Below are positions 1 through 64,000 of a stretch of DNA of 64,000 nucleotides, piece by piece. The notes beneath the pieces were generated by a model, which was not told the DNA's origin, did not search any database, and saw nothing but the letters and a program-made list of their open reading frames with translations. How positions within the stretch are numbered: position 1 is the first letter of the stretch; every line of letters starts with the position of its first letter. Both the position numbers and the translations under genes were made by a program. Source of the DNA: Candidatus Heimdallarchaeum endolithica (GTDB taxonomy: Archaea > Asgardarchaeota > Heimdallarchaeia > Heimdallarchaeales > Heimdallarchaeaceae); the NCBI GenBank assembly GCA_021513715.1, contig CP084167.1:1472001-1536000 (forward strand). The letters run 5' to 3'.

Positions 1-8859: not shown

Positions 8860-10641
8860 TTGCCAAGAAAGCAGAATAAAAATAAAAAAATTGATCATAT
8901 TTTGCAAAGTAGTGACAAACTATTGGATTTTATCACCTCTGAAATATTAAATGCAACAGAAAAAATTTATGCTTGTTTTCCTCCTGGAGAGAAATTTGGG
9001 AAACTTTTCGAATTTAAGCAAGAAACCTTTTTCTCCGCTTTTAAGAAAAACTTTCTGCCAATAAAAGAAACCTTAATGAAAGACATTAACAATTTTTCAA
9101 GAGAAAAAATTAACAAATTATTAATTGTAGGGAATCTATTTTTTGAGTTAAACGATTTGGATTCTGCATTAAAAATTTATAAAAAAATAGTAAAATTAGA
9201 TCCTACAAACATATATGCTTGGAGCAATTTACTAACGATTTATCTAGAAAAAGAAAAAACACAAAAGGCTCTTGAATGTTATATCCATATTCCACCTAGT
9301 TTTCTTCAGAATACTCTTTACGAAAAAATAAATAGAAAACTTGATGCTTATAGGATATTAAATATCTCATCTTTAGTTTCATACGAAGAAACGATTTTTT
9401 CAATTTCAAACACAGAAATTATGTCTGAGGGGCAGAAAGCAGAATATGAGAACAAATTAAGAGAACTCTACTCAGGCATAGAATTTGCAAAAGGTCAAGA
9501 AGCATTAGCAAATGGTGAAATAGATGAAGCACTGATTTACTTCACAGGGCTAACAGGAAAGTATCCTAAAAGTGACATTCTATTTTATATTTTAGGAAAA
9601 ACTGCACTTGATGGTAAACATTTTGTAATTTCAGAAGAGTACTTAAAAAAAGCAATAAAATTGGTAAACAATGTTCCTGAGTATTGGATAGCTTTATCAA
9701 GATGTTTTTTTGAGCAACACAAAAATGAACAAGCAGTTAAAGCTTTAAAAACAGCATTAACTCTTAATCCTTCAAATCCAGATGCGTGGGAACTAGCAGG
9801 CAAGATGATAAAAATTCTTGAAGCCTTAAACGAATATAATCATCTAATTGATAAGTTAAAAACTATTTCCATGAACAATGCATATTCCTTATTTGCAAAT
9901 GGACTTATAACAGCTAAGAAATACGCTACAGCTCTGAAAATATTACAATATGGAACGGAAAAATTTCCTAATGATGTTGGTTTACTCGAAAAACTTGCTC
10001 TTGTTTATGAAAGAATGATGAAGTTTGATGAGGCTATTACTATTTACGAAAAACTTATTCGAGTAGGAAATAACAGTCAAAAATATCTGAGGAAAATAAC
10101 CTCTATACTTACAATCTTACATGATGATACACGATTAGTAAAGATTCTTAAAATGGTATCTGCTTATATCCCAATAAATGAACCTGCCTTGTGGGATAAG
10201 ATAGGAAACATTTTGCTTAAAGCAAAAGACTACTTTGGAGCTAGTGAAGCTTTTCGCAAAGTAATTTCATTTAATAAAAATGATCCCAAAGTCTTGTTTA
10301 ATTTAGCCTTAACTTATCAAGAGCTTGCGCTATATAAAAAAGCTGAAGAAACATATAATAAAGTAATAGAATTAAATCCGCAGGATCATGCAGCTTTAAA
10401 CAATTTAGGTAATGTTTTAAAAGAACAGAAAAAATATGACGAAGCAATAGAATGTTATAAAAGGGCTGTCCAGATCGAACCAAATAAAGCTATTTCATTT
10501 GCAAACTTAGGGATTCTTTATGAAGAATTAAGATTGAAGAATGAAGCCAAAGACTGTTATAGAAAAGCAAAAGAAATTGCATTAAAGAACAAAGACTATG
10601 ATTCAGCAGCAAAGTTTGAAGAATGGGAAAATTCAGTTTAA
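8860..10641 (+). CDS. Tetratricopeptide repeat protein
   Basis: Multiple canonical TPRs, e.g. AALNNLGNVLKEQKKYDEAIECYKRAVQIEP and VLFNLALTYQELALYKKAEETYNKVIELNP. Confidence 0.9.
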   Translation: MPRKQNKNKKIDHILQSSDKLLDFITSEILNATEKIYACFPPGEKFGKLFEFKQETFFSAFKKNFLPIKETLMKDINNFSREKINKLLIVGNLFFELNDLDSALKIYKKIVKLDPTNIYAWSNLLTIYLEKEKTQKALECYIHIPPSFLQNTLYEKINRKLDAYRILNISSLVSYEETIFSISNTEIMSEGQKAEYENKLRELYSGIEFAKGQEALANGEIDEALIYFTGLTGKYPKSDILFYILGKTALDGKHFVISEEYLKKAIKLVNNVPEYWIALSRCFFEQHKNEQAVKALKTALTLNPSNPDAWELAGKMIKILEALNEYNHLIDKLKTISMNNAYSLFANGLITAKKYATALKILQYGTEKFPNDVGLLEKLALVYERMMKFDEAITIYEKLIRVGNNSQKYLRKITSILTILHDDTRLVKILKMVSAYIPINEPALWDKIGNILLKAKDYFGASEAFRKVISFNKNDPKVLFNLALTYQELALYKKAEETYNKVIELNPQDHAALNNLGNVLKEQKKYDEAIECYKRAVQIEPNKAISFANLGILYEELRLKNEAKDCYRKAKEIALKNKDYDSAAKFEEWENSV

Positions 10642-10655
10642 TACTTTTGATAAAA

Positions 10656-11186
10656 ATGGAAAAGAAAAAAGAATGGGCAATAGCTCAAGAGAAAATTACC
10701 AAGTATATAGAAAAACTAGGTTTTGATGTTTGGAAAGAAAGAAGAATAAATAATAAACGTGTTGATATCCTCGCCAAAAAAGTTTCTGGTGATAAGATAA
10801 TTTATCTTGTGTTTGAGATTAAACACTATAACCGAGTACATGCATACAATGAACGAGAGTTTTTTTTGCAAATTCAAGATTATGTTAAAGAATTACTACT
10901 CCGTGAAGTAGCTCGTAAGTCTGCAAAAAAGGTTTTGAGAGATTATTTGATCATTGGCTATCTCGTGTTCACAAACGATTTTGGGATTTTCAAAAATAGA
11001 AAAAAAGATTGGAAAAAGGGTTCTTCTCCTCAAAACAATAAAATTATAAAAGAGATTTGGAAAAGGAAAGTTTCTTTTTTTTATTCCACCCCAGAATTTA
11101 TTAAGAAAAATTTAGAAAGTGTAGGAATAAGTCTGGATAAACAGTTGCTGTTAAACAAATTTTTTGATAGTAAAGAAAATAAATAA
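10656..11186 (+). CDS. PD-(D/E)XK restriction-endonuclease-like fold protein
   Basis: LGFDVWKE...RVDILAKK...LVFEIKH matches the E...D...ExK catalytic pattern. The ATG at 10656 avoids overlap with the TPR gene. Confidence 0.65.
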   Translation: MEKKKEWAIAQEKITKYIEKLGFDVWKERRINNKRVDILAKKVSGDKIIYLVFEIKHYNRVHAYNEREFFLQIQDYVKELLLREVARKSAKKVLRDYLIIGYLVFTNDFGIFKNRKKDWKKGSSPQNNKIIKEIWKRKVSFFYSTPEFIKKNLESVGISLDKQLLLNKFFDSKENK

Positions 11187-11222
11187 AAATAAAAGTAAGA
11201 AAAAAGACTGTTATCTTGAAAG

Positions 11223-12158
11223 ATGAGTAAACTTGAAGACAGTATTAGAGAACATTTAGTTGCAATTCATATATTAGATGAGGGCATTAATGTTCACTCA
11301 GAACAACTTCAGAGCATTAGCAATATTGATAATGTACTTTTATTTGGTTTTTTGACAGCATTATATAATTACACTTTTGCAATAGGTCAAGAAAAAATTT
11401 TAAACATTGATTTAGAGCAATATAAAATCATATTTCAAGAATTAAAAGATAATAAACTGTTAGTAGTCATCACTGATTCCCTAGTAGATAACAAGAATGA
11501 AAAGAATCTTGTTGAAAAAATTAAACTTCGATATGAAGTACTTACTTATGACAAAGATATAAGTGAAATCGATTCATTACTCACAGTTGAAGATGGAATA
11601 ATACCCTTAGAACTTATAGCTGAAATAAGAAGTAAAGGAACAATGCTTGCTAAACAAGAAGAATTAAATAAAAGAAACATGGAAATTCAAAAAGAAATAG
11701 ACATTCCAAAAATAAAAACTGAAAAATTCTTCTTTAATAATATTTTAGATGAAGGAATTATTGACACAGACAAAGAGGTAAAAATCAGAAAAACCATATC
11801 TAATTTCTTTTTAGGTTATAAAAATTTATTATTATGCATCTTTGCATATAATATTAAGGATAAATTTTGTATTTTCTCTTTTGGGAGAAGTTCTCAAGTT
11901 GAAAATCGTGTTGAGTTTATTAATTATATAATTAATGAAACTCTAACCAAAGTCTCAAATAAAGAGAGTAGTAATCTAAAACAGGTTGAGTATGAAGGAA
12001 AAAAATTTTGGGTTGATATGTTTCTTGATCAAGAAAAACATTTGAGTTATGTTTTTCTCTCAACATCTAAAAGTGAATTGGTAAGCTTAGAAGTTCATAT
12101 AAAAAGAATATCCACTTTCATTTATAGATTATTTCAAAAAGGAATGATAGATTCATAA
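11223..12158 (+). CDS. Longin-domain protein with a second C-terminal longin/roadblock-like domain
   Basis: N-terminal AIHILDEGINV...DNVLLFGFLTALYNYTFAIGQEKILNIDLEQYKIIF...LLVVIT matches the typical Asgard longin pattern. The C-terminal ~115 aa is an alpha/beta domain. Confidence 0.65.
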   Translation: MSKLEDSIREHLVAIHILDEGINVHSEQLQSISNIDNVLLFGFLTALYNYTFAIGQEKILNIDLEQYKIIFQELKDNKLLVVITDSLVDNKNEKNLVEKIKLRYEVLTYDKDISEIDSLLTVEDGIIPLELIAEIRSKGTMLAKQEELNKRNMEIQKEIDIPKIKTEKFFFNNILDEGIIDTDKEVKIRKTISNFFLGYKNLLLCIFAYNIKDKFCIFSFGRSSQVENRVEFINYIINETLTKVSNKESSNLKQVEYEGKKFWVDMFLDQEKHLSYVFLSTSKSELVSLEVHIKRISTFIYRLFQKGMIDS

Positions 12159-12268
12159 ACTAGATATTTAGCAAGATTATAATTTCAATTAGTCACACAA
12201 ATATCCACAAAGTTAAAAAAGAAAAAGATTGAAATAACAGTTATAGAATTAATGAATGAGGAATATTT

Positions 12269-12649
12269 ATGAGTATCTCTGGTCAAGAAATGGAAAAATT
12301 GCTACAAGAGTTTTCTGAGAATACAGAAGGAGTTTTAGGTTGTTCTATTATACTTGCAAAAGATGCCTTGATGTTAGCTGAAGCTTCTCAGAAATATGAT
12401 AGTATGGTAATTCAATGGTTAAGTGAACGTATCTTATCTATGGCAAAAGAATCACTTAAACAGCTAATGAACGATTACCATTTACAGAGTGTGACTATTG
12501 AAGAAGAGAATCACCTAATCTTTCTGAGACCAGTAGGAACAGAATATTATCTCGTCTTTATTCTAAACAAGGAAGAAAATAGAGGTTTAATCGAATACAA
12601 TATAAAAAGACTTCAAGAAAAACTCAGCAAAGCATTAGGATTGCAATAA
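12269..12649 (+). CDS. Roadblock/LC7 (MglB/LAMTOR-like) domain protein
   Basis: 126 aa: LLQEFSENTEGVLGCSIILAKDALMLAE...SVTIEEENHLIFLRPVGTEYYLVFIL...GLIEYNIKRL. Confidence 0.85.
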   Translation: MSISGQEMEKLLQEFSENTEGVLGCSIILAKDALMLAEASQKYDSMVIQWLSERILSMAKESLKQLMNDYHLQSVTIEEENHLIFLRPVGTEYYLVFILNKEENRGLIEYNIKRLQEKLSKALGLQ

Positions 12650-12669
12650 AAAAGTCTAAGAGGATTGTA

Positions 12670-13044
12670 ATGAATATCACAACACTTAAAATTCTTTCAA
12701 AAATAGCAAAGGATAAAAGGAATTTAAAATTTAGTTTTATTTCTCCTAAAACAAAAGAAATACTTTGTACAGCTGCAACATTAGAAGACCTATATAAGTG
12801 CATTTTAAACTTGGATCCAGAGATTATTAAAAACCATGTCACTTTAGATGAAGAATCTCCTGAAGAAACCAGAGATCTTGCTTTTTGGGTTCAATATATT
12901 CTTGCAGATTCAGACCTTTCCATGAAAATATACACTGTTGCTAAAAGATTTAAAGATGATGCTGAAAAACTAAAATTAGAATTAATAAATCTCTTATTCA
13001 CAAGACTGTTAAATATATCTGAAATTTCTTCTATTCCTGAGTAG
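12670..13044 (+). CDS. DUF5752-like protein
   Basis: FSF...AATLEDLYKCILNLDPEIIKNHV...RDLAFWVQYILADSDLS resembles the DUF5752 pattern. Confidence 0.55.
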   Translation: MNITTLKILSKIAKDKRNLKFSFISPKTKEILCTAATLEDLYKCILNLDPEIIKNHVTLDEESPEETRDLAFWVQYILADSDLSMKIYTVAKRFKDDAEKLKLELINLLFTRLLNISEISSIPE

Positions 13045-13110
13045 TTATTTTTCTTCAATCAATATATTTTTGAAACATTTAATTGACAGTTAGGTCAATA
13101 ACAAAAGAAG

Positions 13111-15246
13111 ATGGTGTTTGAAATTAGTGTTAAATGTCCAAAGTGTAAAGGAAAAGGAAAGATTCGTAAAGAGAAAACAACATGCCCAGCTTGTTACGGT
13201 GTAGGAAAAACTTCTTTTTCCCTAAGTGGTAAAGGTGTAGAGGGAGATATTTGTAAGAAATGCAACGGAACAGGAAAAATAACAATTTATGAGAAATGCC
13301 CAGTATGTGATGGAAAAAAAACAGTATTCATATGTAAAAATTGTAAAAATATAATGAAAACACCAAGTAAATCAGGATTATGCCCTGCTTGTGAATCACA
13401 AAAAAAACCTATAATCTATAAGTTACGTCCTCCTATAGACTCACAGCTTATTAGGAATGGTATGGTCTTTTTAGGGAGAGTAGATCAAATCAAGAATTTC
13501 GGAGTGTTTATTAAGCTAGCAGAAGATGTTAAAGTTTTAATAAGAAAAGAAGATATGAGCGACGAATATGCTTGGGATTTAGGAGAAGAAGTTCAAATTA
13601 AGATAAAAAACGTAAGTGATTCTGGTAAACTTTATGGTAAATCAGTAAACATAAAAGATTATTCTCTATTATCAATGAGAGGAAGGGTAAGAGATGTTCA
13701 AATAAAGGAAATCACTCATGAGAGAGTAGGAGCATTTTTATCATTTAAAGCTCAAGTTGTATCTATTTTGCAGACTTCAGGGCCAACTAGATTTACTTTT
13801 GCAGATGCAACAGGTTCAATTAATGGAGCAGCATTTATTAAAGCAGGAGAAAGAGCCTTCCCTGAAATCACAGAAGATATGGTTGTAGAGTGTTTTGGAG
13901 AAGTAACAGAATTTAAAGAGTCCTTACAGATTGAAATTCAAGATATTGAAGCTCTTGAAGAAAAAGAAACAAAAAAACTGTTGAATGAGATTGAAATTGC
14001 TTTAGATAAGAAAGCAACACCTGCAGAGTTGGACTTTACAGTCAAGTCAGAAATATTATCAAAGTTAAAACCAGACATTATTAAAGCAGCAAAAAGAATA
14101 AGAAAAGCAATTTTTACTGGACAACCAATTTATATTAGACACCATGCAGATGCAGATGGAGTTGTAGCTGGTTTTTCTGTACAACAAGCCCTAATACAAT
14201 TGATGGAAGAAGAAGGATATGATGCTGATACAATTAGAATCAGAATAAAAAGACTTCCTAATAAACCACCATTTTATGACCCTATTGATGTTGTTAAGGA
14301 TCTTGATTTTGCTTTAGCAGATAAAGAAAGGTTCGGAGATAAATTGCCATTAATCATTTGCTTAGATTTTGGCTCTTCTATGGAATCCATTCTTCCTTAT
14401 CTACAAATAAAAGCACTTGGATTAGAAATAATTGTTGTAGATCATCATTTTCCTGATGAAGAAATAAGAGAAATTGTTGATCTTCATATCAACCCTTATT
14501 TTGTAGGAGGAGGATATGAAATCTCAGGAGGAATGCTAGGCTATGAACTTGCTAGATTTATACATCCTACAGTTATTACTGATTCAATGAAACATTTACC
14601 TGCCATTGCAGGACTTATGGATAGAGTAGAAGGAAATGAGATCAAAGAATATATTAATTTAGCAAAAGAGAAGGGCTATTCAGAAGAAGACTTGAAAACG
14701 ATTGGTATAGCAGTAGATTATGAACTATACCAATTGAAATTCAGTGAAGGAACTAATTTGATGAAAATACTATTTGGAGTAGATACCAATAGTGAATGGC
14801 ATAAACAAATGTTCAAAATTTTGGGTGAAGAAGCAAAAAAGTTAATGGATAACACTCTAAAAAGTGTACTTCCACATGTTAAACAAAAAACCTTAGAAAA
14901 TAATGTCATATTAACACAAATTGATGTTGAGCTCTTTTCCCACAGATTTACATTTCCCAATCCTGGGAAAATTACTGGGATGGTTTTTGATCACTTTGTT
15001 GAAAAAAACGGAAACAAACCTGTAGTTACACTTGGTGAAGGACCTGATTTTCTCATTTTACGCTCCAAAGGACTAGCAATAAATTTTCCAGAAGTTGTAA
15101 AGTTAATGCAAGAGAAAATACCAGAAGCTGATGTTCAGGGGGGAGGACATGAAGTAGTTGGTTCATTAAAATTCTACGAAGGGACAAGAGACAAAGTACT
15201 TGACTTTTTTATTAAATACTTGGCCAAATCATCTCTTACTCTCTAA
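13111..15246 (+). CDS. Archaeal RecJ-like DHH exonuclease with DnaJ-type Zn finger and S1/OB domains (HAN / COG1107 type)
   Basis: Repeated CxxCxGxG motifs, an S1 domain (GRVDQIKNFGVFI) and an OB domain (QTSGPTRFTFAD), then RHHADADG, DHH and DHHA1 GGGH. Confidence 0.9.
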   Translation: MVFEISVKCPKCKGKGKIRKEKTTCPACYGVGKTSFSLSGKGVEGDICKKCNGTGKITIYEKCPVCDGKKTVFICKNCKNIMKTPSKSGLCPACESQKKPIIYKLRPPIDSQLIRNGMVFLGRVDQIKNFGVFIKLAEDVKVLIRKEDMSDEYAWDLGEEVQIKIKNVSDSGKLYGKSVNIKDYSLLSMRGRVRDVQIKEITHERVGAFLSFKAQVVSILQTSGPTRFTFADATGSINGAAFIKAGERAFPEITEDMVVECFGEVTEFKESLQIEIQDIEALEEKETKKLLNEIEIALDKKATPAELDFTVKSEILSKLKPDIIKAAKRIRKAIFTGQPIYIRHHADADGVVAGFSVQQALIQLMEEEGYDADTIRIRIKRLPNKPPFYDPIDVVKDLDFALADKERFGDKLPLIICLDFGSSMESILPYLQIKALGLEIIVVDHHFPDEEIREIVDLHINPYFVGGGYEISGGMLGYELARFIHPTVITDSMKHLPAIAGLMDRVEGNEIKEYINLAKEKGYSEEDLKTIGIAVDYELYQLKFSEGTNLMKILFGVDTNSEWHKQMFKILGEEAKKLMDNTLKSVLPHVKQKTLENNVILTQIDVELFSHRFTFPNPGKITGMVFDHFVEKNGNKPVVTLGEGPDFLILRSKGLAINFPEVVKLMQEKIPEADVQGGGHEVVGSLKFYEGTRDKVLDFFIKYLAKSSLTL

Positions 15247-15307
15247 TATTCTTTAATTTTCATTTTTATTTAGCAAGTTTTTTATTTAAGTAAAATAATT
15301 TCATATT

Positions 15308-16975
15308 ATGAGTTACGTAGAGAAAGCATTGTATCAGTACATAAAAGGAATATTTGTTGATGGATTTAAAGTCCTTTTTAGTAAAAAATATGTTGTTTAT
15401 ACGAGCATATTTTTAGCTTCAATAGTAAGTACAACAGTCTTATATACTCTCCAAGCATTCCAAGTAAACATTGGAATAGATCTAAGTAGTTTATCTTCAT
15501 TGTTTTTAAAGATTGAACTAGCCCTTGCTTTAACTTATTTCTTGAGTGGTTTAATTCTAGCAAGGTATCCAGTTTACTTCTGGATAATTCCAGTACTGAT
15601 TTTTACTGGTGGTCTAGTTGTAGTATTTTATTTTCTTCCAGACATTCTAAAAGTAATTCCTGACTTAAGCCCTTATTTTGCAGTTATCTTTTATTTGTCA
15701 TGGATTATATTGTCAGTCTTCCTTTCTTTTTCTCTGTCACGAAACTTTTTTGGGAATAAATATTTAGGAAGTGCTCTGTTTCTGGGAAAAAAGAAAAATG
15801 AAGGAGGAATTTTATTTTCAGGTATTATTTTTATTGTAGCTTTAGTTAATTTAGCAATATCTAGTTATTTGCTCTATATAAGCGTAATGAGCCTTTTTAC
15901 TTCAAACAAACAGATCTTTCTTTTCGTAGCTTCAATTGCATCAATAATATCAACAAGCATCATTTTTGCAATTATCTTTAAACTTGGTACATATGATGAT
16001 GTTTTCTATACGATTATTGCCTTCTATTATGTTTTTACTAGTTATATTCTTTGGAAACTAGCTTTCTACTATTTTACCTCATCAGAGGTTGGAGATATAA
16101 CAGTCTCAAATGTTGATGTCATAACAAGTGTATTTACTAGTTTGTTCTGGGCAATCTATTCAATGAGCAGCTATGGAAGAAAAATTAGACAAATAAAAGC
16201 TTTAGATGAAGAACTAGAGAAAACAGAAAAAATCATCAAAAAAGAAACTTTAGAGGAACAAAAAGAGTTTGAAAAAATTAAAAGTATGAAAATCCCTCAA
16301 ATAAAAATTAAAGAAGACGATTCATGGTTAGAAAAAAGAAAGAAGATTCAACAGATGAAAAAAGCAGAAAAAGAAAAATTGAAGGCATTAAAGAAGTTTA
16401 ATAAGCAAAGAGAAAAAAGAAAGAAATTTGCTCAAATGAGATTAGAAGAAGCCAGAAAAGAAACAGAAGAGCGTATTGCGAAATCTAAAGAGAAATGGTT
16501 TATTTTTAGAATACCTGATCTCTTAGGACCTGATGGTGTTTTGCTAACTATAATGGGAATGATTCTTGGATATCACGTTACTAACATCCAATTTCTAGCT
16601 CAAGAAGACTTGTTTAGTTCAATTTCTTATTTAAGTTCTGATAGATTGTTTGGTTTAAGAGATAAATTTGCCATTTTATCGATAATGCTTATTATTGTTC
16701 TATTTTTAATAAGTTATGAAACATCAGAAAAATTCAGAAATTATGCTTCACCTGAGTTATACAGACTAGAAATTTTACCTTCATTTGATGAACTTATGGA
16801 ACTTATAGAAAAAGTAAAATCTGGCGAAGTTTCATGGCAAGCAATAGCAAAAGACATGATTTTATCTGGAGCAAAAGCTGCACTAGGGGCAGCAGCCACA
16901 AAAGCTTTTGTTACACCTAGTAAAGCAATTGCTCGTAAGTTTAAAAAATTGATTTCAGGAGAAAAAGAAGAATAA
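15308..16975 (+). CDS. Polytopic membrane protein with a large charged coiled-coil insertion
   Basis: About 8 TM helices, then a ~105-aa K/E-rich helical stretch, two more TMs and a C-terminal helical tail. Confidence 0.7.
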   Translation: MSYVEKALYQYIKGIFVDGFKVLFSKKYVVYTSIFLASIVSTTVLYTLQAFQVNIGIDLSSLSSLFLKIELALALTYFLSGLILARYPVYFWIIPVLIFTGGLVVVFYFLPDILKVIPDLSPYFAVIFYLSWIILSVFLSFSLSRNFFGNKYLGSALFLGKKKNEGGILFSGIIFIVALVNLAISSYLLYISVMSLFTSNKQIFLFVASIASIISTSIIFAIIFKLGTYDDVFYTIIAFYYVFTSYILWKLAFYYFTSSEVGDITVSNVDVITSVFTSLFWAIYSMSSYGRKIRQIKALDEELEKTEKIIKKETLEEQKEFEKIKSMKIPQIKIKEDDSWLEKRKKIQQMKKAEKEKLKALKKFNKQREKRKKFAQMRLEEARKETEERIAKSKEKWFIFRIPDLLGPDGVLLTIMGMILGYHVTNIQFLAQEDLFSSISYLSSDRLFGLRDKFAILSIMLIIVLFLISYETSEKFRNYASPELYRLEILPSFDELMELIEKVKSGEVSWQAIAKDMILSGAKAALGAAATKAFVTPSKAIARKFKKLISGEKEE

Positions 16976-17000
16976 AAAAACAAATAATTTTTCCTTTTTT

Positions 17001-17864
17001 TTAAAGTGAGTGTACTAAATCAGATAGTGAGTTAGTGATAATATCAGGATAAAATGTTTTAGCTATTTTTTCTAAATCAGACAAACTTGATGCTCCTCCA
17101 AGAACAAAACAAGCATTAATACCAACGTTTTTTGCTCCTACAATGTCTGTTTCAAGTCTATCACCAAACATAATCGTTTCATTATTTTTAACAGAAGCTG
17201 ACTTCAAAGCTTCATTAAACATCAAAGGCTTTGGTTTTCCTATAATAGTATCTATTTTCCTATTTGATAATTTTTCAAGAATATCAATCATTGCTCCTCC
17301 TCCAGGAATAAAACCAAATGGAGTAGGAAAAGTGACATCAGCATTTGTTCCTATAAATCGCACTTGCTTATTTTTTAAAATATTCATTGCTCTGGCTAAT
17401 TTTACATAGGTCAATTTCCTATCCATACCTGTAATAACAATATCAACACTTCTCAATTCAAAATCAAATGGATCTTCAGAGTCTTTTTCTTCCCAATTAT
17501 TTAAAACTTCTAGATTAAATCTTTCTAATTCTTGTTTTAGTCCTTGTTCTCCTATAACATAAATTTTACTTCTAGGAAAAGTTTCTGAAACATATTTTGC
17601 TGTGAGATAAGCTGAAGTAAGAATTTGGTTAATGTTTACATTAATCCCAAAGTTCCTCAATTTTTCTACATATTCTTCACGAGTTTTTGTGCTGTTATTA
17701 GTTAGTACGAAAATTTTCTTTTTTTTCTCTTCTAAAATAGTCAGTAACTCCTTAGCTCCTGGAAGAATAGTGTTTTCTTTATATAACACTCCATCCCCAT
17801 CAAAAAAGAATGCTTCAAATTGTAATAATTTGTCACTAAAATCTGAGCTCATTTCTTTCCACAC
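17001..17864 (-). CDS. HAD-IIA family phosphatase (NagD / pNPPase-like)
   Basis: Motifs DGDGVLY, LTNNS, TNAD, GKPKP and GDRLETD. Confidence 0.92.
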   Translation of the reverse strand: MWKEMSSDFSDKLLQFEAFFFDGDGVLYKENTILPGAKELLTILEEKKKKIFVLTNNSTKTREEYVEKLRNFGINVNINQILTSAYLTAKYVSETFPRSKIYVIGEQGLKQELERFNLEVLNNWEEKDSEDPFDFELRSVDIVITGMDRKLTYVKLARAMNILKNKQVRFIGTNADVTFPTPFGFIPGGGAMIDILEKLSNRKIDTIIGKPKPLMFNEALKSASVKNNETIMFGDRLETDIVGAKNVGINACFVLGGASSLSDLEKIAKTFYPDIITNSLSDLVHSL

Positions 17865-17917
17865 TTATAAGAAAGGAAAACATTAGTTTTTTATACATTG
17901 TCTTTCTTTCTTTATAC

Positions 17918-20743
17918 GTGAGTGCTATTAAAAAAATTTCTTGTTCTATTATCCTTGTTTTACTCTTAAGTTCAGAATCCTATGGAATAGTATACGACAA
18001 GCATAGTAATCAAGAGAATAAGGAAGCAATAGAAAAAACTAGCTTCAAAGATGTATTTAAAGAGAAACAATTACTAGAAGAGTTCAATAAAGCCTCTGCA
18101 GATCAAAATTTTAGGTTTTTTCTCAAACCAAGGAATTATGATTCACGAGTTGTTTTATTGAATGAAGGTAGAAGAGTTAAAGCAATTTCAATAATAGATG
18201 GTCTTTTTGGTACATATACAAAAACAGAGCTGATAGATTTAATCAATAGAGGATTAATTCTTTCTATTTGGAATAATAGTCAGATAACAATAGCAGATTC
18301 TGGAGTAAATATATCGTCCTCACTAGTTCAAAACACTTCTAATTTCACTGAAATGATTAATGCGACAACATTATGGAAAAACAACATTAAAGGAGATAAT
18401 GTAACAGTAGCTATTTTAGATACAGGGATATTAAAAAATCATCCTGCATTAAACGCAACACAAGACGGTAAAGCCAGAATTATTGCAACAAAGAATTTTT
18501 TTGATGAAAACTCTTATCCCACAGACAATAATGGACATGGTTCAGCATTAGCTGGAATCATTGGGAGTAATGGTCTTTTTGGTTACCCCATTGGTGTTTC
18601 ACCTAATTGCAATTTTATAATTGGGAAAATCTTAACTAACGAAGGTCAAGGAACATTAGAAACTTTGCTCTCTGGAATAGATTGGGCTATTAGCCAAGGA
18701 GCAGATATCATTAATCTATCAATAGGGAAGAGAGTGGAAAGTCTTCAAGCTCCTGAAATAGAAGCTGTAAATAATGCAGTAAAGAAGGGAATAATCATAA
18801 TCAGTGCTGTTGGTAATTCAAGGGGAAAGTTAGAATTTGGATATAATTCAAAATTTACTGTTCTTAGCCCAGGAATAGCAAGTGACGGTATAACAGTTGG
18901 TGCAATAGATAATAATGAAGTTTTATATGAATTTAGTAGTGGAGGTCCAGTAACAATTAATTATAATGAAACTGAAGGAAAAAATCTTTATGATTTCCAA
19001 GATATTGATTATTGGATAAAACCAGATGTTGTGTCCCCCGGAGTAAGAATTAATACAACAACAAATGTTCTAGATTCAACAAAAATAGTAACAGGTACTA
19101 GTTACTCAACTGCAGTAGTTTCAGGATTATGTGCTCTAATTTTATCTGTAAATAAAGAATATAAGCCATCGATAATAAAGTCAGCCTTTTTGGAAAGCGC
19201 AAAAAAATTAGAAAATAATCTACTTTTCCCCTCTAATAAAACAACCAAAATATCTCCTGATATTTTCTATCAAGGAGCAGGATTAGTTGATGCAGTTCAA
19301 ATATTAGAAAAATTAGAAAATGTTCAAGATTTTACTGTATGGCCATCAGATCTTACTTTTATTGAAAGAAGATTGTTCATTAATGAGAAAAAGCAGTTTT
19401 ACATCAGTTTATTTATTAACAAACCCATTGAACACTTTAAAGTTGATATTAGTAGCAAAATCAATGAAGGATTAAAAATAAATAATTTAGATTCCTTAAA
19501 CTCTAGTTCTATCGGTCAATATAATCTTGTTTTCTCAATTGATGGAGAAAAACTTTCTTTAGGAACCCACAAGGGAGAAATAACTTTTCTTTCATCTTCT
19601 TTAAACATTAGTTTATTCTTACAAATAAATATCATTAGCGCAAAAGGGAAAGTGTTGGTTGACTTTTATGAGGAAGACCCTACTGATTATTATTCATTAA
19701 AAGGATCGTTAACTAGTTTAGCCAAAACATTAAGAAAATTACAATTGGTAACTTTTTTCCTCAGGAGAGATATAGAACAAGAAACATTGTCCAGTCTAAA
19801 CCTTTTAGATTATGATATAATTGTTTTAATTAATCCAAATGGAACTTCAAAATTAAAAGAATATTATTCAAGTAATGACTTAGAAGCTTTAAAAGACTAT
19901 GTGCTTCCTAAAGGCAAATATAAAGGAGGAAGTCTTTTAATTTTTCCTTCACAATTAAGTGACTTCAATTTTATTGCCAACTTAACAAATTTATTCAAAA
20001 TTTCTCTAAATAAAACAGAAATCGAAAATGAATTTTTCAAATATAGTTTTACAAACAGTCAATTATTTTCATTCCCAAACGAAGTAAGTGAATTTTACAT
20101 CCCTAACCCTTTCATTATTAAAGGAGAAAACAGCTCTGTAAGGAATTATGAAAATCGTTTTGCTTACGTAGACTACAGACATGGAGGAGGATCTCTTGTT
20201 TTTGTAGCAAATAATATTAACATGTTTCTCTCATCCCCCTACCTGTACTCGACTTCTAGTGGCAAATATGACACTACTCGATCATCTTCAAAATTTGAGG
20301 ATAATACAAAATTACTGGAAAACATCATTTATACTTGTGCTCCTACATACATGATAACAACGGTTGAAACTGAAAAAAATGAGTTTGTAAAAAATGAAAA
20401 AATAACATTGGAAATAACTCTTGAGAATTTTCATAAATATGTGTCAGGGTGGACTTTTGCTGTTACTTTAGAAAATGAAAAAACATGCATTGTTCCTTCT
20501 TTCCAATATATAGATCTTGAAAATGGTTCTTATTCCATAATAATAGATTTAGAAAAAAACAATATTAAACCAGGACATTATTCATTAGTTGTAAGATCTT
20601 TTGCCGGAAATGAGAAAATTGAAGTGGATGTCATAACTAATTTTTCTCTAACCCCCAGACTTGTAGAAATACCGCTTATTATATGCATTATTACCATTGT
20701 ATTTTCTAAAAGCAAAAAAAAGAGAGTAAAAACTAAGCAATAG
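17918..20743 (+). CDS. Membrane-anchored S8 subtilisin-family serine protease, Site-1-protease-like architecture
   Basis: Signal peptide; catalytic triad ILDTG, NGHGS, GTSYST; oxyanion AVGNS. Ig-like and GATase1/DUF4350-like domains follow, then a C-terminal TM with a basic tail. Confidence 0.85.
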   Translation: MSAIKKISCSIILVLLLSSESYGIVYDKHSNQENKEAIEKTSFKDVFKEKQLLEEFNKASADQNFRFFLKPRNYDSRVVLLNEGRRVKAISIIDGLFGTYTKTELIDLINRGLILSIWNNSQITIADSGVNISSSLVQNTSNFTEMINATTLWKNNIKGDNVTVAILDTGILKNHPALNATQDGKARIIATKNFFDENSYPTDNNGHGSALAGIIGSNGLFGYPIGVSPNCNFIIGKILTNEGQGTLETLLSGIDWAISQGADIINLSIGKRVESLQAPEIEAVNNAVKKGIIIISAVGNSRGKLEFGYNSKFTVLSPGIASDGITVGAIDNNEVLYEFSSGGPVTINYNETEGKNLYDFQDIDYWIKPDVVSPGVRINTTTNVLDSTKIVTGTSYSTAVVSGLCALILSVNKEYKPSIIKSAFLESAKKLENNLLFPSNKTTKISPDIFYQGAGLVDAVQILEKLENVQDFTVWPSDLTFIERRLFINEKKQFYISLFINKPIEHFKVDISSKINEGLKINNLDSLNSSSIGQYNLVFSIDGEKLSLGTHKGEITFLSSSLNISLFLQINIISAKGKVLVDFYEEDPTDYYSLKGSLTSLAKTLRKLQLVTFFLRRDIEQETLSSLNLLDYDIIVLINPNGTSKLKEYYSSNDLEALKDYVLPKGKYKGGSLLIFPSQLSDFNFIANLTNLFKISLNKTEIENEFFKYSFTNSQLFSFPNEVSEFYIPNPFIIKGENSSVRNYENRFAYVDYRHGGGSLVFVANNINMFLSSPYLYSTSSGKYDTTRSSSKFEDNTKLLENIIYTCAPTYMITTVETEKNEFVKNEKITLEITLENFHKYVSGWTFAVTLENEKTCIVPSFQYIDLENGSYSIIIDLEKNNIKPGHYSLVVRSFAGNEKIEVDVITNFSLTPRLVEIPLIICIITIVFSKSKKKRVKTKQ

Positions 20744-21113
20744 CGTTTTTAATATCAGAAGCATATCTTGCTAAAACCTGCATTGATAATGCAAGACTAT
20801 AAATCTCTCTTGAAGCTGCTAAAGTTATTACTTCTCCAGTATTCTGGAGAATAACAAAACCTTCTTTTCCTTTAATAATAACTTGATCCAGTTCACCATA
20901 CTTTAACTGGGTGACCGTTTGCATTCCTGCAGCATTTAAAGCAGAAGCTAATGCTGCCATAATAACTGAATCTGTACCTTGCTCAGCAAAAAAAGCTAAT
21001 TCTTGTCCTTCTGAAGTAACTACTGCTATAGCGCCAAGATCACATTGTTTTGTAATTTTCTTAAGAATTTGAATCACTGCTTTTTTTTGTTCTGGAGTTA
21101 AATCTGTAATCAT
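20733..21113 (-). CDS. Roadblock/LC7 domain protein
   Basis: AIAVVTSEGQELA...MAALASAL...GELDQVIIKGKEGFVILQNTGE. Confidence 0.88.
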   Translation of the reverse strand: MITDLTPEQKKAVIQILKKITKQCDLGAIAVVTSEGQELAFFAEQGTDSVIMAALASALNAAGMQTVTQLKYGELDQVIIKGKEGFVILQNTGEVITLAASREIYSLALSMQVLARYASDIKNAIA

Positions 21114-21190
21114 TGTTAAATAATAAATAAATCACAATTAAAAACCCTTTGCTTGTAAAAGATATTTTAAGTTAATAAGTGAATTATTTG

Positions 21191-21850
21191 CTAAAAAATA
21201 CGAGAACTATGAGCATTACAAACAGGAGTAAAAACATTTTCCACAATTCCATTATGCTCATACTTCCAACTGTTTAGAAATTTTGCTTCTTTTCCACAGA
21301 TATAACATCTTCTTGGCTGATCAAGTGGTTTTTTAACTCTTGATTTTCTATTCCAATAAACTTGGAATTCTTCAACTTTTTTAGTAAATTTATCTAACAT
21401 CTTTTGTGCATCTTCTGATTCACTGGGTTTCACTCCTTTATAAAAAACAATCCAACTCCAAACTACGACTGTTAAGATATTCTTAAAAGATTTAATTGGT
21501 ATCTTAGTAAAACCACTAATTATTATTTCACGATATGTATCCTCAACTCGATAGTCAAGTCTCACTTCTTTTTTTGTAAATTGATCACCAAAATCTAAAT
21601 CATATTTCTCCTTAATCCGAACTAATCTTTTACCAATTTCAGAAAACAACCAATCAACAGTATTCCAGCTTCCTTTTCTCTTTAACTCCATGAATTTTAT
21701 TCTAACATTGGGAAACGATATAGAAATAAATAATTCACTTACAGCACTATTTGCCTTTCTTACTAAATATTCATAAAGGCCAACAGGAAATTCGAGAGAT
21801 TTTTCTAGGTGCACTGGAATCACTCCAGAATTAAAACACGCTTTTTTCAC
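21191..21850 (-). CDS. Hypothetical protein with C-terminal CxxC...CxxH zinc finger
   Basis: RRCYICGKEAKF...TPVCNAH. Confidence 0.6.
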   Translation of the reverse strand: MKKACFNSGVIPVHLEKSLEFPVGLYEYLVRKANSAVSELFISISFPNVRIKFMELKRKGSWNTVDWLFSEIGKRLVRIKEKYDLDFGDQFTKKEVRLDYRVEDTYREIIISGFTKIPIKSFKNILTVVVWSWIVFYKGVKPSESEDAQKMLDKFTKKVEEFQVYWNRKSRVKKPLDQPRRCYICGKEAKFLNSWKYEHNGIVENVFTPVCNAHSSRIF

Positions 21851-21960
21851 CTATAAATCTTATCATTTTAAGATTTCATTGCTTGAAAATTGATTGTCAT
21901 TACAAAAATAAAAATTCTACAACTTTATATAATCATATCAATTTAGAATTTTAGATTTGC

Positions 21961-24123
21961 TTGAATGAAGAAAACTTAGATTTTTGCCCTAATTGTGGAA
22001 AGATACTTGTTATAAAAAATAATAAAGCATATTGTTCAAAATGCAATATTAAAATTAAAATTAACACAACAAACTCAGAGAATATAGAAATAGAACAAGA
22101 TAATTTTAATAATTATCAAAAAAGAAGAGAACAAAAAAAGAAAAACAGAGAATTGAAGAACATTAAAGAGAACCAAACAACAGGACAAAGTTTACAAGAA
22201 TGGGAAAGGTTTTTTCCATATAAAACAATTAGAGCACAACAAGAAACGATTATTTCAACTATTTTAAACACTATTAATGAAAAAAAACACATACTTATTC
22301 AAGCTGTAAATGGAGTAGGAAAAACAATTTCATTATTAACTGGAGTTTTACCTACAGCTAAAAAAGAAAAAAAAGTAGTAGTTTATACTTGTAGAACACA
22401 TGAACAGATGGACAGAGTTGCAGAAGAACTAAAGAACATCCGTTTATTTCAAAAAATAAGTGCTATTACTTTAAGGGGAAGAAAAGAATTATGTCCAAAT
22501 AAACTCATCCAAAAGTTCGCTGTTGATGCAAAAAATACAGCTGAAATTTGCGCTCAACTAAAGAAAGAAGGTAAATGCAAATTTTTCAACAATCTCTCAA
22601 ACAGCGCTTTAATTTCTAAACTCATAAAAGATCTGGAAGTTAGCGTGTTAGACAGTACAGACTTATGGGAAATAGGAGAAACATTTGAAATATGTCCCTA
22701 TGAAATAAGCAAAAAATTGTTGTTAAAAGCTGATGTAGTTGCAACTAGTTATCAATATATTTTTAATCCTTTTATTTTTAACACGTTTCTATCTCATTTA
22801 GAAAAGAGTTTTGATGAAATAATCCTCATAATTGACGAAGCACATAATCTACCTTCCACAGCAATTGAGATTAGTAGTGAAAGTTTATCATCTATTGCTA
22901 TCGAAAATGCCATGTCTGAGGCTGCAAGAGCGAGAGAAGGATTCTTATATGATTTCTTGGAAGCTTTAAATTTTGAACTTGAAAGAAGGTCAAAAGAACT
23001 ACGGACAGAAGTGGATTTACCCTATAACCCAATCAATTTACTTGAAAAAGTAAGAGAAAGATCAAGAATAAGGTGTGATGAAACAGTAATAGAATCATTG
23101 GAATTACTCGCTGATAAAATAAAAGAAGAAAAAATGAAAAAAAATAAAGCTCCTTTATCTTCTGCATCCTCAGTAGCACGCTTTCTAGGACATCTACTAG
23201 ATTCAATTGATAAAGAAGAATACGCTCAATTTATTTCTGTAATAGAAGGAAGGAGGAGAAACCGCATTCCTACATTTACAACTTTAGCTTTAGATCCAAG
23301 AGTTATTACAAAAAGAATACTGCAAAATGTATTTTTTGCTATCTCTGCTTCTGGTACTCTTGAACCAATAGAATCTTATCAATCTTTAATTGGTGTTGAT
23401 AAAAAGAATTCAGAAGTTTTAATTCTTGATTCTCCATATACAACTGAAAATATTCAATCATTAGTAATAAACGGGGTTTCTACCAAGTTAAGTTTTAGAA
23501 CACCTGATAATTTCAAAAAAATGAATGAGTTAATTGAAGCAGTTGTTAATGCTACACCCAAGAATATTGGTATATTTTGTGCTTCTTATAAGATTCTAGA
23601 AAGCCTTCTTGAAAATGGATTAGAAGAAAGAATATCTAAACCAATGTTTATCACATATCAAGGGATGAGTTCTAGAGATAGTTTTCGTGTTATTAACTCA
23701 TTTAAAGATGAAGGAAAGTTTGAAGGAGGAGTCTTGCTTTCTGTATTAGGTGGAAGAAGTTCAGAAGGTTCAGATTATCCTGCTGAAATGATGCAAAGTG
23801 TGATTATTGTGGGTATCCCCTTTGCCAAACCTAATGCTAAAATCGAAGCTTCAATCCAATATTTAGAAAAACAATTTCCAGGAAAAGGAAGAGAATATGG
23901 TTATACTATTCCTGCTATGACTAGGGCTGCGCAAGCAGCAGGAAGACCAATTAGGAGTTTACAAGATATAGCTTCAATAATTTTGATGGATTACAGATTT
24001 GGCATAGAATATTACAGAAAACACCTTCCATCATGGATCACAGGAAATATTAGAATAATGCCTGCAGATAAAGAAATCTTAGAAAAAAGAATAAGAGAAT
24101 TTTTTAATTCTCATTTCAAATAA
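21961..24123 (+). CDS. xpd: XPD/Rad3/DinG-family Fe-S DNA helicase with N-terminal zinc ribbon
   Basis: N-terminal CPNC...CSKC; FPYKTIRAQQ; GVGKT; Fe-S cysteines (GRKELC, EIC, KCKFF, ICPYE); DEAH; SASGTL; QAAGRPIR. Confidence 0.9.
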   Translation: MNEENLDFCPNCGKILVIKNNKAYCSKCNIKIKINTTNSENIEIEQDNFNNYQKRREQKKKNRELKNIKENQTTGQSLQEWERFFPYKTIRAQQETIISTILNTINEKKHILIQAVNGVGKTISLLTGVLPTAKKEKKVVVYTCRTHEQMDRVAEELKNIRLFQKISAITLRGRKELCPNKLIQKFAVDAKNTAEICAQLKKEGKCKFFNNLSNSALISKLIKDLEVSVLDSTDLWEIGETFEICPYEISKKLLLKADVVATSYQYIFNPFIFNTFLSHLEKSFDEIILIIDEAHNLPSTAIEISSESLSSIAIENAMSEAARAREGFLYDFLEALNFELERRSKELRTEVDLPYNPINLLEKVRERSRIRCDETVIESLELLADKIKEEKMKKNKAPLSSASSVARFLGHLLDSIDKEEYAQFISVIEGRRRNRIPTFTTLALDPRVITKRILQNVFFAISASGTLEPIESYQSLIGVDKKNSEVLILDSPYTTENIQSLVINGVSTKLSFRTPDNFKKMNELIEAVVNATPKNIGIFCASYKILESLLENGLEERISKPMFITYQGMSSRDSFRVINSFKDEGKFEGGVLLSVLGGRSSEGSDYPAEMMQSVIIVGIPFAKPNAKIEASIQYLEKQFPGKGREYGYTIPAMTRAAQAAGRPIRSLQDIASIILMDYRFGIEYYRKHLPSWITGNIRIMPADKEILEKRIREFFNSHFK

Positions 24124-24165
24124 AATTGAGAAAATCTTTTAATATTGAATTAAGAATTTTAGACG

Positions 24166-24624
24166 ATGAAAGCTATTTTTGAAATTGAAAATAAATCAGA
24201 GAAGCAAGTTTTCTCCGATTTAGAAGAGATCTCTAAAAAACATAAAACTTCTGTAAAAAAAGAAGACACAGGAAAAGGATACTTTATTCTTACAAACTCC
24301 AAACTTCAAATAGTAGAGAGCGTTAAGGGGAATCAGATAATAATACAAGTTTGGGGTGCTTCAAACGAAGATATTCAAGAACTTACTAATTATTGGGGCC
24401 AACCAAAAAAACTGATAAATGAAAAACCCTCTCCCAACGATTTAGCTGAAGAGATATCACGTATTCCTAATATAACTAAAATGAACAAAAGCGATTTGCT
24501 TGAATTGTTAGAAATAAGTGAAAAAGACTTCGTACGATATAAAAGATTAATTGATAGATTAGCACAAAGGAAAAATGCGAGTGAAGAATTAAAAAAAGCG
24601 AATGAAATACTAAAAAAATTCTAA
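24166..24624 (+). CDS. Hypothetical protein, possible C-terminal HTH/HhH-like helical domain
   Basis: 152-aa ORF co-oriented with xpd; codon and amino-acid composition look gene-like. Confidence 0.55.
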   Translation: MKAIFEIENKSEKQVFSDLEEISKKHKTSVKKEDTGKGYFILTNSKLQIVESVKGNQIIIQVWGASNEDIQELTNYWGQPKKLINEKPSPNDLAEEISRIPNITKMNKSDLLELLEISEKDFVRYKRLIDRLAQRKNASEELKKANEILKKF

Positions 24625-24687
24625 TATTAAACTCATACTTATTTAAAATTAGTAGATGAGCTAGACTTATTTATAGGAAAAACTTAA

Positions 24688-26766
24688 TTGTCTATTATGA
24701 GCAAGAAAATATTTTCAATAATAATTGTTCTTTTACTGATGATACCTTTTTCCAGCTTAAGTAATATTTCGCTTCCACAAGCAGAAAATGAAGTAACAAG
24801 AACAGGCTATTTTGAGCAAACAATAACAACTACTACATTCAAAGGAGAAACAAACATCACTACCTTAGTAGGTCCTGACTATGCTTACGATATAATTATC
24901 AACGCATTAAAACGAGCTCAAACTTCATTTTATTTAGAAGTTTACACTTTATCAAGTGAACCACTTGTAAATGAGCTTATTAGAGCAAAAGAAAGAGGAG
25001 TAGAAGTAATTGTTTTACTGTCTCACGACAGAGTAAGCGGATATGAAGACGAGTATACTGAAGAAGCTGCATATAGACTAGACAATGCAGGAATCGATGT
25101 GTTATGGACAAGCAGTGAATTTCGTTTTACACATGCCAAATTTTGGATCGTTGACAGTGAAACAGTTTTTGTTTATTCTGGAAATTGGGCCCCATCTAGT
25201 ATTCCACAATATCCTTCAGCTTATAAGAATAGAGAGATGGGTTTCGCAATCACTGATACAGAAATTGCTGCATATTATGAAGATGTGTTTTTCGATGATA
25301 TGGCAGAATCAACCCCCTATGATTCATCTATAGGTCATACTGGAAATCTTCAAGCAAATTCAACTAGTGGATCGTATGAACATCCCTTTTCATTTAGTAA
25401 TTTTGTTGAATATGCGGAAGTCACACCTATTTTTTCTCCAGACAACAGTTATACTCTCCTCTCTTCTCTAATTAAATCAGCTAATACATCAATCGACATT
25501 GAAATGCAATATATTCTATTTGACTGTGAACTCTTACAAGACATTATAGATGCTTCACAAAGAGGAGTTGCAATAAGAATAATAATAAATGAACCAGATT
25601 CGTCTGGAGAAAATGTTACAGAAACTTTACTCACCAATGGTATTCAAGTTAAATTTTTCAAAGGATTAAGCCATAACCATAACAAATATGTGAGTGTTGA
25701 TGGAGAGATTGTTCAAATTTCAAGTATAAATTGGTCTAACAACTCACTTACTAATAACAGAGAAGCTGGCGCCATTATAAAAAATTCAAATATTGCAGCG
25801 TACTTCAAACAAATTTTTGATTATGACTGGAATAAAGGGAAAACACCAGAAGGTTTTGCAGTCCCTGTAGCATTAATTGATCCTCTTCCAGGTGGAATAG
25901 TAAAAGATACTTATGCGTTCAAAGCTTCTTTTTCAGTTTATAATTATTCTTCTGCAGAACTTCAAATTGATGGTTCCACAGTTCATTCCTGGGTAAATCC
26001 AGAAAACATAAAAACAGTAACAATAGACACATCATCTTATTCAGATGGAATCCACACTATAAAGATTATAGCTACAAAAGATGACGATAGTACAGTTGAA
26101 ATTGAAGAGAAAATCAATATTATTAATATAAATGAGTGGTTACTATTGATTAGCGAAGTGAGATATGACGCAGTATCAGAACCAGACGGAGAATTTGTAG
26201 AGCTATACAATGCATTTGATTTTTCACTATACTTACAAAATTGGAAACTAACAGATAATGAGGGAGAATACAAGATGGCAGAGGGAACTCTAATTAGTTC
26301 TGAGCAAGTTTTAATTTTTGCGAGAGATAGCAGTGCTTTTGTTAGCGAAATGGCAGACCTTGGAGTTACAGGTGTATCAGCAGATTTTGGTTTAGGAGAT
26401 ATTTCCTTGGCTAATACAGGAGATGAAATCTTACTAATGTCTCCAGATGGTGAAGTACGAGATGCAGTTGCATGGGGGTCAGGAAGTGCTTCTGGTGTTG
26501 TTACATGGAGTGGTTCTACAGGAGAAGATAAAACCCTTCAGAGAATACCTGCAGATCAAGATACAAATGATTGTACAATTGATTTTCAAGCTGAAGCTCC
26601 TACTCCAGGAGAGGTTGATTTAGGTTCAACAAATACTGGAACAAATACTGGAACAAATACTGATGAAACTAACCCTGAATTCACAAGTTTCAATTTCTTA
26701 TATGCAATTTTAGGAACAATATCACTCATAGCTTTAGGCACGATATTTAATAAATTAAGAAAGTAG
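24688..26766 (+). CDS. Secreted phospholipase D-family enzyme (two HKD motifs) with Ig-like and lamin-tail domains and a C-terminal anchor
   Basis: HAKFWIVD...SGNW and HNKYVSVD...SINWS...NNREAG. Lamin-tail motif ISEVRYD...EFVELYN...LQNWKLTD...LANTGDEI. TNTG linker and C-terminal TM. Confidence 0.88.
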   Translation: MSIMSKKIFSIIIVLLLMIPFSSLSNISLPQAENEVTRTGYFEQTITTTTFKGETNITTLVGPDYAYDIIINALKRAQTSFYLEVYTLSSEPLVNELIRAKERGVEVIVLLSHDRVSGYEDEYTEEAAYRLDNAGIDVLWTSSEFRFTHAKFWIVDSETVFVYSGNWAPSSIPQYPSAYKNREMGFAITDTEIAAYYEDVFFDDMAESTPYDSSIGHTGNLQANSTSGSYEHPFSFSNFVEYAEVTPIFSPDNSYTLLSSLIKSANTSIDIEMQYILFDCELLQDIIDASQRGVAIRIIINEPDSSGENVTETLLTNGIQVKFFKGLSHNHNKYVSVDGEIVQISSINWSNNSLTNNREAGAIIKNSNIAAYFKQIFDYDWNKGKTPEGFAVPVALIDPLPGGIVKDTYAFKASFSVYNYSSAELQIDGSTVHSWVNPENIKTVTIDTSSYSDGIHTIKIIATKDDDSTVEIEEKINIININEWLLLISEVRYDAVSEPDGEFVELYNAFDFSLYLQNWKLTDNEGEYKMAEGTLISSEQVLIFARDSSAFVSEMADLGVTGVSADFGLGDISLANTGDEILLMSPDGEVRDAVAWGSGSASGVVTWSGSTGEDKTLQRIPADQDTNDCTIDFQAEAPTPGEVDLGSTNTGTNTGTNTDETNPEFTSFNFLYAILGTISLIALGTIFNKLRK
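26629..26664 (+). repeat. 12-bp coding repeat x3 (TNTG) in the PLD linker
   Basis: acaaatactgga acaaatactgga acaaatactgat. Confidence 0.85.
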
Positions 26767-26899
26767 GATTTTTCTTTTTTTCTTTTCTTTTTCCACATTA
26801 AAGTATTTTAGTAAATAATCAAGTTAGTGAATAAATAAAAAGAGTAAATAGCGAATTCTATACTGAGTTTAAATAGTTAAAAGTTATAATTTAAATGAT

Positions 26900-28045
26900 A
26901 TGGTTTTATTTCTAAACGATGGACCAGTAATAACAAAAAATGAGCAAGAATTTAAGTACATTATTCTATATATGGATTTAGATGCTTTTTATGCATCAGT
27001 AGAAATTAGAGATAATCCATCTTTAGTAGGAAAACCAGTAATCATTGGAGGAAATCCTGAAACAAAAAGAGGTGTGGTTTCTACTTGTTCTTATGAAGCT
27101 AGAAAATTTGGTATTCACTCTGGTATGCCAATAAATCAAGCTCTAGAGTTATGTCCTGAGGTAATTATTCTCCGAGGGAATTTTCAGTTATATTCTCAAG
27201 TCTCAAAGAATATAATGGAAATTTTAGAAAAATATTCCCCAACTTTAAAAGTTTCAAGTATAGATGAAGCATATATTGACATAACTGATATAGTTGAAAA
27301 TTATGAGGAAGCAGAATTTCTTGCAGTTGACATTAAAGACGAGATTTATTCAATTGAGAAAATAACTTGCTCTATTGGAATTGCACCTAACAAGATTTTA
27401 GCAAAAATCGCCTCAGATGTAAATAAGCCTAATGGATTAACAATAGTAAAACCATCAGAAGTAAAAGATTTCCTTTCTCCATTGGACATAATAAAAATTC
27501 CGGGAGTTGGTAAAAAATCAAAAAAATATTTTGATAAACTAAACATTAAAACCTGTGGTGATTTAGCAAAAACTCCATACTATAAAATATACCATTCTTT
27601 TGGAAACCATGGATTAAAACTCTGGAAACTAGTAAATGGATATAACACAGAATCCACAGAGGAGAAGTTTGAAAAAAGACAAAGAAAATCAATTAGCAAA
27701 GAAAAAACATTTTTTGAAACTAAAAAAAGTTGGCAAGAAATAGAGATAGAAATGAGAAAAGCAACAGAAAAAATTATACATAAAGCTAAAGAGAGAAGAA
27801 TGCAATTTCGTACTGTTTCGCTTAAGATTAGAGATAGAAAATTCAACACTTCAATTAGAAGTTACTCATTAAACTGCTATTCTGTAAAGGAAAATGATGC
27901 TTATCAAGCAATAAAGAAACTGCTTATTCCATTTAAGAAGAAATATTCGCCAAAGGATATTCGACTTATAGGAGTAAAAATCAGTAATATAATTAAGATT
28001 CCAGACGAACAAAAAAATCTATCACAATTTTTTAATAATATTTAG
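26900..28045 (+). CDS. dinB: Y-family DNA polymerase IV (DinB/Dbh)
   Basis: Motifs MDLDAFYASVE, TCSYEARKFGI, SIDEAYID, AKIASDVNKPNG and IPGVG. Confidence 0.95.
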   Translation: MVLFLNDGPVITKNEQEFKYIILYMDLDAFYASVEIRDNPSLVGKPVIIGGNPETKRGVVSTCSYEARKFGIHSGMPINQALELCPEVIILRGNFQLYSQVSKNIMEILEKYSPTLKVSSIDEAYIDITDIVENYEEAEFLAVDIKDEIYSIEKITCSIGIAPNKILAKIASDVNKPNGLTIVKPSEVKDFLSPLDIIKIPGVGKKSKKYFDKLNIKTCGDLAKTPYYKIYHSFGNHGLKLWKLVNGYNTESTEEKFEKRQRKSISKEKTFFETKKSWQEIEIEMRKATEKIIHKAKERRMQFRTVSLKIRDRKFNTSIRSYSLNCYSVKENDAYQAIKKLLIPFKKKYSPKDIRLIGVKISNIIKIPDEQKNLSQFFNNI

Positions 28046-28075
28046 AATATTCATTTTTGGAAAACGCTGATATCA

Positions 28076-29497
28076 ATGTCCTCATTTTACGGTACGATTG
28101 AAGAAGAACTCCCTGAATGGTATATTTTTCGAAAACCAGAAGATTTTGAAATTGATGTTAAAAAATGGTATGAATACGCTGAAAAAAGGATAGAAAAATT
28201 CGTTAATTCTGAACAAGAATTATGGTTATTATATAGAACACCATGGATGACTGAAGAGCAGTGGAAGGAAGTATTAGAGGAAGAGATAGGAGGACATTAT
28301 CTTCTTAGGTTAGCTGTTGCTAGAAATCTACGATTAACTTCATGGTTAATAGAGGTTGAAGCAGACTTATTTGAGTTTCGTTTTGTGAATAGTATAACAT
28401 TTGAAGAGAAAATAAGTGTGTTGAAGCATTTATACGGAGAAGATAATTTTCTAACTATTCAAGAATTAAACTTTCTTCTGAAAGAAAATAACATTCTTCT
28501 AAAATTTGGTTTAGTAGAAACTGGAACAAGAAAAGTCCAATACACTTCAAAAAGAAGAACTACAAAAAAAAGAGGAGGAGATTTAGAAAGATATGTTGCT
28601 GTAAGATTCGACAAAATACCAAAAGTTGTTGGAGCTAGAAAAGCTCTTCTTTACAAAGGTTGGGCAATTGTAAAAATTGCAGATATACGGTTGTCAACTA
28701 AAAGGATTTTTGAAAATAGACTTCGAGATATAATTAAACGTTCTGAAGAGTTCTTAGACAAAGATCCTATATTAGAAAATACTATTGATCCAATAAGAGA
28801 AAAGATAGAGGAAATAGCAGCAAAATCAAGTAGAAAAACTTTTTCAGATATTGATTTTTTTGAAAATGAAGGTGTTTCCAAAAAAATTGATTGTTATCCA
28901 CCCTGCATTTACGAGTTGTTAACTAATCTTAAGTCCAAAGGTCACTTAGCGCACATGGAAAATTGGCAATTGGGAACTTTCTTAAAAAAAGTTGGTATGT
29001 CGATTAATGAACAAAAGCAGTTTTGGTATAAACATTCAATAGATAATGTTGGTCAAACCTTTGAAGAATTTGAAAAAAAAGTAGGATATCAAATTGAACA
29101 TATTTATGGTTTAGCAGGTGGAGGAGTGGATTATGAACCCCCAAAATGTCAAACATGCATTGATGGATATTTTTGCTTTTTTGCTCATGAAAGCATTGAA
29201 GAGATTTCTAAATCTATCTCTCTACGTTTTTCTAACCTTTCTGAGGATAAACTGAACAAAACAATAGATAAAATATCACAATTAGTTGTTAATGGGAGAT
29301 ATCAAGAAGCTTGTGCAGAATATTTTAAGTTACATACTGGAGGACTAATTGGAAGTAGAGTTAATCATATGTTAATGTATACTAAACGTGCTTACGAGCT
29401 TTTGTACAGAAAAGACAAGAAAAAAGAAGTGATCAAAGAGGAGAAAAAAGAAGTGATCAAAGAGGAGAAAAAAGAAGATGAAACAAGTATTAAGTAA
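28076..29497 (+). CDS. priL: DNA primase large (regulatory, Fe-S) subunit, eukaryote-like
   Basis: YPPCI...HLAH...LGTFLK...Y.I.HIYG...DYEPPKC and YQEACAEYF; directly upstream of priS. Confidence 0.9.
   Translation: MSSFYGTIEEELPEWYIFRKPEDFEIDVKKWYEYAEKRIEKFVNSEQELWLLYRTPWMTEEQWKEVLEEEIGGHYLLRLAVARNLRLTSWLIEVEADLFEFRFVNSITFEEKISVLKHLYGEDNFLTIQELNFLLKENNILLKFGLVETGTRKVQYTSKRRTTKKRGGDLERYVAVRFDKIPKVVGARKALLYKGWAIVKIADIRLSTKRIFENRLRDIIKRSEEFLDKDPILENTIDPIREKIEEIAAKSSRKTFSDIDFFENEGVSKKIDCYPPCIYELLTNLKSKGHLAHMENWQLGTFLKKVGMSINEQKQFWYKHSIDNVGQTFEEFEKKVGYQIEHIYGLAGGGVDYEPPKCQTCIDGYFCFFAHESIEEISKSISLRFSNLSEDKLNKTIDKISQLVVNGRYQEACAEYFKLHTGGLIGSRVNHMLMYTKRAYELLYRKDKKKEVIKEEKKEVIKEEKKEDETSIK
29420..29477 (+). 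repeat. 24-bp coding tandem duplication at the PriL C-terminus (KKEVIKEE x2 plus partial)
   Basis: aaaaaagaagtgatcaaagaggag at 29420 and 29444. Confidence 0.9.
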
Positions 29498-30491
29498 AAA
29501 GCATATCAGCGAATACTATGCTAACCATTTTGACATTGATTCAATTATGCCCTACATAGGTTTATCAGATTTCAAAAACAGAGAATTTGGATTCGTTGTT
29601 GAAGATAACAACAAGGAACGTTTTGTTAGGAATATTTCCTTTGATACTAGTACAATGCTAAAGGAGTACATGGTTGCTAATAATGTTAAACATGCTTATA
29701 TTGGGGCAGTATACGATAAACCCCCATCAAACAAAAACCCAATAGGAAAAATCAAATGGATAAGAAGAGAGCTTATTTTTGATTTAGATATTGATGAATA
29801 CGATGAGGTTCGAACTTGTGGATGCAAAGGAGATGAATATTGTATTGACTGCTGGTCTCTTATTCAAGATGCTGTAATATTTATAGAAAAAACGATGAGA
29901 GAAGATTTTGGTATGAAACAAATACAATGGATTTTCTCAGGTAGGAGGGGAGTACATGGCTGGATCTTAGATAGAGAAACACAATTCTATGATCAACAAG
30001 TAAGAATCGCTATACTCAACTACCTTACATTTGTTCAAGGGAAAACATCAGGTGAAAAAGTAGACAGAGTAGACGCTCTTCCCACAGAAGCTAAACCGCT
30101 AAGAAACAGAATCTACTCTTTAATTGCTAAATCTTATTTAAGCCACATTTCTCCTAAAGAACTTTATGAGATAAGTAAAGAAATAGATGCAAAGATTTCA
30201 CTCAAGAGTTTGGAGACAATAATTAAGAGGGTAAAAATGAGTAAGGAATTTGACTATAACTCCTACAATATTATAATCCCACAAAATAACAATTTTAGAG
30301 AAAAATTGTCTCAAGAAATGATTTATAGAAGATTTCCGAGAATAGATAGAAAGGTTACAATGGATACTAGAAGAGTAAGCAGAATGCCTTATTCAATACA
30401 TGGAAAAACTGGAAAGATAGCAGTAGAAATAAAGGACATATTAAAATTTGACCCTTTTAATTCTCCCAGTGTTTGGGAATATGTAAAATAA
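29478..30491 (+). CDS. priS: DNA primase small (catalytic) subunit
   Basis: NREFGF, ELIFDLDIDEY, Zn motif CGC...CIDCW, FSGRRGVHGW, PRIDRKVT and PYSIHGKTG. Confidence 0.95.
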   Translation: MKQVLSKKHISEYYANHFDIDSIMPYIGLSDFKNREFGFVVEDNNKERFVRNISFDTSTMLKEYMVANNVKHAYIGAVYDKPPSNKNPIGKIKWIRRELIFDLDIDEYDEVRTCGCKGDEYCIDCWSLIQDAVIFIEKTMREDFGMKQIQWIFSGRRGVHGWILDRETQFYDQQVRIAILNYLTFVQGKTSGEKVDRVDALPTEAKPLRNRIYSLIAKSYLSHISPKELYEISKEIDAKISLKSLETIIKRVKMSKEFDYNSYNIIIPQNNNFREKLSQEMIYRRFPRIDRKVTMDTRRVSRMPYSIHGKTGKIAVEIKDILKFDPFNSPSVWEYVK

Positions 30492-30499
30492 AAAATAGA

Positions 30500-31894
30500 T
30501 TAAACAGCCAAATAAGGATTAATTTCTTTTGCTAATCTCAAAGCTTTTTTCAGTAAAGCGACAGGATATGACCATTGGGTTCTAATCTCTCTAATTTTAG
30601 ATTGTAGCTCTTTCTTACCTAATAAGGCAAATGATGTAATTATAAAAGTCATTGACACTAGTTGGTTCAATTCACGTTGTATCCTTTTTACAGCTTCCTC
30701 ATAAGGTTTATCTTTCAATTCATCAAATAACTTCTTAAAGTAATCACTTTCTCTAATACCATGAACAATTCTATTATCTAAATCAATTAAGGTTGCAGTT
30801 TCCTCAAGGATATTTTTCTTTTCTAAAAACGTGAAAGTTTCTTTTGACATACCAACAATCTTAGGAGTAAAACGCTTTTCTTCAGAGGGTCTATATTTGT
30901 CGTCCACATATTCCATGTATGAAGTTTGAAGATGTTGTGTAAAAATGGCAAGATTGTCCATTACTATCCTTACAGAGACTCTATCTCCTGTTATATAAAT
31001 TGGCTCTCCTACGATTGCAGAATATATTGCTTTTCCTATATTATCTTTAACAAGCCTTAACAACAGATGAAATGAAACATGATCTCTGTTTACAAAAGCA
31101 AGCTTATTTCCTGGATCCTCAATATTTCTTAACTTTTCCAATATTTCAGGGATAGAAATATTTTGCCTAGATAATTCGCCAACTTTCTTTTCAAATAAGG
31201 GGAACATTCGAAAAATAGTGTAATCTAAAGCATTTGGGAAAAGCAAATATCCAATTGACAACTTATTCTCATACTTTTTTAAGACTATAAAAGGAACAGT
31301 TTTTTCTTCAGGAAAAAGCATTAGAATGCTTCGTAAGTAATTAGTTTTTAGGAATTCAGTTTTTTGGTTATATAAAACATTAACAATTTTTCTAAAAATA
31401 GGTTCAACAATTCCATCATTTTTTATAATACTCCATGGATCAGTAGAGAGATCAACGTCAAAATATTTAATGTGAGCCAATTTTATTGGGTGATCACTCA
31501 AAGTAATGAAAAGGCGTTCAATATCAAACAAACATTGCTCCACTAGAAGGTTAGCCTCTCCCTCAGTAAGTTCGCTAGGTTTCACATGTTCTAACAATTC
31601 TCCTCCCACATTTCTAATTGTAGTATATATTTCATTTCTCTTCTTGTCTGATAACTCAGTTTCGTCCATAATTTCTAAAATAAAAATGTAATCTTCTCCT
31701 ATTCTAGTGGTTAATATTGTTCTATCATGGTAGGCTATTGATTGAAGTTCTCTCTTATGAATCTCATGTGAAAAAGAGATAATTGCACTAATCAATCCTG
31801 TTGCTAGTACGTGTTTTGTTTTATCCTCAATATCAGGTTTGGTTGCAAGTAATATTCCTGCTGAATTAACAAGCGAAAGTCTAAAAGTAGGCAT
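30500..31894 (-). CDS. Longin domain + C-terminal DENN/folliculin-like domain protein
   Basis: N-terminal longin (LVNSAGILL...LATGLISAIISFSHEIHKRELQSI). C-terminal AIYSAIVGEPIYITG...DNLAIF...KIVGM...TLIDLDNRIV matches the cDENN pattern. Confidence 0.6.
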   Translation of the reverse strand: MPTFRLSLVNSAGILLATKPDIEDKTKHVLATGLISAIISFSHEIHKRELQSIAYHDRTILTTRIGEDYIFILEIMDETELSDKKRNEIYTTIRNVGGELLEHVKPSELTEGEANLLVEQCLFDIERLFITLSDHPIKLAHIKYFDVDLSTDPWSIIKNDGIVEPIFRKIVNVLYNQKTEFLKTNYLRSILMLFPEEKTVPFIVLKKYENKLSIGYLLFPNALDYTIFRMFPLFEKKVGELSRQNISIPEILEKLRNIEDPGNKLAFVNRDHVSFHLLLRLVKDNIGKAIYSAIVGEPIYITGDRVSVRIVMDNLAIFTQHLQTSYMEYVDDKYRPSEEKRFTPKIVGMSKETFTFLEKKNILEETATLIDLDNRIVHGIRESDYFKKLFDELKDKPYEEAVKRIQRELNQLVSMTFIITSFALLGKKELQSKIREIRTQWSYPVALLKKALRLAKEINPYLAV

Positions 31895-32011
31895 TCTATT
31901 TTAAAGAAAATAAAATCATTTAAGTAAATTTCCCTTACAAACTAAAGAAAATCAAATTACAAAAAAACTAAGTTTTTAAATCCTTCGTTGATTTTTCTTT
32001 CAGATTTACCA

Positions 32012-34789
32012 ATGTTATCAAAAGATGAACTTAGAAAGAGATTTTCTGAGAAAGATTATGAAGTAGAGTTGTTCAGAGAAGGGGGATTCGTTAGGAAACA
32101 GTGCCCTAAATGCGGACATTTTTATTGGACAGTGAATCCAGACCAAGAAACCTGTGGAGATACAATTTGTAATGGTGGTTACAAATTTTTAGATAAAAAA
32201 GGAAAAAATCTAAACTTTGATGAAACGATCAAGAGCCTTACTAATTTTTTTGTTAAACATGGACACACTGCAATAAAGGATTATCCTGTTGTTGCTCGCT
32301 GGAGAGCAGATATGGAATTTACTATTGCATCAATAGCAGATTTTCAACCGTGGGTTCTAAATGGTATTATTCCTCCTCCAGCTAACCCTTTAGTTGTTCC
32401 ACAGTTTTGTATTAGAACTGGAGGAGAATTCAGTGACATTGATAACATTGGTAAAACAGCTAGACATCTAACAAGTTTTGTCATGTTTGGTCAACATTCA
32501 TTTAACTCAAAAGAACTTACTGATGGATACTGGATGGATAGATGCATTGAACTTAATTTCAAGTATCTGACAGAAGAACTTGGATTAAAGAAAGAAGAGA
32601 TTTCTTACTCTGAGGGAATTTGGGCTGGAGGAGGGAATTTTGGTCCTAACTTAGAAGCTTTTGCCTATGGTTCCGAACTTGTTAATAATGTCTTTATTGC
32701 ATATGGATTTGAAAATGGTAATGTTAAAAAACTAGACATGCAAGTCATAGATGTTGGTTGGGGGTTAGAAAGAGTATCCTGGTTTTCACAAGGAACACCT
32801 ACAATTTATGAAGCAATATTTCCAAAAGCTATTGAATATTTACAAAAAGAAAATGGGTATAAAGCAGATCATGAACTATTAGTTAAATACAGCAAATTAG
32901 CTGGAATGCTTGCTGTTGATGAAGTTAAAAATCTTAAAAAAGCAAGAAGAGAAATGGCCAAAAAACTTGGACTATCATATGAGGAAATGTTGAAAAAACT
33001 TGGACCTCAAGAAGCAATGTATGCTATAGCAGATCATACAAGAACACTTTCTATTGCTATCGCAGATGGAGCTATTCCCTCAAATGTAGGAGGCGGATAC
33101 AACTTAAGGGTGCTTCTTAGAAGGATTTTATCACTTAAAGAGATTTACAATTTAGAATTTTCATTAGCTAAATTGTTTGATTTACAAATAGATCATCTTT
33201 CTGTTTCTTATCCCCGTGTAAAGGATGGCAGAAATCAAATACAAGAAATAGTAAATGTTGAAGTATCAAGATTTTATGAAACTAGAAAAACAGGAAGAAA
33301 AATTGTTAGTAATATTCTAAAAAAGAGAACAAAAATAGATTTCAATACGCTAGTTGACCTCTATCAAACCAAAGGGATAAATCCTCTAATGGTGAAAGAG
33401 ATTGCAAAAGAATACAATAAAACTGTAGATGTACCTGAAGACTTCTACATCAAACTTAATGAGTATCTCTCTGAAAAAAATGGAAGTGGAGTTAAAGAAG
33501 AGAAGAAAGAAGACGAGTACGACAAGCTTTCAATTGACAGAACTTTGTACACAGAACAAACTTATTACAAAGATGTATATGCTCACAAATTTAAAGCGAA
33601 AATATTAGAAGTAATAAACAAGAAGTATGTTATTCTTGATAAAACCTTATTCTATCCTACAGGAGGAGGACAAATACACGATACAGGAAAGCTTATTGTG
33701 GGCAAAAAGCAATATAACGTTATTGATGTCGTTAAGAAGGGGCAATCTATAATTCATAAATTAGAAAAAGAAAGCGATTTAAAGAAAGGAATCACGGTTG
33801 TAGGCGAAATAGATAGAGAACGAAGGCTTGACATTATGAGACACCATACAGCAGTACATGTAGTTAATAATGCTGCAAGAGAAGTATTAGGTTCTCATGT
33901 ATGGCAAGCAGGTGCAGATAAAACAGAGGATAAAGCTAGATTGGATATAACTCACTATAAATCTATTTCTTTTGAAGAACTTCAAAAAATAGAATACATT
34001 GCTAATAAAATTGTTCTAGAAAAAAGACCTATTAAAAAAATAGACCTAGAGAGAGATGAAGCAGAGAAAAAATATGGCTTTACTATCTATCAAGGAGGAG
34101 TTGTTCCAGGCAAAGAGTTGCATATTGTAATTATAGATGAATGGGATGTAGAAGCTTGCGGAGGAACACATTTAGATAATACAACAGACATAGGACTTAT
34201 CAAACTTGTTGGTAGTGAAAGAATACAAGATGGTGTTGTTAGATTAGAGATTGTAGCTGGGCGTAAGGCAATTAAATATATCCAAAAACAAGAAACAATT
34301 CTTAAAAAATCAGGTGAGATTTTAAGCGTAAATCCAGATATTTTGCCAAAAACAATTAAACGGTTTTTCGAAGAATGGAAAAAACAGAGGAAAACCATAG
34401 AAAATCTAAATAAGAAAATTGCTGAACTACAATTCAGTCATGAAAAAGAAGATGTTCTAAAATTTGGCGAAACAATTGCAGTGGTACAAAAAACTGATGG
34501 TAGTCAAAAAGAACTCATATTGCAAGCAAGTGAAGCAATAAAAAATAAAGAAAAAGCAGTATGCATACTATTTTCTGATTTTAAAGGTAAAGCAATTATA
34601 GTTGGGATGAAGAGCCCTAACACACAAATTGATATAGTAAGAATAGTTAAAGATATCTCAGAGATGTTAGGTGGTTCAGGAGGGGGTAAAGGAGAGCTCG
34701 CTAGAGGTGGCGGTTCAAAAATTGAAATGATCAGTAAAGCAATTGAGAAAACAAAACAACTATTAGAAAAAGAATTAGGTGAAAATTAA
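32012..34789 (+). CDS. alaS: Alanyl-tRNA synthetase, archaeal type
   Basis: N-terminal CPKC zinc site; YPVVARWR; FTIASI; DVGWGLER; ADHTR; editing motifs HHTAVH and CGGTH; C-terminal GGGKG. The ATG at 32012 is more likely than the TTG at 31988. Confidence 0.97.
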   Translation: MLSKDELRKRFSEKDYEVELFREGGFVRKQCPKCGHFYWTVNPDQETCGDTICNGGYKFLDKKGKNLNFDETIKSLTNFFVKHGHTAIKDYPVVARWRADMEFTIASIADFQPWVLNGIIPPPANPLVVPQFCIRTGGEFSDIDNIGKTARHLTSFVMFGQHSFNSKELTDGYWMDRCIELNFKYLTEELGLKKEEISYSEGIWAGGGNFGPNLEAFAYGSELVNNVFIAYGFENGNVKKLDMQVIDVGWGLERVSWFSQGTPTIYEAIFPKAIEYLQKENGYKADHELLVKYSKLAGMLAVDEVKNLKKARREMAKKLGLSYEEMLKKLGPQEAMYAIADHTRTLSIAIADGAIPSNVGGGYNLRVLLRRILSLKEIYNLEFSLAKLFDLQIDHLSVSYPRVKDGRNQIQEIVNVEVSRFYETRKTGRKIVSNILKKRTKIDFNTLVDLYQTKGINPLMVKEIAKEYNKTVDVPEDFYIKLNEYLSEKNGSGVKEEKKEDEYDKLSIDRTLYTEQTYYKDVYAHKFKAKILEVINKKYVILDKTLFYPTGGGQIHDTGKLIVGKKQYNVIDVVKKGQSIIHKLEKESDLKKGITVVGEIDRERRLDIMRHHTAVHVVNNAAREVLGSHVWQAGADKTEDKARLDITHYKSISFEELQKIEYIANKIVLEKRPIKKIDLERDEAEKKYGFTIYQGGVVPGKELHIVIIDEWDVEACGGTHLDNTTDIGLIKLVGSERIQDGVVRLEIVAGRKAIKYIQKQETILKKSGEILSVNPDILPKTIKRFFEEWKKQRKTIENLNKKIAELQFSHEKEDVLKFGETIAVVQKTDGSQKELILQASEAIKNKEKAVCILFSDFKGKAIIVGMKSPNTQIDIVRIVKDISEMLGGSGGGKGELARGGGSKIEMISKAIEKTKQLLEKELGEN

Positions 34790-34810
34790 CAAACAAAAAC
34801 AAATGAAGAA

Positions 34811-35179
34811 TTACTCTCCTGCCTTTCTTTCTTTTTGGTTAGCTGGTCCTAAATTTCTTATATGAATTGGTATCGTTGAAGGAATAATCATTACTGTATC
34901 TTCACTAACCATTCTAACAGTAGAGAATGATTCTGAAGCACAGAGTTTTAGAGCAGTTAAAAATCTTTTTCGACGATCTGGATAAGGATTTATTTTTCCT
35001 ATATTTAGAAAAACTAAATTTCCTGTTTTTACTTCTTCAACTATTGGTTCAGCATTAACTACATCGGAAAGACGATAAAATTTTACTTGAGGCTGGATTA
35101 TCTTAGGTTCATCTTTTATTTCTACACTTTCCTCTTCCTTACTCTGAGCAAAAAATTTTCCTATTCTCAAGATTAGCAC
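34811..35179 (-). CDS. sepF: Archaeal SepF-family cell division protein
   Basis: Short N-terminal amphipathic segment, a linker, then VKFYRLSDVVNAEPIVEEVKTGNLVFLNI...VRMVSEDTVMIIP. The true start may be the TTG at 35170. Confidence 0.75.
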   Translation of the reverse strand: MLILRIGKFFAQSKEEESVEIKDEPKIIQPQVKFYRLSDVVNAEPIVEEVKTGNLVFLNIGKINPYPDRRKRFLTALKLCASESFSTVRMVSEDTVMIIPSTIPIHIRNLGPANQKERKAGE

Positions 35180-35322
35180 CAGTATATTTTTTTCTCATTT
35201 TCTCTTAAATTTAGATTAATATCTCGACAACATGTGGGTATTACGAGAAAAATTTCCTTTCTTAAAAACAAAGAAGTAAAAATTTGTAAAAATTAAAAAA
35301 ACAATGATTAAATGGAAAAAAA

Positions 35323-36333
35323 TTATCTTTTCCAAGGATCTTTAAGATATACTGGTGCTGATGCAGCTCCTCTTTTTACAATCACGTTTGCTAATTCTAA
35401 AGCATCAACAATTTCTCTAAAGCGGTTTCTTAATGTAACAGGAGTTGTTTTAGCTGCTTTAGAAACCTGTTGTTGAGTTCTTCTTTCTCCAGTTCTTATT
35501 CCAGCTATATAAATAGAAGCTGCTGCAATACTTGAAGGATTCTTACCAACGTCTAGCCGTAAATGTTTTGTTTCTTCTAGTATTTTAATTGCTTCATTTT
35601 GTGTTCTCATTGTTAACTCAAGTTCATCACATATCTTTGAAATAAGCACTACTGGATTCACTGGAGTTGGTCTAATTTGAAGTTCTTGCACAAAAAGTCT
35701 AAAGCATCTAGCTATCACTTTTCTGTCAGCATTAATATGATTCTCAATATCCTTTAAGGTTACAGGAATATTTGCTTGCCTTGCTGCGAGATATATTGCT
35801 GCAGCAACCATTGATTCTATGCTTCTGCCCCTAATCAAATCTTCTTTTAGGGCTTTTCGATAGAATGTAGCTGCAATTTCTGCGATTTCATCACTTAACT
35901 CAAGTTGAGAACAAATCCTTTTTAGTTCCCTTAACGCTATTCTCAAGTTTCGAATATGAGATCTAGATTCTCTTCTGTTTAATCTTCTTAATCTTCTCAT
36001 TTTCGATAAGATATTAGGATTCAGTTTATTTCCGTATATATCCTTATCTCCATAACTAATGCTAGAAGATACTCCGAAATCTGTTTTTAATGCAGATATA
36101 GGTGAACCCACTCTACTTCGAGAGGTTTTTTCATCCTCTGAGAAAGCTCTCCACTCTGGAGAACGGTCAATTATTTTTGACATAACTAATCCACAATTTC
36201 TACAGATCATCTCTCCACGAGTATAATCGTATTTTACATCTTTTGAACTACAATTTGGACAAACATCATTAGTATGGTTCAATGTTTTACCACTAAGGTA
36301 GTTGTTCTCACCTACATATATAAACGTTTCCAA
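35323..36333 (-). CDS. tfb: Transcription initiation factor IIB
   Basis: Zn ribbon CPNC...GEMICRNCGLV, PEWRAF, RSRVG and cyclin repeats (LIRGRSIE, GKNPSSIAAASIY, VTLRNRFRE). Confidence 0.97.
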   Translation of the reverse strand: METFIYVGENNYLSGKTLNHTNDVCPNCSSKDVKYDYTRGEMICRNCGLVMSKIIDRSPEWRAFSEDEKTSRSRVGSPISALKTDFGVSSSISYGDKDIYGNKLNPNILSKMRRLRRLNRRESRSHIRNLRIALRELKRICSQLELSDEIAEIAATFYRKALKEDLIRGRSIESMVAAAIYLAARQANIPVTLKDIENHINADRKVIARCFRLFVQELQIRPTPVNPVVLISKICDELELTMRTQNEAIKILEETKHLRLDVGKNPSSIAAASIYIAGIRTGERRTQQQVSKAAKTTPVTLRNRFREIVDALELANVIVKRGAASAPVYLKDPWKR

Positions 36334-36449
36334 ATAAAGTTGGCGAAACGCTCTTATTTTAAAGAATTTGCATACATACTAAAAAACCGTATCAATATAT
36401 TTAGAAAAACAGAAATAATAAAAAAAATAGTTAAAAGAATAGAAAAAAG

Positions 36450-36779
36450 TTAATTTTCTTCATTTATTGCTTCTTCAATAAATTTGAGCAACTTTTTTCT
36501 TGTAGCTCCAACAAATGAATTATGAGGTTTACCGTCTTTGAAAACAATAAACGTAGGAACACCCGTGATCATATACCGTTGGGCGATTTCAGACTCTTCT
36601 TCAATATTTATACTCAAGAAACGCAATTTATCTCCGAATTGTTCACTTAAAGTTTCAAAGTAGGGAGAAATAGATTTACAAGGTCCACAAGTAGGAGTCC
36701 AGGTATCTACTATTATTTTTTTCTTCTCAGAGGACAAGATTTTATCAAATTCTTCTTTTGTCACATGTTCTACAACCAT
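36450..36779 (-). CDS. trxA: Thioredoxin
   Basis: VDTWTPTCGPCK and cis-Pro GVPTF; 109 aa. Confidence 0.9.
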   Translation of the reverse strand: MVVEHVTKEEFDKILSSEKKKIIVDTWTPTCGPCKSISPYFETLSEQFGDKLRFLSINIEEESEIAQRYMITGVPTFIVFKDGKPHNSFVGATRKKLLKFIEEAINEEN

Positions 36780-36963
36780 AATGATACAACCTTTAGAGTT
36801 TTTAATTCTATTTTAGCAGAATAATTTTAATTATTTTCCTTAAGTCACAAAAAACAATATTCTATTCTTCAGAATCAAAATATTTGTTTAAGGAAGATTT
36901 AAGTATTAAATTAACAACCGAAAGATAAAGTAAAGAACTATTACTTCACAAAGGAGGAAGAAT

Positions 36964-38991
36964 ATGAACGAAAAACCAGTAGACAAAATTGCTGGAATTA
37001 TTTATCAACATATTATTGAAAATTATGAAAAAGACATTTCTATTATCTGGAATAAACCTCCTTCTGCAAATTTAGGTGATGTGAGTTTTCCTCTTTTCTC
37101 AATAGCTAAAAATGTTGGAGAAGAAGTAGGAGTAATTGGTCAATCACTTAAACCAAAAATTGAAAATCAAGAAATTATTGAGAGAGTAGAATTAAAAGGT
37201 GGTTTTCTTAATATCTTTTTTAATAGAACTATTTTCTCTGATAAAGTACTAAAAAATGCTTTAAAAACAGAAAAATATGGCAAATCATCAGAAGAGTCAA
37301 CTAGACGGATTATTATTGAACACACATCAAGTAACCCCAATGGTCCACTTCATATAGGAAATTTTAGAGGGTCTGTAATTGGAGATCTACTATCTAGACT
37401 TTACAAAATGAGTGGAGCTGCAGTAAACGTTAGGTATTATGTAAACGATTTAGGGAGACAAATAGCTCCTGTTGTTATAGGTTATAAACTACTTAAAGAT
37501 AATAATATTGAACCAGATTCAAAAATTGATTTGTGGATTGGAAAAATTTATGCCACCATGAACACACTATTAGATATTCAAGAATTAAAAAAGGAGATCA
37601 AATCTAAAACTGGAAACTGTTTTGTAAGTGAGAATTTAAAATATGAAATTAATCAAAATAATAAAGAAGAGATTGAAAAAATATTATCCTCCGCTGAGTT
37701 GGATGAAAAAACAAGAGAATATCTATTGAAAAGTTTAAAGAAACTATTTTCTGTTCAAAATTCTCTTTCATCAAAAATACCTAAGCTTTTTGGTTTATTG
37801 AGGGATCTTACAGAAAAAAAAGTAGAAGATTTATCATCTTTAACTCAAGAATATATCGAACAATATCTAAAAGGAAATAACAAACAAATTGTAGATGAAT
37901 ATAGAGAATTGACAGAAAAAGCTCTTAGAGGACATATAGAAACTTTATCAAGGTTTAACATTTTTCATGATGATTTTGATAGAGAGTCAGACATAGCTTG
38001 GTCAGGAGAAGTAAAACAAATTCTTCAAAAATTGGAAACAAAGCAATGGTTAAGACATGATGGAAAAGCCAGATTATTAAAAAATAATGAAATAGCGACA
38101 TCTCTACGATTTAAAGAGAAATATAATATTAAGCATGAGATTCCAGATTTAATACTTGTAAATTCAGAAGGAATTCCTCTCTATCCATGTAGAGACATTG
38201 CTTACCACTTACACAAATTAGAAAAATTTAATGCTAATTTATGTATAAATGTTATAGGAAAACAACAACAATCTCTTCAACTAGGGGTTCGTTTGGCTTT
38301 ATATGCTCTTAATAGGAGTGATATTGCTGATAAAATCATTCATTTTGATTACGAATATGTCACATTAGTCGGGAGAAAAATGGCCGGAAGAGAACTTGAA
38401 TATGTAACTCCTGACGAGTTATATTCACTTGCTAGAGAAGAAGTCTATAAATTTCTTAACGAAAGAGATTATTCTGAAGAAGAAAAAGCAAAAATAGCCA
38501 ATATTGTTTCAGCTGCTAGTGTTAAAATATCAATTGCGAAGATTGATCCAAACAAAGCAGTAATGTTTGATGTTAAAAAAGCTACTGACTTAAATGAAAA
38601 TAGTGGACCTTTTTTGTTGTATTCATTCACTAGAGCAAAGAATATTATTTCAAAAGCAAAGAAAGCGAATATACCAATTGAAGAGATTATAAACAACCTT
38701 GAATCAGTTGAGATTTCGATTATAGAAGATGAAGAGTGGAATCTTATCAAACTTATAGAGGAATTACCTATGATATATAAACGTGCAATAAATACAAAAC
38801 GCCCAGATACAATTGTAAACTTTAGTTTTGAAATATGTAAAGCATTTAACAAATTTTATGATAATTGCCCAGTGATTAGTGAAAAGAATAAAAAAATCAG
38901 AGAAACAAGAATATTAATTGTACAAGCTACAATTAAAACTCTTGAAAGTCTATTTGAGGTCCTAGGAATAGAATCTCTTGAAAAAATGTGA
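36964..38991 (+). CDS. argS: Arginyl-tRNA synthetase
   Basis: EHTSSNPNGPLHIGNFR, YYVNDLGRQ, RDIAYH, KMAGR, ENSGPFLLYS and the DALR domain FNKFYDNCPV. Confidence 0.96.
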   Translation: MNEKPVDKIAGIIYQHIIENYEKDISIIWNKPPSANLGDVSFPLFSIAKNVGEEVGVIGQSLKPKIENQEIIERVELKGGFLNIFFNRTIFSDKVLKNALKTEKYGKSSEESTRRIIIEHTSSNPNGPLHIGNFRGSVIGDLLSRLYKMSGAAVNVRYYVNDLGRQIAPVVIGYKLLKDNNIEPDSKIDLWIGKIYATMNTLLDIQELKKEIKSKTGNCFVSENLKYEINQNNKEEIEKILSSAELDEKTREYLLKSLKKLFSVQNSLSSKIPKLFGLLRDLTEKKVEDLSSLTQEYIEQYLKGNNKQIVDEYRELTEKALRGHIETLSRFNIFHDDFDRESDIAWSGEVKQILQKLETKQWLRHDGKARLLKNNEIATSLRFKEKYNIKHEIPDLILVNSEGIPLYPCRDIAYHLHKLEKFNANLCINVIGKQQQSLQLGVRLALYALNRSDIADKIIHFDYEYVTLVGRKMAGRELEYVTPDELYSLAREEVYKFLNERDYSEEEKAKIANIVSAASVKISIAKIDPNKAVMFDVKKATDLNENSGPFLLYSFTRAKNIISKAKKANIPIEEIINNLESVEISIIEDEEWNLIKLIEELPMIYKRAINTKRPDTIVNFSFEICKAFNKFYDNCPVISEKNKKIRETRILIVQATIKTLESLFEVLGIESLEKM

Positions 38992-39001
38992 AGGTAAAAA
39001 A

Positions 39002-39991
39002 ATGATTTATGCAGGATTTGATCCGTCCTTTATCGATATAAACATCAGACCTTTAGAAATTGAAAGCGATAATAAACTGTTATCTAAACTTCCAATGTTT
39101 GGAGAACATTGGCCAAATACAGAAATAACTTTTATTCCTGGAGGAAATGGGTTCAACTTTTGTCGTACTTTATCTTCATTAGGAGAAAATATCACCTATG
39201 TTGGTCCTTTAGATGATTTCTTTATTTCATTAGTAAAAGACCAAAAAATAGATGTTTGTCTTACAGAAATAGAAGGCGCAAAAGTTAACTATACAGCAAT
39301 ATTAAATACCCATGATGGTGAAATCCAGTTTAATAATATTCGCGGTGAACTTTCTCCAAGTTTACTAAATGAAAAAATCCTAAAACTTTTCATTAAATCA
39401 CCGATCAAATCTATAAGTAACATTGCTTTTAACCCAAAAGCTATTGAATGGATTAGTTCTCTACTACTTGGATTGAGAGAGGAATATGACAAGATATTGT
39501 TTAACGATAACGCAAAGTTGGAGGAAAAAATAAATCTCTTAAATGGTATTTCTTTTGAAGGAATAATTTTTGTTGATCCTTCTGATATCTCTCAATATTC
39601 ACAAATAAAGGACTTTTTTGATATACTCTTGGCACTAAATACAATGGAAGGAGATAAATATCTTTCAGTGAATGAATTTGAAATGAATAAACTTCTATCA
39701 CTACAAGGCATTTCCCCACTAAAACTATCTAAAACCCTTAACTATCCTATTATTTTTCATACTTCAAAGGTTGTAAAGTTTTATTACAATGGAAATGAAT
39801 TATATTCATTAGAAACTCAAAAACTTTCAGAGAAGAAGACTTTTGTAGGAGCTGGAGATGTTTTCAATGCTTCTTTCATTTTTAAAATTTTAAAGAATAG
39901 TCATATTGAGGATGCATTAAAGTTTGCAATAAAATCAGCAAGTTTTTTAATTGAGAAAGGAGTCTATCCCTCTAGTGAAAACTTGAAATAA
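39002..39991 (+). CDS. PfkB/ribokinase-family carbohydrate or nucleoside kinase
   Basis: PGGNGFN, SVNEFE and FVGAGDVFNASF. The ATG at 39002 follows argS. Confidence 0.8.
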   Translation: MIYAGFDPSFIDINIRPLEIESDNKLLSKLPMFGEHWPNTEITFIPGGNGFNFCRTLSSLGENITYVGPLDDFFISLVKDQKIDVCLTEIEGAKVNYTAILNTHDGEIQFNNIRGELSPSLLNEKILKLFIKSPIKSISNIAFNPKAIEWISSLLLGLREEYDKILFNDNAKLEEKINLLNGISFEGIIFVDPSDISQYSQIKDFFDILLALNTMEGDKYLSVNEFEMNKLLSLQGISPLKLSKTLNYPIIFHTSKVVKFYYNGNELYSLETQKLSEKKTFVGAGDVFNASFIFKILKNSHIEDALKFAIKSASFLIEKGVYPSSENLK

Positions 39992-40048
39992 CATTAAATT
40001 AATAATAAATAAGATATAATAACTTCATATTTCTTAAGTGTGATATAA

Positions 40049-41083
40049 ATGAAAAAATTATCTGTTGAAGATTCAGAAGCTTACAAGAAGATCGAAAAAA
40101 GAGTAGCGATGTTAAATTTAGTTAAACAATATTACGCCTCAGGAGCTAATTACTATGAATTTGATTCTGGCGATATTCCTCTACGAGAATTAATAAGATT
40201 TATGAATGATGAAGGATATCCAAGACGACTACCAGAAGCAGATATAGTTTTGAAAAGGATAGATGAAGAAATCAGTGAATTAAATGAAAAGAAGAAAAAT
40301 ATGCGTTTAGAAGAAATTGAATCTCGCAATTTAAATTCTCTACTTATTATTCCAAGTTGGACTAAACTTATTGGTACGCAAATGAAAGGTTTCTATTTAG
40401 GCAAACCTGTTAGAGAATTGAAAAGAGATACTATTGTGATGCTAACAGATACTACTCAAATGTTTAAAGAAATCACTGAAGAGAGAATTGCTGTTATTTT
40501 TGGTCCTGGTATCTTTTACAGTGAATTTTCTATCGAACCTGGAAACTTCTTGACAAATAGTTTTGAAATTAATGGAATATGTCTCCCTTTGGACCTATTA
40601 GGTAAAATATATACAGCAGAAAAGATATATCACTCTGATAAGATTGAAGCAACAATTACTGAGGTATCAACAATTTTACCTTTTCATATTATAGAACAGC
40701 CACAAACAATACAAGCTTATATAAGAGGGGTTATTAGTCGTAATGTCTTTTATCCAAACAAAGCTGCACTAGAATTTTTCAATAAACATGCTGTTGATGA
40801 CAATTCTTACAAAATTGAGGAAGGTTTCAAAATTGTTTCAGCACACCCACTTTGGTTTAATAAACTTTTAGTAAACAGTAGCCAAATACCAAAAACTGGA
40901 AGTGGAAAAAAAGAGTATAGTACAGCTGGTTTAGGAACTGTTTCTGCTTCAATCAACAAGATTTTACCTCTAATATTCTCTTCTCCGTCAAAAGAGGAAG
41001 AACAACTAAAGAAAATTAAAGAAATAGCAAAACAATATAAGGAAATGGGTTTAGGTATACTAAAAAGTTGGATTCCAACTTAA
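40049..41083 (+). CDS. Hypothetical protein
   Basis: 344-aa ORF with an N-terminal helical/coiled region; no recognised motif. Confidence 0.6.
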   Translation: MKKLSVEDSEAYKKIEKRVAMLNLVKQYYASGANYYEFDSGDIPLRELIRFMNDEGYPRRLPEADIVLKRIDEEISELNEKKKNMRLEEIESRNLNSLLIIPSWTKLIGTQMKGFYLGKPVRELKRDTIVMLTDTTQMFKEITEERIAVIFGPGIFYSEFSIEPGNFLTNSFEINGICLPLDLLGKIYTAEKIYHSDKIEATITEVSTILPFHIIEQPQTIQAYIRGVISRNVFYPNKAALEFFNKHAVDDNSYKIEEGFKIVSAHPLWFNKLLVNSSQIPKTGSGKKEYSTAGLGTVSASINKILPLIFSSPSKEEEQLKKIKEIAKQYKEMGLGILKSWIPT

Positions 41084-41180
41084 ACACTAAGTTATTTTCT
41101 AACCATTTCTTAGGAAAATATTTCGTAAGATTCACAACGTTTTTTAACATAGCAAGGATTTTTTTATAATAAAAGGAAAT

Positions 41181-42704
41181 GTGATAACTATGATTATAAA
41201 AATTGAACCTAGCTTAGATAATGAACCTTATTTTGCGTTAATTAATTCAGAATTCGCTTCCAAATATTCTTTACATCCGGGTCAACTTGTTGAGATTACA
41301 CCTTATAATGTAGGAATGAAATTAAGACCTAGTGAGACATATCCCCCCAACACATTAGGGATATCACAGAAAGCTTCAAAAGAATTTTCAATAAGAGGGG
41401 GCGACGAAGTTGAAATCAGAGAGATTATTAATGAAAATATAATTCACATCATTCACAAAAAGATGAAAGGTACTCACCTTAATGAGAATGAGATTAATAT
41501 GTTATTTTCTGCAATTGATAAAAACCTCATTCATCCATCTCAAATTGCAGTATTAATGAGTTTATTTGAAGTAGTAGGACTATCTATGGATGAAACAACT
41601 TCAGTAGCAAAAGCCATTATTAATAATTCAAGAAGACTTATCCACAAAAACAAGCCAGTTGTTGATAAACACAGTATTGGAGGAATAGCAGGAAATAGAA
41701 TCACACCCATAATGATACCTATTTTGGCTTCTGCAGGACTAACTATTCCTAAAATTTCTACAAGAGCGATTACATCTCCTGCAGGAACAATAGACACTGT
41801 AGAACTTCTAATGCCCTGTGATCTAACACTATCAGAGATGTCAGAAGTGGTTGAAAAAACAGGAGGATGTGTTGTTAGTGGTGAAAATGTAGGTCTTGCA
41901 GACGTAACAGATAAAATTATCCATGTTTTAGATAGTATTAAAATCGATCCAAAAGAATTTATGGTAGCAAGTATTTTAAGTAAAAAAATTGTAGCCGGTT
42001 CCGAATATGTTCTTATTGATTTACCAACAGGTAAAGGAGCAAAAGTTTCTAGTAGAGAAAAAGCTAAAGACCTTGGAAGACTATTTACCTCAATTGGAAC
42101 TTCATTGAAACTGCAAATGGACTGTATTATTAGCCCAGGAGATCGACCAATTGGAAGTATGATAGGACCAAGTTTAGAAGCTATTGATGTCCTAAAGATA
42201 TTAAAAAATCAATTAGGAAGTAATGACTTAATGAATAAAGCTGTTTCCCTTTCTGGAATCATACTGGAAGCTCAAAACTTAGTACCTCGGGGATCTGGGC
42301 ACAAAATGGCTTTAGGCTTACTAAAGAGTGGTAAAGCTTATGAAAAATTCAAAGAAATTGTAGAAGCACAAGGAGGAAACCCAGAAATAAAAGTTGATGA
42401 TATTCCAAGAGCAAAATATATAGAAGAAATAAAAGCTACTCAAGATGGAGTGATTTATGCAATAGATAGCGCTAGCATCTCAACTTTAGCTCGTCAAGCT
42501 GGAGCTCCTTTTGACAAAACAGCAGGAGTAAAAATTTTAGTAAAAAGAGGAGACAGAGTAAAAAAAGGTGATACGCTCTTTGAAATTCATTCCTCATCAG
42601 CTAGTAAATTGAGTGCTTCTGCAGAATTGGCAAGAACAAAGTTTGAAGCTATAGACATGGAAAAAATGATACTGGAAGTAATATCAGGACCAAAAGAGAT
42701 GTGA
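41181..42704 (+). CDS. AMP phosphorylase (archaeal thymidine phosphorylase family)
   Basis: ~500 aa with an N-terminal double-psi-barrel-like extension; DKHSIGGIAGNR, PKISTRAITSPAGTID, ASILSKK and AQGG. Confidence 0.9.
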   Translation: MITMIIKIEPSLDNEPYFALINSEFASKYSLHPGQLVEITPYNVGMKLRPSETYPPNTLGISQKASKEFSIRGGDEVEIREIINENIIHIIHKKMKGTHLNENEINMLFSAIDKNLIHPSQIAVLMSLFEVVGLSMDETTSVAKAIINNSRRLIHKNKPVVDKHSIGGIAGNRITPIMIPILASAGLTIPKISTRAITSPAGTIDTVELLMPCDLTLSEMSEVVEKTGGCVVSGENVGLADVTDKIIHVLDSIKIDPKEFMVASILSKKIVAGSEYVLIDLPTGKGAKVSSREKAKDLGRLFTSIGTSLKLQMDCIISPGDRPIGSMIGPSLEAIDVLKILKNQLGSNDLMNKAVSLSGIILEAQNLVPRGSGHKMALGLLKSGKAYEKFKEIVEAQGGNPEIKVDDIPRAKYIEEIKATQDGVIYAIDSASISTLARQAGAPFDKTAGVKILVKRGDRVKKGDTLFEIHSSSASKLSASAELARTKFEAIDMEKMILEVISGPKEM

Positions 42705-42708
42705 AAGA

Positions 42709-43245
42709 ATGAAAGAACAGGATAACAATTCCTTTACTTTTTCTTTTTCATACATGATTCACAGATTACATGAAAATTTTTCAATAAATAAGATACTGGA
42801 TCTAATCAAAAGAGTTAATTTAACAAACGAAAGTACAACCTTGCAAGTTTTAAATCCGAAGTATATAATCAGTAAAAGACAATTGGAGATAGCCATATAT
42901 CAAACAATAACAGCCTTTCACTCAAATGAGAATAGAGCTAGAGACAAAGGGACAGAATTGTTGCTTAGGCTCTCAGGATATAGACAAATAAAAAAAGCTC
43001 TAAAAATTTTTGGAATTGAGGATAAGTCTGAATATATTATGTTTATCGGTTTTGGAGATTCAGAAGAAGAAATAAATAAAAATTTAATTGAAATATCAGA
43101 GAAAATGGGAACAGACATAAAAGACTCTATTACTCAACTACCAGTTTCCAATGCTGAGATACTAAAGGAATATTACAATTGTAATGATATTGCCATCATA
43201 GAAAAAGCAGCCATAGAAAAAATAGCAACGCTAAAATTAGAATAA
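42709..43245 (+). CDS. cgi121: KEOPS complex subunit Cgi121
   Basis: QVLNPKYIIS...AIYQT...NRARDKGTELLLRLSGYRQIKKALKIFGI...AAIEKIA. Confidence 0.85.
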   Translation: MKEQDNNSFTFSFSYMIHRLHENFSINKILDLIKRVNLTNESTTLQVLNPKYIISKRQLEIAIYQTITAFHSNENRARDKGTELLLRLSGYRQIKKALKIFGIEDKSEYIMFIGFGDSEEEINKNLIEISEKMGTDIKDSITQLPVSNAEILKEYYNCNDIAIIEKAAIEKIATLKLE

Positions 43246-43415
43246 TGGAAAATTTATTAGCTTATTTTAGTTGAGTGTTTCTATCTATATCATCCTCTTT
43301 TATACTTTTTTGACTTTAAAGATTGCTTTTTGATAATTTTTCTAAATCTACAGTAAAATAAGAGATTGATAAAAAATCCGATAAAGTTAAATTTTATATT
43401 TGAATAACTAATTTA

Positions 43416-43559
43416 ATGAATAAACAAGACACTCAAACTGAACATTCGAAAAAAGAAGAAAAAAAATTCAAATGTACAGGCTGTCATACTCCACTTTCTA
43501 TTTATGATGAACGATGTCCAAAATGCGAAAGAAAAAACCCACATTATATTTATAGGTAA
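43416..43559 (+). CDS. 47-aa zinc-ribbon microprotein (not in ORF track)
   Basis: MNKQDTQTEHSKKEEKKFKCTGCHTPLSIYDERCPKCERKNPHYIYR; CxxC-x10-CxxC. Confidence 0.7.
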   Translation: MNKQDTQTEHSKKEEKKFKCTGCHTPLSIYDERCPKCERKNPHYIYR

Positions 43560-43623
43560 ATAGAACTATCAAAAAAATTATTAATAAAATATTTTTTATA
43601 GTAATAAAAAGGATTTGTGTAAT

Positions 43624-43794
43624 ATGTCTATTCCAACACCACCATCTAAAAACACAAAAGAGGAGGGAAACCCAGAAGCAAATTGTCCAGAATATAAACC
43701 TATAATGGGAAACTATTGTGAATTTTATTTAACAAGAACAGGGGAATGTATTAAAGGGGTAGGAAAATGTGATGGTTTTGGTGTATTAAAGTAA
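43624..43794 (+). CDS. 56-aa Cys-rich microprotein (not in ORF track)
   Basis: MSIPTPPSKNTKEEGNPEANCPEYKPIMGNYCEFYLTRTGECIKGVGKCDGFGVLK; four Cys, and richer in G+C than the flanking intergenic DNA. Confidence 0.55.
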   Translation: MSIPTPPSKNTKEEGNPEANCPEYKPIMGNYCEFYLTRTGECIKGVGKCDGFGVLK

Positions 43795-43804
43795 AAAAAT
43801 TAAA

Positions 43805-44638
43805 TTATTTTTTCAGGTATTCTTCAAGTTCTGTATTTATTTCTTTAACATTGGCAACAATTCTATTTTGACTTTCACCTTTATTACCTTCAACATTTAT
43901 TGTAGAAGAAGTTAAGAATAAAGGTTTATAGAAATCACGTAACATTTTTTTACCTTCTCCTAGTAAGCAAGAGCATGTTCCAATATAGTTTCCGTCAAGA
44001 TCTCTTTTAATTCTAAAATAAGTTATATGACTAGCTCTACTACGCCAAACAATTAAATTTGCTGTTAAAATTATATTATTTCGAATAATGTGACCTAGAA
44101 AAACGTTATCTTTCAAACCAAATTCATAAAGTTTCGGACTTGGTTTTGCTTCAAAATTTGTCATCAAAAAGATTGTAGTATCATCAGATAACTTTGTATA
44201 GCGCTTAATTGGTACATCTTTAGTTGATTCTTTAATTATAAAAGTAAAAGATTTTTCTCTGCGTAGTGTATATGCTGACTGGTTTTCTATAATTGCAGAA
44301 GCAACATTGATTAATAATTTAGCATTTTTCTTATTCAATTCAAATCTTTCTACTGATTGAACAGGAACTTTTGAACTAGAAATAAGAGAACAAGCGAGTG
44401 TTCCTATCATTTCATGGGTAACTGGACCTCTTATTTTACATCCAGAAGGTAAAACAACTACTGGAATATCATTTGGATCGATATTATTTTTTGCAAAAGA
44501 TTTTGTAGATTTATCAGATTGATATACAATTAGTTTCACATCGTCGTTATTCACTGATTCTATTATAGAACTCATAAAACTTAACATTGGTTTGCAATGA
44601 TCACATGTTTCAGAATGAATATACAGCTCTAGTTCCAT
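43805..44638 (-). CDS. Thioredoxin-fold (CDHC) N-terminal domain fused to an uncharacterised C-terminal domain
   Basis: LYIHSETCDHCKPM...IPVVVL...IRGP matches a Trx/glutaredoxin fold; a ~185-aa C-terminal domain follows. Confidence 0.65.
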   Translation of the reverse strand: MELELYIHSETCDHCKPMLSFMSSIIESVNNDDVKLIVYQSDKSTKSFAKNNIDPNDIPVVVLPSGCKIRGPVTHEMIGTLACSLISSSKVPVQSVERFELNKKNAKLLINVASAIIENQSAYTLRREKSFTFIIKESTKDVPIKRYTKLSDDTTIFLMTNFEAKPSPKLYEFGLKDNVFLGHIIRNNIILTANLIVWRSRASHITYFRIKRDLDGNYIGTCSCLLGEGKKMLRDFYKPLFLTSSTINVEGNKGESQNRIVANVKEINTELEEYLKK

Positions 44639-44741
44639 AGTTATCTATTCCTTTTTTTTTAAACAATAAAAGGGTTAAAGTGAATTATTATAAAGATTAC
44701 TATCAACTTAATTTTTGAGTTAGTATTTATTACACACTTTA

Positions 44742-45593
44742 CTATTTTAACAATGCAAAAACAATCCACAATATAGAAATAATTATTGCTGAAAGGATAT
44801 TGAATACAGAATACAATTTTAGAGTGTCATCAAAGTATAAATCATCAATATATTTGCCTATAGAATTTAACCTATTATCAATAGAGTACAATAAAGAGCT
44901 CTGTTTTGTTATTTCTCTCTTATTTTTTTCAGTTGATGCAAAAATATCAATAAAAGCATGTAACATTTTTTTATCTTGTTCCAATACTAAAGTTGAACTT
45001 ACTGACTCAAGTTTTTTATGCAGTTCCTCAATTTGTTCTCTTGAAAGAGCAGGTATCTTCCAAGAATAAGTTTCACTTGCTATTTTTCCAAGATGGTAAG
45101 CAATATCATCAATGTATATATCAAATGATATGGGTTGATAGTTTGTTTGATCTATCATTCTAAAGAACTGTAAATCTAAATCTTTTTTATTTTCGTTTTG
45201 ATAATATTTCAATGGATCTACAACTAAGGCTATAGCTTTGGGGAACAAGTTTTGATATGTTCTTTGTGTGTTTTTATCTGTTCCTGATAGAAAACACCCA
45301 TAACCAGGATGAGTATGCCACCAACCAACTATTGTTTGCTCACTATCTTGCTCTTGTAACTTCATTACAATATCAACTAAAGCTTCATCATCCATTACAA
45401 CAAAAGTACTCGTTTGTTGTTGCTTACCAGTATCGATATCTGTAATAATAAGCTGCCCAGTATCTTGTTTAACATACCCTATTAGTAAACCAGCCGATTC
45501 TTTTGATGTATCCATTCTATCAACAGTTAATATTTTTGCTAAAGCAGTTGCAGACAACAAAATTTCAATTTCTGAAGGTTCAGTCATTATCAA
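44742..45593 (-). CDS. JAMM/MPN+ (Rpn11/CSN5-like) metalloprotease with C-terminal transmembrane tail
   Basis: ESAGLLIG...IVGWWHTHPGYGCFLSGTDKNTQ...AIALVVDP; C-terminus YSVFNILSAIIISILWIVFALLK. Confidence 0.88.
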   Translation of the reverse strand: MIMTEPSEIEILLSATALAKILTVDRMDTSKESAGLLIGYVKQDTGQLIITDIDTGKQQQTSTFVVMDDEALVDIVMKLQEQDSEQTIVGWWHTHPGYGCFLSGTDKNTQRTYQNLFPKAIALVVDPLKYYQNENKKDLDLQFFRMIDQTNYQPISFDIYIDDIAYHLGKIASETYSWKIPALSREQIEELHKKLESVSSTLVLEQDKKMLHAFIDIFASTEKNKREITKQSSLLYSIDNRLNSIGKYIDDLYFDDTLKLYSVFNILSAIIISILWIVFALLK

Positions 45594-45665
45594 TTATAAA
45601 GTTATAATAGGAATATAAAATATTTCTCATTTCTTGATTCTTAATTAAAACAAATGAAAAATAAA

Positions 45666-46703
45666 TTATAACCTTGATAAAATTGGGTGTTCTGTTAATA
45701 AATAGTATGTCATTTCTTTAAGCATGATAATATCAGGATGGTCTTTTGAAATATTTTGGTTTTCAGTTTTTTCTATATAATCCATCATAGCCCATAATGC
45801 AATGTAAAAGTCAATAGGCAAACCTTTAGGGTACATTTCTTCTAATGTGGGTGCACGTAACTCTTTTAAATGGACATTATAGCCTTTCAAAAATTTACTA
45901 ATATCCTTTGCAGTTTCTACTAATCTCTTTGTTTCTCTATATTCTAGAATTGACTGACGTCCAAAAAAGGTTCCCATGTCCTCAAATCGATCATACGACC
46001 CTTTCATCCAGAAGGTTGGGTCAATTAGTGCGATAGTTATAACTTGATTGTCAGGTGTAATTCTTAGCATTAAATTACTTTGGTGAAAGTCTCCAAAAGC
46101 ATCACAGCCACCAATTGATGAAGAAATCATCTGTAAAAACATTTTGGATTTTTCTACTACAGTGCTTTCTTGTTCATTACCTCCAAAAATCTTTAAAACA
46201 AGTCTTCGATGAAGCTCTTCATAAATATCGACCATTACTTTTCTAGTTTGGCCTCCATGAATTATAGCTAGTACATAACCAGCCCAAAAACTCTTGTTTC
46301 TTACTTCAAAAGCATCTTCATAATTAATTCCAGCTATTCCTTCATAAGCTATAAAGGGGTTGTCTTCCAAGTTTACATAAATGAATCTTGGAATTCGCAC
46401 TACTGACCTTGCAGCAAATTTTTTCTCTAGACTCATTGTATTTTTTATTTCTAATAAAGCATCATTGCTATTTTCAATAAACTTGATAGCGACTTTCTTC
46501 TTATGTTCTGTGAATTCTGAAGAATAATAAACATCTACAACAAATACTTCACCAAACCGTCCAGCAGTTTTAAAATACTTAATATCATTTATTTTAATGT
46601 CAATTACATCTTTTCCAGTATCTCTATGTGCTTCATCTATGAAATAGTAACGGAATTGGTTAATTAATTTAAGTAACAGCGCTGAAGCAACATCAGTATT
46701 CAT
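45666..46703 (-). CDS. Protein-kinase-like fold (APH/atypical kinase) protein
   Basis: Gly loop TAGRFGEVFVV, VAIKF, alphaC Glu (LLEIKN), catalytic loop GDFHQSNLM and IDP. Confidence 0.75.
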   Translation of the reverse strand: MNTDVASALLLKLINQFRYYFIDEAHRDTGKDVIDIKINDIKYFKTAGRFGEVFVVDVYYSSEFTEHKKKVAIKFIENSNDALLEIKNTMSLEKKFAARSVVRIPRFIYVNLEDNPFIAYEGIAGINYEDAFEVRNKSFWAGYVLAIIHGGQTRKVMVDIYEELHRRLVLKIFGGNEQESTVVEKSKMFLQMISSSIGGCDAFGDFHQSNLMLRITPDNQVITIALIDPTFWMKGSYDRFEDMGTFFGRQSILEYRETKRLVETAKDISKFLKGYNVHLKELRAPTLEEMYPKGLPIDFYIALWAMMDYIEKTENQNISKDHPDIIMLKEMTYYLLTEHPILSRL

Positions 46704-47055
46704 GAGGTACTTTTCTTGAATATTTTTTATAAACTTATAGGAAAGAAGAAAAGTTAATTTATTTTTTTTGTGGACTTGAAAAGAGAAATAATGATTAGTA
46801 TAAAAGAATATAAAAAAAAGATGAAAAAAGAATAAAATTGATAATTCCCCAAAAGTAAAAGTAAACAGGGGATTGGAACAATATTTATTATTATAAAATT
46901 GTATATTAACAGAAATTATTTATTTAAAGAGCCTTTATTGTTTTTAAACAGTTTAAGCAAAAATATTCTAAAAAAGATTACAAATTACTAAAATTTAATA
47001 AATATAGAAAATAAAAGATAATTAGTCTCCCTTTCTATTGAAGTGAGGAAATAGT

Positions 47056-48150
47056 ATGACATCTGTACAAAAAATAACCTGGAACAAGGAAGAAATAAAG
47101 TTAGTTGCCGACTATTTAGTTAAAATAGCTAGCCAATCTAAAGAAGATAAAATAGATCTTCCAACAAAGAGTGAAACACTAAAACATGAAAAAATTGTTG
47201 AAGAAGCAAAAATTGGTATTGCAGAAGCATTAATAACAAAAGAAATTAATGAAGAAGCTTTAGTAGAAGATCAGAAAATAAAAGAAATAATGGAATTTTC
47301 ACAAATCCCACAACCAAAGACTGTAGAGAGAGTAGAAAAACAAGAAATAGAAAAAATAGGCGTTCTTGAAGAAAGACAAATAGAGTTTGAAGAAGAGAAA
47401 ATAGAAATTGAAGAAATGGGAGAAATAACTATTGATGAGAGAAAAATAGAAGAACCAGTTGTAGAAGAAAAAATAGAAGAACCAGTTGTAGAAGAAAAAA
47501 TAGGGTCAAACATTTTATCTCTAGCTAAAGAGATAGGTCAAGCTCTAACAAAAACAGAAAAAACTGAAGACATGTCGATTATTAAGAAAATAGAAACTGA
47601 AGATTTGTCAGCAGAAGTAGTCACAGAGCCGATCTTGGACAAACCAGTCGAGATTAGGCCAGAAGACTTCCCAGAAGATATAAGAGATATTGCTCTAGAA
47701 GAAATACCAGCTAAATCAGAAAAAGTAGAAATAAAACAAGAAACAAAAGAAGAAATACCAGCTAAACCAGAAAAAGTAGAAATAAAACAAGAAACAAAAG
47801 AAGAAATACCAGCTAAACCAGAAAAAGTAGAAATAAAACAAGAAACAAAAGAAGAAATACCAGCTAAATCAGAAAAAGTAGAAATAAAACAAGAAACAAA
47901 AGAAGAAATACCAGCTAAACCAGAAAAACAACTTACAGAAGAACAAATTAGAGCTAAAAAGCGAGAAGAAATAATTCAAAAAATGCTTGCAGAAACAAAA
48001 AAGAGAGAACAAGAAGCTGGTGTAAAAGTATATGACATGGGAGAAACAGCAGGAAAGAAGTATTCAGCTGTAATTATTGGTCAGGAATCATCAAAAAACA
48101 TTAAAAAATGGAAGAAAGTAACTAAAAAGAAAAAAAAGAGTAAAAAATAA
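47056..48150 (+). CDS. Glu/Lys-rich low-complexity protein with internal tandem repeats
   Basis: 364 aa, mostly E/K/I; 17-aa and 9-aa repeats; basic C-terminal tail; GTGAGG SD upstream. Confidence 0.7.
   Translation: MTSVQKITWNKEEIKLVADYLVKIASQSKEDKIDLPTKSETLKHEKIVEEAKIGIAEALITKEINEEALVEDQKIKEIMEFSQIPQPKTVERVEKQEIEKIGVLEERQIEFEEEKIEIEEMGEITIDERKIEEPVVEEKIEEPVVEEKIGSNILSLAKEIGQALTKTEKTEDMSIIKKIETEDLSAEVVTEPILDKPVEIRPEDFPEDIRDIALEEIPAKSEKVEIKQETKEEIPAKPEKVEIKQETKEEIPAKPEKVEIKQETKEEIPAKSEKVEIKQETKEEIPAKPEKQLTEEQIRAKKREEIIQKMLAETKKREQEAGVKVYDMGETAGKKYSAVIIGQESSKNIKKWKKVTKKKKKSKK
47443..47502 (+). repeat. 27-bp coding tandem duplication (KIEEPVVEE x2)
   Basis: aaaatagaagaaccagttgtagaagaa occurs twice, plus a partial third copy. 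Confidence 0.9.
47698..47928 (+). repeat. 51-bp coding tandem repeat, about 4.5 copies (EEIPAK[S/P]EKVEIKQETK)
   Basis: Units start at 47698, 47749, 47800, 47851 and 47902 (partial) and differ only at one T/C position. Confidence 0.95.
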
Positions 48151-48241
48151 CTTTTTCTCTCAAAAAATATTTTTCACAGTCCTAAAAAAATAAATACTAT
48201 AAAATAAATATAAATAAAGTAGTTGTATTGTTGTTGGATTT

Positions 48242-49300
48242 GTGAATAAAATGGAGGATATATCTGGTGTTAATTGGGATAATTTTGTAGGTTTTTGTAT
48301 TTTCACATTTGAAGAGGAATTAATTTTTGATAGAGTAATAAATACAAAAACATCATTTTCTACTGTTTATCATATCGTTGATACTTCAAATAAAATGAGA
48401 GAAGAACTTAAGAAATCAAAAAAAATGTCAGTTATAAATGATATTTTCAGAGTAGATTATGAAATTATCTTTAATGTTATTTTTGCATTTATGTTTAAAC
48501 CTGAAACATCAGATGAATTTTCGAATTTATCAATAAAAACCATTAAACAGATAATAATCGAACATTTAAAGGACTACGGAGCAATAGACAAAATGGAACT
48601 AGCATCCCAATGCGCTTTAATAAAACGATTGGGAAATCTTATTGCAGAACGAGCTTGTAATCAGATAAAAAATGAATATTTCTCAAAGAGAGCTAAGCTT
48701 CATGAAAAAACTGAAACTCAAGCAACTACCACACAACAACCTGAACCAGAACCAACAGTTAAAGAGACAAAAGAAGTAAAGAAAGAAGATCATCCTAAGG
48801 AGCCACAAGTTCAAACATTAGGTAAAGTTGAAAACCTTTTAGAATTTATAGGAGTTAAGGGAGATGAGACTTCTGAAGGATTTTTAAGTGAAGGAACGAA
48901 GTCAGAGTTAACAGAAAAGTTGTTAGAAGAAACGAAAAGAGATTCAATAAAAAGAGTTCTATCTTCTGTAATAAAAGGACTAAATGAAAAAACGGGTGTA
49001 TGCTTTGTTTACACTGAACAACTTGGGCAACTAGACATTTTATCATATGGAATGTCAGAGAAACATGCTAACTTTGTTCTAGGAATTCTGAGTAAATATC
49101 CAGAGATAATTAAACAAATCCTATCATCAAACAACGAAGAAAAAACCCTAGACGCTGGAGATGGTGTTGTCATTTTAGAAGAAACAGAAAAAGGTATTTT
49201 AGTAAGTATTACTAAATACAAAAAAGAGATACCTACAATTGTCCAACGATTAAAAATGGTTAAAATGCTAATTGAGCAATTCCTAAAAACATCATTTTAA
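48242..49300 (+). CDS. Two-domain protein: N-terminal longin-like domain, disordered linker, C-terminal roadblock-like domain (paralog A)
   Basis: The C-terminal KYPEIIKQILSSNNEEKTLDAGDGVVILEETEKGILVSIT...IVQRLKMVK is shared with the next two genes. Confidence 0.6.
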   Translation: MNKMEDISGVNWDNFVGFCIFTFEEELIFDRVINTKTSFSTVYHIVDTSNKMREELKKSKKMSVINDIFRVDYEIIFNVIFAFMFKPETSDEFSNLSIKTIKQIIIEHLKDYGAIDKMELASQCALIKRLGNLIAERACNQIKNEYFSKRAKLHEKTETQATTTQQPEPEPTVKETKEVKKEDHPKEPQVQTLGKVENLLEFIGVKGDETSEGFLSEGTKSELTEKLLEETKRDSIKRVLSSVIKGLNEKTGVCFVYTEQLGQLDILSYGMSEKHANFVLGILSKYPEIIKQILSSNNEEKTLDAGDGVVILEETEKGILVSITKYKKEIPTIVQRLKMVKMLIEQFLKTSF

Positions 49301-49325
49301 CATCGAAAATGAAAAAGAAAAGTTG

Positions 49326-49913
49326 CTAATTGTTTTCTAATAGAATTGAATTGTTTAACACTACTTGTTGAACATGTTTTAATCGACGGGCTAGTTCATC
49401 TACTGAAGATTTATCTTGAACAATACCAACAAGATAATTGTCTTTTTCACAGTTTTCAAGAACAACATATCCAATTCCAGTATCTAGTACTTTTACTTCT
49501 TCAGTGGAACCTAATAAATCGTTTATTACAGGAGGATATTTTCTAAAAATATTAAGTATCTTCATTACAACTTCTTTATTTAATGGCCCTCTAACAATTG
49601 CTGTTTTTTCTTTACTCTCTATATGTGGAACAAGTGCAGCGGCAGAAAGTGACTTAAGATCATTAGCTATACTGTCTAGCAAGGCATCAATTGTAACTTT
49701 AATTGCTTTTCTTACTTCTTCAGGAGAAGAAGTTTGAGATAAGAATTTTTTCAAATATTCTCCTGATTCAATTTTCTTTTTAGAAACCTTGATAGTATTA
49801 TATGCTATTTCTTCTAACTCTACAAAACTTGATTTTTCTGCAGCTTTTCTTTTTCTAGTGGATATCTTTCCAGCTTGTGATGATTGTTTTTTCGATGGAG
49901 ACATGCATATCAA
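49326..49913 (-). CDS. Roadblock-like domain protein (paralog B)
   Basis: KYPPVINDLLGSTEEVKVLDTGIGYVVLENCEKDNYLVGIV...LARRLKHVQ. Confidence 0.6.
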   Translation of the reverse strand: MICMSPSKKQSSQAGKISTRKRKAAEKSSFVELEEIAYNTIKVSKKKIESGEYLKKFLSQTSSPEEVRKAIKVTIDALLDSIANDLKSLSAAALVPHIESKEKTAIVRGPLNKEVVMKILNIFRKYPPVINDLLGSTEEVKVLDTGIGYVVLENCEKDNYLVGIVQDKSSVDELARRLKHVQQVVLNNSILLENN

Positions 49914-49990
49914 AGAAATAATAACGTCTAACTAAAAAAATCTTTTCCTTTATTTAGTAGGTAAATTTATTAGCACTGATTACTTAATGT

Positions 49991-51010
49991 ATGAATAGGT
50001 TTGGGGTTATGAATAGTTTAGGCTTTCAAGATATCATAAAACCATTAGTTGCAGTATTTACTTATAATATTGAAATTGGAAAAAGTGAAATAAAAGTAGA
50101 AAATGTAAGGACAAATAGAGAATTAGAAGAAATTGAAAGAAATTTTAACAGATTATCTTATGATTTTTTAGAATGGGTAAAAAGATATAATGAAATTACT
50201 ATCTTTAAGGGATCTTTTAGAGCAACATATATTAAATTTTATAATATGCTACTTCTCTTTGTATCAAGGTTAGTGAACTCAGGATTTGAAATAAGGCCAG
50301 TTATTAAAAAATTCTTGAATGAATTTGTAAATAGGTTGGTAGACGACTATATTTCAAAAAATCTCTCAAAATCAAAAATCAGATCTTTCTTAGAGATAGA
50401 AAAATTAGATAAAGAGAACCTAAAGTCTGAAATAGTAAAAACATTTACTAGGATGAAGATAGATCCTTCTCCTTTACTAGAAAAGTTAAGTAAAGAAAAG
50501 AGAGAAGAAGGTATTCAAGAGATTTATATTCAAGATCAGAAAAAAAGAAGAGAGGATATTCTTTCAGAGTATCAAAAAAGTGAACAATTTGAGCTGGTAC
50601 CAAGTGTAAAAAATATACATATGACAGCAGAGATAATTGAATCAGCAAATAAAAAAGCCATTACTTCTTTATTATTTACAGTTATTAAAGGATGTAAATC
50701 TCCATCTGCAGCTGCTTATATTTATCCAATGAAGGGAGGAGCTATTGGAGAACTCTATGCTGGTGATTTAGAAGAACATAAAATCATATATGTTCTAGAA
50801 GTTATTTCAGAACACCAAAAAGCGATAAATGAGATGCTTCATTCGAAAGAAGATCTAAAAATGCTAGATGCAGGAATTATACAAATAATTTTAGAAGATC
50901 TAACAGACGGTAAAATTATAATTGGAATAACAACAAATAAAGACGACGTTTACAATGTAGGGTATAAAATCAAAATTGCTAGATTCATAATAAAACAATT
51001 CGGATTCTAA
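49991..51010 (+). CDS. Two-domain protein: N-terminal longin-like domain + C-terminal roadblock-like domain (paralog C)
   Basis: EHQKAINEMLHSKEDLKMLDAGIIQIILEDLTDGKIIIGIT...VGYKIKIAR. Confidence 0.6.
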   Translation: MNRFGVMNSLGFQDIIKPLVAVFTYNIEIGKSEIKVENVRTNRELEEIERNFNRLSYDFLEWVKRYNEITIFKGSFRATYIKFYNMLLLFVSRLVNSGFEIRPVIKKFLNEFVNRLVDDYISKNLSKSKIRSFLEIEKLDKENLKSEIVKTFTRMKIDPSPLLEKLSKEKREEGIQEIYIQDQKKRREDILSEYQKSEQFELVPSVKNIHMTAEIIESANKKAITSLLFTVIKGCKSPSAAAYIYPMKGGAIGELYAGDLEEHKIIYVLEVISEHQKAINEMLHSKEDLKMLDAGIIQIILEDLTDGKIIIGITTNKDDVYNVGYKIKIARFIIKQFGF

Positions 51011-51073
51011 AGAAAAGAGTTTTTAAAACAACCTATAAGAACATTTTTAGATTTGTGTTTTTCTTTATAATCA

Positions 51074-52114
51074 ATGAAAGAAGGAAAACTACCAATACCA
51101 AAACTTCACGAGATTCTAGAGCTAAAAGGAGCAAAAAACAGTGGTATAATATCTGCAGGAATAGTTGGACATGATGTCGCAGTAATTGATATTCAGTCTG
51201 CTAAAGAACAAGCATATAAATTTTATAACAATGAATCAGACATTTTATTAGTTGAAAAATCAGACCCTATCACTTTTCCAACTCCAAATCCAGGATATTA
51301 CTCTGTAGTAGTAAATTCTAATGATATTGCTTGTTCAGGAGGAATACCTTATGGTTTCTTGATAACAATTATTGCTCCCCCAGACACAACTTTTGAACAA
51401 ATCAAAGTAATTCAAAAAGAAACTCACAAACAATGTAAAGAGTTTAACATTTCTATCCTTGGAGGGCATACTGAAATATCACAATCAGTAAACACGATTA
51501 TTATTTCAGGACACATGCTTGGTTTTGTTCCAAAGGATTTCCTTGTTCCAAATAGCTTATCACCAGGGAACAAAATTATTGCATTGGGTTATTCTGGTAA
51601 AGAAGGAACAAATATATTGATTGAAGAAGTAGGAGAAGCAATATATAAAAAATTTACAAAAAAAGAGATAGCTGAATGGAAAGAAAAAAATTCAGATATT
51701 AGTATTCTTAATATTGCTCTTGAACTAAATAGGTTATTTAAACCGAGATTATTACATGATCCTACAGAAGGAGGTATTTTTGGTGCATTATATGAAATAG
51801 TTGCAACAACAGGATTAGGCATCAAACTAGATAACCTTCCCCCTCTTTCAAACGTTACAAAAAAACTATCGGAATTGTTGAATTTTAATCCTTATAGATT
51901 AATTTCGTCTGGAGGACTAATTATTGCAGTAGAAGAAGAAAAAGCATCAAAGATAATAGAATTCTTAAGGATGCGAAATTATCCTGCGGAAATAATAGGA
52001 ACAGTAATAACAAGTGACAAAAAATTGGTTTATAAAGAAGAAGAACTTCTTCCTCCTGAAGGTGATGATATTATTATAGCTCTAAATAATCTCAAGAAAA
52101 AAAGTGATGAATAA
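51074..52114 (+). CDS. AIR synthase (PurM/HypE)-related protein
   Basis: MKEGKLP, GHDVAVI, DPITF, NSNDIACSG, GGHTE, HDPTEGGIFGALYE and ISSG. Confidence 0.85.
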   Translation: MKEGKLPIPKLHEILELKGAKNSGIISAGIVGHDVAVIDIQSAKEQAYKFYNNESDILLVEKSDPITFPTPNPGYYSVVVNSNDIACSGGIPYGFLITIIAPPDTTFEQIKVIQKETHKQCKEFNISILGGHTEISQSVNTIIISGHMLGFVPKDFLVPNSLSPGNKIIALGYSGKEGTNILIEEVGEAIYKKFTKKEIAEWKEKNSDISILNIALELNRLFKPRLLHDPTEGGIFGALYEIVATTGLGIKLDNLPPLSNVTKKLSELLNFNPYRLISSGGLIIAVEEEKASKIIEFLRMRNYPAEIIGTVITSDKKLVYKEEELLPPEGDDIIIALNNLKKKSDE

Positions 52115-52788
52115 TGGAACAAAAAACTGACTATGATTATGATTTTTGGGGAGCAGAAGCAGAATTAACAAAGATTAAATGGTTTGGGTTAGAATCCATA
52201 AAGAAAGTAAGAATTTCAAAAAAATATAGAATTTCTGAAATTGATGAAATATTAAGAAAAAAACGGACAATCACAGAAGCAAAACTTCTAATTTCAGCAA
52301 AAAAAGCCAAAGTGCAGACTCCTTTTGTATATGATATTGAGACAAAAAAAAGAACAATAATCATGGAATTTATTAATGGAACTAAAGTCAAAGATTTTTT
52401 GAAATCTAAAGAAATTGATAAGAAAGTTAAAAGGGAATTAATGGAAGAGATAGGAAAAAAAGTAGGATTACTTCACTCAAATGGTTTGATCCATGGAGAT
52501 CTAACTACCAGCAATATTCTCATCAAGAATAACAAACTAGTGTTCATTGATTTTGGTTTGGGAAAGTTTTCAAATGAAATTGAAGATAAAGCTGTAGATG
52601 TTCTACTTATGAAAAAATGTTTAACCAGTACTCACGCAGAGGATAATAAGGAATACTTTTATGCTTTTCAAAAAGGATATATATCAACTTATATCAAAGG
52701 AAGTGAAATATTAAAACGTGCTCTAAAGGTCGAAGCAAGGGGAAGACATCTAAAAGAGTCAGATGTAATTTCAGAATACATACTTTAA
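52114..52788 (+). CDS. bud32: KEOPS kinase/ATPase Bud32
   Basis: GAEA, KVRISKKYR, RTITEAKLL, HGDLTTSN, IDFGLG, EDKAVD and ARGR. Confidence 0.93.
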   Translation: MEQKTDYDYDFWGAEAELTKIKWFGLESIKKVRISKKYRISEIDEILRKKRTITEAKLLISAKKAKVQTPFVYDIETKKRTIIMEFINGTKVKDFLKSKEIDKKVKRELMEEIGKKVGLLHSNGLIHGDLTTSNILIKNNKLVFIDFGLGKFSNEIEDKAVDVLLMKKCLTSTHAEDNKEYFYAFQKGYISTYIKGSEILKRALKVEARGRHLKESDVISEYIL

Positions 52789-52796
52789 ATATAGAA

Positions 52797-54101
52797 TCAT
52801 ATTTTTCTAATAATTGGTAACGAATTTATTTTTTTTATTATTTTCCACGTTTCTTCTGCATATTTCTCTTGATGTGTCCAATTACCCTCTATTAATTTTT
52901 GTTTTGATAGTTTTCCTAATTCTTTTCTTATTTTTTTGGAAGTCTTACCAACTGGAGCATTTGCTAATTTTGAACCTGGTAAAGGCATAAAAACATGTGC
53001 TCTAATTTTTGCTCCTATTTTACTAAGAGATTTAATAACTTCGATAGATTGCAATTCATCTGATTCTGTAGCATCTGGTAACCCAAAAATAAAGTCTACA
53101 ATTGGCACAAAACCTGCATCACGGATATGTTTTATTGCTCTTATCCCTTCTTCTACAGAATGCCCTCTATGGTACATTCTTAAAATTTTATCACTCCCAG
53201 ATTGTAACCCTATAGCTATTTTATTATTAGAAACTATTTTTTTTAATTTAGTCATGATGCTTTTAGTAACAGTTTCTGGTCTGACTTCTCCGGGAAAAGT
53301 CCCGAAAAAGACTCTTCTTATTCCATCTGTATTTTTTATTCTTGTGAGTAAATCTATTATTGCCTCTTCATTAATCTCTTTTGGATTTCGAGATAAATAA
53401 CCAAAAGAATTTGGAGTAATAAATCTTATATCATCTAATTTATGTTTTCCCATCCATTGAACAGTCTCCAATATCACATCTGGTGACCTATGTCGTGTTT
53501 TTCTGTTAAATATACTTGGAACTTGACAGAATGCACACCCAAAAGAGCAACCTCTTGTAATTTCCAAGGGCGGAAATAATTTTCTCTTTCTTGAGATCAT
53601 TGGGTAGCTATCTAAATTTATTTGAGGAGGAGAAGGATTAACAATTAGTTTTTCTTTATTTTCAGTTAAATAAGCTATTCCTGGTGTTTTTTCTAATTTC
53701 TCTTGATTTAACCATTTTTCTAAAAAAAGAGAAAATGATAATTCTCCTTCACCGATAAAAGCATAGTCAAATCCAAGTCTTAAAGTGCTCATAGGGTCTC
53801 CAGTAGAGTGACTCCCTCCTGCGATAAACATAATTCTTTTCAAATCTTGAGTTTTTAGGTTAATGTACAGTTCATTCATAGCAGAATATATTTTTTCCAG
53901 TTGTGCAGTTCTAAAGGAAAAAGCAATAATCACTCTATAATATTTTTTTAAGTATGATTGTGTCTTTTTGCTGTCGACATCTGATTCAAGTATAAGATCA
54001 AACCCACAGAGTTTTTCATTTTGGTCTATTGCTGCAACTAGTGGAGTAATACTATAGAAATTCTTTTTCTCAAGACTAAAAATAAGGGCAGAGTTGTTCA
54101 A
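52797..54101 (-). CDS. B12-binding-domain radical SAM protein (TIGR04013-like)
   Basis: IAGGSHSTGDP, GEGE, EITRGCSFGCAFC, RFITPNSFGY, FFGTFPGEVRPE, QSGS and HVFMPLPG. Confidence 0.85.
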   Translation of the reverse strand: MNNSALIFSLEKKNFYSITPLVAAIDQNEKLCGFDLILESDVDSKKTQSYLKKYYRVIIAFSFRTAQLEKIYSAMNELYINLKTQDLKRIMFIAGGSHSTGDPMSTLRLGFDYAFIGEGELSFSLFLEKWLNQEKLEKTPGIAYLTENKEKLIVNPSPPQINLDSYPMISRKRKLFPPLEITRGCSFGCAFCQVPSIFNRKTRHRSPDVILETVQWMGKHKLDDIRFITPNSFGYLSRNPKEINEEAIIDLLTRIKNTDGIRRVFFGTFPGEVRPETVTKSIMTKLKKIVSNNKIAIGLQSGSDKILRMYHRGHSVEEGIRAIKHIRDAGFVPIVDFIFGLPDATESDELQSIEVIKSLSKIGAKIRAHVFMPLPGSKLANAPVGKTSKKIRKELGKLSKQKLIEGNWTHQEKYAEETWKIIKKINSLPIIRKI

Positions 54102-55102
54102 TTTTCATTTCTCCAGTTAACAACTACATCTTCAACTCTATAATGTTGATCAACAATTGTTTCTTTTAGGGGAGTAGAATACCCTCTACTATACATTATA
54201 AGCCCTAACCAAGCGATCATTAATCCGTTATCAATTGCTAAACTAGGTTCTAAACCAAAAAATCTTGACTCATGGGATTCTGCCATAACTTTTAGCATTT
54301 CTTTTAGTCGATTGTTTGAAGCAACCCCCCCACATACTAACACTTCATTTTTTTTGGTATGTGCTAATGCCCTTTCAGTAACTTCAACTAGCATTGCAAA
54401 AACAGTCTCTTGCAAACTATAAGACAAATCCTCAAGAGTATATTCTTTTTTCTTAATCAACTTAGAAATATGTGTTAAAATACCAGAAAAAGACACATCC
54501 ATTCCTTTTATAACATAAGGAATTGGAATATATTTTGTACCCTTTTCTGCCAATAATTCGATTACACGCCCCATTGGAGCTTTTTTATCACTTAAACCAG
54601 CATTTCTTCCAAAAACATCCAAACAATTTCCGACAGGAATATCGATAGTTTCCCCAAAAACACGATATCTACCTTCACTAAAAGCAATTATTTGTGTGTT
54701 TCCTCCTGAAACATACAAAACAACAGGATCCACCATATTCCCTACCAATCGTCCGATTTCAACATGAGCTATAGGGTGGTTTACACCTACTAATGGTTTT
54801 TCGTACTTTAGCGCTAGTGTTCTTGCAGCAACTGCACCTACTCTAAGGCAAGGGCCCAACCCTGGACCTTTTGTAAAAGAGACAATATCTATATCATCCA
54901 TAGTAAGTTTAGAAATATTAAGTGCTTCATTTATCACATCAGGAATATTTTTAGCATGAAATTCAGATGCCTCACGAGGATGAATACCTGAACCTAATGG
55001 GGGTTTGTAGGTTCTTCTGATATTTGCAAGTATTTTTCCATCGTTATCTATTATTCCAACTCCTAATTTGTCAGCAGAGCTTTCAATACCGAGAGATAAC
55101 AT
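54098..55102 (-). CDS. kae1: tRNA t6A threonylcarbamoyltransferase Kae1
   Basis: LGIESSA, GIHPREA, GPGLGPCL, VNHPIAHVE, YVSGGNTQ, GGVASN and DNGLMIA. Confidence 0.96.
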   Translation of the reverse strand: MLSLGIESSADKLGVGIIDNDGKILANIRRTYKPPLGSGIHPREASEFHAKNIPDVINEALNISKLTMDDIDIVSFTKGPGLGPCLRVGAVAARTLALKYEKPLVGVNHPIAHVEIGRLVGNMVDPVVLYVSGGNTQIIAFSEGRYRVFGETIDIPVGNCLDVFGRNAGLSDKKAPMGRVIELLAEKGTKYIPIPYVIKGMDVSFSGILTHISKLIKKKEYTLEDLSYSLQETVFAMLVEVTERALAHTKKNEVLVCGGVASNNRLKEMLKVMAESHESRFFGLEPSLAIDNGLMIAWLGLIMYSRGYSTPLKETIVDQHYRVEDVVVNWRNEN

Positions 55103-55190
55103 ATTATTTACTCACGATAACCACTTAATATTACACTTAAAAAGATATTTCTGTAAAAGTAGGTTAATATTTTAATATTAGAAAGATATT

Positions 55191-56081
55191 TTGAAAATAA
55201 TGAATAGATTCTTTTTGATTATTTATCCTTGGGATTCTATTGATAAAAAAAATGAAAAAAAGAAGAATTTGACAGGTACTTTTCTCATGATGTCGTTATC
55301 AGGAATATATTCATTCATTTTGATAAGTTTAATTTTGAGAAATATATTACCTATAATTTCTAAATCAGAGTATGAGCTTCTAGGTAAAAACAGCATAACA
55401 TTAAGATTCTTAAATTCTGTTTTTTCTAAAGGTTGGGAATTCGCCCTTATTTTTATCTTTTTAGTTATCTCTTATATTCTAATTTATATCTATAACCTTA
55501 ATATTAAACGAACAACCATTCAATTTCTTTTTTCAAAAATAAAAGCTACAAAAGAATACTATGATTCTCTGTATCGTGTGATTGTTATAATTTGTAAAGA
55601 ATTTATTGAAGTCATTTTCATTGCGCTATTTAATTTCATTATTGCAGAAATATTAACTCTTGGATTGGTTTCAATAGTTTCTACGATTGCTATTTCTTTA
55701 GTTCTTAACTCTAGCCTTTCTGTTTATGGTGTAGCCTTAGCTACAGGAATCATTGTTCATATCCTCACTTATCCAATCATGAATGTTTTGTACTTTCTTA
55801 TTCTTATAAAAGAAAAAAAAGAGAAAACAGTTTTCGAGCGTTTAGATCATGAAAAAATAGACTTTGAATTGGAAAATTGGAGAGATCTCACATGGGGAAA
55901 GAAAGGCTATTCTTATGATTGGAAGGATGAAGAATATGCACCTTTCATCTGTCCAAATTGTAATTCCGTTATCTCAAGCAATTTAGTTATTTGCCCAATT
56001 TGTGGTACAAACGTAGTTGAATTATTAGAAAAAATTATTGAAGAAGAACAGCAAAAAGAAGAACAGCAAAAAGAAGAATAA
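55191..56081 (+). CDS. Membrane protein (about 4 TM) with C-terminal zinc ribbon
   Basis: Hydrophobic segments, then CPNCNSVISSNLVICPICG; ends in a duplicated EEQQK. Confidence 0.7.
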   Translation: MKIMNRFFLIIYPWDSIDKKNEKKKNLTGTFLMMSLSGIYSFILISLILRNILPIISKSEYELLGKNSITLRFLNSVFSKGWEFALIFIFLVISYILIYIYNLNIKRTTIQFLFSKIKATKEYYDSLYRVIVIICKEFIEVIFIALFNFIIAEILTLGLVSIVSTIAISLVLNSSLSVYGVALATGIIVHILTYPIMNVLYFLILIKEKKEKTVFERLDHEKIDFELENWRDLTWGKKGYSYDWKDEEYAPFICPNCNSVISSNLVICPICGTNVVELLEKIIEEEQQKEEQQKEE

Positions 56082-56096
56082 GGAAATTAGTTCAAA

Positions 56097-57341
56097 TTAT
56101 ATAGCCGTTGGAAACTTTGCATAGCTTCTAAACTCTATCCAATCTTCTAAGTGCCTGTTAATTATATTTTCTATTTCATCTTGATCTAGTTTTCTTGCAA
56201 CTGATTCATCAGATGTTAATAAAGCCATAATATATCTTTCATTTTTAAATTCTAGATCTCGTAGTATGAAAATTTCATTTGTTTTTTCTTCATCATCTAG
56301 AACGTATCTTCTTATTCTTAGAAAAGGTTCTCTCATATTTGCTATAGTTTCAATTGCTTCATAGTATGCATTATGGGATAGTTCTTCTAGTTTCTCATTT
56401 TTTGAGTATTGAGCAAAGCAGATATTACTTCTAAAATCATATAAACCAAAGAATTCTGCATTAAGAGTTTCAGCTACTTGTTTTGATGCATTTGCGATAT
56501 AATCTTGAATTAAACTTATGTTTCTAAATATGTGTGAAAAAGCACCTAGTATGGAAGAACGTATATGAACGCTCGTTCTAAAGATTCCTTTTGCTGGATC
56601 AAATGAAGGAACATTAGAATGTAAATATTGCACCATTGAACCAAATATTGAATTAGCTTTTTCACTTAAGACAAAATCAGGGTCAGATTTGTGGAAGAAT
56701 ATAGTCCATGGAACATCTAACCTTAGTTTTTGAGTAACATTAACTATTTGTTTTAAATATTCAAAACTTTCTTCATATCTATCTTCCGCTTGAACATCTA
56801 CCACATAAATAATTGTATCTGTTCCGATAAAATACTGTTCAGGATTATTGAGATAGTCATCTCTGTATATTTTTTGTCCTCCTAATTCATGTAAGTGAAT
56901 ATCAAGACCAAAAACCTCTAACTTTCCACGTAAAAGCCCTCTTGTAGGAGTTAAAGCATTTAACTTCTGGAAAAGCAGAGAAAAAGCTCCTCTGTGTTTC
57001 AAAGCAATGGAAAGTGAGGTTTTTCCTACATTATCTATCCCTGCTAAAATAATTTTAGCTCCTGTGGTTATTTTTTCAGTTTTCTCCACAAGCAAAAGTT
57101 TGCTTGCAGCAATCCAACTATCTATACGCTCTTTTGGAAAAAGTTTTGACAGTTCATTGTAATGTTTATTCCACTCCTTTGCCAATTTTTCAATTGTTTC
57201 TAAACCAAAATTCTCAAGAGACTTAACCTCACTTTCTCTAATATCTAAGAGGGCTATTACTGGTAAATCAGCTAAATTAGTTTCTTTTCTATAATCCTCT
57301 TTTAACAGCTTTTCTTTTATATCTAACACTTTTTTCACCAA
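56097..57341 (-). CDS. Small GTPase (Arf/Rag-like) with N-terminal HhH-like domain and C-terminal roadblock/longin-like domain
   Basis: G1 GIDNVGKT, G2 PTRG, G3 ELGGQ, G4 HKSD and G5 TSV; ~90-aa N-terminal and ~135-aa C-terminal extensions. Confidence 0.85.
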   Translation of the reverse strand: MVKKVLDIKEKLLKEDYRKETNLADLPVIALLDIRESEVKSLENFGLETIEKLAKEWNKHYNELSKLFPKERIDSWIAASKLLLVEKTEKITTGAKIILAGIDNVGKTSLSIALKHRGAFSLLFQKLNALTPTRGLLRGKLEVFGLDIHLHELGGQKIYRDDYLNNPEQYFIGTDTIIYVVDVQAEDRYEESFEYLKQIVNVTQKLRLDVPWTIFFHKSDPDFVLSEKANSIFGSMVQYLHSNVPSFDPAKGIFRTSVHIRSSILGAFSHIFRNISLIQDYIANASKQVAETLNAEFFGLYDFRSNICFAQYSKNEKLEELSHNAYYEAIETIANMREPFLRIRRYVLDDEEKTNEIFILRDLEFKNERYIMALLTSDESVARKLDQDEIENIINRHLEDWIEFRSYAKFPTAI

Positions 57342-57514
57342 ATTCTGCGAAATAATTACACGTAAGAGCGCTTGAAATATAGTTGTCTAACTATCAAAAT
57401 AAGTATTTTGTTTCTATTACTAAGAATATTAAAAAAAAGAGAGAAATAAATTAAGGAAAACAAAAACAATCTAAAAAAAAATAGAACTTACGACGGAAAA
57501 GTTAAAAAGATTTT

Positions 57515-59524
57515 ATGTTTTTTACGGATAAACAGCAACGAATGGAGAAAAGAAAATTGCGTGCACGTAGATTAAACAAAATACTGTTGATTACATTATT
57601 ATTAATTACCACTTTTTCGGTAAGCATATTTGGAAGAGCATATTTTTCTTCAGTTAGTGATTTTGGAAAGACAGACCCAAATTATTCGATAAATAATATC
57701 GTAGCTTTTGACACCAATGAGCCCATAATTGACGGGAATTTAGAAACTTATGAAGGAGAGTGGGCTAATGCTACAGTTTATAGTAATATCATAGATGGGA
57801 TAAACTATACTATTACTTTAAAAGCCAATGAAACTCATCTTTTCTTTGGAATAAGTTATGAAACCAATTTGTTTGTCGAACTTACAGAATCTAACGCAAG
57901 CATCCCTCACACCTGGTATACAATTGTCTTTGATAGCAATTTTGACAAAGAATTTGGAACAGAACTAGTCCCTGAAGACACAATCCTATTTAACTATCAA
58001 GAAAAGGATGCTACAGATGCTACTTTAAACGGAACAGAAACAAATTCATTGACTTTAGATGAAGAACTAGGAGGAGAAGACAATACTGTTGGAGCAATGC
58101 AAACAGATCTTTTTGTTGAAGAATACACAGTAACAATTGAAATAGCTAAAGAATTAAATTCAGGAGATAAAAAAGGAAATGACATATCTCTACACCCAAG
58201 CGATGCAATTCTATTTGCTTTAATTCCATTTGCTAATCATACAAATATATTCAACAATACTGAGGTTCCCACTTTACAATGGAATTCTTTGAGACTAGAA
58301 CCCACACAGGAGTTCTACTCTTATGTAAAAAATACTGAAGATTTATCAGTAGTAACTTATATTACAGATTCAGTAAGATCTAATAAAAAAGATTTTAATT
58401 CAATAGGACACATGTTAGAAGCCTATCAACTAAATTCTCAGTTGGCAGATAAAAATAACTTTGAGATCACAACAGAAAATCTTAACGATGTTGATCTATT
58501 TATTATGGCAGGAAATCAAAAATCTTTAACATCTAGCCAAATTGCAGTATTACGTTCATATTTGACTAGTGGAGGCAGCATACTTCTTATTGCAGATGAA
58601 GTAAAAAATGAGAGTTCAATTAACGAATTATTAAGAATGTTTAATATGGAATTTTACAATGCAACACTTTACTCCAACAATACTGCAATAAATGATTCTC
58701 TTACTTTTGATCAAACAGCCCTTGCACAATTAGATTATCTACAAGAGGATAGCGTATTTACTGAAACTACATTCGACAACGTCTTTTACACAGGTACTGC
58801 AATAAAAAATATCTCAACTTATGGAGAAAATATTTTGTTTGGTCAAGATGCAGACTTATATCCTATTCTTTCCAAAGAAGGAGAATTTTTCATCAATCTA
58901 GGTGAAAAAACAACTTATAATAGTTCAGAAGATATCCCAATAAATAATGCAATATTACAAACTGCTTTAGAACTAAAATATGGAGGAAAAATGATAGTTT
59001 CTGCATCCTCTGACATGTACAATTCTACAAATCTTGTTTTTGGTTCAAATAAAATGTTACTTCTTAAAGAGATTCAGTGGTTACTTAATTTCAGATTTAG
59101 GATAAACTACGAAAACTTTAATGTCCCTCAAACAAAAGTTACAGAAGGCAATCCAATTGAAATGAATATTAGTGTCACAGGAAATAATGATACAGTTTTG
59201 GCAGATGTAGAAGTGCAAGGAAGAGTGCTTGTTCTCAAATCAGTTGTTTCATCTGTTACATTAAATGTTTCAGATAACAACATTGACTTCTATGGACAAA
59301 TTGTTCCAAAAACTAAAGCTTCTTGGGTTGATGTTGAGATACTGATGCATAAGAGAGGATATGGATACAACTACACTGAACTAGTAGAAATTCTAATTGA
59401 GAAACAAATAGAGATTCCAATAGCAATAGATTATGTATCTTTAATAATATTTATAGCTTCAATAGGATTGGCTATAATAGGAATAATAACCCTAAAAAGG
59501 CACAAGATTCGAAAAGAAGAATAG
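57515..59524 (+). CDS. Secreted/membrane-anchored glycoprotein with DOMON/CBM9-like and GIFT/DUF4350 (GATase1-like) domains
   Basis: N-terminal TM; PIIDG...EW...HLFFGI...TIEIAKELNSGD; ITTENLNDVDLFIM...LTSSQIAVLRSYLTSGGSILLIAD...INELL; C-terminal TM with basic tail. Confidence 0.7.
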   Translation: MFFTDKQQRMEKRKLRARRLNKILLITLLLITTFSVSIFGRAYFSSVSDFGKTDPNYSINNIVAFDTNEPIIDGNLETYEGEWANATVYSNIIDGINYTITLKANETHLFFGISYETNLFVELTESNASIPHTWYTIVFDSNFDKEFGTELVPEDTILFNYQEKDATDATLNGTETNSLTLDEELGGEDNTVGAMQTDLFVEEYTVTIEIAKELNSGDKKGNDISLHPSDAILFALIPFANHTNIFNNTEVPTLQWNSLRLEPTQEFYSYVKNTEDLSVVTYITDSVRSNKKDFNSIGHMLEAYQLNSQLADKNNFEITTENLNDVDLFIMAGNQKSLTSSQIAVLRSYLTSGGSILLIADEVKNESSINELLRMFNMEFYNATLYSNNTAINDSLTFDQTALAQLDYLQEDSVFTETTFDNVFYTGTAIKNISTYGENILFGQDADLYPILSKEGEFFINLGEKTTYNSSEDIPINNAILQTALELKYGGKMIVSASSDMYNSTNLVFGSNKMLLLKEIQWLLNFRFRINYENFNVPQTKVTEGNPIEMNISVTGNNDTVLADVEVQGRVLVLKSVVSSVTLNVSDNNIDFYGQIVPKTKASWVDVEILMHKRGYGYNYTELVEILIEKQIEIPIAIDYVSLIIFIASIGLAIIGIITLKRHKIRKEE

Positions 59525-59652
59525 TTGTCACAATTATTTTTTACTTTTTTTACTTTTTAAAAAGCTAGTTTATGTTTTATCTTGGAAACAACTATTTTAA
59601 TGAATAATGATAGTAGGTAAAATTTTTATTTTTATAGAGGATAGAAGAAGTT

Positions 59653-60354
59653 ATGTCAGAAATTCAAAGAAAAATAGATCTGCTCATATCAGAGGCAAAT
59701 GCCCATTATGAAACTAAACGGTATAAGGATGCTGCAAAAACTTTTGCTCATTTAATCGATTTAACATTAAAAAATAACGATCCTGAGGAAGCAATATATT
59801 TTGGTTATCGTGTTGCAGACTGTTGGAAAAAAGAGAAAAATGAATTAAATAGAGCAAAAACCTTCAAACTCATTTCAGAAATAGCTAACTCTTCAACTGC
59901 ATTAGTATCGGAGAGTTATGCAAAAAGAACAAAAAATCTACAAGAAAAGGCAGAATCACTAATTATAGCTGGTGAATCTTATTTCGCTAGTAATAAAACA
60001 AAAGCAAAAGAAAAAATAAAAGAAGCAATAGTTATCCTTGAAACAATAGAAAAAAAGACAACAAAATTGGAAAAGAAAGAAGAGATTTTAAATGAGATAG
60101 TAAAAGCTATCAGACTTACTGGTAATACTAGAAAACTAAAGTCTATTAATACAAAACTAATATCTCTAAAAAAGGAAATAGCCGAGAAAGCTCTAAAAGA
60201 GGGAGGACAAACTAATTTGTTAACTGCACTCCGTGAATTTGAAGATATTATTCAGATTTATGAGGAAAATAAAATCCCAAAAGATAGTGATATAATTTCA
60301 AAAATTAAAATGATCAAACAAAAAGTCGAGGATTATGATCCATTCTCAACTTAG
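59653..60354 (+). CDS. All-helical TPR/alpha-SNAP-like repeat protein
   Basis: Ala/Tyr-patterned helical hairpins such as YKDAAKTFAHL, EEAIYFGYRVADCWKK and AESLIIAGESY. Confidence 0.55.
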   Translation: MSEIQRKIDLLISEANAHYETKRYKDAAKTFAHLIDLTLKNNDPEEAIYFGYRVADCWKKEKNELNRAKTFKLISEIANSSTALVSESYAKRTKNLQEKAESLIIAGESYFASNKTKAKEKIKEAIVILETIEKKTTKLEKKEEILNEIVKAIRLTGNTRKLKSINTKLISLKKEIAEKALKEGGQTNLLTALREFEDIIQIYEENKIPKDSDIISKIKMIKQKVEDYDPFST

Positions 60355-60365
60355 ACTCTTTAAAA

Positions 60366-61370
60366 ATGTTTATAGGAGTTCAATGTCCTTTTGGTTTAGA
60401 ATTGGTAGATAGAAAAATGTTTAATCAGATAGAGAATAAGAGAAGTTTTCTGAAAAATTTACTTAAGTACAAAGAAGTATTTTTTTCACAAATTTTCCAT
60501 ATTTATTCTTATGGTCTATTTTTAGCTATGTATTTATGGTTCGTTTTCTTTGACATTATAGCACTTCATCTTATAATATTCAGTTTTATAGTTGGGTTTT
60601 TAGCAATAGTAGCAGATATTGTAATTTATTATACACTAAAGAATCTTTACTATGACACTTTTGATTTTGGAAAAGTAATTGTAACCTTTTTAGTCTTTTA
60701 CTTATTTCAAATGTCATATTTTTTAAAAGCTTGGTTCAATATTGAGCCCCAGCAATTAATGTTAGGTTACCTAATAGGATACTCTCAATTAAAAATGACT
60801 GGAGTTTTAGCAACGATTCTAAAGTCTGTGGGGTCATTTGCCTTATTATTGTCTTTTATTTCTTGTTTAAATTATTCTAAATCAGGATATAGTAGACTTA
60901 TTCCAGGATGGAATAAAAAAGTTAGTTCAGGAGAATTTATTTTTTTATCTTTTATTGTTGCCACAATCAATATAATTGCTGCGTTACAGATGGCTAGTTA
61001 CATAAAAGATAGAATTATTAATGTGTACATTTTACTAACATTTTTCACTTTAGCAAGCTTATTAATTATTCCAACTTATAAATCTAAAATCAAAATTTTC
61101 TCTGAAGAGTCTCCAGAAACCAAAAAAATGTTACAGATGATCAAAAATAATAAGTCAGCAATTATAATTGATTCTATATTTCTCTTTGCTAGCGACACTA
61201 TTCTTTTCTTTAGTTTCTCTGTAATAGGCCCTTGGGAGGTATTTTCTATCTTATTATCAGCTTCAGTAATAATTAGAAATAGAGTTAGAGCTATTGGTTC
61301 AGTCCAAAGAGAAAGAAAAGAAGAAGAATTAGATTTAATATCCCAGAAATTATTTAACAATTTTAATTAA
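60366..61370 (+). CDS. Multi-pass membrane protein, unknown function
   Basis: About 8 hydrophobic segments. Confidence 0.65.
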   Translation: MFIGVQCPFGLELVDRKMFNQIENKRSFLKNLLKYKEVFFSQIFHIYSYGLFLAMYLWFVFFDIIALHLIIFSFIVGFLAIVADIVIYYTLKNLYYDTFDFGKVIVTFLVFYLFQMSYFLKAWFNIEPQQLMLGYLIGYSQLKMTGVLATILKSVGSFALLLSFISCLNYSKSGYSRLIPGWNKKVSSGEFIFLSFIVATINIIAALQMASYIKDRIINVYILLTFFTLASLLIIPTYKSKIKIFSEESPETKKMLQMIKNNKSAIIIDSIFLFASDTILFFSFSVIGPWEVFSILLSASVIIRNRVRAIGSVQRERKEEELDLISQKLFNNFN

Positions 61371-61438
61371 ATCTGAAAAAATGAACAACTAAAGCAAAAA
61401 ATAAATAGTAAATTATAAGAAAAGACATAAGAATATCA

Positions 61439-61515
61439 GACCCTGTAGCTCAGTAGGATAGAGCACCTGCCTCCTAAGCAGGGGGTCGACGGTTCGAATC
61501 CGCCCAGGGTCGCCA
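61439..61515 (+). tRNA. tRNA-Arg (anticodon CCT), intronless, encoded CCA
   Basis: Acceptor GACCCTG/CAGGGTC, D arm GCTC-AGTAGGATA-GAGC (A20 Arg determinant), anticodon arm CCTGC-CTCCTAA-GCAGG, T arm GACGG-TTCGAAT-CCGCC, then G-CCA. Confidence 0.96.
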
Positions 61516-61600
61516 AGCTTGATTGTTTATTATTAATAAATACTCAACATTTCTTTAAGTTATATATTTATAATATTAAGAAAGAAAGCAGGTAAAAAAA

Positions 61601-62128
61601 ATGCCTTATGACAAAATTCCTGTCTACATTTGTGATTTTCACACATGTAATCCAAAAAAATGTACAGCAAACAGAATACTTCGTTTCAACAAGGCTAAAG
61701 AAATTAAAAAAAGAGAAATTTCTAAATTTCAAATAGTTTTAACGCCCTTTTCAAGTATTGCTCTTTCTCAAGCAGATAAAAAACAAGCTATAAAACATGG
61801 GATAGTAGGCGTTGATTGCAGTTGGAACAACATAGAATCAGGAAAAGAAGCTTTAACTAAAGGAACTGGAAGAGCTTTACCATACCTTGTACCTGCAAAC
61901 CCTATAAACTATGGAAAGCCTACAAAATTAAGTACTTTAGAAGCAATAGCTTCTGCATTAATAATTTTAGGTAATATAAGACAAGCAGAAGAGATTTTAC
62001 AATTAGAGAAATGGGGATCTGAGTTCTATAAAATTAACAAAGAGTATCTTGATCTCTACTCTAAAGCAAAAACAAGCAAAGAAATAGTTCAAATTCAATC
62101 ACAGATTATTTCTAAACTGAGAAGATAA
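61601..62128 (+). CDS. tsr3: rRNA aminocarboxypropyltransferase Tsr3 (DUF367)
   Basis: CNPKKCTA, DCSW, RALPYLVPANPINYGKPTKLSTLEA and KWG..F..IN. Confidence 0.92.
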   Translation: MPYDKIPVYICDFHTCNPKKCTANRILRFNKAKEIKKREISKFQIVLTPFSSIALSQADKKQAIKHGIVGVDCSWNNIESGKEALTKGTGRALPYLVPANPINYGKPTKLSTLEAIASALIILGNIRQAEEILQLEKWGSEFYKINKEYLDLYSKAKTSKEIVQIQSQIISKLRR

Positions 62129-62241
62129 TTCTTTTTTCCATTTGCAAAAATTTCATTGAAATCTAAAATTCAGAAAAATAAGAATATTTTTACAAATAGT
62201 TCTTTCAAAAATTTTTTTAATACAATAACGACAAGTTCTCG

Positions 62242-63363
62242 ATGAAAATAGGATTATGTTTTTTCCCTAAAGTTGGAGGTTCAGGGATCGCTGCAACTCA
62301 ACTAGCTATTGAATTTGCAAAAAAAGGACATGAAGTCGTCATTTTCACATATGATACACCATTCCTACTTAGACAATCAAGACATGAAAATATAAAATTA
62401 ATGCTTATTGATCTTGTTTCGTATCCTCTTTTCAAAGACATAGGATATCCTTACACAATTTCAAGTGCTAGCAAGTTTGTAGAAGTAATAACAAAAGAAA
62501 AACTTGATGTTTTAAACGTACATTATGCTATTCCAGCAGGTGTTTCTGCTTATTTGGCAAAAGAAATAACAGGTATCCCAGTAGGAATCACAGCTCATGG
62601 AAGCGACATTCACATCTTAGGGATTGATCCTGCTTACAATTCTGTTATGAGCCATGTTTTCAAAAAAACTGATGGGATTTCTACTGTTTCAAAATATATG
62701 AAAAAAGAGATCTTCAAAAACTTCTTAGAAGATAATAACAAGATCCATGTTATCTACAATCCGATTGATACTGAAAGGTTCAAAAACCAAGAAGTGATAC
62801 AATGTGACTTTAAAAAGTTGTACAACAACTATTTTATTCATGTTTCGAATTTCAGGAAAGTCAAAAATGCTCCCTTTATCGTAGAAGCTTTTTCAGAAGT
62901 AGTTAAAGAGAATAACGATGTTGGATTAATAATGGTTGGAGAAGGACCTGAAAGGAAAGACTGTGAGATCATTGCAAAAAATCTTGGAATTGAAGAACAT
63001 GTTTTATTTCAAGGAGTTAGATATAACCTTACACCACTTTACAGTTGTTCTTCTGCTTTAATAAGCGCAAGCGAGAATGAAAGTTTTGGTTTAACATTAG
63101 CTGAAGCGATGGCTTGTGAAACGCCTGTTATAGCTTCAAGAGTCGGAGGAATACCTGAAGTTGTAAAAGACAGAGAAACAGGTTTATTATATGATTATGG
63201 TAATAAAGAACAACTAGTGAAACATATGTTTACATTATTAGAAAATAAAGAATTAGCTAAGAAAATGGGTTTAAAAGGAAGAAAAAGAGTATTAGAGAAC
63301 TTCAGATTCGACAAAATTGCAGACCAATATATAAAATGGTATGAAACTCTAATCAAAAGATAA
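62242..63363 (+). CDS. bshA: GT4 glycosyltransferase, BshA-like (N-acetyl-alpha-D-glucosaminyl L-malate synthase)
   Basis: MKIGLCFFPKVGGSGIAATQLA...GHEV...PF, YPLF..YP, HYAIP, HGSDI, HVSNFRKVK and ESFGL...EAMAC. Confidence 0.82.
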   Translation: MKIGLCFFPKVGGSGIAATQLAIEFAKKGHEVVIFTYDTPFLLRQSRHENIKLMLIDLVSYPLFKDIGYPYTISSASKFVEVITKEKLDVLNVHYAIPAGVSAYLAKEITGIPVGITAHGSDIHILGIDPAYNSVMSHVFKKTDGISTVSKYMKKEIFKNFLEDNNKIHVIYNPIDTERFKNQEVIQCDFKKLYNNYFIHVSNFRKVKNAPFIVEAFSEVVKENNDVGLIMVGEGPERKDCEIIAKNLGIEEHVLFQGVRYNLTPLYSCSSALISASENESFGLTLAEAMACETPVIASRVGGIPEVVKDRETGLLYDYGNKEQLVKHMFTLLENKELAKKMGLKGRKRVLENFRFDKIADQYIKWYETLIKR

Positions 63364-63400
63364 TTTTCTAAGTTGATTTTCACTTTTTTAGGGAAATCAA

Positions 63401-64000
63401 CTAGATATGAGTATTTAAGAATTGAATCCCACCTACAGGAGAGTATTTTGAATATTGACGTTTATAAGCTCTTAAATAATCTGACAAACCAGTTATACTG
63501 GCTAGACAGAACCAAGGATAACTAACTTCTTGCCAAGTTTTTTTACTATTATACATTCCCCATTGCCAAGATTTTAATAAGGAAACTTTTGAAGTTGGTG
63601 ATTCATTCACTTTTTTCATTTTTTCTAACTTTTCAAGTATCAGAGTTCTAAGATTTTTTGCATTTTCAAAAAGTCTGTCTTTTTCATTTTTCCTCTTCGC
63701 TTTTGACATTTGCCCAAGAAGTTTAAATAATTCTGGTTTAATTAAACTATATTCACCCAATTCTGGAGAGTTACTCATTTCTTCTATCCAATTGGAGTTA
63801 TAGACCATTCTTGTATATTTTAGTAATATAGGAAATCTCACGCCCACACGTCTAATTGCAGGGATAACCTGAGCATTATAATTTATTTCACCAGGTCCAG
63901 AAACTCTCAAATAAACAGGCATGACAGATTGAAATGTTGCTTGATTTGTATCTAATCTTGCTGCTAGATTTTTTGCATAGGGATCTAAATTCAATTGCTC
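63401..64000 (-). CDS. bshC: C-terminal part of a BshC-like bacillithiol cysteine-adding enzyme (5' end outside window)
   Basis: The frame is open to the window end. FQSVMPVYLRVSGPGEINYNAQV...VGVRFPIL resembles the BshC Q..LP.....GPGE..Y.AQ......P motif and is followed by a coiled coil and WQE; adjacent to bshA. Confidence 0.7.
   Translation of the reverse strand, partial: EQLNLDPYAKNLAARLDTNQATFQSVMPVYLRVSGPGEINYNAQVIPAIRRVGVRFPILLKYTRMVYNSNWIEEMSNSPELGEYSLIKPELFKLLGQMSKAKRKNEKDRLFENAKNLRTLILEKLEKMKKVNESPTSKVSLLKSWQWGMYNSKKTWQEVSYPWFCLASITGLSDYLRAYKRQYSKYSPVGGIQFLNTHI

Follow-up and report, generated by a model that had tools for sequence, protein, structure and literature searches.

Which kind of GTPase regulator, if any, is encoded by the gene at 30500..31894 in the genome of Candidatus Heimdallarchaeum endolithica? 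GTPase regulators built from DENN and longin domains underlie membrane traffic and nutrient signalling in eukaryotes. An earlier note on the 64,000-nucleotide stretch of DNA analysed here (the window) had read the gene product as a DENN-module protein with folliculin-like architecture and had proposed the GTPase encoded at 56097..57341 as its partner. For Asgard archaea, the text of Liu et al. (bioRxiv 10.1101/2020.10.19.343400) describes DENN proteins, a folliculin (FLCN)-like architecture in Heimdallarchaeia and paralog expansions.

The gene is an intact open reading frame with an ATG start, located on the minus strand of a genome that consists of one 3.33-Mb contig. As intact, full-length homologs exist, the gene is considered real: homologs share 35-61% identity with its product (protein P0001), and the ortholog from Ca. 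Heimdallarchaeum aukensis, a member of the same genus, is 94% identical. In a 50%-cluster library 20 proteins match at E<=1e-30. The gene is flanked by priS (convergent, 8-bp gap) and the alanyl-tRNA synthetase gene (divergent, 93-bp gap) within a housekeeping cluster that also holds priL, Pol IV, SepF, TFB and thioredoxin, and appears to be a stand-alone unit. A promoter and terminator scan around it, of a kind ill-suited to archaea, stayed at shuffle level. A functional tie to primase and alanyl-tRNA synthetase was rejected, as this synteny is confined to the closest relatives. The SepF-family cell-division protein of the same conserved cluster is encoded at 34811-35179 (minus strand) of the window.

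No meaningful Pfam or PDB sequence match was obtained with P0001 as query, and the family profile yielded nothing usable against Pfam and PDB sequences; the assignment therefore rests on fold and profile evidence. The features derived from it are:

30500..31894, minus strand: gene of the longin-longin-cDENN-dDENN protein P0001 (464 aa)
31499..31894, minus strand: longin 1 (aa 1-132), a generic Asgard, Mon1/Ccz1/Fuzzy-LD1-like longin
31721..31813, minus strand: conserved longin-1 helix alpha1 to beta3/beta4 hairpin (aa 28-58)
31109..31492, minus strand: longin 2 (aa 135-262), a degenerate uDENN-type longin
31250..31288, minus strand: longin-2 beta4-beta5 hairpin (aa 203-215), site of the arginine-finger loop in FLCN/SMCR8-type longins
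30755..31093, minus strand: cDENN alpha/beta domain (aa 268-380), which holds the motifs quoted in the earlier note
30500..30754, minus strand: dDENN helical domain (aa 381-464), four helices in the model and in alignments

The three regions read from the letters (an N-terminal longin, a middle alpha/beta region and a C-terminal part) are real structural units in the model. The quoted motifs occur in the expected order, namely a long segment at residues 277-318, YMEY at 326-329, KIVGMS at 345-350 and the TLIDL segment at 368-377, and are followed by four predicted helices at 384-458. The best Foldseek matches of the model are DENN-module proteins, headed by DENND1A/1B; as they reach E-values of 4e-7 to 1e-5, the resemblance is beyond chance. 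Foldseek and structural alignments show that the C-terminal ~190 aa take on the cDENN and dDENN folds, as the earlier note had expected of an archaeal DENN-module protein, and the alignments with DENND1A and folliculin run through the dDENN helices to residue 458-459. In the model, the third domain is a cDENN and not a longin, with an alpha/beta sandwich of P-loop-like topology that lacks nucleotide-binding motifs; an all-helical region follows it and a longin (longin 2) directly precedes it. By these three structural features the modelled P0001 belongs to the DENN-module fold family. The identities of the chains FNIP2, FLCN, C9orf72 and Fuzzy were inferred from structure entry titles, residue ranges and the SMCR8 alignment. 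The bacterial type VI secretion regulator TagF (PDB 9t0n / 6iz8) was also among the DENN matches of the model (E 5.4e-4; 3.3e-3 with longin 2), hinting at a DENN-like fold in bacteria.

One part of the initial reading had to be reassigned. The N-terminal longin, previously taken as the uDENN element, does not match the FLCN-type archaeal longin in profile comparison (probability 0.1%) and resembles the first longins of Mon1, Ccz1 and Fuzzy; the uDENN equivalent is the former middle alpha/beta region. Longin 2 is not a duplicate of longin 1, an idea rejected at a profile probability of 0.3%, and on its own it found no Foldseek match at E<=0.001. Model, fold search and profile alignment together thus give an anatomy of an extra longin, a degenerate uDENN longin, cDENN and dDENN.

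P0001 is, like the Asgard FLCN-like longin-DENN proteins, a heimdallarchaeial DENN protein, and archaeal FLCN-like proteins of 367-401 aa align collinearly with its cDENN, its dDENN and the latter half of longin 2 (hhalign 99.5%). Unlike these, it has an extra N-terminal Mon1-type longin and lacks both the GP motif and the arginine finger. It is a variant of archaeal DENN proteins already known; the double-longin form goes unmentioned in the text of Liu et al., figure 5b and the supplements aside. With folliculin/FNIP and SMCR8/C9orf72 it shares the longin, cDENN and dDENN fold and the occurrence of relatives as paralog pairs, yet it differs in the extra longin and the missing catalytic arginine and GP motif, and identity in the structural alignments is only 7-14%. 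The tri-longin GEFs Mon1-Ccz1, Fuzzy-Inturned and BLOC-3 (HPS1/4) carry three tandem longins, which P0001 does not, and Pfam matches of longin 1 to tri-longin LD1 families remained below the curated cut-off.

With the longin-2 profile, the family was found in 32 of 301 Asgard genomes, all from three families of the class Heimdallarchaeia, and in none of the remaining genomes searched. A further profile match (C1:178295) was rejected as chance, since the gene belongs to a hydrogenase cluster and its product resembles a hydrogenase maturation protease. Heimdallarchaeum and its closest relatives carry a single copy in the primase/AlaRS cluster. In a sister genus there are two paralogs, side by side at 13 of 19 loci, which form two supported clades apart from the Heimdallarchaeum clade in a midpoint-rooted tree. 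As the pair occurs in one genus only and this genome is single-copy, it is not the ancestor of the eukaryotic FLCN-FNIP or SMCR8-C9orf72 dimers.

The GP motif (beta1-beta2 hairpin) and the arginine finger define longin GAPs, and Asgard longins bearing them have been described (PMC12290439). In P0001 homologs the GP motif is absent from either longin (0 of 50). P0001 has no arginine in residues 203-215, and the beta4-beta5 hairpin of longin 2 has no conserved arginine column among the 50 homologs; it is uniformly short, its loop being ~7 residues shorter than in FLCN/SMCR8-type longins. The finger position was located via an alignment to SMCR8 144-150 that is weak. Archaeal FLCN-like proteins carry the two features completely or almost completely, their loop arginine aligning (weakly in position) to SMCR8 R147, and that loop is deleted in the P0001 family. 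FLCN/SMCR8/NPRL2 GAPs have a single N-terminal longin, whereas P0001 has two. P0001 is thus outside the catalytic FLCN/SMCR8 GAP class, and the label "folliculin-like" holds for its fold but not in the catalytic sense.

Conservation is distributed unevenly over the protein. Among the domains, mean pairwise identity is lowest in longin 2 (27%) and highest in longin 1 (45%), where it reaches 60% in residues 25-62, from alpha1 to beta4 (50 homologs). Conserved residues in 28-58 are L30, G33, A37, F41, E44, H46, S52, Y55 and D57. Longin dimers dock GTPases on paired alpha1 helices, as in Mon1-Ccz1 and TRAPP (PMC5216073; PMC10933270), and by analogy with this interface the alpha1-beta3/beta4 region of longin 1 is a candidate dimer and GTPase-docking surface. 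In every homolog the longin-1 beta4-beta5 turn is short, which leaves no room for a long Mon1-type loop. A homodimer prediction for P0001 (two copies, 50-row alignment) scored 0.29 against a mark of 0.42, a score that weighs neither for nor against a homodimer.

The proposed partner at 56097-57341 (minus strand) is a Gtr1/RagA-like GTPase that is extended by ~90 aa at its N-terminus and has a roadblock/longin-like part at its C-terminus; the genome holds two Rag-like genes and about 42 small-GTPase genes. The distance of this candidate from the P0001 gene (24.8 kb) does not single it out, as a random gene of the size of the P0001 gene has a 45% chance of a small GTPase within this range, and no Rag gene was seen beside P0001 homologs at the loci examined. 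A 669-aa protein encoded nearby (57515-59524, plus strand) has an IFT52 GIFT-domain match above the Pfam cut-off. Unlike the DENN genes in the roadblock-Rab-DENN operon of the Liu et al. text, the P0001 gene lies outside such an operon: its neighbours, also in close relatives, are primase and alanyl-tRNA synthetase, and not an adjacent LAMTOR-like roadblock and Rab-like GTPase. In relatives, the neighbourhood includes the following cassette:

L008-L011, L013, L023 and L024 (upstream of the homolog) and L032:7373-9228, strand not given: stand-alone longin, Arf-family GTPase and membrane protein

Here a stand-alone longin with a conserved arginine (~164 aa) is combined with an Arf-family GTPase and a multi-pass membrane protein. 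A P0001 homolog lies just downstream in 7 of the 19 sister-genus loci, and the cassette also precedes a 23%-identical homolog in another genus (L032). It is not adjacent to the P0001 gene in this genome, nor to homologs at loci from other families. The link spans two genera but is not general, and the loci are related. The cassette is a compact candidate Arf-GAP module. Its Arf-family GTPase has a likely amphipathic N-terminus, and its longin shows weak profile links (about 2% probability) to FLCN-type longins or longin 2. Cassette-type stand-alone longins are expanded in one other Heimdallarchaeia family, with up to 9 matches per genome. At a locus of another genus, a 149-aa stand-alone longin with intact GP motif and loop arginine (L031:1209-1658, plus strand) lies 4.6 kb upstream of the homolog. 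At one locus only, a V4R-domain gene (TRAPPC3/Bet3-related superfamily; L042:6035-6916, plus strand) precedes homolog P0003 by 84 bp, with both genes on one strand.

Only three DENN proteins are recognisable in this complete genome, and their longin arrangements all differ: an FLCN-type longin with arginine in a 367-aa protein, a Mon1-type longin in a 326-aa protein, and both in P0001, where the FLCN-type one is stripped. The 367-aa protein (C1:2878882-2879985; L036:2883-3986, plus strand) keeps the finger-loop arginine, has GS for GP, is encoded 2.3 kb from a small GTPase gene and is a better candidate for a folliculin-like GAP than P0001. In the 326-aa protein (C1:868714-869694; L002:1012-1992, plus strand) the longin is joined directly to cDENN/dDENN; it has a weak Folliculin_C match, and its gene lies about 3 kb from an Arf-longin fusion with the same longin type. 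A 156-aa stand-alone longin (C1:918813-919283; L037:2314-2784, plus strand), probably a relative of the cassette longin, lacks GP motif and arginine and is encoded 3.5 kb from a small GTPase gene. The other two DENN genes and this longin thus lie 2.3-3.5 kb from a small GTPase (chance 7-9% each). Whole-genome searches with Folliculin PF11704 and NPR2 PF06218 gave no match, even though the genome encodes FLCN-like proteins; the two models lack the sensitivity needed here. Longin-bearing proteins of the genome also include Arf-longin and membrane-protein-longin fusions.

The reading that we favour, at somewhat less than an even chance, is that P0001 is a Heimdallarchaeia-specific DENN protein in which an extra N-terminal longin and a complete, catalytically stripped DENN module would serve a small GTPase as a non-catalytic scaffold or as a platform of the GEF type, engaged via longin 1. 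Longin 1 may pair with another longin, be it a second copy, the tandem paralog in relatives or one of the ~40 longin-bearing proteins, and the paired alpha1 helices would then dock the GTPase as in Mon1-Ccz1 and TRAPP. The DENN part could add a second binding or dimer surface, and longin 2, having lost its catalytic loop, might mainly be a structural linker. This proposal is based on the DENN fold, the two longins, the concentration of conservation in the longin-1 alpha1-beta4 region relative to longin 2, the absence of GP motif and arginine, the alpha1 pairs that make up the GEF surface of Mon1-Ccz1 and TRAPP, and the tandem paralog pairs at 13 of the 19 sister-genus loci. The likeliest client would be an Arf-related GTPase, as homologs follow the Arf-containing cassette in the sister-genus loci and at L032, and not the Rag-like GTPase of the window.

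It appears unlikely that P0001 acts instead as an autonomous DENND1-type GEF, in which uDENN, cDENN and dDENN of one chain remodel switch I of a Rab-like GTPase while longin 1 has a targeting role alone. In its favour, P0001 has the full set of DENN sub-domains, its best fold matches are DENND1A/1B and DENND GEFs likewise lack the GP motif (PMC12290439). The model does not reproduce the uDENN packing of the Rab GEFs DENND1A/1B and DENND10, from which P0001 also differs by its extra longin. There is likewise a small chance that P0001 is a GTPase-independent adaptor, whose longin 1 links 7TM-like membrane or TPR proteins that bear the same longin type to other machinery and whose DENN part is a protein-protein module. 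Many of the ~41 longins of this type in the genome form part of 5-7-TM proteins or of long proteins that are not GTPases, homologs in the cassette and at L026/L027 are flanked by genes for multi-pass membrane proteins, and no GTPase gene is adjacent to the P0001 gene in loci of the Heimdallarchaeum lineage; yet every characterised DENN module or longin dimer cited has a small GTPase as its target, and the other DENN/uDENN genes of the genome lie 2-3.5 kb from small-GTPase genes. Similarly improbable is a role as non-catalytic subunit of a heterodimeric GAP for an Arf-related target, as C9orf72 is to SMCR8 or FNIP to FLCN, with longin 2 pairing in trans with an arginine-bearing longin, either of the 367-aa protein or of the stand-alone cassette type in relatives. 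Differences in Z are 1-2 units at middling scores, C9orf72 keeps a GP motif (PMC12290439) that the P0001 family lacks, conservation of longin 2 is low for an interface, the P0001 and 367-aa genes are unlinked here and the stand-alone longin of this genome has no arginine. It is very improbable that P0001 is a folliculin/SMCR8-like GAP that works alone, supplies its own arginine finger and has the Rag-like GTPase of the window as its target, given that both longins lack the GP motif and finger loop and that this GTPase is one of two Rag-like and about 42 small GTPases, at a chance-level distance.

In the literature on Asgard DENN proteins, as far as it was covered here, no measured activity was found. 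The double-longin form is more suggestive of lineage-specific domain shuffling than of a eukaryotic ancestor, because it was found in only three Heimdallarchaeia families, a restriction that limits its weight. With its three DENN proteins, this genome offers a limited and well-delineated set on which GEF/GAP and pairing assays could be run. We give a decidedly slim chance to a wider idea, that P0001 belongs to a functional archaeal longin-DENN complex that regulates an Arf-related GTPase, with a Mon1/TRAPP-type GEF platform fused to a non-catalytic C9orf72/FNIP-like DENN module and the arginine supplied by a separate longin (the cassette in relatives, the 367-aa paralog here). If true, such a complex would be a prokaryotic version of the division of labour between catalytic and non-catalytic subunits in FLCN-FNIP and SMCR8-C9orf72.

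What the first reader, a model, noticed from the sequence alone, without database searches (positions are those of the whole stretch)
43416..51010. Candidate undescribed signalling locus: kinase + membrane JAMM + Trx-sensor, divergent from a repeat protein and three roadblock-like paralogs
Seen: between cgi121 and the AIR-synthase/bud32 genes lies a 7.6-kb block with no metabolic genes. A minus-strand run (atypical kinase, tail-anchored JAMM, Trx fusion) shares a 350-bp divergent intergenic region with a charged repeat protein and three paralogous roadblock/longin-like genes, plus two Cys microproteins. Inference: a lineage-specific post-translational regulatory system integrating phosphorylation, ubiquitin-like deconjugation, redox input and GTPase-scaffold folds. 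The functional linkage is unproven.
Basis: inference. Interest (0 to 1): 0.75.

Follow-up and report, generated by a model that had tools for sequence, protein, structure and literature searches.

The report
Mosaic Asgard block with membrane deubiquitinase
This 7.6-kb stretch of an Asgard archaeon is not one signalling system but three separate gene groups brought together by genome rearrangement; its notable member is a ubiquitin-cleaving enzyme of the Rpn11 type with a membrane anchor, a form found across Asgard archaea and not described in the papers I could search.

Summary
All nine genes are real. The genome is most likely Ca. Heimdallarchaeum endolithica. The single-system reading is not supported: the block is a mosaic.
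(A) The two Cys microproteins and the Trx-fold gene lie 49-61 kb away, on the opposite strand, in 7 of 7 testable genomes of other genera. A genus-specific inversion joined them to the JAMM gene.
(B) Kinase and JAMM are neighbours in two families only. Their phylum-wide profiles disagree, and a conserved TATA-like box between them suggests the JAMM gene has its own promoter. The kinase has the APH/choline-kinase fold; its substrate is unknown.
(C) The acidic protein and the roadblock trio (one gene on the minus strand) are family-restricted. Rb1 folds as longin plus roadblock.
B and C are adjacent in 24 of 27 family genomes, but 69% of neighbour pairs persist at that depth anyway.
The solid result is an intact Rpn11-like JAMM with a C-terminal membrane helix, in a clade spanning 14 Asgard families. 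It is this genome's best candidate for maturing the ESCRT-linked pro-ubiquitin (GG-F). The scan already reported this JAMM, the kinase-JAMM pair and the trio in other genomes.

The parts
43416..43559 (+). Cys microprotein 1 (47 aa), CxxC-x10-CxxC zinc ribbon; module A
   Evidence: Conserved cysteines in orthologues from 3 genera, third-position bias 672 vs 452/335; weak DZR hit E 0.001, below cut-off; travels with the Trx gene, not the kinase
43615..43794 (+). Cys microprotein 2 (56-59 aa, probable ATG at 43624), four conserved Cys, no family; module A
   Evidence: Third-position bias 621 vs 348/266; no Pfam or NCBIfam hit; beside the Trx gene in 11 of 12 Trx loci
43805..44638 (-). Thioredoxin-fold N-terminal domain (CDHC) plus a conserved ~180-aa domain of unknown family; module A
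   Evidence: Single copy in 46 of 47 genomes of the order; Trx/glutaredoxin matches; CxxC only in own family, absent in 12 of 12 other orthologues
44639..44741 (.). Inversion breakpoint region joining module A to module B in this genus
   Evidence: Elsewhere JAMM is flanked by cofE-like, folP, galK-like and AAA-like genes, which here lie at C1:1468196-1472301, left of the window; Trx is 49-61 kb away on the opposite strand in 7/7 genomes
44742..45587 (-). Tail-anchored Rpn11-like JAMM/MPN+ metalloprotease (281 aa from the ATG at 45587): catalytic domain, helical stalk, C-terminal transmembrane helix; module B
   Evidence: JAB 53.3 bits vs cut-off 22.5; E29/H90/H92/S100/D103 invariant in 34; TM helix in 41/41 class orthologues and 15 from other classes; best solved relative CsRpn11, E 1e-53
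45614..45628 (-). BRE/TATA-like box 27-33 nt before the JAMM ATG (probable own promoter)
   Evidence: Conserved at the same distance in 12 of 12 aligned family sequences from 4 genera; pattern only, no transcript data
45666..46703 (-). APH/choline-kinase-fold phosphotransferase (345 aa), catalytic residues intact, substrate unknown; module B
   Evidence: AF2 pLDDT 93.5; LxmK Z19.8, aminopropanol kinase Z18.6, MTR kinase Z18.1; K74, E85, D205, H207, N210 invariant
46704..47055 (.). Divergent intergenic region with two separate TATA-like boxes (46726-46739 towards the kinase, 46990-47003 towards the acidic gene) and a variable spacer
   Evidence: Both boxes recur in relatives; by inspection the spacer is not conserved across genera
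47056..48150 (+). Acidic, probably disordered protein (364 aa) with conserved N- and C-terminal motifs, a genus-specific 17-aa repeat and a basic tail; module C
   Evidence: Glu 22%, Lys 18%; 51-nt repeat from 47697; only the ends conserved; found in own family only
48242..49300 (+). Rb1: longin domain (about aa 11-146), disordered linker, roadblock domain (about aa 222-349); probable ATG at 48251; module C
   Evidence: AF2 model; MglB Z10.4 rmsd 3.0 over 117; AP2-mu longin Z10.0 rmsd 3.0 over 114
49326..49913 (-). Rb2: basic/helical N-terminus plus roadblock domain; the most conserved paralogue (59-67% across genera); module C
49991..51010 (+). Rb3: longin-like N-terminal domain (pattern only), helical linker, roadblock domain; module C
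   Evidence: C-terminal homology to Rb1, probability 98%; N-terminal homology to Rb1 not detected, E 0.14; weak Atlas roadblock/longin leads

Best explanation
The block is a mosaic of three modules with separate histories and probably separate transcription.

Module A (Cys1, Cys2, Trx fusion) was placed next to the JAMM gene by a ~48-kb inversion in the ancestor of this genus. [Shown by synteny.]

Module B is an old neighbour pair.
- The JAMM enzyme sits on the inner face of the membrane through its C-terminal helix and cuts after the Gly-Gly of ubiquitin. It probably matures the genome's single pro-ubiquitin (ends GG-F) and removes ubiquitin from membrane proteins handled by the Ub-ESCRT system. 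[Motif, anchor and conservation shown; topology, substrate and ESCRT role inferred from CsRpn11 and genome content.]
- The kinase is an Asgard-specific APH-fold phosphotransferase that probably acts independently of the JAMM. [Fold shown; substrate open.]

Module C (acidic protein, Rb1-3, and in other genera a two-helix membrane zinc-ribbon protein) is a family-restricted set of roadblock/longin paralogues. They most likely dimerise through their roadblock domains into a platform for a small GTPase encoded elsewhere. [Folds shown for Rb1; complex and GTPase inferred.]
For: - Trx is 49-61 kb from the kinase on the opposite strand in 7/7 other-genus genomes, and the JAMM's usual neighbours lie 45 kb away here.
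- Tail-anchored JAMM occurs in 14 families; the kinase family was not found in 9 of them.
- Kinase and JAMM are unlinked in families f2 and f3.
- A 2-phosphoglycerate-kinase-like pair lies near the kinase in four families, against two for the JAMM.
- A conserved TATA-like box lies between kinase and JAMM.
- Trio and acidic gene are family-only, 41 kb from the kinase in G002, and reshuffled in G004.
- Baseline retention of neighbour pairs within the family is 46/67.
- Pro-ubiquitin GG-F lies in an ESCRT-E1 cluster that has no JAMM; the only other JAB gene sits in its own E1-JAB-Ubl operon.
Against: - Kinase-JAMM adjacency survives between two families (27/27 in f1; 6/12 direct and 5 more within 4 kb in f4), where only 6 of 32 sampled pairs do.
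- Modules B and C are divergent neighbours in 24 of 27 family genomes.
- A distant member of the kinase family is fused to a longin domain in one lineage (P0089, P0198).
- Synteny cannot exclude protein-level interaction.
- The baseline comes from loci chosen around these genes, not from whole genomes.
Confidence: 0.72

Rival explanations
1. Modules B and C form a family-level membrane signalling unit: the kinase phosphorylates the longin-roadblock complex or the acidic scaffold, and the anchored JAMM controls its ubiquitination. Only module A is a bystander.
For: Divergent adjacency in 24 of 27 genomes of 3 genera, and linked but reshuffled in a fourth. APH-fold enzymes include peptide and protein kinases (LxmK top hit Z19.8, TvaE, YihE). 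The kinase family has 2-5 paralogues per genome and a longin fusion. A membrane zinc-ribbon gene lies inside module C in other genera.
Against: Split by 41 kb in genus g2. Family baseline retention is 69%. Kinase and JAMM are far older and wider than the trio. Two separate TATA-like boxes with a variable spacer and no obvious shared operator. The longin in the fusion is the common Asgard type and not detectably homologous to Rb1's.
Confidence: 0.13
2. Kinase and JAMM alone are a functional pair in Heimdallarchaeaceae and Kariarchaeaceae, for example acting on pilus-machine membrane proteins, or the kinase phosphorylating ubiquitin or the JAMM.
For: Adjacent and co-oriented in 27/27 f1 genomes and 6/12 f4 genomes, within 4 kb in 5 more. 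In 5 f4 genomes a FlaI-like ATPase lies beside them, and in 3 of these TadC/ArlJ-like genes as well.
Against: Discordant profiles. Unlinked in f2, f3 and f9. In 3 f4 genomes the two genes are turned to opposite strands with other genes between; in a fourth the JAMM is also turned. The JAMM has its own TATA-like box. The pilus cluster is 1.5 Mb away in this genome.
Confidence: 0.2
3. One reading: all nine genes, with redox input from the Trx fusion and Cys microproteins, are one post-translational system.
For: All nine are contiguous in both species of this genus, and none has an obvious biosynthetic annotation.
Against: Module A adjacency is an inversion junction seen in 2 genomes of 1 genus. 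CxxC is absent outside the family. The profiles of the modules differ.
Confidence: 0.03
4. The kinase is a metabolic small-molecule kinase (sugar, amino-alcohol or lipid head group), so the block does contain a metabolic gene and phosphorylation signalling is not involved. This is compatible with the best explanation.
For: Most fold matches are small-molecule kinases. The only sequence-level PDB hit is MTR kinase, E 0.014, over the catalytic motifs. Its widest neighbour is a 2-phosphoglycerate-kinase-like pair.
Against: Identities are only 10-16%; the top Z is a peptide kinase; paralogue expansion and domain fusions look like signalling.
Confidence: 0.5

Closest known systems
CsRpn11 of Ca. 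Caldiarchaeum subterraneum (PDB 6FJU/6FJV/6FNN/6FNO; PMC6043591, PMC5654768)
   Same: Best solved match to the JAMM profile (E 1e-53, positions 2-164). Same E...HxH-x7-S-xx-D site. CsRpn11 matures pro-ubiquitin after GG and removes ubiquitin without partners.
   Different: CsRpn11 is 202 aa, was crystallised full length, lies beside its ubiquitin operon, and neither paper uses the word 'transmembrane'. This enzyme has a ~100-aa helical stalk and a terminal membrane helix and lies 190 kb from ubiquitin.
Eukaryotic Rpn11/PSMD14, CSN5 and AMSH
   Same: JAMM domain matches at E 1e-27, 1e-21 and 1e-18. AMSH acts at ESCRT membranes, the role inferred here (own knowledge).
   Different: They are soluble and are recruited through the lid, signalosome or STAM/ESCRT-III (own knowledge). 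None has an integral tail anchor.
APH/choline-kinase superfamily (LxmK, aminopropanol kinase, MTR kinase, macrolide phosphotransferases, YihE/SrkA)
   Same: Fold Z 14-20 over about 280 residues; Lys-Glu pair, DxHxxN loop and metal-binding Asp.
   Different: 10-16% identity; FGD instead of HGD; DP[T/x]F instead of DFG/DWE. It forms a compact family of 131 clusters, and every named member I saw was Asgard.
MglB, Ragulator LAMTOR2/3 and Asgard roadblocks (PMC10933270); longins of AP-mu, VAMP7 and Sec22; tri-longin GEFs Mon1-Ccz1
   Same: The Rb1 C-domain superposes on MglB (Z10.4), Asgard roadblocks and Mon1; its N-domain on the AP2-mu and VAMP7 longins (Z9-10). The best whole-chain Foldseek hit is a Mon1-Ccz1-RMC1 chain, E 6e-4.
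   Different: Two domains, not three; no Pfam Robl_LC7 or longin hit; no GTPase gene stably linked. Longin and roadblock shuffling is common in Asgard (130 such families; 10.1101/2020.10.19.343400).
Thioredoxin/glutaredoxin and KaiB-like Trx-fold proteins
   Same: N-terminal Trx fold with CxxC and an invariant Pro59.
   Different: CxxC is restricted to one family, so the ancestral protein was probably redox-inactive; the fused C-terminal domain is unassigned.

Membership tests
JAMM/MPN+ isopeptidases (Rpn11-like) | Catalytic Glu plus HxH-x7-S-xx-D zinc site | tested here: met
   E29, H90, H92, S100, D103 invariant in 34 orthologues; one-residue insertion in some other classes
JAMM/MPN+ isopeptidases (Rpn11-like) | Family model above cut-off; nearer to Rpn11/CsRpn11 than to desampylases | tested here: met
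   JAB 53.3 vs 22.5 bits; desampylase model 19.5 vs 130; PDB ranking
JAMM/MPN+ isopeptidases (Rpn11-like) | Cleaves after the Gly-Gly of ubiquitin | not testable with these tools
   A candidate substrate ending GG-F is in the genome
CsRpn11-type archaeal ubiquitin-operon JAMM | Soluble, and encoded beside the Ub/E1/E2/E3 operon | tested here: not met
   Terminal hydrophobic helix; ubiquitin cluster at C1:1.70 Mb, 190 kb away
Proteasome-lid Rpn11 | Built into a lid with Rpn8 and PCI subunits | not tested
   No search for lid subunits was made
Tail-anchored membrane proteins | Single hydrophobic helix at the extreme C-terminus, no other TM segment or signal peptide | tested here: met
   KD19 2.63, 2 residues from the end; one of 8 such ORFs among 2566; conserved in 56 sequences
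Tail-anchored membrane proteins | Actual membrane insertion with the N-terminus in the cytosol | not testable with these tools
   Hydropathy only
APH/choline-kinase superfamily | Bilobal APH fold with Lys/Glu, DxHxxN and metal Asp | tested here: met
   APH Pfam hit in 10 of 42 members, best E 6e-7
Hanks-type protein kinases | HRD, DFG and APE motifs; Pfam kinase model above cut-off | tested here: not met
   Motifs read FGDFHQSN and IDPTF; PK_Tyr_Ser-Thr 11.6 vs 23.1 bits, N-lobe only
Hanks-type protein kinases | Fold closer to eukaryotic protein kinases than to APH | tested here: inconclusive
   Listed rows are APH-type, Bud32 and WaaP; an unlisted family is not excluded
Roadblock/LC7 (MglB type) | Alpha-beta2-alpha-beta3-alpha fold | tested here: met
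   Rb1 222-349 vs MglB Z10.4, rmsd 3.0, 117 aligned; Rb2 and Rb3 by sequence homology
Roadblock/LC7 (MglB type) | Pfam Robl_LC7 match | tested here: not met
   None of the three is among the genome's 8 matches
Roadblock/LC7 (MglB type) | Dimer that binds and regulates a small GTPase | not testable with these tools
   Needs biochemistry; the nearby Rag-like gene is 39-44 kb away in other genera
Longin domain | Beta2-alpha-beta3-alpha2 fold in Rb1 | tested here: met
   Residues 11-146 vs AP2-mu Z10.0, rmsd 3.0, 114 aligned; VAMP7 Z9.2
Longin domain | The same fold in the Rb3 N-terminus | tested here: inconclusive
   Not folded by me; hhalign to Rb1 E 0.14; low-confidence Atlas lead
Tri-longin Rab GEFs (Mon1-Ccz1) | Three longin-type domains per subunit | tested here: not met
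   Rb1 has two folded domains; Rb2 has one
Redox-active thioredoxins | Trx fold with CxxC conserved across orthologues | tested here: inconclusive
   CxHC in 12/12 family members, absent in 12/12 others; Pfam scores below cut-off

The most novel reading that the evidence does not exclude
In Heimdallarchaeaceae the kinase, the tail-anchored Rpn11, the acidic scaffold and the longin-roadblock trio (plus the membrane zinc-ribbon protein of other genera) form a membrane-bound GTPase-regulating platform resembling Ragulator or Mon1-Ccz1, controlled by phosphorylation and deubiquitination: a prokaryotic analogue of the eukaryotic endolysosomal signalling hub.
Probability: 0.1. Interest if true: 0.85.

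Novelty: new variant of a known kind. Interest (0 to 1): 0.4.

Why it matters
The negative result matters for the scan: this block should not be pursued as one system, and the Trx and Cys genes should be dropped from it.

The positive result is a widespread Asgard Rpn11 variant fixed to the membrane. If it cleaves ubiquitin there, ubiquitin signalling at membranes, with a dedicated deubiquitinase, predates eukaryotes. It would supply the AMSH-like step for the Asgard Ub-ESCRT pathway described in PMC9192718, where the deubiquitinase appears only as a survey marker. This genome makes the test clean: one ubiquitin with a one-residue extension, and one Rpn11-type JAMM.

The longin-roadblock trio is a small, tractable candidate for an archaeal GEF/GAP platform. 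Both parts were already flagged by this scan in other genomes.

Tried and rejected
- Complex prediction of the Rb1 roadblock domain with Rb2: no verdict (median 0.04 against a mark of 0.32). Not used as evidence either way.
- RNA runs: no RNA holder listed, so co-transcription is untested.
- Sigma-70 and terminator scan: at or below shuffled levels, uninformative for an archaeon.
- A strict BRE-TATA pattern was only weakly enriched genome-wide (3.7% vs 0.4% at -30). The promoter calls therefore rest on cross-genome conservation, not on that pattern.
- Trx C-terminal domain: Pfam, PDB profile and Atlas gave no family; the TssC hit is below cut-off.
- Sequence search of the PDB with the Rb1 profile found nothing.
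- A SNARE identity for the JAMM stalk is not supported. Heptad periodicity is modest, stalk length varies, and the Heimdall SNARE paper does not mention it.
- The Rag-like GTPase at 56097-57341 as a cluster member: rejected, 39-44 kb away in other genera.
- KEOPS link: bud32/kae1 stay beside the trio in most of the family but are separated in G002 and G005. cgi121 was not next to module A in the other-genus loci. Treated as ordinary gene order.
- A fourth, distant Rb paralogue at C1:2504972 has profile E 1e-4 but was not confirmed by hhalign.
- Literature searches for a membrane-anchored Asgard JAMM found no description. The library lacks most subscription papers.
- No Hanks-type kinase appeared in either top-50 fold list; that absence does not exclude the family.

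Full report
SOURCE. The window is C1:1472001-1536000 of a single 3,326,783-bp contig. Its closest relative (93% identity, 3,081,793 bp) is named Ca. Heimdallarchaeum aukensis. PMC8813620 gives 3.32 and 3.08 Mbp for the two circular Heimdallarchaeum genomes, so this is most likely Ca. H. endolithica (inference). Family codes come from the genome searches. f1 is the own family (Heimdallarchaeaceae); f2-f4 are in the same order; f5-f7 in the same class. Reading f4 as Kariarchaeaceae and f5 as Hodarchaeales is my inference.

OBSERVATION. All nine ORFs exist. The three paralogues share a C-terminal domain (E 1e-10 to 1e-14; probability 98%), but the middle one is on the minus strand. The acidic protein has a 51-nt repeat that is not conserved outside the genus; only its ends are. 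Both Cys microproteins are coding: cysteines are invariant and substitutions favour third codon positions.

SYNTENY SPLITS THE BLOCK IN THREE. I compared up to 20 kb around the kinase in 40 loci.

Module A (Cys1-Cys2-Trx) is a conserved unit beside AMP phosphorylase. It touches the JAMM gene only in the two species of this genus. In all 7 other-genus genomes where both are on one contig it lies 49-61 kb away on the opposite strand. There the JAMM is flanked by cofE-like, folP, galactokinase-like and AAA-like genes, which in this genome lie just left of the window. One inversion of about 48 kb, plus small local flips, explains this. The Trx CxxC is present in 12 of 12 family members and absent in 12 of 12 orthologues from f2-f4, so redox input is at most a family trait.

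Module B (kinase-JAMM) is adjacent in all 27 f1 genomes where both are assembled, directly adjacent in 6 of 12 f4 genomes and within 4 kb in 5 more. Only 6 of 32 sampled pairs survive between f4 and this genome, so the pair is old. But it is unlinked in f2 and f3. It travels in a mixed neighbourhood with a 2-phosphoglycerate-kinase-like pair and, in 5 f4 genomes, a FlaI-like ATPase. The 2PGK-like pair is near the kinase in four families, the JAMM in two. The kinase-JAMM gap holds a BRE/TATA-like box 27-33 nt before the JAMM ATG in 12 of 12 family sequences from 4 genera, which suggests separate transcription. Profiles disagree. The tail-anchored JAMM occurs in 14 families, and the kinase family was not found in 9 of them. 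The kinase has 1-4 copies in f5, where the JAMMs examined are soluble.

Module C (acidic protein, Rb1, Rb2, Rb3) occurs as a unit only in f1; f2 has one homologue and some f4 genomes a distant one. Two other genera carry a two-helix membrane zinc-ribbon gene inside it, not found in this genome. B and C are divergent neighbours in 24 of 27 genomes, 41 kb apart in G002, separated in G003 and reshuffled in G004. Within the family 46 of 67 sampled neighbour pairs are retained anyway (the sample is biased to these loci). The divergent gap contains two separate TATA-like boxes and a variable spacer.

THE JAMM. JAB scores 53.3 bits against a cut-off of 22.5, and the Glu, two His, Ser and Asp are invariant. 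The best solved relative is C. subterraneum Rpn11 (E 1e-53), ahead of eukaryotic Rpn11, CSN5 and AMSH. CsRpn11 is a 202-aa enzyme, crystallised full length, that cuts pro-ubiquitin after GG and deconjugates substrates (PMC6043591, PMC5654768). The window's enzyme adds a helical stalk and a hydrophobic helix ending 2 residues from the C-terminus; only 8 of 2566 ORFs in the genome have that profile. All 41 orthologues from f1-f4 and f7 and 15 from other Asgard classes have it. A tree of the catalytic domain alone puts 56 anchored and 3 soluble sequences on one side of a branch (98/98). The tree is unrooted and has long branches, so gain versus loss is not decided. The genome has one ubiquitin, ending GG-F, in a Snf7-Vps4-Ub-E1-UEV/Vps23 cluster without a JAMM. 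Its other JAB gene sits in a separate E1-JAB-Ubl operon. The soluble, E2-linked Rpn11-like paralogue of most family members was not found in this genus. The anchored enzyme is therefore the best candidate for ubiquitin maturation and removal at the membrane (inference).

THE KINASE. The model is confident (pLDDT 93.5) and matches APH/choline-kinase-fold enzymes: LxmK Z19.8, aminopropanol kinase Z18.6, MTR kinase Z18.1, at rmsd 4-5 and 10-16% identity. Catalytic residues are invariant. The only sequence-level PDB hit is MTR kinase, E 0.014. The family is compact (131 clusters), and the named members are Asgard. One lineage fuses a distant member to a common Asgard longin (P0089, P0198). Peptide kinases exist in this fold, so I put small molecule against protein substrate at about even odds.

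THE TRIO. Rb1 folds as longin (11-146; AP2-mu Z10.0, VAMP7 Z9.2), a disordered linker and roadblock (222-349; MglB Z10.4). The best whole-chain hit is a Mon1-Ccz1-RMC1 chain, E 6e-4. Roadblock and longin dimers are GTPase platforms, and Asgard GTPase genes are generally not in operons with them (PMC10933270). Such domains are abundant and shuffled in Asgard (10.1101/2020.10.19.343400). A GEF/GAP scaffold is the likely role, but neither the complex nor a partner is shown. The Rag-like GTPase 5 kb downstream is 39-44 kb away in other genera.

VERDICT. Observation partly confirmed. The integrated system is not supported (0.03 for all nine genes, 0.13 for B plus C, 0.2 for the kinase-JAMM pair; these readings are not mutually exclusive with each other). 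The mosaic reading gets 0.72. Novelty lies in the parts: a membrane-anchored Rpn11 variant, an Asgard APH-fold kinase family and a longin-roadblock paralogue set. I found no paper on the anchored JAMM. The scan itself has reported the anchored JAMM, the pair and the trio on other DNA. New here are the mapped inversion, the discordant profiles, the internal promoter-like box, the 2PGK neighbourhood and the GG-F substrate argument. Interest 0.40.

Noticed in passing
G000 C1:531553-534414 (L136:553-3414): E1 (ThiF), a Prok-JAB-type JAMM, an 88-aa Ubl-like ORF ending VVG-L and a possible E2-like ORF. The non-GG end recalls the UFM1 system (from memory). The last two ORFs have no Pfam hit.
   Followed up: partly
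G000 C1:1703369-1711991 (L137): Ub-ESCRT cluster: Snf7-type genes, Vps4, ubiquitin ending GG-F, E1, a UEV-Vps23-Vps28 fusion and a Rab-like GTPase; no JAMM gene.
   Followed up: partly
window 56097-57341 (-): Rag-like GTPase with an N-terminal extension, conserved in the family at 64-69% identity but not stably linked to the trio.
   Followed up: yes
P0089 / P0198 (L135:5679-7202): Longin domain fused to a member of this kinase family; two sequences, 78% identical.
   Followed up: partly
P0102, P0108-P0110, P0117, P0119-P0122: Kinase-family members of about 550 aa with a 200-aa unassigned C-terminal extension; one is named Hodarchaeales.
   Followed up: no
G000 C1:1552721-1553722 (L060:9519-10601): Second kinase paralogue 35 kb away, 25% identical, 12 kb from the 2PGK-like pair.
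   Followed up: partly
L026:6192-6857; L107:7580-8224: Two-helix membrane protein with a C-terminal zinc ribbon between Rb1 and Rb2 in genera g2 and g5; not found in this genome by tblastn.
   Followed up: partly
L042, L043, L048 (f4): Kinase and JAMM interleaved with FlaI-like ATPase, ArlJ/TadC-like and pilin-like genes. In this genome that pilus cluster is at C1:3033017-3042056.
   Followed up: yes
L115, L118, L120, L127 and others: In other Asgard classes the anchored JAMM often lies beside conserved ~256-aa and ~400-aa hypothetical genes instead of a kinase.
   Followed up: no
L088-L093 and L111: Soluble ~300-330-aa JAMMs of f5, f6 and f7 with a beta-rich C-terminal domain; one has a weak TRAP-beta hit.
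   Followed up: no
window 42709-43245, 52114-55102: KEOPS genes cgi121, bud32 and kae1 bracket the block, probably through the same rearrangements.
   Followed up: partly
window 40049-41083 (+): 344-aa protein with no Pfam or NCBIfam hit, 98% identical in the sister species.
   Followed up: no
G000 C1:2504972-2505970 (L138): Possible fourth, distant longin-roadblock paralogue; similar single genes occur in some f4 genomes.
   Followed up: partly
L025, L027, L029: The acidic gene is split into two ORFs in three genomes, possibly frameshifts or assembly errors in its low-complexity middle.
   Followed up: no

What the first reader, a model, noticed from the sequence alone, without database searches (positions are those of the whole stretch)
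44742..45593. Tail-anchored Rpn11/CSN5-like JAMM isopeptidase
Seen: an intact JAMM motif (E...WWHTHPGYGCFLSGTD) with the eukaryote-style GWxHxHPGxGCxLSxxDxxTQ signature. It is followed by a helical/heptad region (SSLLYSIDNRLNSIGKYIDDL) and a terminal hydrophobic helix of about 22 aa with no lumenal domain. Established: Rpn11, CSN5, AMSH and archaeal JAMM desampylases are soluble and are recruited by partners. Inference: a membrane-tethered deubiquitinase acting on ubiquitinated membrane cargo, comparable to AMSH in ESCRT sorting. The coil+TM tail is SNARE-like in layout.
Basis: partly seen in the sequence, partly recalled or inferred. Interest (0 to 1): 0.75.

Follow-up and report, generated by a model that had tools for sequence, protein, structure and literature searches.

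The report
Membrane-anchored Rpn11-like deubiquitinase of Asgard archaea
This Heimdall-group Asgard archaeon encodes a ubiquitin-removing zinc protease of the proteasome Rpn11 type that ends in a conserved membrane anchor, a layout shared by most Asgard classes and found in no paper I could search, so much of their ubiquitin removal probably happens at a membrane.

Summary
Window 44742-45593 (-) is an intact ORF of 283 aa; the true start is probably the ATG at 45587, giving 281 aa. It has a complete JAMM site (E32, H93, H95, S103, D106), helices after the MPN domain, and a 23-residue hydrophobic helix (L260-L282) one residue before the stop.

The nearest solved relative is the soluble ubiquitin protease CsRpn11 (E 6e-43), then Rpn11, CSN5 and AMSH. 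The refutation test failed: all 24 aligned orthologues keep the tail. So does the best Rpn11-like protein in 15 Asgard families, including Heimdall, Kari, Jord/Frey, Baldr, Hermod, Hel and Odin. Tail sequence differs between families while hydrophobicity is kept.

This genome has one ubiquitin gene, ending GGF, inside the ESCRT cluster 190 kb away. It has no other Rpn11-like JAMM. Rpn11-like JAMM and ubiquitin co-occur family by family across 400 genomes.

Best reading: a cytoplasm-facing, tail-anchored ubiquitin isopeptidase. The AMSH/ESCRT cargo role is plausible but untested, and the SNARE comparison is not supported. A choline-kinase/APH-fold gene directly upstream is a conserved partner. 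The downstream thioredoxin-like gene is not.

This scan has flagged the same family before, in at least 26 other genomes. I found no description of the anchor in the papers I searched.

The parts
44742..45593 (-). Whole ORF of the tail-anchored Rpn11-like JAMM protein: 283 aa from TTG, or 281 aa from the likely true start ATG at 45587. The stop codon is at 44742-44744.
   Evidence: ORF; Pfam JAB, 3e-14; 51 homologues of about 280 aa; orthologues begin at M3.
45114..45572 (-). MPN/JAMM catalytic domain, residues about 8-160. Active-site residues are E32 (45498-45500), H93 and H95 (45309-45317), S103 (45285-45287) and D106 (45276-45278).
   Evidence: invariant columns; profile match to CsRpn11 6fjv over residues 3-146, E 6e-43; model; Foldseek to Rpn11 5u4p_B, E 4e-16, TM 0.84 on the target.
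44901..45113 (-). Helical region after the MPN domain, residues 161-231 (helices 163-173, 185-197, 205-220). It partly aligns with the C-terminal helices of Rpn11, CSN5 and eIF3h.
   Evidence: secondary structure, pLDDT 50-80; profile alignments reach query position about 184 in PSMD14 and about 218 in CSN5; conserved W178, P181, L183, L191, H192, K194, K208, D216.
44817..44900 (-). Juxtamembrane helix, residues 232-259, continuous with the anchor. L235, I245 and Y253 are conserved.
   Evidence: No SNARE or other Pfam match.
44748..44816 (-). C-terminal hydrophobic anchor L260-L282 (23 aa), flanked by K259 and followed only by K283. Y261, N265 and W276 are invariant within the family.
   Evidence: KD19 2.63; 0-4 residues follow the segment in all 24 orthologues; tails in other Asgard families; column counts.
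45666..46703 (-). Conserved upstream partner gene, 72 bp from the JAMM gene and on the same strand. It encodes a 345-aa protein with the kinase fold of the choline-kinase/aminoglycoside-phosphotransferase class. The motif residues D205, H207, N210 and D228 are kept.
   Evidence: adjacent in 27 Heimdallarchaeaceae loci and 5 loci of a sister family; 60% identity, invariant columns; model pLDDT 90.6; Foldseek to APH, choline kinase and MTR kinase, E about 1e-8.

Best explanation
The gene encodes a tail-anchored zinc isopeptidase of the Rpn11 type. The 23-residue C-terminal helix sits in the cytoplasmic membrane. The helical stalk holds the MPN domain in the cytoplasm close to the membrane face. 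There the enzyme cleaves after the Gly-Gly of ubiquitin. It trims the one-residue extension of the precursor (GGF) and removes ubiquitin from conjugates that are at or brought to the membrane.

Shown: the intact active site, the Rpn11-like fold, the conserved terminal hydrophobic helix, the phyletic link with ubiquitin, and the absence of another Rpn11-like JAMM in this genome.

Inferred: that the substrate is ubiquitin, that the tail is inserted in a membrane (probably through the Get3/ArsA homologue), and that the conserved kinase-fold neighbour works with the enzyme.
For: - Active site and fold.
- Closest solved relative: CsRpn11 (151 bits, E 6e-43). It is shown in PMC6043591 to process a ubiquitin precursor and conjugates as a monomer.
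- Tail: KD 2.5-3.1, 0-6 residues from the end, in all 24 orthologues. Also found in the best hit of 15 Asgard families, in 21 of the 22 best representatives among 1.84 billion proteins, and in named Heimdall, Kari, Jord, Frey, Baldr, Hermod, Hel and Odin genomes.
- The tail sequence differs between families while its hydrophobicity is kept.
- On a tree built from MPN columns only, the anchored state needs 3 changes against 26 for shuffled labels. Well-supported branches allow a single origin.
- The genome has only two JAB proteins. The other lies in its own E1-JAMM-small-protein operon and does not reach E 1e-10 with the Rpn11-like profile.
- No OTU or USP match in the genome.
- Ubiquitin ends in GGF.
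- Rpn11-like JAMM and ubiquitin are present or absent together in nearly every family of 400 genomes.
- A Get3/ArsA homologue is present at 279 bits.
Against: - No biochemical or localisation data exist for any member.
- The gene is never next to a ubiquitin, E1 or E2 gene in the 11 genomes checked. The soluble Rpn11-like JAMMs of the f9, Jord/Frey and Borr families do sit beside ubiquitin.
- Its conserved neighbours are a small-molecule-type kinase, or in other classes two proteins of unknown family. None has a known role in ubiquitin biology.
- The OTU and USP searches had silent controls, so the absence of other deubiquitinases is weak.
- The genome is 92.6% complete by marker count.
- Hydropathy is not proof of membrane insertion.
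Confidence: 0.6

Rival explanations
1. The anchored enzyme is the functional counterpart of AMSH or Doa4: it strips ubiquitin from membrane cargo that ESCRT-I and ESCRT-II have captured, before ESCRT-III/Vps4 scission. It is a narrower form of the best explanation.
For: The single ubiquitin gene and its E1 lie inside the ESCRT cluster, with Vps4, Vps25, Vps22/36-like and a UEV-Vps23-Vps28 fusion. Asgard ESCRT-I and ESCRT-II bind ubiquitin according to PMC9192718 (identified; one search read only its methods text). A membrane-fixed deubiquitinase would be in the right place.
Against: The protein has no MIT domain or other ESCRT-binding module. The gene is 190 kb from the ESCRT cluster and is not near ubiquitin in the 10 other genomes checked. 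A permanent anchor differs from the regulated recruitment of AMSH.
Confidence: 0.25
2. The enzyme does not act on ubiquitin. Together with its conserved neighbours it processes another substrate at the membrane, for example a peptide or ubiquitin-like tag on a membrane or pilus-type machine. The neighbours are the kinase-fold protein in Heimdallarchaeales and two unknown proteins in Odin, Jord, Baldr and Hermod.
For: The gene pair with the APH/choline-kinase-fold gene is conserved in 27 + 5 loci. In one sister genus a PilB-type ATPase lies between the two genes and PilC-type genes follow. A different two-gene cassette is conserved upstream in four other classes. The gene is never in a ubiquitin operon.
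Against: The MPN domain is closest to the proven ubiquitin protease CsRpn11, including the segment aligned without gaps to its Ins-1 region. Presence tracks ubiquitin family by family. In this genome no other Rpn11-like enzyme is left to mature the GGF precursor.
Confidence: 0.12
3. The hydrophobic C-terminal helix is not in a membrane. It is buried in a protein assembly, in the way the C-terminal helices of Rpn11 and CSN5 are buried in the lid and CSN helical bundles.
For: The helices after the MPN domain align with those of Rpn11 and CSN5. Full-length Rpn11 chains align over 260-285 columns. N265 and W276 are invariant within the family, which suggests a specific helix-helix contact.
Against: The segment is 19-23 uncharged residues with KD 2.5-3.1, placed 0-6 residues from the end, in more than 45 sequences whose tails share no sequence between families. 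This is typical of a lipid-facing anchor and not of a bundle helix. By comparison, the Rpn11 C-termini scored at most 1.6. No MPN-minus partner or lid-type partner was seen.
Confidence: 0.05

Closest known systems
CsRpn11, the Rpn11 homologue of Candidatus Caldiarchaeum subterraneum (PDB 6FJU, 6FJV, 6FNN, 6FNO; PMC6043591, PMC5654768)
   Same: It is the best sequence match among solved structures (151 bits, E 6e-43, residues 3-146) and has the same fold. Like CsRpn11, which acts alone, it has no MPN-minus partner candidate in the genome.
   Different: CsRpn11 is a soluble 202-aa protein encoded next to ubiquitin, E1, E2 and E3. This protein is 80 residues longer, ends in a membrane anchor, and lies 190 kb from ubiquitin. 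On the MPN tree the Aigarchaeota proteins and the soluble Jord/Frey operon copies group apart from the anchored ones.
Eukaryotic Rpn11/PSMD14 and CSN5
   Same: The active-site signature is almost identical. Helices after the MPN domain are present. Profile E-values are 6e-26 for Rpn11 and about 1e-20 for CSN5.
   Different: The eukaryotic enzymes are soluble subunits of PCI/MPN complexes, paired with the inactive MPN proteins Rpn8 or CSN6. Here there is no such paralogue. The eukaryotic sequences form their own clade (SH-aLRT 98) outside the archaeal group.
AMSH/STAMBP and AMSH-LP (ESCRT-associated JAMM deubiquitinases)
   Same: Both are JAMM isopeptidases expected to work at a membrane where ubiquitin and ESCRT meet. 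Profile match is E about 1e-16.
   Different: From established knowledge, AMSH is soluble and is recruited through an N-terminal MIT domain and a STAM-binding motif. This protein has neither and is fixed by a C-terminal anchor. It is closer in sequence to Rpn11 than to AMSH.
USP19 and USP30 (membrane-anchored eukaryotic deubiquitinases; from my own knowledge)
   Same: The principle is the same: a deubiquitinase held permanently on the cytosolic face of a membrane by one transmembrane helix. USP19 is tail-anchored.
   Different: They are cysteine proteases of the USP family, unrelated in fold. No USP match exists in this genome.
Haloarchaeal and other JAMM1 desampylases (NCBIfam NF041370)
   Same: Both are archaeal JAMM enzymes that remove small protein modifiers.
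   Different: The match is only marginal (19.5 bits against a cut-off of 130). Those enzymes are short soluble proteins tied to SAMP/E1 systems.

Membership tests
JAMM/MPN+ metalloproteases (Pfam PF01398 JAB) | Score above the curated Pfam threshold | tested here: met
   53.3 bits against a cut-off of 22.5, E 3e-14.
JAMM/MPN+ metalloproteases (Pfam PF01398 JAB) | Complete zinc and catalytic motif E ... HxH ... S ... D | tested here: met
   E32, H93, H95, S103 and D106 are invariant in A1 (24 sequences) and A3 (34 sequences).
JAMM/MPN+ metalloproteases (Pfam PF01398 JAB) | MPN fold | tested here: met
   AlphaFold2 model, pLDDT about 90 over most of the MPN domain. Foldseek to Rpn11 5u4p_B: E 4e-16, rmsd 2.7, TM 0.84 on the target.
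Archaeal Rpn11-like ubiquitin proteases (CsRpn11 type) | Closest sequence relative is CsRpn11 rather than the SAMP-type JAMMs | tested here: met
   6fjv at E 6e-43; desampylase model only 19.5 bits.
Archaeal Rpn11-like ubiquitin proteases (CsRpn11 type) | Encoded in or beside a ubiquitin/E1/E2/E3 operon | tested here: not met
   Ubiquitin lies at G000 1,707,443 and this gene at about 1,516,742-1,517,593. The two are not adjacent in 10 other genomes.
Archaeal Rpn11-like ubiquitin proteases (CsRpn11 type) | Soluble protein of about 200 aa | tested here: not met
   281-283 aa with a terminal hydrophobic helix. CsRpn11 has 202 aa, and no membrane segment is reported for it.
Archaeal Rpn11-like ubiquitin proteases (CsRpn11 type) | Cleaves the ubiquitin precursor and isopeptide conjugates | not testable with these tools
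   Needs an enzyme assay. Indirect support: the GGF precursor and phyletic co-occurrence.
Eukaryotic Rpn11 (proteasome lid subunit) | Pairs with an inactive MPN paralogue (Rpn8) and sits in a PCI/MPN lid | tested here: not met
   The genome has only two JAB proteins, both with intact motifs. PCI subunits were not searched.
Eukaryotic Rpn11 (proteasome lid subunit) | Falls inside the eukaryotic Rpn11 clade | tested here: not met
   Eukaryotic Rpn11 plus CSN5 form a clade (SH-aLRT 98) that excludes all the archaeal sequences.
AMSH family | N-terminal MIT domain for ESCRT-III binding | tested here: not met
   No MIT or other domain besides JAB was found. The MPN domain starts at about residue 8.
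Tail-anchored membrane proteins | Single hydrophobic segment at the extreme C-terminus, few residues after it, and no signal peptide or other membrane segment | tested here: met
   L260-L282 with one residue after it; next best segment KD 1.20.
Tail-anchored membrane proteins | An insertion pathway is present in the organism | tested here: met
   A Get3/ArsA homologue of 334 aa at 279 bits. This family also includes arsenite-pump ATPases, so the evidence is only permissive.
Tail-anchored membrane proteins | Demonstrated membrane insertion with the N-terminal domain in the cytoplasm | not testable with these tools
   Needs fractionation or protease-protection experiments.
SNARE proteins | A heptad SNARE motif of about 60 residues before the anchor, recognised by SNARE or synaptobrevin models | tested here: not met
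   No such Pfam match in the last 129 or 163 residues, even at E 10. The juxtamembrane helix is about 28 residues long.

The most novel reading that the evidence does not exclude
The anchored form is the ancestral Asgard state of the Rpn11-type deubiquitinase, so eukaryote-type ubiquitin removal began as a membrane-bound activity coupled to the ubiquitin-ESCRT system. The soluble Rpn11 and CSN5 of eukaryotes would then have arisen by loss of the anchor, with the same post-MPN helices re-used to dock into the lid and CSN helical bundles. In Heimdallarchaeales the enzyme would also be controlled by, or act with, the conserved kinase-fold partner.
Probability: 0.12. Interest if true: 0.85.

Novelty: new variant of a known kind. 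Interest (0 to 1): 0.62.

Why it matters
Asgard archaea are the closest known prokaryotic relatives of eukaryotes, and their ubiquitin and ESCRT genes are used to reconstruct how eukaryotic membrane trafficking began. Papers on these systems list a JAB/MPN deubiquitinase only as a domain hit.

If the usual Asgard form of this enzyme is fixed to the membrane, then ubiquitin removal in these cells is spatially restricted. That fits an early link between ubiquitin and membrane remodelling.

It also gives a short, expressible protein with which this can be tested: cleavage of the cognate GGF precursor, localisation of the tail, and the role of the kinase-fold partner.

No membrane-anchored JAMM deubiquitinase has been characterised in any organism, as far as I know and as far as the papers searched show.

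Tried and rejected
- **SNARE-like tail:** rejected. No SNARE or synaptobrevin match at E 10, and the helix is too short.
- **Fusion or read-through artefact:** rejected. The same continuous ORF with a tail occurs in more than 45 sequences from many assemblies.
- **Archaeosortase/PGF-CTERM-type sorting signal:** rejected by reading the sequence. There is no N-terminal signal peptide and no PGF motif before the tail.
- **Thioredoxin-like downstream gene (43805-44638) as part of the unit:** rejected. It is found only in this genus, and its thioredoxin match is marginal (E 0.14).
- **Second JAMM of the genome as the ubiquitin enzyme:** unlikely. It lies in its own E1-JAMM-small-protein operon and is far from the Rpn11-like profile.
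- **Kinase homology of the Odin-type 417-aa neighbour:** none (hhalign probability 0.2).
- **ESM Atlas search with the C-terminal 124 residues:** no usable hit.
- **PDB sequence search with the kinase profile:** nothing. Only the fold search identified it.
- **Literature:** six full-text searches and six papers read for membrane, JAMM, JAB or MPN terms. None mentions an anchored Asgard JAMM. This covers open-access papers and bioRxiv only.
- **OTU and USP searches of the genome:** both empty, but the prokaryotic control genomes were also silent, so this is weak evidence of absence.

Full report
**1. What is in the sequence.**

The minus-strand ORF at 44742-45593 is intact and 283 aa long from a TTG. 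Orthologues begin at the equivalent of residue 3, and the ESM Atlas holds the protein from that residue. The real start is therefore probably the ATG at 45587.

Pfam places residues 11-118 in JAB/MPN (PF01398, 53.3 bits against a cut-off of 22.5). NCBIfam gives only sub-threshold matches to Cap3-type and desampylase models.

It aligns residue for residue with the same stretch of a eukaryotic Rpn11 and a CSN5 representative.

The window is about 30% G+C and carries archaeal genes such as Cgi121. The genome is a single 3.33-Mb contig. The closest protein on record (93% identity) is from Candidatus Heimdallarchaeum aukensis.

**2. The tail is real and conserved.**

Residues L260-L282 have a Kyte-Doolittle 19-residue mean of 2.63. 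They carry no charge and lie between K259 and the last residue, K283. No other segment of the protein exceeds 1.20.

All 24 aligned homologues, down to 32% identity, have such a segment ending 0-4 residues from the C-terminus. AlphaFold2 with this alignment (mean pLDDT 78.7) gives:
- a confident MPN domain;
- three short helices (163-173, 185-197, 205-220) of lower confidence;
- one long helix from 232 to 282.

Within the family, Y261, N265 and W276 are invariant. I read this as a sign of a specific helix-helix contact in the membrane. That is inference.

**3. What kind of JAMM it is.**

A profile of the family ranks solved structures in this order:

| Match | E-value |
|---|---|
| CsRpn11 of Caldiarchaeum subterraneum | 6e-43 |
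| Rpn11/PSMD14 | 6e-26 |
| CSN5 | about 1e-20 |
| AMSH | about 1e-16 |
| BRCC36 | about 1e-6 |

Foldseek gives the same picture. According to PMC6043591, CsRpn11 is a soluble 202-aa monomer that trims a ubiquitin precursor and cleaves conjugates.

Profile alignments to PSMD14 and CSN5 run past the MPN domain to query positions of about 184 and 218. Part of the stalk is therefore homologous to the post-MPN helices that eukaryotic Rpn11 and CSN5 use to dock into their complexes.

**4. Distribution.**

I searched 400 genomes of the phylum with the family profile. I then cut out the best hit from 70 genomes.
- **Terminal hydrophobic helix present** in the best Rpn11-like protein of families f1-f4, f7, f10-f16, f26, f27 and f33.
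- **Absent** from the best hit of f5, f9, f17, f19, f20 and f28.

A scan of named genomes puts names on these groups.
- **Anchored:** Heimdallarchaeota, Kariarchaeota, Jordarchaeia/Freyarchaeota, Baldrarchaeota, Hermodarchaeota, Helarchaeota and Odinarchaeota.
- **Soluble:** Aigarchaeota/Caldarchaeales (the CsRpn11 group), Borrarchaeum, Sifarchaeum and Hodarchaeota.

For f19 and f20, which are unnamed (probably Lokiarchaeia), and for Hodarchaeota I looked only at the best hit.

In an exhaustive search of 1.84 billion representatives, 21 of the 22 best hits (E below 1e-40) are anchored. Tails of different families share hydrophobicity but not sequence.

A tree from the MPN columns alone, with the tail excluded, needs 3 changes of the anchored/soluble label against a mean of 26 for shuffled labels. 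Well-supported branches allow a single origin. The eukaryotic Rpn11 plus CSN5 sequences form their own clade (SH-aLRT 98) outside the archaeal set. This was a quick-search tree of a 151-column domain with an unresolved backbone, so it shows clustering and not history.

**5. Link to ubiquitin.**

The genome has one ubiquitin gene (78 aa, ending GGF). It lies in the ESCRT cluster with Vps4, Vps25, an E1, a Vps22/36-like protein and a UEV-Vps23-Vps28 fusion. That cluster has no JAMM gene.

Only two JAB-domain genes exist in the genome. The second is 351 aa and sits between a ThiF-type E1 and an 88-aa protein. It does not reach E 1e-10 with the Rpn11-like profile. No OTU or USP match was found, though the control genomes were silent as well. 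The anchored protein is therefore the only visible candidate to mature the precursor.

Across the 400 genomes, Rpn11-like JAMM and ubiquitin are present or absent together in almost every family. Examples are f24 (0/7 against 1/7), f25 (0/5 against 0/5), and a block of 89 genomes (4 against 3). This co-occurrence holds for Rpn11-like JAMMs in general, anchored or not, and related genomes are not independent.

Against a simple operon logic, the anchored gene is not next to ubiquitin in any of the 11 genomes checked. The soluble copies of the f9, Jord/Frey and Borr families are next to it. Jord/Frey genomes carry both forms.

**6. Neighbours.**

The 345-aa gene directly upstream (45666-46703, same strand, 72-bp gap) is adjacent to the JAMM gene in 27 loci of Heimdallarchaeaceae. 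It is also adjacent in 5 loci of a sister family, at 36-40% identity.

Sequence models barely see it (APH at E 0.066). Its model (pLDDT 90.6) matches aminoglycoside and macrolide phosphotransferases, choline kinase and methylthioribose kinase at about 1e-8. The catalytic-loop and metal-binding residues D205, H207, N210 and D228 are invariant.

In one genus of the sister family the kinase gene is on the opposite strand and a PilB-type ATPase gene lies between it and the JAMM gene, with PilC-type genes downstream.

In Odin, Jord/Frey, Baldr and Hermod genomes the anchored gene instead follows two co-directional genes of about 400 and 250 aa. These have no Pfam match and no similarity to the kinase.

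The downstream 277-aa CxxC protein is confined to this genus.

**7. Mechanism.**

The most likely picture is a tail-anchored isopeptidase. The tail is inserted after translation, and a Get3/ArsA homologue is present. The MPN domain faces the cytoplasm on a helical stalk. It cleaves after Gly-Gly of ubiquitin, both on the precursor and on conjugates at the membrane.
- **Shown:** active-site integrity, fold, tail conservation, phyletic link.
- **Inferred:** substrate, insertion, any role of the kinase.

The SNARE comparison fails. A rival in which the enzyme serves another membrane process with its conserved neighbours remains open at roughly one in eight.

**8. Novelty.**

The MPN family and Asgard Rpn11-like proteins are known (PMC6043591, PMC5654768). 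The papers on Asgard ubiquitin-ESCRT systems count JAB/MPN genes only as domain hits. None of the texts I searched mentions a membrane anchor.

From my own knowledge, the characterised JAMM deubiquitinases are soluble, and the membrane-anchored deubiquitinases of eukaryotes (USP19, USP30) belong to another fold. I therefore class this as a new variant of a known kind.

This scan has reported the same family before, in at least 26 other genomes. Those notes reached the same reading. I re-derived each point above independently, apart from two leads that I took from them and then tested: the pilus context and the Odin-type cassette.

Noticed in passing
window 45666-46703 (-): A 345-aa protein invisible to sequence models (best Pfam hit: APH, E 0.066). 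Its confident model has the choline-kinase/aminoglycoside-phosphotransferase fold with intact catalytic residues. It forms a conserved gene pair with the anchored JAMM across two families of Heimdallarchaeales.
   Followed up: partly
window 43805-44638 (-): A 277-aa protein with an N-terminal CxxC, a marginal thioredoxin match (E 0.14), and no homologue next to the JAMM outside this genus. It is a recent neighbour and not part of the unit.
   Followed up: partly
L002 586-2853 (G000 about 531.5-533.8 kb, outside the window): A second, separate modifier-type operon: a ThiF-family E1 (292 aa), a 351-aa JAMM with an intact HSH..S..D motif and a long C-terminal extension, and an 88-aa protein ending VVGL with no Pfam match. 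It may be a ubiquitin-like or UFM1-like system of its own.
   Followed up: partly
L007 4901-11992 (G000 about 1,704,900-1,712,000, outside the window): An ESCRT-ubiquitin cluster: Vps4, Vps25, an unknown 132-aa protein, ubiquitin (ending GGF), an E1, a Vps22/36-like protein, a UEV-Vps23-Vps28 fusion and a Ras-family GTPase. It has no deubiquitinase gene.
   Followed up: partly
L137 960-2979, L145, L089, L095, L093, L013 (Odin, Jord, Baldr, Hermod-like loci): In these classes the anchored JAMM gene follows two co-directional genes of about 400 and 250 aa. They are conserved across classes, have no Pfam match, and show no similarity to the Heimdall kinase.
   Followed up: partly
L011 / L087 / L086 (sister family of Heimdallarchaeaceae): A PilB-type secretion ATPase gene (515 aa) lies between the kinase-fold gene and the anchored JAMM gene. 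Two PilC-type membrane genes follow a few kb downstream.
   Followed up: partly
P0118, P0123, P0139, P0150, P0169, P0174; L142, L147, L148 (Bathyarchaeia, Thermoplasmata): Another membrane architecture of Rpn11-like JAMMs: an MPN domain, one transmembrane segment at about residue 180, then a 200-550-aa C-terminal region that would lie outside the cell.
   Followed up: no
window 47056-48150 (+): A 364-aa, highly charged protein with tandem copies of an EEIPAKPEKVEIKQETK-like unit and a lysine-rich end. It is divergently transcribed from the kinase-JAMM pair.
   Followed up: no
window 43615-43794 (+): A 59-aa Cys-rich ORF between cgi121 and the CxxC protein gene. It was not examined.
   Followed up: no
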